Of a stretch of 34,806 bases of DNA, positions 1 through 34,806 are shown piece by piece. A model generated the notes under the pieces. It was not told where the DNA came from. It saw only the letters and a program-made list of their open reading frames with translations, and did not search any database. Positions within the stretch are counted from its first letter, which is position 1; each line of letters starts with the position of its first letter. Where the stretch lies: positions 1 to 34,806 of the IMG/VR virus record IMGVR_UViG_3300030450_002974; one strand, written 5' to 3'. This DNA is from a virus. Lineage: Duplodnaviria; Caudoviricetes. The position numbers and the translations under genes are program-made.

Positions 1-3000
1 ACAACACAAACAATATTAAAACCAACACGAGCTAGAGGATTAGATACTTCTGCCGGAGAACAAATAGTAGGTAATCAATTACTTGAAGACCCTAGTTTTG
101 ATGTAAATGTCGCAGGTGGAGCTAGTGGACTCCACTGGGCATGCGATGTTACTGGAAATGATGGGCTTTCAATAACTGGAGGAAAAGCAGTTTGGGCTGA
201 TAGTGCAAGTGGTGATGATAGAAGATTGCAAGACCAGTCAGATGGTCCTTTTACTGATGTAACTGCTAGGTATAGAGTTACAGTAGTAATATCAGATTAT
301 ACTGATGGAGCTTTAAAATTTGTTTCTGGGTCTTACAATTCAGGTTATAATATTAGTGGAGTGGGAACTCATGTTATTGATATGTCTCCACTTTCAGGAG
401 GAGGTAATTTTCATTTAGATGGAAACGCAGCTGCAGATTTATCAGTCTCTGAGGTATCTTGTTATAAGCTAGAATCCTTTCCTAACAACAATCACGCACA
501 AATACATTCAGGTAGAGCATTAGAGTTTGATGGTGTTACTGATTATTTAGTAGCAGATAGTGTAGCTGCTCTTGCAGACTCTGATTTTACTGCAGCTATA
601 TGGATTAAACCTACTCTTGATGGCTATACTGGAGGTCCTGGTGGAAGAGTTCTTTTTTCTTTTCATGACGGTAGCAATAATAATAGATTGATTGTTTTTA
701 TAGCAGGGAGTATAAATGGAACTTTAAAAACTTACACAAATAGTGGTCTTAATTCAGGAAATACAAACACTCCTTTAACAGGAAGTTGGGAAAGAATTGT
801 ATTAGTAAAACAAGGCAATTCTATACAAACTTATAGAAATGGAGTTGCTGATGGAATAATTACTATGGCAGACACAATATCAGGTAGTGCTAAATTTAGT
901 ATTGGTCAAGAATGGGATGGTTCTACTGCTTCAGATTTTTATTTAGGAATGATGTCAGATTTTCAAATATGGAACTCTGTGTGGACAGCAGCTGATGCAG
1001 AATATGATTATCTTAATCCAGAACAATTAGTATTAAATAGAGGTGGTACATCGCTAACTAACTCTAATCTTAAACTATGGTACCCAATGAATGAAGGTCA
1101 TAGAGGTAATCAGTCTTATGTACTTGATGCTTCTAATACAGGTCTTGGTGATAATGTTCTTCTTAACGGAACATTTGATACAGATTTAAGTCAGTGGACA
1201 GTATTAAATAATACTGGAGATAATAACGTAACTTGGGTAAATGGTAAAGCTAGACTTTTATATGACCCTGCTATAGCTACAACTTCTTTAGGTATTAGTA
1301 CTAGCGCACAACCTGACCCAATGACAGCTGGTGTAAATTATAAAGTTACTTTTGATTTAGTAGCAACTTCTGGAGAATTAAAATTTTATGATGGAGCTAA
1401 TTATACTACAGGATTAGGAACAGGTTCTTATGTTGTTTATTTTAAAGCTGCCGCAGCTGATATTCAATTTAATAGAAATTCTTCAGGTCAAGCAACAGAC
1501 GTTACTATAGACAATGTAAAGATATACCCAGTAAACGCTAAACACAACGCAACAACTGTATTTTATGGTGATGAACTTGTAACTAATGGAGATATGGAAC
1601 TTGATGATAACTGGAACGACCAAAGCTCACCAACTACAAATGAAAGAAGCTCTACACGAGCTAATGGAGATAGTACATACTCTAGAAAGGCTGTTGGAGA
1701 TTCTACGGGAGATGGATTAAAAAGTGATACCTTTTCTCTTGTAGCAGGGCGTACTTATAAAGTTGAATTTTATTATTTTTTAGAAACAGGCTCTAATAAT
1801 CTTTTAGCAAGACTTCAAGATGGCGATGGGAACGATTTAAGTACCTCAGAATCACTTACAACTAAAAACGCTTGGACAAAGGTAACTTTTAGTAGAGTTG
1901 TTGAAACTAGTGGAAGCGCATCTTATTTTAAGATATATCAAAATGGTTCAGGTTCTTCAACATTTTATTTAGATGACGTTACAGTTAAAGAAGTAGGTAC
2001 AGCTATGGGATGGACAGATGCAGACCAACAACTTGATATATCTCAAACAGCTTTTCAGTCTTATAATCAGTTAGCTTGGCCACATGGAGCAAGTAATCAT
2101 CAAGTAAATATGGCTGATGGCGATAGTGATATGAAATTTACTACAGGTGATTTTACTATATCGTTTTGGATTATGCCTAATTCGAATACTCTAGATGGAT
2201 ATGTTTTAAGTAAGGGAGCATATAATACTTCAGGATATTATATTTATTATGACGGTTCTACTCGAAAAGTTTATTATCAAACAAATCAATCTAGTGCTGG
2301 TCAAGCAAATAATTCAAGCGCTCTCACTTTAGGTAAATGGCATCATTGTGTTGTAGCTATTAATGATAGCGGTACAGACTCTCAATGGTACATAAATGGA
2401 GAGGTAGATGTAGAAAAAGTTAACCATACAGCTCCTACTGCAGATACTAGAAATTTACAATTATATAATAGAGGTGGCGGTTCTGGTAATGCTAATTTTG
2501 GACTAACAGAATTATCTTTTTGGAATAAAACATTATCTCAAGCAGAGGTAACAGAAATATATAATGATGGTTTAGCCCTTGATGCTACAACTCATAGTGC
2601 TTCTAGTGATTTATTACACTATTGGAGAAATAATGGATTAGGTACATGGACAGATATAGGTAACGCAGGCTCTTTATACAATGGAACTCCAGCAAACATA
2701 ACACAATCAATGCTTATTACAGCAGGTGAAGACAGTTCAAGAGATTCACAAGGGTTCTTGATGAATAGGCAAAGACTTACTAATAGTTTGAACTTAAACA
2801 CAAACACTATTGCTGATGGAATTGATAATGGAGATAGAGCGATTGTTTCTGGTGGAACAGATTTAGGAACTGCTGATTTTTCTGTTAGCTTTTGGGCTTA
2901 TAAATTTCAAGACTGGAAAGACCAATGGGTTGTTAGTCAATATATAGATACTAATAATAGATGGTATATTAGAGCTAACGAATCAAACCCTCCTAGGTTT

Positions 3001-3351
3001 CATATATTTGGAAAAAGTGGTGGTAATGTTATTTTTAATATAACAGATAGTTCAACTAATTTAGACAGCTATTTAAATACTTGGGTACATGTTGTTTGTA
3101 CTGTAGATAGAGATGGTAGTGTAAAAATTTATTTTAATGGTTCAGAAATAAAATCAGCAGCAGTTGAAAGTGGACAACATAGTACATCTCTTACGTTTGC
3201 TTCAGATTTAATTATTGGTCAAAATGGCGATACTAGTTTTGATGACCATCATTTTGATGGAAAAATAGATGATTTACTAATTTATAGCGATAAGTTAGAA
3301 GCACCAGAAGTAACAAGAATTTATAAAGCAGGTAAAAGGAGTCATAGATAA
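1..3351 (+). CDS. Tail fibre/receptor-binding protein with three LamG (concanavalin-like) and three CBM-like modules; 5'-truncated
   Basis: Frame 1 is open from base 1 (TTQTILKPTRARGLDTS...), so the ORF starts before the track's 226. LamG motifs: ALEFDGVTDYL, FTAAIWIK, GMMSDFQIWN, FTISFWI, WHHCV, FDGKIDDLLIY. CBM-like motifs: NGTFD..W...IDNVKIY and NGDME..W...LDDVTVKE. Confidence 0.8.
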   Translation, partial: TTQTILKPTRARGLDTSAGEQIVGNQLLEDPSFDVNVAGGASGLHWACDVTGNDGLSITGGKAVWADSASGDDRRLQDQSDGPFTDVTARYRVTVVISDYTDGALKFVSGSYNSGYNISGVGTHVIDMSPLSGGGNFHLDGNAAADLSVSEVSCYKLESFPNNNHAQIHSGRALEFDGVTDYLVADSVAALADSDFTAAIWIKPTLDGYTGGPGGRVLFSFHDGSNNNRLIVFIAGSINGTLKTYTNSGLNSGNTNTPLTGSWERIVLVKQGNSIQTYRNGVADGIITMADTISGSAKFSIGQEWDGSTASDFYLGMMSDFQIWNSVWTAADAEYDYLNPEQLVLNRGGTSLTNSNLKLWYPMNEGHRGNQSYVLDASNTGLGDNVLLNGTFDTDLSQWTVLNNTGDNNVTWVNGKARLLYDPAIATTSLGISTSAQPDPMTAGVNYKVTFDLVATSGELKFYDGANYTTGLGTGSYVVYFKAAAADIQFNRNSSGQATDVTIDNVKIYPVNAKHNATTVFYGDELVTNGDMELDDNWNDQSSPTTNERSSTRANGDSTYSRKAVGDSTGDGLKSDTFSLVAGRTYKVEFYYFLETGSNNLLARLQDGDGNDLSTSESLTTKNAWTKVTFSRVVETSGSASYFKIYQNGSGSSTFYLDDVTVKEVGTAMGWTDADQQLDISQTAFQSYNQLAWPHGASNHQVNMADGDSDMKFTTGDFTISFWIMPNSNTLDGYVLSKGAYNTSGYYIYYDGSTRKVYYQTNQSSAGQANNSSALTLGKWHHCVVAINDSGTDSQWYINGEVDVEKVNHTAPTADTRNLQLYNRGGGSGNANFGLTELSFWNKTLSQAEVTEIYNDGLALDATTHSASSDLLHYWRNNGLGTWTDIGNAGSLYNGTPANITQSMLITAGEDSSRDSQGFLMNRQRLTNSLNLNTNTIADGIDNGDRAIVSGGTDLGTADFSVSFWAYKFQDWKDQWVVSQYIDTNNRWYIRANESNPPRFHIFGKSGGNVIFNITDSSTNLDSYLNTWVHVVCTVDRDGSVKIYFNGSEIKSAAVESGQHSTSLTFASDLIIGQNGDTSFDDHHFDGKIDDLLIYSDKLEAPEVTRIYKAGKRSHR

Positions 3352-3704
3352 TGGCACATTATGAAATGTATTTTTGTATACCTAGCAGTGCATTTGATAG
3401 TGCTGTTGGTGACAAAATAAAAGGGTTATACCCTATAGTAGAATCAGTTAATGAAGAAACTGAAGAAGTAACTTATAAGTCAGCACCTACATGGTATGAT
3501 ATTATAATGGCAGGTAAAGTAGGACCACCTAGATATTCACACGATAAGTCTTATGTTATCATTAAAGGTGAGTGGTCTATGAAAGATGGAGTCCTATCAG
3601 AACTTATAGCACTAGGTGATGGAGTAGCTTATCCTAACTTTAGTGTATTAACTAAAACAGAAGCACAAACACTAGTAGCAAGTTCTACTTTTACAGGTGA
3701 ATAA
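3351..3704 (+). CDS. Hypothetical protein, possible fibre-associated/assembly protein
   Basis: 117 aa; stop/start overlap with the fibre gene; AGGAG upstream. Confidence 0.6.
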   Translation: MAHYEMYFCIPSSAFDSAVGDKIKGLYPIVESVNEETEEVTYKSAPTWYDIIMAGKVGPPRYSHDKSYVIIKGEWSMKDGVLSELIALGDGVAYPNFSVLTKTEAQTLVASSTFTGE

Positions 3705-3737
3705 TATGATTAAAATAATTGGGAGAACTAAAATATA

Positions 3738-3935
3738 ATGGCTATATTTATATACTGTGAAGACTGTGAAAAAACAGTAAAACCAAACAGTTGTAAGCAT
3801 AAAAAAGGATTTAATCAAACTCGTGGAGATATAAGTAAATATATAAACATGAGAAAAACTTGGAGCGGGCAAACTCAGGTAGAGTTTTCTCAAACAACAA
3901 TAGACCAGGACATAGCAGATAGGAATAGTAGATAG
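3738..3935 (+). CDS. Small Zn-finger-like hypothetical protein
   Basis: 65 aa with CEDC...CKH; GGAG upstream. Confidence 0.6.
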   Translation: MAIFIYCEDCEKTVKPNSCKHKKGFNQTRGDISKYINMRKTWSGQTQVEFSQTTIDQDIADRNSR

Positions 3936-4594
3936 TGGCAACATTTAATGCACAAATAAATGATTATATTGGAAGTTTTTCTGATACAGATGCTATGGAG
4001 CAATTCTTAAGAGATGGATTAAAACAATTATATAATATCCTTCCTCCTGAAAAACTATTAGAATGTGTTACTCATACAGAACTTAATAACTCACCGTCTA
4101 CTTTAGCCTTAAATACAGTAACTATTGGGCCAGTATTATCAGTTACAAGAAAAGATTCAAAAGGCTTTAATCAAATATGCAGGCAGGTATCTCCTGTAAT
4201 GGCTTCAAGAGTTACTGATACAAGTGATTTAATGCATGCGAAAGAAACAGACCCTGTATATTTTGTTAAAAACTCAGTTTTAAATGTTTATCCAGACCCT
4301 ACAGCAAGTCAAACTGCAGAAGTATTATATTTGCCACTTACTCAAATAGCTAATGGAGATAGTGCTGTAGCTAATTTATCTAATGATATGGAATATATAG
4401 TTGTATTGTATGCAGCAATAAAATGTGCTGAAAGTTTGTTAGCCACAGAAGAAGATACAGAATTATATGTGCCAATGATAACATCATTAAAACAAGATTA
4501 TGTACAGTCTTTACAAATGATGGGTGTTCAAAGAGCGCAAGCACCTAGACAAGCTGCGCCAAATACAACAGGCGGAGGTAGAGATGAAGGTTAA
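3935..4594 (+). CDS. Putative head-tail adaptor / tail tubular protein A-like
   Basis: 219 aa, GTG start. N-terminal helices (FLRDGLKQL), beta core (PVYFVKNSVLNVYPDPT, EVLYL), C-terminal helix (YIVVLYAAIKC). Lies in the tail module. Confidence 0.55.
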   Translation: MATFNAQINDYIGSFSDTDAMEQFLRDGLKQLYNILPPEKLLECVTHTELNNSPSTLALNTVTIGPVLSVTRKDSKGFNQICRQVSPVMASRVTDTSDLMHAKETDPVYFVKNSVLNVYPDPTASQTAEVLYLPLTQIANGDSAVANLSNDMEYIVVLYAAIKCAESLLATEEDTELYVPMITSLKQDYVQSLQMMGVQRAQAPRQAAPNTTGGGRDEG

Positions 4595-4970
4595 AGATTT
4601 AATACAACAAGTAGAATACACAATGGGAAGGCAACCCGAACAGTATATGTTGCAACTTATAAATGACGCATTAATGGATATGTCAGGTAAAGTACAACAT
4701 TATACTACAGAAAAAATACAAAATTTAAATTCAAAACAAAGATGGTACAAATTAGATGACTCTGTTGTAGATATTACAAGAGTTGAGATTCTTTCTACAC
4801 CATCAGATGCGTCTTGCAGTATTGGTAGTTATTCTAATCAAACTGATTGTGAGTCTAACGGAGGGACTTGGACTGTTCCTGAAGGTAGATATACTAGAAT
4901 ACCATTATTAGCAGATTCACATAAATTATTAAAAAATGATACAGACGAAACGTCTGATTCATTAAAATAG
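4584..4970 (+). CDS. Adaptor-like protein, N-terminal half (split paralogue)
   Basis: Start moved to ATG 4584 (GGAGG just upstream). MKVKDLIQQVE...LINDAL...QRWYKL..VDITRVEI resembles the adaptor N-half. Confidence 0.55.
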   Translation: MKVKDLIQQVEYTMGRQPEQYMLQLINDALMDMSGKVQHYTTEKIQNLNSKQRWYKLDDSVVDITRVEILSTPSDASCSIGSYSNQTDCESNGGTWTVPEGRYTRIPLLADSHKLLKNDTDETSDSLK

Positions 4971-4979
4971 GAGTAAAAA

Positions 4980-5459
4980 ATGGCAAGTACATTAACAGCC
5001 TCAACAATGACAGTTTCTGTATCAGAATCTATCACGCTTAATGGAAAAAATCAAGGTGGGACAACAACAACAACAATTTCATCTATTTCTGAAATAACAA
5101 AAAGAATCTTAAGTATTACTACTACTGAAGCTGTAATAGCTACATTTAGTGCGGCTGTAGCTTCTGCTGGGCATTATGTTGCAGCTAATGTGAGGTATAT
5201 AAGATTTACCAATCTTGATGATGCAGCTTTTGTTGCATTAACATTTAGAAATCAAGACAATGATGAAGTATCTATTAAGCTTGATTATGGGCAAAGTTTT
5301 ATATGGAATGGTGATAATGGTAATGGTATGACAGCGGTTATGAACGCAACTCAAGATGCAGATGCTTCTTCTTTTGCAAATTTCGGAAGCTTAACAAACA
5401 TTCAAGCTGACGCAGAAACTGGTACCGTAGATTTAGAAATGGTTATAGCATCAGTATAG
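4980..5459 (+). CDS. Thr/Ala/Ser-rich beta-strand virion protein
   Basis: 159 aa; AGGAG SD; SESITLNG...KRI...VRYIRFTNLDD pattern; structural module context. Confidence 0.6.
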   Translation: MASTLTASTMTVSVSESITLNGKNQGGTTTTTISSISEITKRILSITTTEAVIATFSAAVASAGHYVAANVRYIRFTNLDDAAFVALTFRNQDNDEVSIKLDYGQSFIWNGDNGNGMTAVMNATQDADASSFANFGSLTNIQADAETGTVDLEMVIASV

Positions 5460-5467
5460 GAGCTTAA

Positions 5468-5866
5468 ATGGCTACAAATAAAAGAAGTTATCCTAATAGT
5501 TATTTCGCATGGTATAATGACGATGATAGGTTAGCTATTGTATGTAAAGTATTATCTAACGACACAACAGAAACTGTAATAGACAAGTATGATACATATT
5601 CTGGAGATAGCGTAGTAGGCGGTCTTCGTATACATACTCATTCTAAGTATGGCATAGTAGAAGAAGTAACAGATGATTTAAAATCTAATTCAGGACTTGA
5701 TACTTCACTACATGCATCTATTATTGATTATATTAAATCAAGATTATTAGAAGATACGGGTGATTTGCAAAGAGCTGCATATTATAGAAATAAATATGAA
5801 AGAACTATTAAGCAATACCCTCACAGAAAAAGTGGAGTAAGGTCTTTATCAGTACCTAGATTATAA
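5468..5866 (+). CDS. Adaptor-like protein, C-terminal half (split paralogue)
   Basis: FAWYNDDDRLAI...GLRIH...LHASIIDYIKSRLLED.GD..RAAYY resembles the adaptor C-half; AGGAG SD. Confidence 0.5.
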   Translation: MATNKRSYPNSYFAWYNDDDRLAIVCKVLSNDTTETVIDKYDTYSGDSVVGGLRIHTHSKYGIVEEVTDDLKSNSGLDTSLHASIIDYIKSRLLEDTGDLQRAAYYRNKYERTIKQYPHRKSGVRSLSVPRL

Positions 5867-5867
5867 T

Positions 5868-6167
5868 ATGGATGTATTTCAAGCAATAGAACAATTTGGT
5901 GTACCTGTAGTAATGACTGTAGCATTTGGTTATTTTATATGGAAGCAAAACAATTGGATTCAAGATGATTTAAAGAAAGATTTAGATGATGCTAATGATA
6001 GATTTGAAGGTATCGTTATAAAGCTTATAGATGCCCAAAAACAGATGCAATTAGGACAAGAAGATATAAAGTCAAGCTATAGAGCTATTGTAGAAATTCT
6101 TGCTGCATTAAGCGGAAATGGGCTTAAAGAAAGATTTTTAAAAAACAAGAAGTATGAACAACATTAG
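5868..6167 (+). CDS. Holin-like membrane protein (BhlA/UviB-type architecture)
   Basis: Single N-terminal TM segment (FGVPVVMTVAFGYFIW) followed by a coiled coil; 99 aa. Confidence 0.5.
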   Translation: MDVFQAIEQFGVPVVMTVAFGYFIWKQNNWIQDDLKKDLDDANDRFEGIVIKLIDAQKQMQLGQEDIKSSYRAIVEILAALSGNGLKERFLKNKKYEQH

Positions 6168-6175
6168 GAGGTATT

Positions 6176-6502
6176 ATGCCACAAGGTGAAGGAACGTATG
6201 GGTCTAAAGTTGGAAGACCTAAAAAAGAAAAGATGAAAAAAATTGCAAAAACCATTGGGAAAGCGAATAAGACCAATTTAAAAGGTACAAATGCTGACAA
6301 GATTATAAGTCCTACTGTAAAAGGTCTTAAAAAAAGCGGCAAAGCGATTAAAAAAATTGCAAAAACCATTGGGAAAAAAGCTAATAAAGCCCTGCAAGAA
6401 AATAAAGATGTAATTGGTGCTGTAGCAGCAGGTGCCATGTATGGTTATGTTAGGGGGAAAGACGCAAGAGGTCGCTCAGAAAAAAAAAGAGGACCAAAAT
6501 AA
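6176..6502 (+). CDS. Lys-rich basic protein with internal duplication
   Basis: AGGAGG SD; MPQGEGTYGSKVGRPKK N-terminus; KKIAKTIGK occurs twice; hydrophobic VIGAVAAGAMYGYV. Confidence 0.6.
   Translation: MPQGEGTYGSKVGRPKKEKMKKIAKTIGKANKTNLKGTNADKIISPTVKGLKKSGKAIKKIAKTIGKKANKALQENKDVIGAVAAGAMYGYVRGKDARGRSEKKRGPK
6236..6376 (+). repeat. 27-bp perfect direct repeat (6236-6262 and 6350-6376)
   Basis: AAAAAAATTGCAAAAACCATTGGGAAA twice, 114 bp apart, in frame. Confidence 0.9.
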
Positions 6503-6532
6503 ATAATTAATTAAATAACAAAGGAGTTATTA

Positions 6533-6718
6533 ATGTCAGGATTTGGTAAAATTGTTGCTGGATATATATTCAATGACGAAATGAAAGAAAAAATGATAAG
6601 TAAAATGAATGAGAATGTAGATATTCCATTTATATCAGAAAAAACAGAAGCTAAAATATTAGACGCTATCTGGGACTCTGTTGAAGAGGTAGTTAAGGAA
6701 GCTTTAATAGAAGACTAA
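6533..6718 (+). CDS. Small acidic hypothetical protein
   Basis: 61 aa; AAGGAG SD; NENVDIPFISEKTE motif. Confidence 0.65.
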   Translation: MSGFGKIVAGYIFNDEMKEKMISKMNENVDIPFISEKTEAKILDAIWDSVEEVVKEALIED

Positions 6719-9700
6719 ATGCCTAAACAAGTATACCATATAAAAGCTTTTGAAGGTGGTATCAACAAAAAGGCTGACCCAAGAGACATAGAAGACAATC
6801 AATTAGTAGAAGCTACTAATGTAAATGTTTCTAATGTAGGTAGAGTAACAATGTCAGGTAATGGTAAATCTTCGTTTGTTACAGTAAACGCAGAAAATGT
6901 TCCTGTAAGTCCTACAGATAGTGAAGGTCAAGATAGGTTTGATAACGAAACGCCCATATCGTCAGGTCATGGGCTATTTTCATTTACACACGATTATGAT
7001 TTTAATAATACAAGTGTTACTGACAATACTGGCCCTAATGAAGTTAATACAGAATTTATATGTGTTAATGATGGGGCAGATATAGATATATGGACAGATA
7101 ATTTTGAAGGAACAGACTATGGGCCTTGGAAAGATTCTCTTATATCTATGGGTATTGTACATAACACAGGTACTGATGGTAATAGTGAAAATTTATTAGA
7201 TGTAAAAGGTGTAAAGCCCATTTATTATAAAGCTGGCAATGGACTAAGAGTCTGTGATGCTAATTTTAGTGAAGAAGTTGTTGAGAGAGCTATGGTAAGT
7301 GGTGTTAATTTAACAGTTTCTGGTGTTAGCTTAACAACTGAAGCGGGTAAATTTAAAGCTTCTGATGTAGGTACTTATATTAAAATTGATAGTGAAGTTA
7401 TGAAAATAACCGCTTATAGTGCTGGCACTGGTTCTGGTAGTAATGATGTTCTAACTGTTGAAAGAGCTAGGTTTAGCACTAAATCAGAAGCTCATCATGC
7501 TGATAGTGGAAATAAAAATATTATTAAAATTAATGTGCCTAAAGTATTTACTCATATTAAACGTCCTATGCTTAAAAATGCAGGAGCTAATACAGATATA
7601 AATAGATGGGTTGAAGATATACAAGCTCCAGAAACCCCTAAATCTGGCAGTTTTAAAGTTTTTAATTTTAACCCTTTAGGAATTTTAGGGGACGCTTTAA
7701 GTGAGGACTCTTTATATCCTAGCAGTCCTGAAAATGTATTTTTAGGCTTAGATTTTATTGAGTCTGATGCAAATGCAACTTTTACTCTTAAAGATGCTAC
7801 TGCTATACAATTAGAATCTGGGAACAGTACTGAACAAATAATTGTTTTAACTGTGGCTGACGAAAGTACAGGCAATGCAATTGATGTAACAAATCTTAAT
7901 TATGGTTTTGCTATAGGTAAATTTTTGTCAATATCAAATGCAGGTACAGAAGCTGGAAATACTGATGGCTCTGCATTAAATGGAGTTCATGAAATTGTTG
8001 GTTTTGGTAGTAGTGATGGTGAAGTAAAAATATCTAGTGAGTTTGTAACATATACACAAGAAGGTAGTGAAGAAGTTGTTTTAGAAGACCAAATAATAGA
8101 TGACAATCTTAAAAATAAATATATATTTGGCATGTCTTATCTTTATGATGGGGGCGGTAGTGAAATGCAAGAATCTAATATTTCTACAGCTCATTCAGCA
8201 GTAGGTACGCCTCTTATAAATATAGCCGAAGAGTCAAATTTTGCAAATATAGAAAATTGGCTAACAGCGCCAAATGATTGTTCTAGCGAAACAGCTTTAG
8301 CTCATGGGTCTGAAAATAACAATTGGAAAAGAGCAAATGTAAGTAATGCGCAATGTGATAGTAATGGGCATGATTTTTTGTTTTACAAAAGCCCATCACA
8401 AACTGTAAGCACAAATACTGATTATAATGTTCATATTAAATATAGGTCTACAGGAACTGGGCAAATGAAAGTTTATGTCGGTGTAGGTAGGGACCAAGCT
8501 GTTCCAGGTTCTGGAATGGTTGATGGGACTAATTTTAAAACTATTACTTTAACAAACACTGGAAATTCAGTTATAAATACAGCATCTTTTACTGTTAAAA
8601 CTCATGCTAGTAGCATTGATTCAGATGCTATAGTTGCAATTTCAGCAAATGGTTTAGGTAGTTCAGAATTATTAAAAGTTAAACAAGTTCTTGTTTATTC
8701 AACAGCGACTTCTGAAATGACCAGTTCAGATGCTATAGATTTTAGAATGACTCCAAATATTGTTAATTCAAATATTTCGTTTTTATGCAACAATTCTAGG
8801 AGAGGCACATTTAATTCTACAACCCAATATAATAGTTGGAATGAACGTATTGAGGGCTTTAGGATATATATGAAACAAGTAGATTTAATTGACGAGGGAC
8901 TTGCAAGTGAATGGTTAATGCTATATGATGTAAATTTAAAAGAAGGAACATACATTATGCATGCTAAAGATGCTGATGTAGAAAATTTAAGAAAAGGTGA
9001 TATAGATGGAGACGATTGGGGAGAAACAGAAACAACAGCCAGCAGAGCAGTTGTTACGAATAATTTGAGTGGCGATTCTATAAGGAATATACCTCTTATC
9101 ACTTATGAAGCAAATAATGGTTATGATGCAGACACAACTTTAGCTGCTAGGTATAAAGCAACAGCAACTGTAGATAGAAAAGTATATATAGGTAATTTAA
9201 AAATTGGTGACAAAACATTTCCAGATAGAATGTTAAGGTCAGATACAGATAAGTTTGATACATTCCCAGATGATGGTACACATTTTATTGATGTAGCTAC
9301 TTCTGATGGGGAAAGTATTGTTGCACTTGAATCAGTTGGAGATAAATTAATACAATATAAAGAAAAAACTGCATATTTAATTAAAGTAACATCTGAAGGT
9401 GAAGAATTGTTAAATACATGGTCTGGAGCTGGAATTAAAAACTCATGTCAAGTAGCTAAATCTAATGAGGGTATATTTTGGGTTAATTCAAATGGTATAT
9501 ATTATTATGATGGTGAAAAATTAAGTAATGTAAGTTCAGATAAATTTAGAATAGATAATTGGTTAACAAATGAAGATTTCAAGAGGCCTGTAATAGTTGG
9601 TTATGATAAATACTCTAATAAGTTGATTATATTAACAACAAATATTTCAGGAGCTTCAAGTAGTGGATATATATATGATATAGCTAATAGCTCTATAACT

Positions 9701-9781
9701 CAACATGACAATTTATTTAACTGGTATCAATTATCTAACCCAAGTGACGTAATAATAGGTAATACAGAAAGTGAGCTATAA
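6719..9781 (+). CDS. Tail nozzle / tail tubular protein B-like (beta-propeller), N-terminal part, with inserted accessory domains
   Basis: N-terminal FEGGINKKADPRDI..NQ...NV...GR motif; C-terminal propeller blades (RKVYIGN, DGESIVAL, GIFWVNSNGIYYYDG, IVGYD). Confidence 0.65.
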   Translation: MPKQVYHIKAFEGGINKKADPRDIEDNQLVEATNVNVSNVGRVTMSGNGKSSFVTVNAENVPVSPTDSEGQDRFDNETPISSGHGLFSFTHDYDFNNTSVTDNTGPNEVNTEFICVNDGADIDIWTDNFEGTDYGPWKDSLISMGIVHNTGTDGNSENLLDVKGVKPIYYKAGNGLRVCDANFSEEVVERAMVSGVNLTVSGVSLTTEAGKFKASDVGTYIKIDSEVMKITAYSAGTGSGSNDVLTVERARFSTKSEAHHADSGNKNIIKINVPKVFTHIKRPMLKNAGANTDINRWVEDIQAPETPKSGSFKVFNFNPLGILGDALSEDSLYPSSPENVFLGLDFIESDANATFTLKDATAIQLESGNSTEQIIVLTVADESTGNAIDVTNLNYGFAIGKFLSISNAGTEAGNTDGSALNGVHEIVGFGSSDGEVKISSEFVTYTQEGSEEVVLEDQIIDDNLKNKYIFGMSYLYDGGGSEMQESNISTAHSAVGTPLINIAEESNFANIENWLTAPNDCSSETALAHGSENNNWKRANVSNAQCDSNGHDFLFYKSPSQTVSTNTDYNVHIKYRSTGTGQMKVYVGVGRDQAVPGSGMVDGTNFKTITLTNTGNSVINTASFTVKTHASSIDSDAIVAISANGLGSSELLKVKQVLVYSTATSEMTSSDAIDFRMTPNIVNSNISFLCNNSRRGTFNSTTQYNSWNERIEGFRIYMKQVDLIDEGLASEWLMLYDVNLKEGTYIMHAKDADVENLRKGDIDGDDWGETETTASRAVVTNNLSGDSIRNIPLITYEANNGYDADTTLAARYKATATVDRKVYIGNLKIGDKTFPDRMLRSDTDKFDTFPDDGTHFIDVATSDGESIVALESVGDKLIQYKEKTAYLIKVTSEGEELLNTWSGAGIKNSCQVAKSNEGIFWVNSNGIYYYDGEKLSNVSSDKFRIDNWLTNEDFKRPVIVGYDKYSNKLIILTTNISGASSSGYIYDIANSSITQHDNLFNWYQLSNPSDVIIGNTESEL

Positions 9782-10734
9782 TGGCTAGTAATGACGAGTC
9801 AAGTAAACCATTTAGTTTAATAAGATTAAATGTGCCTATAACAGATGCATTTACAGTGCCTCGAACAGGTGCTGATGCAGCGTCTAATATTCCTGGACAA
9901 CCTCTTGTGTTACAAAGTACTGGAGATGATGCTAATGTGCCTGTAGAACCTACTAATATATTTAGAAGTAATATGATTGTGTCTAAAAATGGTGGTCTTA
10001 TAATGCTGTCTCAGACAGACCAAGCATTAAGTTTAGGTAATATATCAGTATGGGATGATTCACCTAAAGATGTATGGAATCATACAAAAGCTGCAGAAAA
10101 ATTTAAACTAAGAACAAAAGATTTTGATTTAACAAGAACAGTTACAGGTAAAAGTACATATTCTGGCCCTAGTAGAAGGAAAAAGATTTATAAAATATAT
10201 GTAACATTTAAATGTCAAAGTTATATGTCAGGGATTAAAGTTAATTATGCAACTAATGGCTCTAATAGTTTTACAGGAACATTCCAAGATACTACATATT
10301 ATAGTAATACTAAAGGATTTGATGCATATAATGCTGGAACAAGCAGTAACGAATGGATAACAGTAGGATTAAAACCAACATCTAGTATTAATAATGTTTA
10401 TTCAATAGCATTACAGTTTAGTTATGCTAATGCTGGTCAAGTTTCAAAATTAACTGCAGGCAGTGCATCTGGAAGTTCTACAATTACTTTAGCTTCAAAT
10501 GCATCAAGCACTGATGACTATTATAATGGTATGCCTATATATTTTTATAGTGGAGCTGGGCAAGGGCAAATAAGAAGAATTAATGATTATAACGGAACAT
10601 CAAAGGTTGCCACTTTATCTTCAGCATTAACTTATGGAGCAGGGCTATCAACCGCATACGATTTAGGCTACATACATTCATCATTTCAAATAAACGATAT
10701 AAGTATAGTATATAGGGAGAAAAGTATTAAATAA
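9781..10734 (+). CDS. Tail nozzle-like protein, C-terminal part, with inserted beta domain
   Basis: LRTKDFD...PSRRKKIYKIYVTFK...YSIALQF...FQINDISIVYREK resembles the usual C-terminus of this protein class; TAATG coupling with the upstream ORF. Confidence 0.6.
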   Translation: MASNDESSKPFSLIRLNVPITDAFTVPRTGADAASNIPGQPLVLQSTGDDANVPVEPTNIFRSNMIVSKNGGLIMLSQTDQALSLGNISVWDDSPKDVWNHTKAAEKFKLRTKDFDLTRTVTGKSTYSGPSRRKKIYKIYVTFKCQSYMSGIKVNYATNGSNSFTGTFQDTTYYSNTKGFDAYNAGTSSNEWITVGLKPTSSINNVYSIALQFSYANAGQVSKLTAGSASGSSTITLASNASSTDDYYNGMPIYFYSGAGQGQIRRINDYNGTSKVATLSSALTYGAGLSTAYDLGYIHSSFQINDISIVYREKSIK

Positions 10735-11888
10735 TGGCTATTAAACAGTCAAGAGGAATAACTATAGGTAAAGGTACTCCGCAACGTCTTGAGGGACAAA
10801 ATGGAGATATGAGTATACGCTCATCCAGAAAAGGCTTAAAGTTATATGTAAAAGAATCTAATAAATGGCACAGTGTAGACCTTGATATAGACTTAAGACA
10901 AATAGCATCTACTGTTAGAAGGTTAGAAGACGAAGTTAAAAGATTGTCTACTAAAACAAATAACACCCCTGTTGTAGACAAATTGTTATTAAGACAGCCA
11001 GGGGGAGCGTCTGCAGTTGGTATACAAAACAAATCAGGTAACATAGCATTTAGAAATTCTACTGATAGTTCAGATATAAAATTAGGAACTGAATATTTAA
11101 ATGTTGCTGCTAATGTTAAAACATTATTAGATGGAGCTGATTTTGGTGCTGTTAAAACTTCTTTAACATTAAATAATGTAACTAATGAATCTAAAGGCAC
11201 TATGTTTACTAACTCTGTTTTTACAGGTGATACTACTGCAATAGAAGGAAATGCTATAACTATAGGAGCAACAGGAACTAATGCTATAGATATGTTAGGT
11301 GTTTCATTAACAGAACCAACTTCCCATACTGATTTAGTAACAATAAAACAGACTATAAACGCTACCGATGCTGAAACTGCTTATGACCATTATGTATTTA
11401 AAATGAATTTAAGAACACTAGATACCACAGAATTTAGAGATGTTTATTTGATGGATTTGCAGGCAGGCACAAATGATAACAGTACTACTGACAATACATC
11501 AAGATTTAGTGTAAAAGAAGATGGAAGTACCTCAATAGGAGGGTCCGTTTCATATAAACATACTGCATTTAGTACAGCAGGACCCACAGATAGCATAGAT
11601 GTTTCTGGGAAAACAGTATTAGAAGTAGACACATCAAGTAATAATGTAACTATAGGTGGATTTAGTGGCGGTGTACAAGGACAAGTATTATATATAGTTA
11701 AAACAGATACTACTAACTTTATACAATTAGAGCATAATGAAAGTCCTGCAGCAGGTTCACATCAAAAGATTTTCTTAACATCAGGTTCCGATGAAAGAGT
11801 AGTTGGTTATGGTGGTTATACACTTTATTGTAATGGAACTAATTGGTTTTCATTAAGCAACCCAACAGGAGCTGCAGATGCTGGATAA
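10734..11888 (+). CDS. Putative tail fibre/spike protein
   Basis: Short N-terminal domain (LYVKESNKW), coiled coil, then Thr/Gly-rich beta region ending TLYCNGTNWF. Confidence 0.55.
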   Translation: MAIKQSRGITIGKGTPQRLEGQNGDMSIRSSRKGLKLYVKESNKWHSVDLDIDLRQIASTVRRLEDEVKRLSTKTNNTPVVDKLLLRQPGGASAVGIQNKSGNIAFRNSTDSSDIKLGTEYLNVAANVKTLLDGADFGAVKTSLTLNNVTNESKGTMFTNSVFTGDTTAIEGNAITIGATGTNAIDMLGVSLTEPTSHTDLVTIKQTINATDAETAYDHYVFKMNLRTLDTTEFRDVYLMDLQAGTNDNSTTDNTSRFSVKEDGSTSIGGSVSYKHTAFSTAGPTDSIDVSGKTVLEVDTSSNNVTIGGFSGGVQGQVLYIVKTDTTNFIQLEHNESPAAGSHQKIFLTSGSDERVVGYGGYTLYCNGTNWFSLSNPTGAADAG

Positions 11889-11973
11889 TAAAACACTTGG
11901 AATATTAAAAAATATTTATTATGAATATTTAATTAATTTTTATAAATTACACACAGAACTATAAGGGAAAATT

Positions 11974-12858
11974 ATGGCACAACCATTCGCATTAGATAGA
12001 TTAGCATCAAAAGTAGGATTATCTCAAAAAAGAGCGCAACAAGATTATTTTGACGCAAGAGCTAGTGAAGCTACTGAATTGCTTGAAAAGCAATTAGATA
12101 AAATGAGGGAAAAAGCTTCTGAAAAAGGTGGTATTTTTGGTCAGTTTGGAAAGCATGCGGGATTAATGAAAACTTTAAGTACTGTTGCTTTAAATGCTAT
12201 ACCTGGTTTTGGACAAGCAGCGGCATTAGCTTTAAATGCTGCAGACTTAGCTAAATCTCAAGACGATATGAGCAAAAATATAAAAGCTATTGGAAAAACT
12301 GGCGGTGTACCATCTCGTTTTAAAGGAACTTTTCTAGAAAACTATCTTGAAGGTGGTAGGATGGGAGCGGCTAGCCAACTAAAAACATCTTTAAAAGGTG
12401 CAAAAATGACTAATTTACTAACTGGCCTTGCATCTTTAGTTCCGTCAGCATTAGGCGCTGCGGGACAGACGGGTGATTTGTTAAAACTTACATCAAAATC
12501 TTTAGACCCTGCCAGTGTAGCTAACAACATTATGGCAGGAACAGGTGGAAAGTCAAATATATTAAATATTGTAAACCCTACTGCACCAAGCAAATTTGGA
12601 AATCTTTTAAACAAAATAGGGCAAGGTGTTGTCCCAGGCACGTTAGGAACAACTACATTAGAAGATTTAATAAACCCTCTTATAAATACTGGTATTAAAG
12701 ATAAAACATTAGGTGGAAAGATTATTAAAGGAGTTGCTGAGTCAGCATTAACTCCAATGAGTTATGCTCCTTTATTGCAAGATTTATATCAAAGTTATCT
12801 TACAAAACCAACTGAAGAACCAGTTATGACAAGAGCGCAAGCTCCTAAATTTTACTAA
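11974..12858 (+). CDS. Internal virion (ejection) protein
   Basis: Gly/Ala/Leu-rich helical sequence with hydrophobic VALNAIPGFGQAAALAL; first gene after the tail genes. Confidence 0.55.
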   Translation: MAQPFALDRLASKVGLSQKRAQQDYFDARASEATELLEKQLDKMREKASEKGGIFGQFGKHAGLMKTLSTVALNAIPGFGQAAALALNAADLAKSQDDMSKNIKAIGKTGGVPSRFKGTFLENYLEGGRMGAASQLKTSLKGAKMTNLLTGLASLVPSALGAAGQTGDLLKLTSKSLDPASVANNIMAGTGGKSNILNIVNPTAPSKFGNLLNKIGQGVVPGTLGTTTLEDLINPLINTGIKDKTLGGKIIKGVAESALTPMSYAPLLQDLYQSYLTKPTEEPVMTRAQAPKFY

Positions 12859-12868
12859 AAGGATTAAT

Positions 12869-13591
12869 ATGGCCAGTGTATTAGATTATTTACTACCAAA
12901 ATCATTTATGTCAGATGTACAAACTACATTTAGACCAAAATCATTTAATAGATTGCAGGCAAGTGAGTTTACTCCAGGATTTCATGACCCAACACCTTTT
13001 GAAAAGTATGGGTTTTGGATGGATGAAGGGCAAGCTCCAACACAAGAAGCTTATAGAATGTTTTCGGAAGGAAGTGAAACAGAAAGAGAAAGATTAGCTA
13101 AAGCTTCTGGATTTACTGGTTCTGAAGGTGTAATGAATTATCTAAAAGCATTGGTAGACCCTCAAAGCGACTTTTTTGGATTTAAATCAAAAGAAAATTT
13201 ACAGCCAGATGTTAACATATTTGGAGGTCAATCATTAGCAGAAGGGTTTGAAAGGTCGGGAGTCTATGATTTTGACCCTGCAATGGCAAAACCAATGCAA
13301 CTATCTACTCTTAGAGATATAGACCCTGGTAGTTATTCTAAAGAGGTTGCTACAAAAAGAGGAACATTGGCAGATTCCTTGTCTAGACAAAGAGCAAAAG
13401 CTTCACAAATTGGTGGTGGTTTTGCAGGCTATGGTAGTAGAGCTGTAGCGCAAGATTTAGCTGAACAGCAGTTTGCACAAGGCTCTCAAGGTATTATGGA
13501 AGATGTAAATAAACAAAGAGCAGATGCTTTACAGCAATTATATTCTGAATTAGAAGGTTATGGTTCAATTATAGGCGAAATGAACCAATAG
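12869..13591 (+). CDS. Internal virion (ejection) protein
   Basis: C-terminal GGGFAGYG followed by Gln/Ala-rich helices; position in the ejection cluster. Confidence 0.55.
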   Translation: MASVLDYLLPKSFMSDVQTTFRPKSFNRLQASEFTPGFHDPTPFEKYGFWMDEGQAPTQEAYRMFSEGSETERERLAKASGFTGSEGVMNYLKALVDPQSDFFGFKSKENLQPDVNIFGGQSLAEGFERSGVYDFDPAMAKPMQLSTLRDIDPGSYSKEVATKRGTLADSLSRQRAKASQIGGGFAGYGSRAVAQDLAEQQFAQGSQGIMEDVNKQRADALQQLYSELEGYGSIIGEMNQ

Positions 13592-13599
13592 GAGGGTAA

Positions 13600-16245
13600 A
13601 TGGCCAAAGTATTACCTGCAGGAGCAAATGTAAATTTAGGGTTAGGTGAAGACCCAATGGATAGACTTCTAAAAACTATCCAAGTAGCATCTCAAGCACA
13701 AGGTGTTATGAATCAAGCAACACTCCAACGTGATAGACGTGAAGCTATTAAATTAGAATCAATGCAAAAAATGATGGCTTATCAACTTTCAAATATGGAT
13801 TCTCAAAACACTACCAGTATTGAAGGGACTAAAAATTCTTTAGTTGAATTAAGAGACCAATTTAAAAAAGAAAACCCAAGACTTTCAGAGGATATCGATG
13901 TATTTTATGGAGCTACATATGCTTCACAGATAAAACCTATTGAAGAAGTGCATACTCGTTTTAATCGAATTAAAGATAGATTACACCTTTCTGTTGAAAA
14001 TCTTAATCAAAATGTTCAAGCTTTACCTGATAACACGATTATAGCATCAGATGAATTAAAATTTAAAGATGAGTTAGCTGGCCTGCAGGATGTTTTAAAT
14101 GAATACAAAATTAACTCTGGCGAGTTTTCTAAATTTCTTCCAGATTTAAATTCAAGCCTATACTCAGAGGTTGTTGCCGCTAATAACTTAGCAACAGTGC
14201 TTCCAGGAGAATTGAAGGGTCTTTTTGATGATTATGAACAAGATTTAGCTGGTATGTTAGGTAGGGGCGAAATCTCTCTGGAATACTATAAAGCTGCACA
14301 CAATAAATATTTTACAGCAACTCAAGGCAAAGTTAACTCAAAAATTATACCTAGAATTTCTGGAGAAATAAATGCTTTATGGAAAGATTATCAAGAGCCA
14401 AACGCATTTAAGGAAGCAATTGCATCAGGTACAGTGCCTCTTCAAAGCGATGCTATTAAAAACCAAAAGCATTACTATGATGAAGCTAGTGGAATATATT
14501 ATTTTGAGGGGCAACCATTAAATTCTGGTAAGTATGGAGACAAAACTTATGATGACAAGAATCCTGATGAATGGTTAGCTAAGGCTAAAGAAAATGCACA
14601 AAAAACACTGGAAAATATTTATTTAAATGATATTAAGGACAAAATAACTGAACAAGATGCGCTTTATAAAGAGTATGTCCTAGGTAGAGACGGTGAAGCA
14701 TCTTCTTACGCAACTGTACTAACTAATAGCCAAAAATGGCCTTGGCAAGAAGCAACTTCAGGAGGGTTTATTGAAGACATCCTTGATGGTGATAAAGGAA
14801 AAGACTCAATACAATTAGAAAATTTAGATGATTTTACAAAGTTAGGTATCAATGTACCAGAAAATTTAACTTTAGACGATTTAAACTCTATGGAAGCCGA
14901 GATTACAAAAATGGCTGAGGATGAATCTGATGGTGGCAATTTTATTAAACTTCAGTCTCTAACAAGAGCTAATAATGCCATAGGAAATGCTAAAGCAAAA
15001 TTAGAAGCAAGTGAAACAAAAAAAAGTGAAACAGATGAATCAGGAATGACTTATTCTTCTATAACAGATTTTGTAATAGATTATGGAAAAGAGTATGGAG
15101 ATGAAGCTGCAGGGGTTGCCACTATTGGTGTAGGAGCTTACAATATACCTAAAGTTAACAAAGCTATTAAGTTAGCTACAAGTTATATAACTAAAACTTT
15201 AGATTTACCTAGTGACAGTGTAATAGATTTATTTAACGATGCTGATTTCAAACAAGTAAGTAAACAATTGGCATCTATAGATAAAAGAATATTAGCATTT
15301 AAAAAAACCCTCCCTGAAGGAGCTTCTATGGACTTTAAAGTTGGTTCTAAAAACTTTATTACATATAAAGCTTTATTGCAAGAAAAGAAACAAATAGTTG
15401 AAAATTCTAAACATGCTAAAAACTTAATTACTAAAATGGAAGCAGGCCATTTTCCTGATATGAAAGTTGATGTTGATATAGTAAAGCCCGAACCATTTAA
15501 TATGAAAAAACCGCCTAAAGGAGCAGGGGCAGAAGCTATTGCTGAATATAATAAGGCCAAAAAACTTCATCAAATAAAAATGAGAGAATATAACCTGAAT
15601 TTATCTTCTAGTAAGTCGCAATTTAGAAAAAAAATTATGAATTTCTTAATAGAATCTGATAAATGGGATGTAAATGCAATAAAAAGAACAGTAACTAAAA
15701 GTGTAAAAGAAGCTTATAGAACTCCTAAAGATTTATATAATGTTTTAACACAAGGGGCTGTAAAAGTTGGTCCATTAGATGCAGCCATTCATGCTTGGTT
15801 TTTAATGCCTGAAGATGCTGAAATAGGATATAAAGTATCAGCGGCAGGGGTTGCGGGTATGACAACAAAAGGAATTATTAATTATGCTAAGAAGAAAGGC
15901 ATTTCTCCATTTTTAAATGACAAAAAATTAACAAGTAAATTAGGTAAATTTTTAATAAAACAAGCTCCAGGCACTATGGCTAAAATGGGTTTTAAAGGTG
16001 TAGCAGGGGCAGTTGCAGCTGGAAGTGGTATTGGCTCAGCTATATCCGCAGCTATGCTGGCTTGGACATTAAACGATATTAGAATACTTGTAAAACAATT
16101 TCCTGAAATAAGGCAAATGCTTTCAGAATCTATTGCAAGACAAGAATCTGGTGAATTAGATATGCCTAACAAAGAAGAAACAGAACAACCTCCTGTAATA
16201 AACGAACAAAATTGGATGAAACCATACTCTCAGCAAGGAGAATAG
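13600..16245 (+). CDS. Large internal virion (ejection) protein
   Basis: 881 aa, helical; C-terminal hydrophobic hairpin (GVAGAVAAGSGIGSAISAAMLAWTL); GGAGG SD. Confidence 0.55.
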   Translation: MAKVLPAGANVNLGLGEDPMDRLLKTIQVASQAQGVMNQATLQRDRREAIKLESMQKMMAYQLSNMDSQNTTSIEGTKNSLVELRDQFKKENPRLSEDIDVFYGATYASQIKPIEEVHTRFNRIKDRLHLSVENLNQNVQALPDNTIIASDELKFKDELAGLQDVLNEYKINSGEFSKFLPDLNSSLYSEVVAANNLATVLPGELKGLFDDYEQDLAGMLGRGEISLEYYKAAHNKYFTATQGKVNSKIIPRISGEINALWKDYQEPNAFKEAIASGTVPLQSDAIKNQKHYYDEASGIYYFEGQPLNSGKYGDKTYDDKNPDEWLAKAKENAQKTLENIYLNDIKDKITEQDALYKEYVLGRDGEASSYATVLTNSQKWPWQEATSGGFIEDILDGDKGKDSIQLENLDDFTKLGINVPENLTLDDLNSMEAEITKMAEDESDGGNFIKLQSLTRANNAIGNAKAKLEASETKKSETDESGMTYSSITDFVIDYGKEYGDEAAGVATIGVGAYNIPKVNKAIKLATSYITKTLDLPSDSVIDLFNDADFKQVSKQLASIDKRILAFKKTLPEGASMDFKVGSKNFITYKALLQEKKQIVENSKHAKNLITKMEAGHFPDMKVDVDIVKPEPFNMKKPPKGAGAEAIAEYNKAKKLHQIKMREYNLNLSSSKSQFRKKIMNFLIESDKWDVNAIKRTVTKSVKEAYRTPKDLYNVLTQGAVKVGPLDAAIHAWFLMPEDAEIGYKVSAAGVAGMTTKGIINYAKKKGISPFLNDKKLTSKLGKFLIKQAPGTMAKMGFKGVAGAVAAGSGIGSAISAAMLAWTLNDIRILVKQFPEIRQMLSESIARQESGELDMPNKEETEQPPVINEQNWMKPYSQQGE

Positions 16246-16249
16246 CTAT

Positions 16250-19200
16250 ATGCCAGTAAGTCCTCAAAGTGCTATAGAACAGCTAAGAGAACGATTTCCT
16301 CATTATAAAGACTTATCAGATGAGCATGTTTATCGTATAGCAAGAAGAGATTATCCTGACGCACCAATACAAGATTGGCCAGAATCTGGATATGTTGCCC
16401 CTAAACAATCTAGCCCTGATGACATATACCTTGACAAGACTGATGAAGATACTTTTTTAGATTACTTTAATTGGGGTATTGATGAAGACAGTTCTTACTT
16501 GGCAAGGCTTGCATATACTCGTTCATTACAAGGTATGGCTTCAGACTTTTTAAGAGGGGAAGCAAAATTCAAACTTGAAAGACAGCCCGCTATTTGGGAA
16601 GAAGCTGTAGCTGGAATATTGGCGTATGCACAACCTTTAGATTTACTTAGCCTGTATGGAGGAGGTAGTATAGTTGGTAAAGCTTTTGTTAAATCTTCAC
16701 TAGGGAAAGGTGCTACAGACTACCTAACAAAAGGTATCATTAAAATGTCTCCTAAAGCAAAATATAGCGAAGTTAGTCGTGCTGTTGCTGGTATTTTAGG
16801 TTCAGAGATGGCTTATGTCCCTTACGAGGGAGCTAAAGCCAATATGTTTGCAAGAACGCTTCATATGCAAAATCCTGGTATGGACCCACTCACACCTGAA
16901 GAAATTCAAAAAGAAACTTTTGCAGGAGTTGTTCATGGTGGAGTCATGGGTGTTTTAGGTGGTAGCGCAAGGCCCTTTTTAGCTGCTAAACACGCAGGAG
17001 TATTAAGACAAATAGATAAACTAGAGCTTAAAAAAGCACTCACTTCTGGGCAACAGAAACAATTATTTTCATTAAAAAATAAAGTAAAATATACTGGAAA
17101 CTTAGGGCAATACGCTAGTGAAGTAGCTGGACTAACAGCTGGTGATGTGGCTGGAACTGCAGTGGCATATGGGCAAATGAAATCAATGGAAGAATTAGCG
17201 GTTACAGTAGCTACTATGGGAGGCTTTGCAGGTGTAACAAGACTTACAAGTTACGGGTTAAATAGGATTGTTGATGAACCCTTAACAAAAGCTTATGAAA
17301 AATATGAAATTGAACATCAAAAAAGGCAAAAAGAGTTAGATGCTGAAGATAATGTTATAAGAGATATGCATGAAAAAGCTAAATCACAAGACGATAGCGC
17401 TATTGAATCAAGAGCTATGGATGATGTAGAGAGTGATTCAGCCCCATCATCCAATAAACCCAGAATTGCATGGGAAGATACTCCTGAATATAAAGAATAT
17501 CAACAGCTTATTAAAGATAAAGAAAGTTTTATGTCAATGAGAGACAAACTAAGAGACGAAGATGCTTTAGACTTTCTAAAAGAAAAATATAACATAGCTT
17601 TAAGAATCGCAAATTTTATAGATAATTCTGGATATAATAAAGCTAAAGATGGGGTTAATGGAATACATGAGTGGTTAAGGGATGGTGCTAGGAAAATTGA
17701 AAATTCTCTTGAACAAAAAAAAGGTGATATGCCATCACAAATTCAAAACTTGCAATTCAAATTAAAACAAGAGTTTGATATAGAGACAATTAAAGTTGAC
17801 GATGGTACTGGGAATTTGATTGATGTTGATATTTCTGAGGCGCAAAAATATATGCCTGGAGATACTCCTATAGAAAAACAAACAAACCTATTAAATAAAG
17901 CACAAGAACTATATAACAATGTTGAGCAAAGTCAAACTAAAAGAATCTCTAAAAAGTATGAGCAAAATGAACGAGAAGTAATTTCTCTGAGCAAAGACAA
18001 AAATGAAATACAAAAGTCTATTGATGATTTAAAAGGAAGATTAAACGAAGATATGCCAGAAAAAAGACGTAATGAACTGGCGACCGAATTATCTGAACAC
18101 GAAAATTCTTTAGCCTTTTTAAATGAAATAGATGAGGAAATTAATAAGATAAACAAAAGTAATTCTTTAACTACTAATTCTAAAAATAAGTATACGTTAA
18201 ATTTTGATTTATTAAAAACATTTATATCAACACAATATGCTGATTTACCTGTAAGACCCGCAACTAAAAAATCAAGAGCAAAAGCATTAATTTCATTTAT
18301 TAAAAAAGTTAACAAGGAGACAGATTCTAAATTAACAGCGCTTAATGAGAATAGACTTGTGAAACTTGCCAGAGAAATGTTTAAAAGTGATGCTTCAGCA
18401 TTAACTGATTTTTTAAAATTTTTAGACAAAAAAGGTGCTTTACCTAGAGAGTTGCAAGGTATTGGTGATGATATATTTAAAGTATCAAAAAAACAAGGGG
18501 GTAGAACAACCCCTAGAGGGCTATTAACTAGCGATGTAAAAGGTGGTGGCGGGCTAGACATTGTAACAAGTAAAACTGGTACAAGAAAAAATATTGACTG
18601 GTCTGATACTAAAAGTAAACATTCTAATTTAGATACAAAATCTTTACTAAAAAAAGTAATTAAATTAGTTCAAGACAAGTCTAATAAAGTTATAGCATAT
18701 ATGAATAATAAAAAAGTAGAATATGAGTCTATATTTTTTATAAAAAAACAGGAGGGTGATGATTTTATAAATGTTGCTCTTTCGGGTGATACGGTAACAG
18801 AGTTATCAAAACAACTTTTTGGCGGTAAAGTTACAGGAAAAAGTTTTAGAAAATCGTTTTCTACTTGGGTTGACAATCAATATGGTTCAACAAGTGACCA
18901 ATTTCAATTAGTGGATTATTTTGGATTGACTCATAGAGATGTTAATAAAAAAATATATCAATCTTATCAATCTAAATTTTCTTCAACTGGAGATGGGATG
19001 CCTACAGGAAAATATTTAGATATGTTTAAATCTCTTCAAAAAGAATATCAAGATTTAATATTTAATAGTGTTACTTCTGAACAAATGAAAAAAATGAAAA
19101 ATGCACAACTTAAAAAATATGGCTTAACAGAAGGTAACTTAGATTTAGCAGGAGCAGTTTCTATTTACAGGCTTAAAAAAGGTTTTGAAAATATTGCGCT

Positions 19201-19783
19201 TATATCAAAAGCTGCTGATAAAGATGGATTTATTTCTATTGAACCTACAAATGTTAAGGGAAGAAAGGCTGATGTTTATAAAATACATGAAAACGTATTA
19301 GAGGCAACTTTTAGGACAATGTCAGAAGGTTCATCAAGAATAATTGAACAGTTTGGAAATATTGAAACACAAAATATATTAGGTATACCTATATCTAAAA
19401 AATTCGCTCCACTTGAAGAGCTTTTACAAAAAGCTGGAGTTATACAGTATGCAACACAATTGGAAGCCAAAAACCAAGAATTTAGCTTTACAAAGAAACA
19501 AATAGATGTATTCAGAGAAAGTTCTTTAGAAAGAAACGCAATAGATAATAAAAAATCTTTAAGAGCTAAAGCTAAAATATTGTTAGCTGGAAATATGAAT
19601 AAAGAGGTTACACGAAAAAATTTAGGAAACAAAGCTTATGAAAGTAAGTTGAAAGATGTTCTACTTAAGAGTAAAATATTAACAAAAGATGAAATTAACA
19701 GCATGAAATCAATTAGCTTACAGGACGATATAATTGATGAATCTGTTTTACAAAGATTAATTAAACATACAAATTGTAATTAA
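16250..19783 (+). CDS. Large internal virion protein with an embedded tyrosine-recombinase-like domain
   Basis: N-terminal LRERFPHYKDLSDE motif and Gly/Ala hydrophobic helices. Residues ~665-910 carry GGR...LLTSDV, SKTG, GKSFRKSFSTW, GLTH...Y..Y. Confidence 0.6.
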   Translation: MPVSPQSAIEQLRERFPHYKDLSDEHVYRIARRDYPDAPIQDWPESGYVAPKQSSPDDIYLDKTDEDTFLDYFNWGIDEDSSYLARLAYTRSLQGMASDFLRGEAKFKLERQPAIWEEAVAGILAYAQPLDLLSLYGGGSIVGKAFVKSSLGKGATDYLTKGIIKMSPKAKYSEVSRAVAGILGSEMAYVPYEGAKANMFARTLHMQNPGMDPLTPEEIQKETFAGVVHGGVMGVLGGSARPFLAAKHAGVLRQIDKLELKKALTSGQQKQLFSLKNKVKYTGNLGQYASEVAGLTAGDVAGTAVAYGQMKSMEELAVTVATMGGFAGVTRLTSYGLNRIVDEPLTKAYEKYEIEHQKRQKELDAEDNVIRDMHEKAKSQDDSAIESRAMDDVESDSAPSSNKPRIAWEDTPEYKEYQQLIKDKESFMSMRDKLRDEDALDFLKEKYNIALRIANFIDNSGYNKAKDGVNGIHEWLRDGARKIENSLEQKKGDMPSQIQNLQFKLKQEFDIETIKVDDGTGNLIDVDISEAQKYMPGDTPIEKQTNLLNKAQELYNNVEQSQTKRISKKYEQNEREVISLSKDKNEIQKSIDDLKGRLNEDMPEKRRNELATELSEHENSLAFLNEIDEEINKINKSNSLTTNSKNKYTLNFDLLKTFISTQYADLPVRPATKKSRAKALISFIKKVNKETDSKLTALNENRLVKLAREMFKSDASALTDFLKFLDKKGALPRELQGIGDDIFKVSKKQGGRTTPRGLLTSDVKGGGGLDIVTSKTGTRKNIDWSDTKSKHSNLDTKSLLKKVIKLVQDKSNKVIAYMNNKKVEYESIFFIKKQEGDDFINVALSGDTVTELSKQLFGGKVTGKSFRKSFSTWVDNQYGSTSDQFQLVDYFGLTHRDVNKKIYQSYQSKFSSTGDGMPTGKYLDMFKSLQKEYQDLIFNSVTSEQMKKMKNAQLKKYGLTEGNLDLAGAVSIYRLKKGFENIALISKAADKDGFISIEPTNVKGRKADVYKIHENVLEATFRTMSEGSSRIIEQFGNIETQNILGIPISKKFAPLEELLQKAGVIQYATQLEAKNQEFSFTKKQIDVFRESSLERNAIDNKKSLRAKAKILLAGNMNKEVTRKNLGNKAYESKLKDVLLKSKILTKDEINSMKSISLQDDIIDESVLQRLIKHTNCN

Positions 19784-19793
19784 AGGTTATTAA

Positions 19794-22700
19794 ATGGCGA
19801 TAAAAGGGGCATGTATTAATATTATAGAATCAGATAATGATTCTTTACATATATCTAAATTTAGTTTAGAGCAACTAAGAAAAGATAAAGAAATTCCAGC
19901 ATCAGACTCTGTTAGTTTTTTAGAAACTTTAGGTGTCAAAGATGGGGCTATAGATAATATACAAAGTGAAAAAACTATTGATATGGCAACTCAATTTTTT
20001 AAAGAATACAAGCAAAAGATTACTGATTCTAATTATGATTCTCCTTCTTTGAGAGACATAGCTGATGAAACAATCCCTGGGTTTAGAGGGCTTAAGCTAA
20101 TTGCCCCTGTTTATTATGTGCTTCAAAAGGGAGGAAAGTCTTCCAAAAAATTAGCTGACAAATTATTAGATTTTGATGTTGTATATACGAGAGATAAAGC
20201 TTTTGCTGATGAAACTATAGACCAAATTGCAAAAGTTTTAGGAAAAGATGTTAAGAATATGAATTTACTAGAGCCTGAAATGAGAAAGCAAAAAGGAAGA
20301 GTTTTGTCTGGTGCTGAAACAAAAGCAACAAGAGCTTTTGATTTAATAAACCCTAAAACAAACAAATTATGGTCTATGAAAGATAAAGGGTTTGGTTCTT
20401 TAGATAGTTTTACTAAAAAACATATTGTTGCTAGAGAATATCATACACAGATGACTAACTTTTATTGGAAAAGAATTAAAGCCGAAATGAAACTGAAATC
20501 AACTAAGTTCCAATATGAAGAGTTTTTGGCTGATTTTGATAAAAAATACATACAAAACTATATGACTAGAGCTGTTAGTAGAGAAGTGTTAATGGACATA
20601 CAAAAACATTCAACTGCAAGCCCTGTTATTGTTAAAATTGCAAACGAAAGATTAAAATCTAGAGCTTCTGAACTTGCTTCTAAAAAGTTTAAAAAAAGTA
20701 AAAACCCAGATAAATGGGAAGCAGAATATGATAAAAACTTAAAAGATGCAGATTTATTAAATTCTATAAAAGAAGAAGCAGTTGATATAATGACTTACAA
20801 TCCAGCCAGGGTTGTTAACAAACATTTCAAAAAAAGAGGGATTTTACTTCCATTTGAAACAGAAATTACTACTTTGTTTGGTAAAAAAAAGAAAGTACAA
20901 TCATACGAAAGTGACTATAATAGTGTTATGGATAGGTATTCTACAGTAACATCTAAATTTATATCTACAACAAAGTTTTTTCCAGAGTTTACTAATTTTG
21001 GAACTAGGTATAAAATATCAGGTGGAGCAAAGTCTAAGCTTTTTGATATGCAGAACTCTTCAAACAAACAGCATCAGTATATAGCTAATCATATTGATGA
21101 ACTTTTAGGGCTATCTGCTAAAGATTCAAATGCTATGACTAATTTCTTATCAACAACTAGTACGCTTTCAGCTGCTACAGGGCTTTCTTCTCCTACTTCG
21201 GGTATTAAAAACTTACTAATCACTATACCTAGAACATTAGGAACTTTTCCTATATTAAATACAGCTAGAGCTACACTAAATTTATTTAACAGCTATGGCG
21301 AACTTATGACAGACGCTAGAAGAAAAGGCTTTACTACATACCAAACAAAGACATTAGCCTTACAAGATAAAGCTATAAAGCTGCCATTTAATTTAGGCAC
21401 ATTTAGTATGGAGAGCTTATTTAAAGTAAACTTAATGACACAAACAGAAGGTATTGGTCGTGTGGCACAGGTACAGACTGGGCTAATGACATTTGAGCAG
21501 CAGTTAGCTAAGAGCCATGGTGTTAAAAATATTTTAAATAAAGGTGGGAAAGATAAGGTTAGAGACTTTTGGAAAAATGTCTTCAAACTATCTGATGATG
21601 AAATTGAGTTTTTATTTGATAAAGAAAGCTATAAAAGAATCCAAAATGGTTTAGCTGACACAGATATGACAGGCAAAATGGATTATATAAGAGCTAAAGT
21701 TGCTCATTACTCTCATGTATCAGTATCTGGAGGAACAGGTGCGCAACTTCTTCCGCATTGGATGAGCGGTAAATATGTAAAACCTATGTCTCTATTTTAC
21801 CGTATGGCATACTCTACCACTTTTGATATGGCTCAAAATCATATAAGGCCAATATTTAAACATCGTAATTTAGCTCCTTTAGCAAAAGCAACTATGGGTA
21901 GTGCTTTATCTGGTTGGGCTTTGTGGGCCATGTACGATGCTTTATTTGACACCAAAAATCCTACAGAAAATGAAGATGCATTAACTCAGATAGCTTCATT
22001 CTTATGGAGAGCTGAATTTTTACAGTTAGGCTCCGACCTATTGAATCCGTATGGAGCAAACATGTATTCCAAAAAAAGCCCTTTTGACTTCTTAGATTTT
22101 GATGACCAAATGATGGCTAGCTCTTTCAATCCAGTCTACGGAACTGCTGTTTTTAGGAATCTATCTTCAGCGGCTTCTCTATTTGGACACACCTTTTTAC
22201 CAAGCTTAGGACTGACTGACGAGAGGAAGTTTAGAGGACAGGCATTAGATGATTTTCTTAGCAATACTGTTGTTATTTATGCTCAATACAGAAAAAACTT
22301 TCAAGAACCATTTGGCTCTGGTTGGAAAAATGACAAACTATATAAAACGCAGCAAGAATTTTCTACTTATGCAAGAAGATGGAAATCTGAAAATAACTAC
22401 AAACAAACTCATATCCATGGACAAACAACAACTACCCCATATTATAGGAGTTTAAGAAACGCATTTTATAATGGTAGCCAAAAAGATTTTAATAGAGCTT
22501 ATTGGGGAGCATACAATTATATTATTACAGATATGATGAAGAACTACAGAAGAACTGGGAAAGGGGTTGATATGGCTGAAATACACAAAAAAGCTATGTC
22601 TAATTTAAATAGGTCTTTAAGCTCATATTCTGTCTCATCCTTATCTGAAACTTTTGATGTTAAGAATGGTGGAATTATACCTGAAAAAGAATTTCAGAAA

Positions 22701-22841
22701 TACCTAAAAGATAGAAAACTTTTAGATAGGTATAATAAATCTAAAAGAGAGTTTGAATACAGAAAAAGAGTTCTTGTTAATCAAGCTAGCAACATTCAAA
22801 ATAAAAGAAAATACTCAGTTATGTATGACCTATTTGAATAA
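19794..22841 (+). CDS. Large internal virion (ejection) protein, C-terminal type
   Basis: 1015 aa, helical; SGIKNLL motif, hydrophobic ALSGWALWAMY; last + strand gene of the module. Confidence 0.55.
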   Translation: MAIKGACINIIESDNDSLHISKFSLEQLRKDKEIPASDSVSFLETLGVKDGAIDNIQSEKTIDMATQFFKEYKQKITDSNYDSPSLRDIADETIPGFRGLKLIAPVYYVLQKGGKSSKKLADKLLDFDVVYTRDKAFADETIDQIAKVLGKDVKNMNLLEPEMRKQKGRVLSGAETKATRAFDLINPKTNKLWSMKDKGFGSLDSFTKKHIVAREYHTQMTNFYWKRIKAEMKLKSTKFQYEEFLADFDKKYIQNYMTRAVSREVLMDIQKHSTASPVIVKIANERLKSRASELASKKFKKSKNPDKWEAEYDKNLKDADLLNSIKEEAVDIMTYNPARVVNKHFKKRGILLPFETEITTLFGKKKKVQSYESDYNSVMDRYSTVTSKFISTTKFFPEFTNFGTRYKISGGAKSKLFDMQNSSNKQHQYIANHIDELLGLSAKDSNAMTNFLSTTSTLSAATGLSSPTSGIKNLLITIPRTLGTFPILNTARATLNLFNSYGELMTDARRKGFTTYQTKTLALQDKAIKLPFNLGTFSMESLFKVNLMTQTEGIGRVAQVQTGLMTFEQQLAKSHGVKNILNKGGKDKVRDFWKNVFKLSDDEIEFLFDKESYKRIQNGLADTDMTGKMDYIRAKVAHYSHVSVSGGTGAQLLPHWMSGKYVKPMSLFYRMAYSTTFDMAQNHIRPIFKHRNLAPLAKATMGSALSGWALWAMYDALFDTKNPTENEDALTQIASFLWRAEFLQLGSDLLNPYGANMYSKKSPFDFLDFDDQMMASSFNPVYGTAVFRNLSSAASLFGHTFLPSLGLTDERKFRGQALDDFLSNTVVIYAQYRKNFQEPFGSGWKNDKLYKTQQEFSTYARRWKSENNYKQTHIHGQTTTTPYYRSLRNAFYNGSQKDFNRAYWGAYNYIITDMMKNYRRTGKGVDMAEIHKKAMSNLNRSLSSYSVSSLSETFDVKNGGIIPEKEFQKYLKDRKLLDRYNKSKREFEYRKRVLVNQASNIQNKRKYSVMYDLFE

Positions 22842-23210
22842 TTCTGCTCTTGGGATTAAAGCCATTTGACTAGCATTAAAATCTCCGCCCATTACAAGCT
22901 TTAATCTACCCTCTTTTTTAAGGTTTATTATTTTTTGCTTTAAATAGTCTACACTAAATATATATCCACCTACAATTTTATCATTATCAGAAAGTAAATG
23001 AATCCATATTGCAGAACCTGTAGTAGATATACCACTAGGCTTTCCGCTGCATCTTATTTCTATAGCTATATTACCTGTAGTTTTCCATATATCTCTCTCT
23101 GTTTTGACTTCTATCATGGTATTACCGTTTTGTAGGTCTTCTACAAACTTCTCTCCCATTTGACCAAACTCTAAGTCAATGTCAAATTTTTTCATTTCTT
23201 CGTAATCCAA
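22830..23210 (-). CDS. PD-(D/E)XK-type nuclease-like protein
   Basis: FDIDLEFGQMGE...IEVKTERD.W..TGNIAIE...PSGI motif. Probable TTG start at 23210 (GGAGG about 9 nt upstream); overlaps the convergent gene end by 12 bp. Confidence 0.6.
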   Translation of the reverse strand: MDYEEMKKFDIDLEFGQMGEKFVEDLQNGNTMIEVKTERDIWKTTGNIAIEIRCSGKPSGISTTGSAIWIHLLSDNDKIVGGYIFSVDYLKQKIINLKKEGRLKLVMGGDFNASQMALIPRAELFK

Positions 23211-23268
23211 TGGTATCTTCCTCCAATCGTTTGTTATTAAACTAAGGTCTCCAAAAACATCATATATA

Positions 23269-23739
23269 TCAGTCAGTTTTATCAATTGCATATTTCGCCA
23301 ACATAATAGCATCTGCTGTTGCTAATGTAGCGACTCCTTTCCATTGATATGATATATAGTTATCTGAATTAATAAATTCTTGGGCCATTTGTTTAAGTAT
23401 GTTTTTTCTTTCTTGTTTTTTCAATCCCTTTTGTACTTCGTGGTGTTTCATCCAAGTGGAAGGGGTTACATATATAGGGATTATGTTAAAAGATGCAATA
23501 ACCCCCTCCCATTGGCCATAATTTTGTCCGAATGTAAATATCGAACTCTTACCGTCATGTGGCATAGCCCATACTTTTTCTATATATAAAAATACGTCTT
23601 TAGGAGAAGTATCTTCTAATATATCCTTAAATAGCTCTGCCATACCTTGCACAGAGTCTGGACACTTGTTTGCTCTTATTCTATTATCTTCAATAGAGCA
23701 TATGCCTCCAGATTTCCCTGGGTCTATACCTATATACAT
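23269..23739 (-). CDS. RuvC-like Holliday junction resolvase
   Basis: MYIGIDPGKSGG, IEKV, FTFGQNYG, VTPSTW, ADAIMLA; start moved to ATG 23739. Confidence 0.85.
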   Translation of the reverse strand: MYIGIDPGKSGGICSIEDNRIRANKCPDSVQGMAELFKDILEDTSPKDVFLYIEKVWAMPHDGKSSIFTFGQNYGQWEGVIASFNIIPIYVTPSTWMKHHEVQKGLKKQERKNILKQMAQEFINSDNYISYQWKGVATLATADAIMLAKYAIDKTD

Positions 23740-23740
23740 T

Positions 23741-25087
23741 TTAAAACGGTAATTCTTTTGTAACATCTAGCTCCTTTGCATGCGGTATTGTCCAATTATC
23801 ATAAATGGTACAAATATCGCCATTATAGTTAAGGGTTATTTCAGAAGACTCTCCATATCTAACCTTGCTCGCAATTAGTCTAATTTCGTTTTTAGAGTGC
23901 ATAGACGGGTCAACCTTATAAGAGTAGTAGACAAAGAAAACATTCTCTGCTACCTGCTCTATAGCTCCTGATTCAGCTAAATCAGATAACTGTGGTCTTC
24001 TAGCTTCTTTATTTCTTGATTCTAACGACCTATTAAGTTGTGAAGCAAGTATTACCGCACACTTTGTCTCTTTAGCAAGCCATTTATACTCATTACAGAT
24101 GCGTTCAAGCTGCAATCTTCTCTCAGTTTCTTTACCACTTGGACTTACAAGCTGTATATAATCATCTATAATTACGTCTGGCTCAAACTTTTTAACTTCT
24201 GATGCAGTTTTTGGTAAATCTCTAATAGTATCAAACATAATAAATCTATCTTCACCATATATATCTGCTATTTTTCTAGAAGCTTTTTTAAGTTCTTCAA
24301 TAAATCCAATATTGCTCTTGTCTACTATACCTTTCCTAACGTCTCTATAGTTAAGTCTTGGGTTTTCGATACAGATTAACTTCTTAATAACCTCACTATT
24401 AGGCAATTCTCTATTAAACATAGCTACTTTATAACCACCTTTAACAAGAGAGGCTAACAAGTTCACCAGAAAAGTTGTTTTGCCATGTCCTGGCCTTCCT
24501 CCAACAATACTTATCTCTCCTCTTGTTAACCCTCCTGCAAGGCTGTCAATTTCCTTGTAGCCTGTCTTAATCATCTTCTTATTACCTTCTTGCATAGTAT
24601 TAAGAGTATCTGACATAGCTTTATCTATAGTAAATTTCTCACCTGGTCTAACTCTTATAAGCTCTCCCATAAGTGAATGTGCTTGATTTATTAAAGTGTA
24701 AACATCTCCACCTCTATTTAAGGCATCTTTTTTGATGTTTTCTGTAGCATCTATTGTTTGTCTGAGTAGGTATTTTTCGTAGATTATTTGAGCATAAGAC
24801 TCCATCATGCCCATACCACATACATCGCTAGTTATATCAACTATATATGCGGTAGTTATACCATTTAAATTATCTTCATTTGTTAGTGAAGCGCACAATA
24901 TAGGAACATCTATATTTTTTCCTTCTTTTATCATACTAGTAAGTTTGTCCCACAGGTTTTTAGATTTCATCTGTGTAAAAACTTTTCTATCTGGTATGTA
25001 TTGAGCTACTCTACTGTATTCTTTTGGGTAAAAGATAACGCTCCCTAAAACCACATCTTCTGTGGTTACATCAGCTATCTCTTGCAT
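23741..25087 (-). CDS. dnaB: Replicative DnaB-family helicase
   Basis: E..VLGS N-terminal domain, Walker A GGRPGHGKT, IDDYIQL, LASQLNR, RPQLSDLAESGAIEQ, KVRYG. Confidence 0.95.
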   Translation of the reverse strand: MQEIADVTTEDVVLGSVIFYPKEYSRVAQYIPDRKVFTQMKSKNLWDKLTSMIKEGKNIDVPILCASLTNEDNLNGITTAYIVDITSDVCGMGMMESYAQIIYEKYLLRQTIDATENIKKDALNRGGDVYTLINQAHSLMGELIRVRPGEKFTIDKAMSDTLNTMQEGNKKMIKTGYKEIDSLAGGLTRGEISIVGGRPGHGKTTFLVNLLASLVKGGYKVAMFNRELPNSEVIKKLICIENPRLNYRDVRKGIVDKSNIGFIEELKKASRKIADIYGEDRFIMFDTIRDLPKTASEVKKFEPDVIIDDYIQLVSPSGKETERRLQLERICNEYKWLAKETKCAVILASQLNRSLESRNKEARRPQLSDLAESGAIEQVAENVFFVYYSYKVDPSMHSKNEIRLIASKVRYGESSEITLNYNGDICTIYDNWTIPHAKELDVTKELPF

Positions 25088-25102
25088 TTTATCTCCTTTT
25101 GT

Positions 25103-25312
25103 TTATTCTTCTTTTTGCATGTTTTTCAATTTTTCATTTTGTAAGTTCGTTAGATGCTTATTGTATTCGTCAACTAGTTTCTCTATCGAAACTTCGCATA
25201 TCTTATAAATCACACCTACGTTGGTATTAATTTCTTCTAAAGGTCTACCCTTTAAATATAAACCCCAACTATTTTCCGCTAGTATTTTTTCTAGAGCTTT
25301 TTTTTCTAGCAT
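25103..25312 (-). CDS. Hypothetical protein
   Basis: 69 aa; fits the operon tiling. Confidence 0.55.
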   Translation of the reverse strand: MLEKKALEKILAENSWGLYLKGRPLEEINTNVGVIYKICEVSIEKLVDEYNKHLTNLQNEKLKNMQKEE

Positions 25313-25490
25313 TTGGTTTCCCCTTTCCTATTAAATAACTTTCAAATTTCTTAGTATCTTTCTTAAAGTCTATGTACTCCATAAGGGCATTACTTAGACC
25401 CGTTATCATCTGTTCCAGAGTCGCCATTTCCAGTATTAGATTTTCTATTACTCTTTGAACTTCCTTTGATGTTGGTTTTTTTCTTTTCAT
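25269..25490 (-). CDS. Hypothetical protein
   Basis: 73 aa; GAGG upstream. Confidence 0.55.
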   Translation of the reverse strand: MKRKKPTSKEVQRVIENLILEMATLEQMITGLSNALMEYIDFKKDTKKFESYLIGKGKPNARKKSSRKNTSGK

Positions 25491-25593
25491 CCTTTTTTAC
25501 CTCATTTAATATTTCTTGTAATATTTCCTTTAGTTTCGATACCTCTTGTTTTAGACTGTAAATATCGTTTTCCATATCTATTGCTCTTCCCAC
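25390..25593 (-). CDS. Hypothetical coiled-coil protein
   Basis: 67 aa; GTG start with GGGAG; C-terminal tail overlaps the next gene by about 100 bp. Confidence 0.5.
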   Translation of the reverse strand: MGRAIDMENDIYSLKQEVSKLKEILQEILNEVKKDEKKKTNIKGSSKSNRKSNTGNGDSGTDDNGSK

Positions 25594-26057
25594 GTCTTGC
25601 TCCCTTCTTTGCGTTTATGTGAGTGCCAGTTTTGTTGTTTTGCTGTCTTTTTTCTGTGACAGTTTGCGCATAATATAATGCATTTTTCGATTTCTTTCTC
25701 AATACTTTTGGCTGAATATCCATGCGATGCCATATTCGATACATCATTTCTTTTCTCTTTCGGGTCAAGATGGTGAAATTCCAGGACGATAGGATTGCTT
25801 TCACCACAAGAAGCACAAGGATTGCTAAGCTTAAACTCATAGACTAAATCCCTTCTTTCTTTTTTATATTTCTCAGTATTAACCTTAACTCTTTTTTTAT
25901 ATTTATGCTTATATTTAATATAATGTTTTCTAGAATACTCATTTGTGCATTGTCTACACTTATTACTTCTTTTATTAAGTCTCTTAAGCTTCCAACTAAA
26001 GTCGGACATTTTGTAATATTTTTCACAATAAGAACATTTCTTAATCTTTTGACTCAT
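25578..26057 (-). CDS. HNH endonuclease with Zn-binding motifs
   Basis: CSYC...CRQC; PCASCGE..PIVLEFHHLDP..K...KCIILCANCHRKKT. Confidence 0.85.
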   Translation of the reverse strand: MSQKIKKCSYCEKYYKMSDFSWKLKRLNKRSNKCRQCTNEYSRKHYIKYKHKYKKRVKVNTEKYKKERRDLVYEFKLSNPCASCGESNPIVLEFHHLDPKEKRNDVSNMASHGYSAKSIEKEIEKCIILCANCHRKKTAKQQNWHSHKRKEGSKTWEEQ

Positions 26058-26367
26058 GCTTCATCTGATTATCTTCTACCATTCCCCACATTAAAATACA
26101 ATAGACTATAATATCTGTAAGCCTACCTCTAACGTCTTCTCTTTGTGACTGATGCCCGTCAGCATAAGCGCACAAACCATCCACATGTTTTATCATATAA
26201 GTAAGTAGCGCTTTTTCTCTATTAACACCTACAAAAGATGCAACCCTTTCAAAATTAGCAAAAACATTATCCAAGTCACGAGCATATTCCTTTTGACCTG
26301 CATCTCTAGTCTCTGAGATTTTGTCCATAATCCTGCTCATAAGGCTTTGCATATCTTTTCTACGCAT
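26041..26367 (-). CDS. Nucleotide-modification-associated (Nmad1/DUF1599, MazG-like helical) protein
   Basis: QKEYA...FANFER...KH..G...EDVRGRLTDIIVYCIL; start likely ATG 26367. Confidence 0.65.
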   Translation of the reverse strand: MRRKDMQSLMSRIMDKISETRDAGQKEYARDLDNVFANFERVASFVGVNREKALLTYMIKHVDGLCAYADGHQSQREDVRGRLTDIIVYCILMWGMVEDNQMKHESKD

Positions 26368-26497
26368 CTTTCCAACTCTTTGGCGCTCTATTTTCAAAAT
26401 ACTCTGCGCCTACCATTTTACATAATGGCCATCCATTAGGACTTTTTTCTAGCTCTGCTCTTATTTTTTGAACTTTTTTCCATGTACGGTTTTTCAT
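26360..26497 (-). CDS. Small hypothetical protein (45 aa, not in track)
   Basis: MKNRTWKKVQKIRAELEKSPNGWPLCKMVGAEYFENRAPKSWKDA*; AGGAG SD. Confidence 0.6.
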   Translation of the reverse strand: MKNRTWKKVQKIRAELEKSPNGWPLCKMVGAEYFENRAPKSWKDA

Positions 26498-26505
26498 TTT
26501 ATCTC

Positions 26506-26607
26506 CTATTTAAAAAAATTTATTATTAAAACAATGAAAGAATACCAAAATGTGATACCAACTATAATAATGCTTAAATATATAGCAATATTAAACCACC
26601 TAATCAT
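26506..26607 (-). CDS. Small membrane peptide (33 aa, not in track)
   Basis: MIRWFNIAIYLSIIIVGITFWYSFIVLIINFFK*; overlaps the upstream stop. Confidence 0.5.
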   Translation of the reverse strand: MIRWFNIAIYLSIIIVGITFWYSFIVLIINFFK

Positions 26608-26758
26608 TCTGATTTCCTAACGGTAAATAACATTCATAATACGATTCACAATCAGGACAGTGAAAATTACTCACTATTCCTTCTCCTTCTTTACCATAAT
26701 CTTCGTAATCATGGTCTCCTCCCCAAATTAATTCTGATTTACAATGCCAGCATTGCAT
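26600..26758 (-). CDS. Zn-ribbon protein (52 aa)
   Basis: MQCWHC...LIWGGDHD...CPDC; AAGGAG SD before ATG 26758. Confidence 0.7.
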   Translation of the reverse strand: MQCWHCKSELIWGGDHDYEDYGKEGEGIVSNFHCPDCESYYECYLPLGNQND

Positions 26759-26782
26759 ATTTTCTCCTTTTCTCTTTAATGT

Positions 26783-26876
26783 TGTGGGAGACGTGAAAGG
26801 CGGAAAAGAACAGTGGTAGAGAGGACCACACAATAAAACCGCCTATGTATTCTCACGATATACAAAGTCTCCCACA
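26783..26876 (-). ncRNA. Candidate structured RNA (multi-stem, unassigned)
   Basis: Nested complementary pairs UGUGGGAGAC/GUCUCCCACA, CGUGA/UCACG, AGGCGG/CCGCCU, GUGGU/ACCAC in a GC-rich intergenic gap. Confidence 0.6.
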
Positions 26877-26880
26877 TAAT

Positions 26881-27036
26881 TTATCTCTTTATGTGTCTAT
26901 AGACTGTTGCAGGTGAAACTCCAACAATTCTACTTATTCGTTTACCTTTCATACCAAAACCATACAAGGTGTTGATAAGAAGCTCTCTAGGCCATCCAAC
27001 TTTTTTGTACCTTCTTTTAGAATGGGATGTCTGCAT
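26881..27036 (-). CDS. Small helix-turn-helix DNA-binding protein (51 aa, not in track)
   Basis: MQTSHSKRRYKKVGWPRELLINTLYGFGMKGKRISRIVGVSPATVYRHIKR*; HTH pattern; GGAGGAG SD. Confidence 0.75.
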   Translation of the reverse strand: MQTSHSKRRYKKVGWPRELLINTLYGFGMKGKRISRIVGVSPATVYRHIKR

Positions 27037-27643
27037 CTTTCTTAACTCCTCCTTCCCACTGTTTTACATATTTAACTACAAATGGCGTTCTTTCTTCACC
27101 ATCTTTATTTTTATATGGTTTACCAGCATCTATAAGAGCTATAACTGGCCCTCCATCAATATCAGTACCTTTAAGTGGTGGTAAAACCTGTACCTCAACG
27201 TCTTTACCATCCATTTTAACCACTTTTCTTGGTATCTCTACACCAATAGTCTCACAGAACTGAAAGTATCTTTTGTTACCTGTAGAGTTTGATTCAAAAT
27301 CATCTCCCTCTTTAGGCTCTAAAAATCTAAAGATACCATTAGACCTGTAAGTTCTACCAACATACTCTTCACCTTTAATCTTTCCATTCTTACCTTCGTA
27401 AGACATCTCTGAGTTTTTAGCATCAACAACAAATTCATAGTTATATACTAAAGCTTTAAAAGTTTTACCATCTTTAGTCCATGATACTTCTCTGCTTGTA
27501 GCATTTTGCATGTGACCATAAAACTCTCCTCTTACATTAGGTGCGTTTTTAGGTTTTTTTGATTCTGTTTCTTCGCCTGGAACAAAGAAACTTTCTGTAT
27601 CGTTCAACATATCGTCAAACATTTTAGCTGTTTCAGTAGCCAT
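27017..27643 (-). CDS. Putative single-stranded DNA-binding protein
   Basis: Beta-rich sequence with acidic C-terminal DADIPF; follows the annealing protein gene. Confidence 0.6.
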   Translation of the reverse strand: MATETAKMFDDMLNDTESFFVPGEETESKKPKNAPNVRGEFYGHMQNATSREVSWTKDGKTFKALVYNYEFVVDAKNSEMSYEGKNGKIKGEEYVGRTYRSNGIFRFLEPKEGDDFESNSTGNKRYFQFCETIGVEIPRKVVKMDGKDVEVQVLPPLKGTDIDGGPVIALIDAGKPYKNKDGEERTPFVVKYVKQWEGGVKKDADIPF

Positions 27644-28194
27644 TACTTATCTCCTTCTTTTTCGTTTTTTATGATTGTTTTACAATGTTCCAAACTTTTT
27701 GCATAGTTTGATTCGTTTATTTTACCGCTCTCAAGAGCGCTTAACATAGCTTTTTTAGCCTTTTCATCTTTAACTTGATTAGCAAGCTTAGTAAACTCTT
27801 TTTCTTGCTTATCTGTTATGTTATTTGGTAAATCTTCACCAGCAAATAATGAAAGACCAAGACCATGTAATGCTATTGCCTTTGCTAAACACCTTTGAAT
27901 TGATGTGTTTATTTGAAAAGCATTAGGTGTATCAATAGATTGGTTTTTATTATCAAGAACAGGATGAATCTGAGTTCTTGTTATCCCCTCAATTGTTACG
28001 CTTACCTTTGTGTAATAGCCTGTAGTTGTTTGCATATAAGGCATATTATCATATTCATGTACTTCCCAAGTTGCCTCTGGAAATACTTTTAAGACCTCTC
28101 TTACAGCATGCGCCCAAGACAAGTAATCAAACTTACCTTTTTGCTCTGCTAATTTAGAGATGTCAACGTCTTTTAGTTTTTGAAATACACTCAC
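27643..28194 (-). CDS. Sak/Rad52-like single-strand annealing protein (DUF1071-type)
   Basis: KGKFDYLSWAHA, PVLDNKN, INTSIQRCLAKAIALHGLGLSLFAGEDLP. Confidence 0.85.
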   Translation of the reverse strand: MSVFQKLKDVDISKLAEQKGKFDYLSWAHAVREVLKVFPEATWEVHEYDNMPYMQTTTGYYTKVSVTIEGITRTQIHPVLDNKNQSIDTPNAFQINTSIQRCLAKAIALHGLGLSLFAGEDLPNNITDKQEKEFTKLANQVKDEKAKKAMLSALESGKINESNYAKSLEHCKTIIKNEKEGDK

Positions 28195-28205
28195 GTTTAT
28201 CTCCT

Positions 28206-29042
28206 TTACTTTTTCTTAAAAAAAGGCGGTTTACAATGGTCTAGAAATCTACAATAATTGCAATTCCAATCCTCTACAGGACTGAATTTTTCTCTAAACA
28301 TTGGAAGACCTTTTTTATGTTCTTCGTTTACGTTAGTCCAAAAGGCTTTTGCTCTTTCAAGCATAACCATTGGAACTTGGTAAGACCTCATCTGTGAATT
28401 GTCTTTATTGTAGTAGTACAACCACATACTATCAAGTCTACCAAATTTTTCTTTAATAGCTAGCCCATAAGTACCTAACTGCAATTCTTGGTGTACAGAA
28501 GCATTAGGGTTAGGATTTTTCCAGCCAAACTTTCTTGACCAGGAATAGCTAGCCATAGTTTTAAAATCAATTAAATGAACACTACCATCATCTTCACTAA
28601 CCGCCACCAAATCATAAAAACCTCTGACGTTTAAGGAAGTGATAAACACTTCACCTTCAATGTGATATTTAAAACTTTCTTTTTGTATATTATATATATC
28701 TTTTTCTTTACTATATATAGATTCTTCATATGTAGTATTACTACTTATAGTATTACTACTTATAGTATTACTATATATAGTAGTATCGGAAAGGGCTTGC
28801 TGTAAATCATCATGTACAATTGTACCTAATCTCATAATTCTAGATGATTTTTCATTAGCTGGATTTGTAGTAGGGGCAAGCTCAATAGATTCGTAGTACA
28901 GCTTCCTTGAACAAGTACCCGCTCCAGAAGCATGGTAATGGCTTTCTTTACCAACATACCTTTCTTTGTAGTTTTCTTCGTTTTTTCTTACAATATGGTC
29001 GTTATAGATAGATTCTATATCAACAGGACATTTACTTTTCAA
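28206..29042 (-). CDS. Cas4-like PD-(D/E)XK exonuclease (four conserved Cys)
   Basis: ASGAGTCSRKLYY, GTIVH, GFYDL...IDFKT, QLGTY, CNYCRFLDHC; TTG start with GGAG. Confidence 0.85.
   Translation of the reverse strand: MKSKCPVDIESIYNDHIVRKNEENYKERYVGKESHYHASGAGTCSRKLYYESIELAPTTNPANEKSSRIMRLGTIVHDDLQQALSDTTIYSNTISSNTISSNTTYEESIYSKEKDIYNIQKESFKYHIEGEVFITSLNVRGFYDLVAVSEDDGSVHLIDFKTMASYSWSRKFGWKNPNPNASVHQELQLGTYGLAIKEKFGRLDSMWLYYYNKDNSQMRSYQVPMVMLERAKAFWTNVNEEHKKGLPMFREKFSPVEDWNCNYCRFLDHCKPPFFKKK
28709..28786. repeat. Palindromic 15-bp tandem repeat in an AT-rich patch; candidate replication origin
   Basis: TAGTATTACTACTTA at 28733 and 28748, TAGTATTACTATATA at 28763; CTATATATAG palindromes at 28711 and 28771. 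Confidence 0.7.
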
Positions 29043-29050
29043 GGATTCTC

Positions 29051-29218
29051 CTAATTTTCAGAAACAAATGATTCGATAAGTTCTGCTATAGCTTTATTCA
29101 TGGAAGTTCCACGAGAATAGCAAGCTCCTTTAAATTTATTCCAAAGGTTTTTATCCATATTTGTTATGATTACGTTCTTTTTTGTTTTGTTCTGTTCTTG
29201 AGTCTCAAGATTTCTCAT
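29051..29218 (-). CDS. Ribbon-helix-helix (Arc/ParG-like) regulator (55 aa, not in track)
   Basis: MRNLETQEQNKTKKNVIITNMDKNLWNKFKGACYSRGTSMNKAIAELIESFVSEN*; AAGGAG upstream. Confidence 0.7.
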   Translation of the reverse strand: MRNLETQEQNKTKKNVIITNMDKNLWNKFKGACYSRGTSMNKAIAELIESFVSEN

Positions 29219-29247
29219 TATTTAACTGCTCTCCTTTTCCTTTTTTT

Positions 29248-29282
29248 ATATGTAGGGCAATTTAAGTAATCGCCCCACATAT
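29248..29282 (-). promoter_or_regulatory. 5'-leader hairpin (15 bp, two G-U pairs on the - strand)
   Basis: AUAUGUGGGGCGAUU-ACUUA-AAUUGCCCUACAUAU just downstream of the predicted -10. Confidence 0.6.
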
Positions 29283-29290
29283 TGTTATAT

Positions 29291-29322
29291 ATTTTATTAA
29301 TGCTTAAGTTAATAAACAACAT
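29291..29322 (-). promoter_or_regulatory. Sigma70-type promoter of the replication operon
   Basis: TTGTTT (29319-29314)-N17-TAAAAT (29296-29291); shares ATGTTGTTTATTA with the promoter at 34202-34214. Confidence 0.6.
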
Positions 29323-29394
29323 TTATTATAATAATCTTCTAATAAAATCATAAAAAATAAATAATACCATTAATCCTAATACTAATTCTGTCAT
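29323..29394 (-). CDS. Small membrane peptide (23 aa, not in track)
   Basis: MTELVLGLMVLLFIFYDFIRRLL*; GGAGG SD; ATGA overlap. Confidence 0.45.
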
Positions 29395-29594
29395 TTTACC
29401 TCCTTAACTTTTTTCTTTGGTATATAATGCGACCCAAATGTTGCTATAAACATATCCATTATTTCATCATCTGGAATCTCTGCATATGGCTTAGTTCCAA
29501 ACAATAATATTTCTTGTATATCTCTCAGCATCATATTTTCCGCCTCTCTAAAAGACAGCATATCTCTCATTTCTCTGTAATTTGGAGCCTTCAT
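29391..29594 (-). CDS. Hypothetical early protein
   Basis: 67 aa; GGAGG SD; ATGA overlap. Confidence 0.65.
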   Translation of the reverse strand: MKAPNYREMRDMLSFREAENMMLRDIQEILLFGTKPYAEIPDDEIMDMFIATFGSHYIPKKKVKEVK

Positions 29595-29815
29595 TTTACC
29601 TCCTGTATTTTATGTATTAATTCTAATGATTCGTTTATCTCTTCTTCAAAGCCATCAGTTATAGCTCTTAGCCCGTCTAAAACTTCTCGTTCTTCGGGTA
29701 CAGAATAATCAAGAATATTGTTTATATCCATAAAAATATCTTTATAGTCTGAGACAATATCATGATAAGCTTCGACTTCATCTGTAATCATCTTTTTTTG
29801 TTTTTTATTCATCAT
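29591..29815 (-). CDS. Acidic hypothetical early protein
   Basis: 74 aa; AAGGAG SD. Confidence 0.65.
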   Translation of the reverse strand: MMNKKQKKMITDEVEAYHDIVSDYKDIFMDINNILDYSVPEEREVLDGLRAITDGFEEEINESLELIHKIQEVK

Positions 29816-29957
29816 CTTTCTCCTTAAGGGTTTTTACTTGTTTTTGTAGTTTTTCATGTTTCTTTTTCAGTTCTTCGTGGTCATCACGTAATGATTTAAG
29901 CTTAAACTGAAGTTCTTTTATATCTTTATACAAATGGTATCTCATTCCTGCATCCAT
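29805..29957 (-). CDS. Small coiled-coil protein (50 aa, not in track)
   Basis: MDAGMRYHLYKDIKELQFKLKSLRDDHEELKKK...; GGAGG SD. Confidence 0.55.
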   Translation of the reverse strand: MDAGMRYHLYKDIKELQFKLKSLRDDHEELKKKHEKLQKQVKTLKEKDDE

Positions 29958-30115
29958 TATTCTTCCTCCAATCTAATGATTTCATTTTCTTCAAGTTCAA
30001 TACCATATTCATCTTTATAATTGTCCTTAAGATATTGTATTGCTTCCTTTTTATTTTTAGCATCAAAACTGCAACCCCAAGATATTGTTATATCTGCGTA
30101 ATATCTTTTTTCCAT
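29957..30115 (-). CDS. Small hypothetical protein (52 aa, not in track)
   Basis: MEKRYYADITISWGCSFDAKNKKEAIQYLK...; TAATG coupling at both ends. Confidence 0.6.
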   Translation of the reverse strand: MEKRYYADITISWGCSFDAKNKKEAIQYLKDNYKDEYGIELEENEIIRLEEE

Positions 30116-30261
30116 TATTCCTCCTCCTCTTCTTCTTTTATAAATTCAACATTTACTCCATCAAATGTCCACATAAATGGCTCTCTACCATTATGTACCA
30201 ATTGTTGGAATAGCCTTATATCTTCTTCACCTATTGGTATTTGTATTGACTTGTACTCCAT
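30115..30261 (-). CDS. Small acidic protein (48 aa, not in track)
   Basis: MEYKSIQIPIGEEDIRLFQQLVHNGREPFMWTFDGVNVEFIKEEEEEE*; AGGAG SD. Confidence 0.6.
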   Translation of the reverse strand: MEYKSIQIPIGEEDIRLFQQLVHNGREPFMWTFDGVNVEFIKEEEEEE

Positions 30262-30473
30262 TACTTTCTCCTTCCATGTGCTTCTTCTATGTGTGATGAA
30301 GCTAAATCTGCATTAGCCTCGTTAAAATATTCTTTTGGTATTATAAGAATACATTTCTTATCTATATAATTTTTAACAAGTTCTAAATCAGTGCCTATTA
30401 AGGCTACAAGATTATTATCTTTTAGCCATTCTGATAAATAAGAACTATAAGGTTTTTTCCATTTATATTTCAT
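30261..30473 (-). CDS. Hypothetical early protein
   Basis: 70 aa; AGGAG SD. Confidence 0.6.
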   Translation of the reverse strand: MKYKWKKPYSSYLSEWLKDNNLVALIGTDLELVKNYIDKKCILIIPKEYFNEANADLASSHIEEAHGRRK

Positions 30474-30648
30474 TTTTACTCCTTTTTCTTTCTTCTGTTT
30501 TTAAGAATTTAAGCCTCTGCTTTTTATTCATTTTATCAAATTTTACTCTCTCTTTTACATCTGAACATCTGATTATCCAATGGTACCATAATAATTGGTA
30601 GTTCATCTCGTCTACGAGTTCAGACATTTTTTCGCCTGTTGTTTTCAT
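30463..30648 (-). CDS. Hypothetical early protein
   Basis: 61 aa; GAGG upstream. Confidence 0.55.
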   Translation of the reverse strand: MKTTGEKMSELVDEMNYQLLWYHWIIRCSDVKERVKFDKMNKKQRLKFLKTEERKRSKNEI

Positions 30649-30649
30649 T

Positions 30650-30985
30650 TTAACCTACCTCTCTTAAAGTAAAACCCACTTCAATTGGCTCTATTTCTGA
30701 TTTTAATAATTCATCATTATCGTCAATTAAATCAAACTCATTTATAAATTGCTCCAGCTTTTCTTCATCTTTCTTGTTTAAGACAATTTCATATTCAAAA
30801 TCGGTAGTTTCGGGATTACATAACCAAATACTATTACTTCCCTCCACACATGGATAATAATCTCCCGATAAAGTTTTAATGATTTGTCTTTTTACTGCTT
30901 GGGCTACCGCACAACATTCTGTTTGCCCTCTACGTCCAAGTGTTATATCTTCTCTTTTTACTTTTAATATATCGCTATAATACAT
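30650..30985 (-). CDS. Hypothetical protein with V..EDI..G.R....CAVA.A motif
   Basis: 111 aa; GGGAG SD. Confidence 0.65.
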   Translation of the reverse strand: MYYSDILKVKREDITLGRRGQTECCAVAQAVKRQIIKTLSGDYYPCVEGSNSIWLCNPETTDFEYEIVLNKKDEEKLEQFINEFDLIDDNDELLKSEIEPIEVGFTLREVG

Positions 30986-30988
30986 TTT

Positions 30989-31414
30989 TTATCTCCCCTC
31001 TATTAACCAATTATGATTGTCTTCTTCTATCCAACCTATTGCTTGTGCATATTTTCTTAACTCAAGATATGAGAACATAGGAACATCAAGCAGTGAAGTA
31101 ACTTCAGTCCAGTCTTTTGTGTCCATAGTTTGTGTTGCTCTTTTTACCCACAATCCATAATCTGTTCCATGATATACAAACGCATATAACATCTTATTTG
31201 AATAGATTAATTTCTTTGGCTCACTATCCCAATCTATATCGTTTAGTATACCCCTATCATCTAAAGCTTCACTTTTCTTGTATTCTGATATACGCATCTG
31301 TTGCTCATACTCGTAGATTTTTGACCAATCTGTATTATCCATAATGGTCTGATAATCTTCTTGTTCTTCTTTATTTTCTTTCGGCATATGAAATATTAGT
31401 TCTTTATTTTTCAC
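30989..31414 (-). CDS. Hypothetical early protein
   Basis: 141 aa; GTG start with GGAG. Confidence 0.6.
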   Translation of the reverse strand: MKNKELIFHMPKENKEEQEDYQTIMDNTDWSKIYEYEQQMRISEYKKSEALDDRGILNDIDWDSEPKKLIYSNKMLYAFVYHGTDYGLWVKRATQTMDTKDWTEVTSLLDVPMFSYLELRKYAQAIGWIEEDNHNWLIEGR

Positions 31415-31417
31415 TTT

Positions 31418-31714
31418 TTACTCCATTTCTGAGGTATCAAACCCCCATTTTGTTAATTGTTCTTTAATTATACTTGGTAAATCAAATATACCATCATAAT
31501 CTGTAAGTACTCCACCTGTAAACCATAATCCGCCCTCTGCATAATAGCTCATATCACTATCACAATACATTTCAAATGAACCATATTGTTTTATTGCATC
31601 AACTTCTATGTTATATGTTATTTCTTTCTTTTCTCTTTCTGTACTGCCCCAAGAATAATCAAAACATATATTTTCTATTTTCTTTATTGTTTTTTTAAAT
31701 TTCACTTTACTCAT
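31418..31714 (-). CDS. Hypothetical protein with YAEGGLWF...LTDYDG.F.LP motif
   Basis: 98 aa; GAGGA SD. Confidence 0.65.
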   Translation of the reverse strand: MSKVKFKKTIKKIENICFDYSWGSTEREKKEITYNIEVDAIKQYGSFEMYCDSDMSYYAEGGLWFTGGVLTDYDGIFDLPSIIKEQLTKWGFDTSEME

Positions 31715-31967
31715 TTGGCTCTATCCTCTCTCCACAATAAGCTTTATCGTGGTATCTGTATTTTTTGTACGGGTAGTTATGTTTGTAGCACTTATCGCAG
31801 TATAGTCCCGTATATATACCGTATGCGTCATTTCTTGCCCAATTGTGATATTCTAATGGTCTACACATAGGTGTGTAATATTCGCCCGTATGTTCGCATC
31901 TTTTTTCTTTATTGGGATAATCTTTATCGGGTTTCTGACAACCCGCACAATGATATAAGTATTCCAT
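31707..31967 (-). CDS. Cys-rich hypothetical protein
   Basis: 86 aa; CAGC...CDKC; ARNDAYGIYTG motif. Confidence 0.6.
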   Translation of the reverse strand: MEYLYHCAGCQKPDKDYPNKEKRCEHTGEYYTPMCRPLEYHNWARNDAYGIYTGLYCDKCYKHNYPYKKYRYHDKAYCGERIEPNE

Positions 31968-31975
31968 ATTCCCCC

Positions 31976-32275
31976 CTAAAAATTACCTACTATGAATGAT
32001 TCTTCGTCAATTGGTATTACTATTGTCTCGTTTTCTATATCTTCAATACATTCATACTCTTTTCCGTTTTCATCTTGAAATATTTGTAGATTATCATATT
32101 CTGTATATTCACAACAAAGACCAATTACATCAAGCTCTATATCTTCGCCCATATCTGATTCTATGTCTTCCAACCATTCAAATAATGCTTGTAAACCCTC
32201 GTATGAAAATTGTTCGCCTCTTCCATATCTTTGAAATGCCCTTTCAAATCCGTCAAAATTTAATGTAATTTTCAT
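31976..32275 (-). CDS. Highly acidic protein, possible DNA-mimic/anti-restriction factor
   Basis: QFSYEGLQALFEWLE...ELDVIGLCCEYTEY; strongly Asp/Glu-rich. Confidence 0.6.
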   Translation of the reverse strand: MKITLNFDGFERAFQRYGRGEQFSYEGLQALFEWLEDIESDMGEDIELDVIGLCCEYTEYDNLQIFQDENGKEYECIEDIENETIVIPIDEESFIVGNF

Positions 32276-32539
32276 CTACTTATCTTCCTTTCTGAACCCG
32301 CCTTGACTTAGTTCTTTTTGTTTTTTTACACTTTGTGCTAATCTTTCTAAATTGTTTCCTGATAAGCTTCTTAGCCATCTCATAAAGTCTGTTTGCATCT
32401 CTCTAAACTTTTCTATCCTATACTCGTCCACTATCTCAAAATCCTTCCCATATACATCATCTTTAAATTGTATACCATTAACATAAAACGACCATCTTTT
32501 AAGGTCGTACAAATCTACTTCTGTTGATTTCTTTTTCAT
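32276..32539 (-). CDS. Hypothetical early protein
   Basis: Start moved to ATG 32539 (GGAGG SD). Confidence 0.6.
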   Translation of the reverse strand: MKKKSTEVDLYDLKRWSFYVNGIQFKDDVYGKDFEIVDEYRIEKFREMQTDFMRWLRSLSGNNLERLAQSVKKQKELSQGGFRKEDK

Positions 32540-32540
32540 A

Positions 32541-32732
32541 TTATTCTTCCTCCCTGATTTTATGATAACCAATAGAATCTTTTTTCAATTCAAATATTTC
32601 ATTATAGTCTATATGTTCATTGTCCATATATTCTTCCGCTATCTCCCTATTACTTTCTGTTGAATACCATAAAAAAAAATTTTCTATTACATCAACAAGT
32701 CTTTTCTCTACTTCTGTTCTTTTCTTTTCCAT
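32541..32732 (-). CDS. Hypothetical early protein
   Basis: Start moved to ATG 32732 (GAGG SD). Confidence 0.55.
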   Translation of the reverse strand: MEKKRTEVEKRLVDVIENFFLWYSTESNREIAEEYMDNEHIDYNEIFELKKDSIGYHKIREEE

Positions 32733-32733
32733 A

Positions 32734-32991
32734 TTACTCTTCCTCACTTTCACAATAACATTCTTCTATTTCTTCTTCACAATCATCACAAGCTTCTACC
32801 TCAATCTCTTCTACATCAAATGGAGACCAAAATTCAAAACAAAAACTATTCCAACATTCAATATCGCCACAAATATAAGTAGCATATGGAGTTTCTGATA
32901 TATCCGTTTCTGTTGCATCTTGCCCACAACCATATGAACATCTATATTCTGTTGCACAATCGCCATTTATTACTTTTCTTTTCTTTAGCAT
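32734..32991 (-). CDS. Acidic Cys-rich (Zn-finger-like) protein
   Basis: Start moved to ATG 32991, because the track's GTG 33042 lies inside the ribozyme; CSYGC...YICGDIEC...CDDC..C.C. Confidence 0.6.
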   Translation of the reverse strand: MLKKRKVINGDCATEYRCSYGCGQDATETDISETPYATYICGDIECWNSFCFEFWSPFDVEEIEVEACDDCEEEIEECYCESEEE

Positions 32992-33009
32992 TTTCTTTTC
33001 CTTTTTATT

Positions 33010-33085
33010 GCGGTTTGTCTCATCAGTAATACAAATAACCACTCTGTACTATATACCCACAATTTAGATTGTAGGTATTTCGACA
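33010..33085 (-). ncRNA. Type II hammerhead ribozyme with pseudoknot
   Basis: UGUC-GAAA-UACCUACAAU(CUAA)AUUGUGGGUA-UA/UAGUACAGA(GUGGUUA)UUUGUAUUA-CUGAUGA-GACA-AACCGC: full core, three stems, loop I GUGGUU pairs with AACCGC; intergenic. Confidence 0.92.
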
Positions 33086-33211
33086 TTATTTTATGTTTTT
33101 AAGGACTTTTTCTAATTTCCTTAAGTCTTCTATGCTTAGATTATTTATAGCCTCAAAATTGATAGCTTTTTCAAATCCAAATACATCTTTTTTTGTTTCT
33201 TTCTTTTCCAA
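33086..33211 (-). CDS. Small hypothetical protein (41 aa, not in track)
   Basis: TTG start, GAGGTG SD; MEKKETKKDVFGFEKAINFEAINNLSIEDLRKLEKVLKNIK*; stop abuts the ribozyme. Confidence 0.55.
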   Translation of the reverse strand: MEKKETKKDVFGFEKAINFEAINNLSIEDLRKLEKVLKNIK

Positions 33212-33212
33212 C

Positions 33213-33449
33213 TTACACCTCGCTTTCTTCAAATATTGATTCATTTCTTAATGCACTAAATATCCATCTTGGCGGTACGCAACCCATAACATCTTGTTCT
33301 TCTACTTTGCTATACCTTTCCATTGATACCATTGCTTGTGCTACACCGCACAAAAAGTCTACTTCACTAATATTTACACCATTTTTCTTTCTTCCTTTTA
33401 GGCAATCTTCCGCTTCTTCTACTATTCTTTTTCTTAGCTGTTTTTTCAT
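33213..33449 (-). CDS. Hypothetical protein with EVDFLCG...PPRW motif
   Basis: Start likely ATG 33449 (AAGGA SD). Confidence 0.6.
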   Translation of the reverse strand: MKKQLRKRIVEEAEDCLKGRKKNGVNISEVDFLCGVAQAMVSMERYSKVEEQDVMGCVPPRWIFSALRNESIFEESEV

Positions 33450-33468
33450 ATTACTTTCCTTTATTTTT

Positions 33469-33651
33469 TTATACAAATGTATCTATTAGCTCTTTTTCGT
33501 GTCTTTTAACTATTTCATATCTTACTTTATTTCCTACGTTGATATGCTTATCTATGTCTATTAATTTTAAAAGAATTAGTTCTAAATCCCATTTGCTTAA
33601 CTGTTCCATTCTTTCTTCTATTGTTATTTGGTATTTCTTTTTTATTCCCAT
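33469..33651 (-). CDS. Hypothetical protein
   Basis: 60 aa, but starts directly after a terminator with no clear SD. Confidence 0.4.
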   Translation of the reverse strand: MGIKKKYQITIEERMEQLSKWDLELILLKLIDIDKHINVGNKVRYEIVKRHEKELIDTFV

Positions 33652-33659
33652 ATTAATAC

Positions 33660-33694
33660 AAAAAAAACCCGCACAAATTAATGTACGGGCTTTT
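33660..33694 (-). terminator. Rho-independent terminator
   Basis: - strand GCCCGUACA-UUAAUU-UGUGCGGGU followed by a U tract, downstream of ORF 33708-34124. Confidence 0.8.
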
Positions 33695-33707
33695 AGTCCT
33701 CTCTTAT

Positions 33708-34124
33708 TTAGTTATTTGTTGTTTCCCAAGCGTTTGATTCACCTGTTTTTGTTGCTTCTTCCACTACTTCTTCTTCTTTTGTTTTGCTATCATCTATTGC
33801 TTTTTCAATGTTACGCATAGATTGTTGTGCCTCATCAAGATAATCGTTTGCATATCCTGCACTATCATCTGCGTTATCTGCTTCACTTTTTGCGTTATCT
33901 GCATACATACTTGCGTCTTGTACTGAATTAATCGCTCTACTTAAAGACTGCTTAAGGCTATTAATATCTTTATCAATATTAAATGCAATTCCACCCTTAT
34001 CTAAGTCAGTAACGACTTTTACAAGGTTTATTCTTTCAGTCTCTAATTGTTCACATAATGTGTCAATCATTTTACTATCATCAATTAAGCCCTGTACGCA
34101 TTGTCTTACTATTTTATTTTCCAT
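33708..34124 (-). CDS. Acidic coiled-coil protein, first gene of the leftward early transcript
   Basis: 138 aa; heptad pattern with ADNA repeats. Confidence 0.65.
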   Translation of the reverse strand: MENKIVRQCVQGLIDDSKMIDTLCEQLETERINLVKVVTDLDKGGIAFNIDKDINSLKQSLSRAINSVQDASMYADNAKSEADNADDSAGYANDYLDEAQQSMRNIEKAIDDSKTKEEEVVEEATKTGESNAWETTNN

Positions 34125-34182
34125 CTTTTCTCGCTTTCTGTTTTTTTATTTTATCAAATAATTGTGTCCCGAAAGACATATA

Positions 34183-34214
34183 AATATAGATTTATTACAC
34201 ATAATAAACAACAT
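34183..34214 (-). promoter_or_regulatory. Leftward sigma70-type promoter
   Basis: TTGTTT (34211-34206)-N17-TATATT (34188-34183), followed by a UGUCU-UUCG-GGACA hairpin. Confidence 0.6.
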
Positions 34215-34233
34215 AAATATATTTATGTAAATA
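34206..34233. promoter_or_regulatory. Palindromic operator or dif-like recombination core
   Basis: Perfect 18-bp palindrome ACATAAATATATTTATGT (34211-34228) between divergent promoters. Confidence 0.45.
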
Positions 34234-34243
34234 TATAAAAAAG

Positions 34244-34252
34244 TGTTATATT
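34244..34252 (+). promoter_or_regulatory. Rightward extended -10 promoter
   Basis: TG-T-TATATT about 30 nt before the ATG at 34283. Confidence 0.45.
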
Positions 34253-34282
34253 ATTAGTGCGAACAAAAAACAATAAATAACA

Positions 34283-34522
34283 ATGGAGAAAAAAATGAAA
34301 GTATATATAGTATTTTATGATATGTTTGATTCAAGCATAAAAAATATTTACAACACCGAAGAATTAGCAAGAGCAAATTGTGATGGTGATGGTGAATGTT
34401 ATGCAGAATTTAAGGTAATAGAAAAAGATAACATTGATAGAGTAGAAAATAGACTAATTGATTTAATTAAAGGACTTGAGTTAAGAGTTGCAGAAGTTGA
34501 ACGTAATCAAAGAATATTATAA
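34283..34522 (+). CDS. Hypothetical early protein
   Basis: MKVYIV...IYNTEELA motif plus C-terminal coiled coil; the start may be ATG 34295 (GGAG SD). Confidence 0.6.
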   Translation: MEKKMKVYIVFYDMFDSSIKNIYNTEELARANCDGDGECYAEFKVIEKDNIDRVENRLIDLIKGLELRVAEVERNQRIL

Positions 34523-34539
34523 ATAAAGGAGAAAATAAT

Positions 34540-34698
34540 ATGTATGAAGATGAAACAGGAGTTATATTGTGTCACTATTGCGAAGATGAAGCAGTAAGTA
34601 ATATTACAGGTATTAGTGATATGTATATATGTAATGATTCGGAATGTGCTAAAAGTTGCTTGTTTGATAACTTGGGCGAAGAATCAATAAAATATTAA
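34540..34698 (+). CDS. Small Cys-rich Zn-finger-like protein (52 aa, not in track)
   Basis: MYEDETGVILCHYCEDEAVSNITGISDMYICNDSECAKSCLFDNLGEESIKY*; AAGGAG SD. Confidence 0.65.
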   Translation: MYEDETGVILCHYCEDEAVSNITGISDMYICNDSECAKSCLFDNLGEESIKY

Positions 34699-34742
34699 TA
34701 GATAACTTATAAACAAAGAGCATAACAAAAAGGAGTATATAA

Positions 34743-34806
34743 ATGTTAGGAACACATAGAACAACAACAACAAACATACCTATTGATAATGAGCAGTCAA
34801 GATTGA
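34743..34806 (+). CDS. Hypothetical protein, 3'-truncated
   Basis: AAGGAG SD; MLGTHRTTTTNIPIDNEQSRL... open to the window end. Confidence 0.5.
   Translation, partial: MLGTHRTTTTNIPIDNEQSRL

Follow-up and report, generated by a model that had tools for sequence, protein, structure and literature searches.

A tyrosine recombinase-like module without box I is predicted inside an ejection-type phage protein

Residues 649-910 of P0001, a large ejection-type phage protein, are predicted from a structural model to fold as a tyrosine recombinase (YR) module that consists of a core-binding (CB) domain and a catalytic domain without box I. We tentatively favor the reading that P0001 is an injected DNA clamp which would still nick and reseal DNA via Y906, without site-specific exchange. 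The P0001 gene was found in a stretch of 34,806 nucleotides (the window), a linear virus record (IMG/VR record IMGVR_UViG_3300030450_002974) that is 72% complete; the DNA occurs in metagenomes from marine or aquatic samples, with no RNA data set listed among them. All motifs and residue numbers quoted in a sequence-only reading of the window were found to be correct in the P0001 open reading frame.

The P0001 gene is located on the late strand, downstream of a gene for an SU10-type adaptor (PF24175), tail genes and three Cys-free genes (Table 1). Downstream of the adjacent 1015-aa gene, replication genes encoding resolvase, DnaB, Sak and a PD-(D/E)XK exonuclease are located on the opposite strand. 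The gene order around P0001 was the same in all 11 related loci printed and bears out the position in an ejection-type cluster that the sequence-only reading had assigned; the reading that the domain is fused to an ejection-type protein, and is not part of a lysogeny module, was likewise upheld. The near-complete relative G002 (44.5 kb) additionally harbors terminase, portal and major capsid genes. The 44,540-bp record of G002 (L027/L029) is labelled linear, but its ends overlap and it is therefore probably a complete circular map. Among relatives, the product of the ejection-type gene upstream of P0001 (window 13600-16245) varies from 378 to 919 aa with a conserved N-terminus.

P0001 is probably packaged into the head and injected together with the genome, as suggested by its gene position, Cys-poor composition and fast divergence. 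Alternatively, P0001 may not be ejected, or the module may act in the head or late in infection by organising packaged DNA or by binding host DNA or defence proteins. Ejection is deduced solely from gene order and composition, and in Pfam, PHROGs, NCBIfam and PDB no profile of a known ejection protein matched P0001. Against this alternative, which we consider unlikely, the gene follows adaptor and tail genes on the late strand in 11 of 11 loci, the protein is nearly Cys-free like its cluster neighbors, and it diverges far faster than the replication genes of the same distant loci (36-38% as against 71-97%). Furthermore, three proteins of sister phages contain the HExxH motif of zincins, which is typical of polyvalent proteins that are injected.

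Table 1. Position of P0001, its predicted regions and neighboring genes in the window.
Feature	Position	Strand	Basis or remark
Three Cys-free genes (294, 240, 881 aa) between tail genes and P0001	11974..16245	+	putative ejection-type cluster
1177-aa ejection-type protein P0001	16250..19783	+	N-terminal half of a protein fused (2,219-2,464 aa) in sister phages
Conserved N-terminal region, residues 1-345	16250..17284	+	homologous to N-termini of fused sister proteins
Variable acidic stalk, residues 346-644	17285..18181	+	low identity, net charge -17
Predicted YR core-binding (CB) domain, about residues 649-747	18194..18490	+	VIA Z 10.3/10.2/9.1; hhalign
Short variable linker in place of deleted helices and box I	18488..18517	+	pLDDT < 50; spacing
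Predicted shortened YR catalytic core, residues 757-910	18518..18979	+	invariant residues; Cre overlay
C-terminal extension	18995..19780	+	further invariant residues; only Cys of the protein (C1176)
1015-aa neighbor	19794..22841	+	C-terminal half of fused sister proteins; single Cys at residue 7

Identity to distant homologues was 41-62% per 100 residues in the N-terminal region and 16-23% for residues 401-700. The unit of CB domain, linker and catalytic core carries a positive net charge. Within the C-terminal extension Y957, K976, E980, H1013, E1018, E1026 and R1030 are invariant. An HExxH motif is absent from P0001, and a relic zincin at residues 990-1030 was unsupported.

AlphaFold modelling of residues 645-1045 with 23 sequences yielded a model with a pLDDT of 83 and a pTM of 0.70; a model obtained from three sequences was unusable (pLDDT 44.6). 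The former was compared by VIA-align with 48,161 chains, and the top 18 rows all belonged to the YR family; the YR chains listed comprise isolated CB domains, XerD, lambda Int, XerH, XerA, Brujita Int, SroF and MrpR, and neither TopIB nor protelomerase chains are among the rows listed. The CB domain matched 3nrw with a Z of 10.3 (rmsd 2.5, 92 residues aligned) and the CB domain of lambda Int with a Z of 9.1, and the catalytic part matched Cre (1pvq) with modest scores (Z 4.5, rmsd 3.7, 117 aligned, model 112-316); helical bundles can reach Z values of up to about 13 by chance, and weight is therefore placed on the uniform YR list and on the second domain. Both domains together were aligned over 200-233 residues in several YRs. 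Comparison of the CB domain with 12 YRs by hhalign gave a P of 0.007. ESM features assigned the whole domain and the catalytic part alone to Phage_integrase clusters (0.93 and 0.94), as one source of evidence with low shared-feature counts.

Other searches were negative. Foldseek gave no match in the PDB at E <= 0.001 (lambda Int, prob 0.72 at E 0.25) and no significant YR match in BFVD, where one unnamed match had an E of 1e-3 and a TM of 0.12. The domain did not match Pfam, PHROGs or NCBIfam, apart from sub-threshold Phage_int_SAM in 2 of 23 members, nor PDB sequences or annotated phages. Single-sequence hhalign to lambda Int, Cre and TelN was not significant; the E of 0.33 for TelN comes from a test that lambda Int and Cre also fail. 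The YR fold proposed from sequence was confirmed by VIA-align for the CB part and, more weakly, for the catalytic part, with no significant support from Foldseek.

The overlay of the catalytic part covers Cre 175-334 and begins at Cre 175-178, just past R173. Overlays on XerH, Tn1549 Int and the integron integrase end before Y906. Judged from the end of the XerH range (256-340), H895 would lie on XerH H335 if the alignment is ungapped; presumably, the same range-end placement applies to Tn1549 Int and the integron integrase, whose residue numbers we assume. Cre and XerH residues are numbered as in Table 3 of PMC10516654.

A profile search identified 19 proteins, all but one of which are near full length, and contig scans identified 9 and 16 loci. 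After deduplication and removal of noise matches 33 distinct homologues were kept; other cluster members were not added, and fragments ending before or inside the domain (P0019, L016, L019, L025) were left out. Shorter stand-alone relatives of P0001 were not found, only two fragments, and the nine matches of an all-protein profile search were family members, fragments or repeat-protein noise.

Ten columns between residues 645 and 945 are invariant in all 33 homologues: N651, G757, K775, F829, F830, R867, K868, F891, H895 and Y906. Counted over these sequences, which are related to one another, 5 of the 55 K/R/H/Y sites in residues 664-909 are invariant, and four of the five belong to the seven residues that the sequence-only reading had named (hypergeometric P = 5e-4). 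K775 (window position 18572), R867 (18848), K868 (18851), H895 (18932) and Y906 (18965) are also invariant across 10 lineage representatives which are 23-56% identical in the domain, and they hold site-rate ranks 7, 13, 8, 3 and 28 of 401. K775 aligns with lambda K235 and corresponds to Lys-beta, R867 and H895 correspond to Arg-II and His/Trp-III, and Y906 is the candidate nucleophile, located 11-15 residues past the His as compared to 9 in XerD. This last assignment follows from sequence order; Y957, which is likewise invariant (33/33) and located near Cre Y324 in the Cre overlay, is also a candidate. The catalytic part showed dN/dS values of 0.13-0.39 in seven of seven pairs; the CB domain is the fastest-varying part (0.22-0.79).

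Three further residues of the proposed active site were not conserved. Position 752 (18503-18505) is Arg in a single homologue, ranks 381 of 401 in site rate and lies within the short linker with a pLDDT < 50; position 903 is Tyr in 7 of 33; and position 864 is Lys in 17, Gln in 9, Ser in 4 and Thr in 3 sequences, so that the HxxR motif with His-II is missing. KxxR is a conserved motif of TopIB enzymes. Likeness to TopIB was thus not confirmed, with KxxR in about half of the homologues and a YR-type CB domain as the N-terminal part. The conserved half of the proposal, namely K775, R867, H895 and Y906, held; a complete active site did not.

The distance from P732, the Pro after the CB domain, to L758, the Leu of the post-box-I motif, is 25-31 aa in all 33 family members as compared to 50-71 in 12 reference YRs. 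About 25-30 residues, which comprise Arg-I and the helices ahead of it, are deleted family-wide. The remnant of the box I region is a variable and often Pro-rich linker, and Arg-I with its following Glu/Asp was not found there; in an alternative register, position 759 (L759) is Arg in only 10 of 33. The deletion appears to be the derived state because all YRs outside the family have box I. Because the Arg-I segment is deleted and His-II is absent, the P0001 domain is not a canonical YR enzyme, though it is YR-derived. An N-terminal helix at residues 276-300 (window 17075-17149) scored like a YR box I segment (z 4.5); it has Tyr and not Arg at the key position, and the score is probably due to chance. 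Residues 921-954, considered as a permuted box I, were not within the top five windows.

Sister phages carry alleles in which Arg-I is present. Five sisters (G006-G010) were reached by way of a replication-module gene; one more new contig, the sixth (L058), was left out. None of the five has a detectable match to P0001, yet all match its 1015-aa neighbor. At the P0001 slot each contains one Cys-free ORF of 2464, 2245, 2219 or 2297 aa or, in G010, of about 2,260 aa spanning the terminal repeat. The C halves of these ORFs are 22-25% identical to the 1015-aa protein (E 1e-11 to 4e-40), and their N-termini match the P0001 N-terminus (hhalign P 1e-4 and 2e-5). A YR domain is located mid-protein in all five; it matched 12 YRs with a profile P of 7e-6, and two sisters matched PF00589 with E 2e-5 and 4e-5, under the curated cut-off. 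Arg-I and Arg-II are invariant in the alignment of the sisters. At the His/Trp-III position, G007 and G010 have His, G008 has Gln, and G006 and G009 have Arg; read from the sequences, a Tyr follows 8-9 residues past this position in each, and His-II is present in none. G007 and G010 retain five of the six catalytic positions. A zincin HExxH motif follows the YR domain in three of the five, and its Glu is replaced by Gly in the other two; Pfam searches of the fused proteins gave no polyvalent-domain match. Compared directly by profile, the window domain matched the sister domains weakly (P 0.03-0.06), although at the expected position.

Since the P0001 N-terminus and the 1015-aa protein match the two ends of the fused ORFs, the two genes are most simply read, from sequence comparison, as a split allele, with box I deleted, of an ejection-type protein that occurs genus-wide and has a YR domain embedded in it. 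The fused alleles (L078-L083, G006-G010) are swapped into otherwise closely related genomes. In 32 of 33 homologues the only Cys of P0001 (window 19775-19777) lies 2-3 residues before the C-terminal end, the exception being truncated, and the only Cys of the 1015-aa protein (window 19812-19814) is located near the N-terminus in 15 of 15; the fused proteins contain no Cys. The gene split is flanked by one Cys on either side, and the two halves may be rejoined through a disulfide or metal link.

The fold and the basic charge suggest that the YR module would clamp incoming DNA as a single subunit, and one DNA strand may be nicked and resealed through Y906. K868 or another invariant basic residue may replace Arg-I, so that phosphotyrosine chemistry would be retained, and the role of P0001 would be to relax the genome or protect its ends during entry rather than to recombine fixed sites. 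We tentatively prefer this reading because the four catalytic positions are fixed under purifying selection and because K868 is fixed only in the clade that lacks Arg-I: all 33 Arg-I-less sequences have Lys directly behind Arg-II, as compared to His, Thr, Asn, Asn and Lys in the five Arg-I-bearing sisters. The presence of a YR domain in the orthologous protein of all five sisters, the negative search for a conserved target site and the fast variation of the CB domain also speak for it. Furthermore, passages of PMC4499138 treat the loss of Arg-I as a defect in electrostatics which is rescued by charge compensation in Cre and Flp. According to the same passages, Arg-I is nearly invariant in YRs and its neutral substitution almost abolishes the chemistry of Cre and Flp on normal DNA, which argues against nicking and resealing, as does MrpR, a protein that keeps Lys and Tyr while being dead.

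A close rival, possible though slightly less probable to us, is a catalytically dead DNA clamp like MrpR of SPbeta and SroF of phi3T. The injected module would wrap the genome, with the conserved residues only gripping backbone phosphate and holding the fold, and would protect it, tether it to the ejection conduit or control early genes. In agreement with such a clamp, all 33 sequences lack both the Arg-I segment and His-II, and His/Trp-III varies among the sisters (His in two, Gln in one, Arg in two). Both MrpR and SroF are among the fold matches (VIA Z 6.9 and 7.1). MrpR carries K169 and Y304 but has no recombinase activity, as stated in sections of PMC10516654, and SroF clamps DNA as a monomer according to parts of bioRxiv 10.1101/2025.11.27.690993. 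Against it, four of the six catalytic positions, including His-III and the nucleophile, are invariant over a tree of 7.2 substitutions per site, and MrpR, according to the sections cited, has lost His-III, unlike the P0001 family.

A more far-reaching proposal seems doubtful to us, namely that this phage group injects a ready-made YR-type enzyme within its ejection machinery, with an active site rebuilt without Arg-I by means of the invariant lysine. Its covalent phosphotyrosine link would relax or cap the genome before phage expression, and the Cys pair would re-link the halves of the split protein.

Ordinary site-specific recombination by the P0001 domain is unlikely. That the virion delivers a working recombinase or protelomerase which acts at a fixed site to circularise, cap or integrate the genome, all of which the sequence-only reading had considered, appears to us quite improbable. 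The modelled CB plus catalytic fold and the five catalytic positions of G007 and G010 are consistent with it, and no separate PF00589 integrase was found in the window or five related records. Box I is deleted, however, and the search for lox/att-like inverted repeats in the window gave three overlapping matches at one tandem duplication as compared to 0-7 in eight shuffles. None of the window matches is common to G002 or G003, and in none of the three did an inverted-repeat site exceed the shuffles; a long, tel-like palindrome was not found in the 72%-complete window. As lox/att/tos-like sites did not exceed chance, neither fixed-site circularisation nor hairpin capping received support. Integration likewise remained unsupported, with no integrated copy (host or prophage) in 185,579 GTDB genomes. 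Furthermore, the Sak annealing protein and PD-(D/E)XK exonuclease of the phage itself could circularise redundant ends.

Two other repeats were observed in the window. A 15-bp tandem duplication within the exonuclease gene (28732-28785) creates overlapping palindromes; the exonuclease has 278 aa in the window and 272-273 aa in relatives. An inverted repeat at 26778-26881, whose arms are separated by 74 nt, lies in a conserved part of the early/middle strand and is also present in L002 and L014; it had no match in Rfam and is possibly a structured RNA.

Compared to known tyrosine recombinases (lambda Int, XerD, XerH, Cre), the P0001 module shares the predicted CB and catalytic folds and has Lys-beta, Arg-II, His/Trp-III and Tyr in the same order. 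It differs by lacking the box I helices with Arg-I and His-II, by a longer loop between His and Tyr, and by being buried in a 1177-aa late protein for which no target site was found. TopIB enzymes and protelomerases belong to the same chemistry family, and nicking and resealing is what the best reading predicts; P0001 differs from them in having KxxR in only 17 of 33 homologues, a YR-type CB domain and no equivalent of Arg-I, and it gave no significant single-sequence hhalign match to the N15 protelomerase TelN.

Virion-delivered enzymes are known, namely the N4 virion RNA polymerase and polyvalent proteins. Phage-type polyvalent proteins and proteins of the N4 virion RNA polymerase type resemble P0001 as giant multidomain late proteins beside virion genes with a nucleic-acid enzyme domain, and P0001 is indeed a large multidomain protein adjoining late virion genes. 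The gp44 protein of Staphylococcus phage 80alpha is reported to be ejected and to bind and protect the genome (PMC7290940), as proposed here for P0001; it is not known to have a YR fold. Section 8 of Iyer et al. (2017; PMC5512222) describes the zincin as a hallmark domain of polyvalent proteins; its HExxH motif is shared by three of the five fused sisters, but not by P0001. The words 'recombinase' and 'integrase' are absent from the main text of that paper, the supplements of which may list such architectures. In the literature, mostly titles and first lines of abstracts of open papers, nothing was found on a YR domain inside an ejection protein.

MrpR and SroF share with P0001 the YR fold, an incomplete active site and possible action as a monomeric DNA clamp, but are described in the sections cited above as stand-alone lysogeny repressors with point losses. 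P0001 is not a stand-alone repressor gene in a lysogeny operon; its module is internal to a late structural protein, has lost a whole segment and keeps four conserved catalytic residues.

P0001 is thus a real, unusual variation on the theme of virion-delivered multidomain proteins and the most degenerate allele of its series. This natural allelic series at one locus comprises near-complete (G007, G010), His-III-substituted (G006, G008, G009) and box-I-deleted alleles (33 sequences); it permits a direct test of whether YR chemistry can run without Arg-I and also bears on a DNA-clamp role during podovirus genome entry. Ndc10 is another recruitment of the YR fold. Even if the module is dead, P0001 would represent a new recruitment of this fold, besides Ndc10 and the MrpR/SroF repressors.
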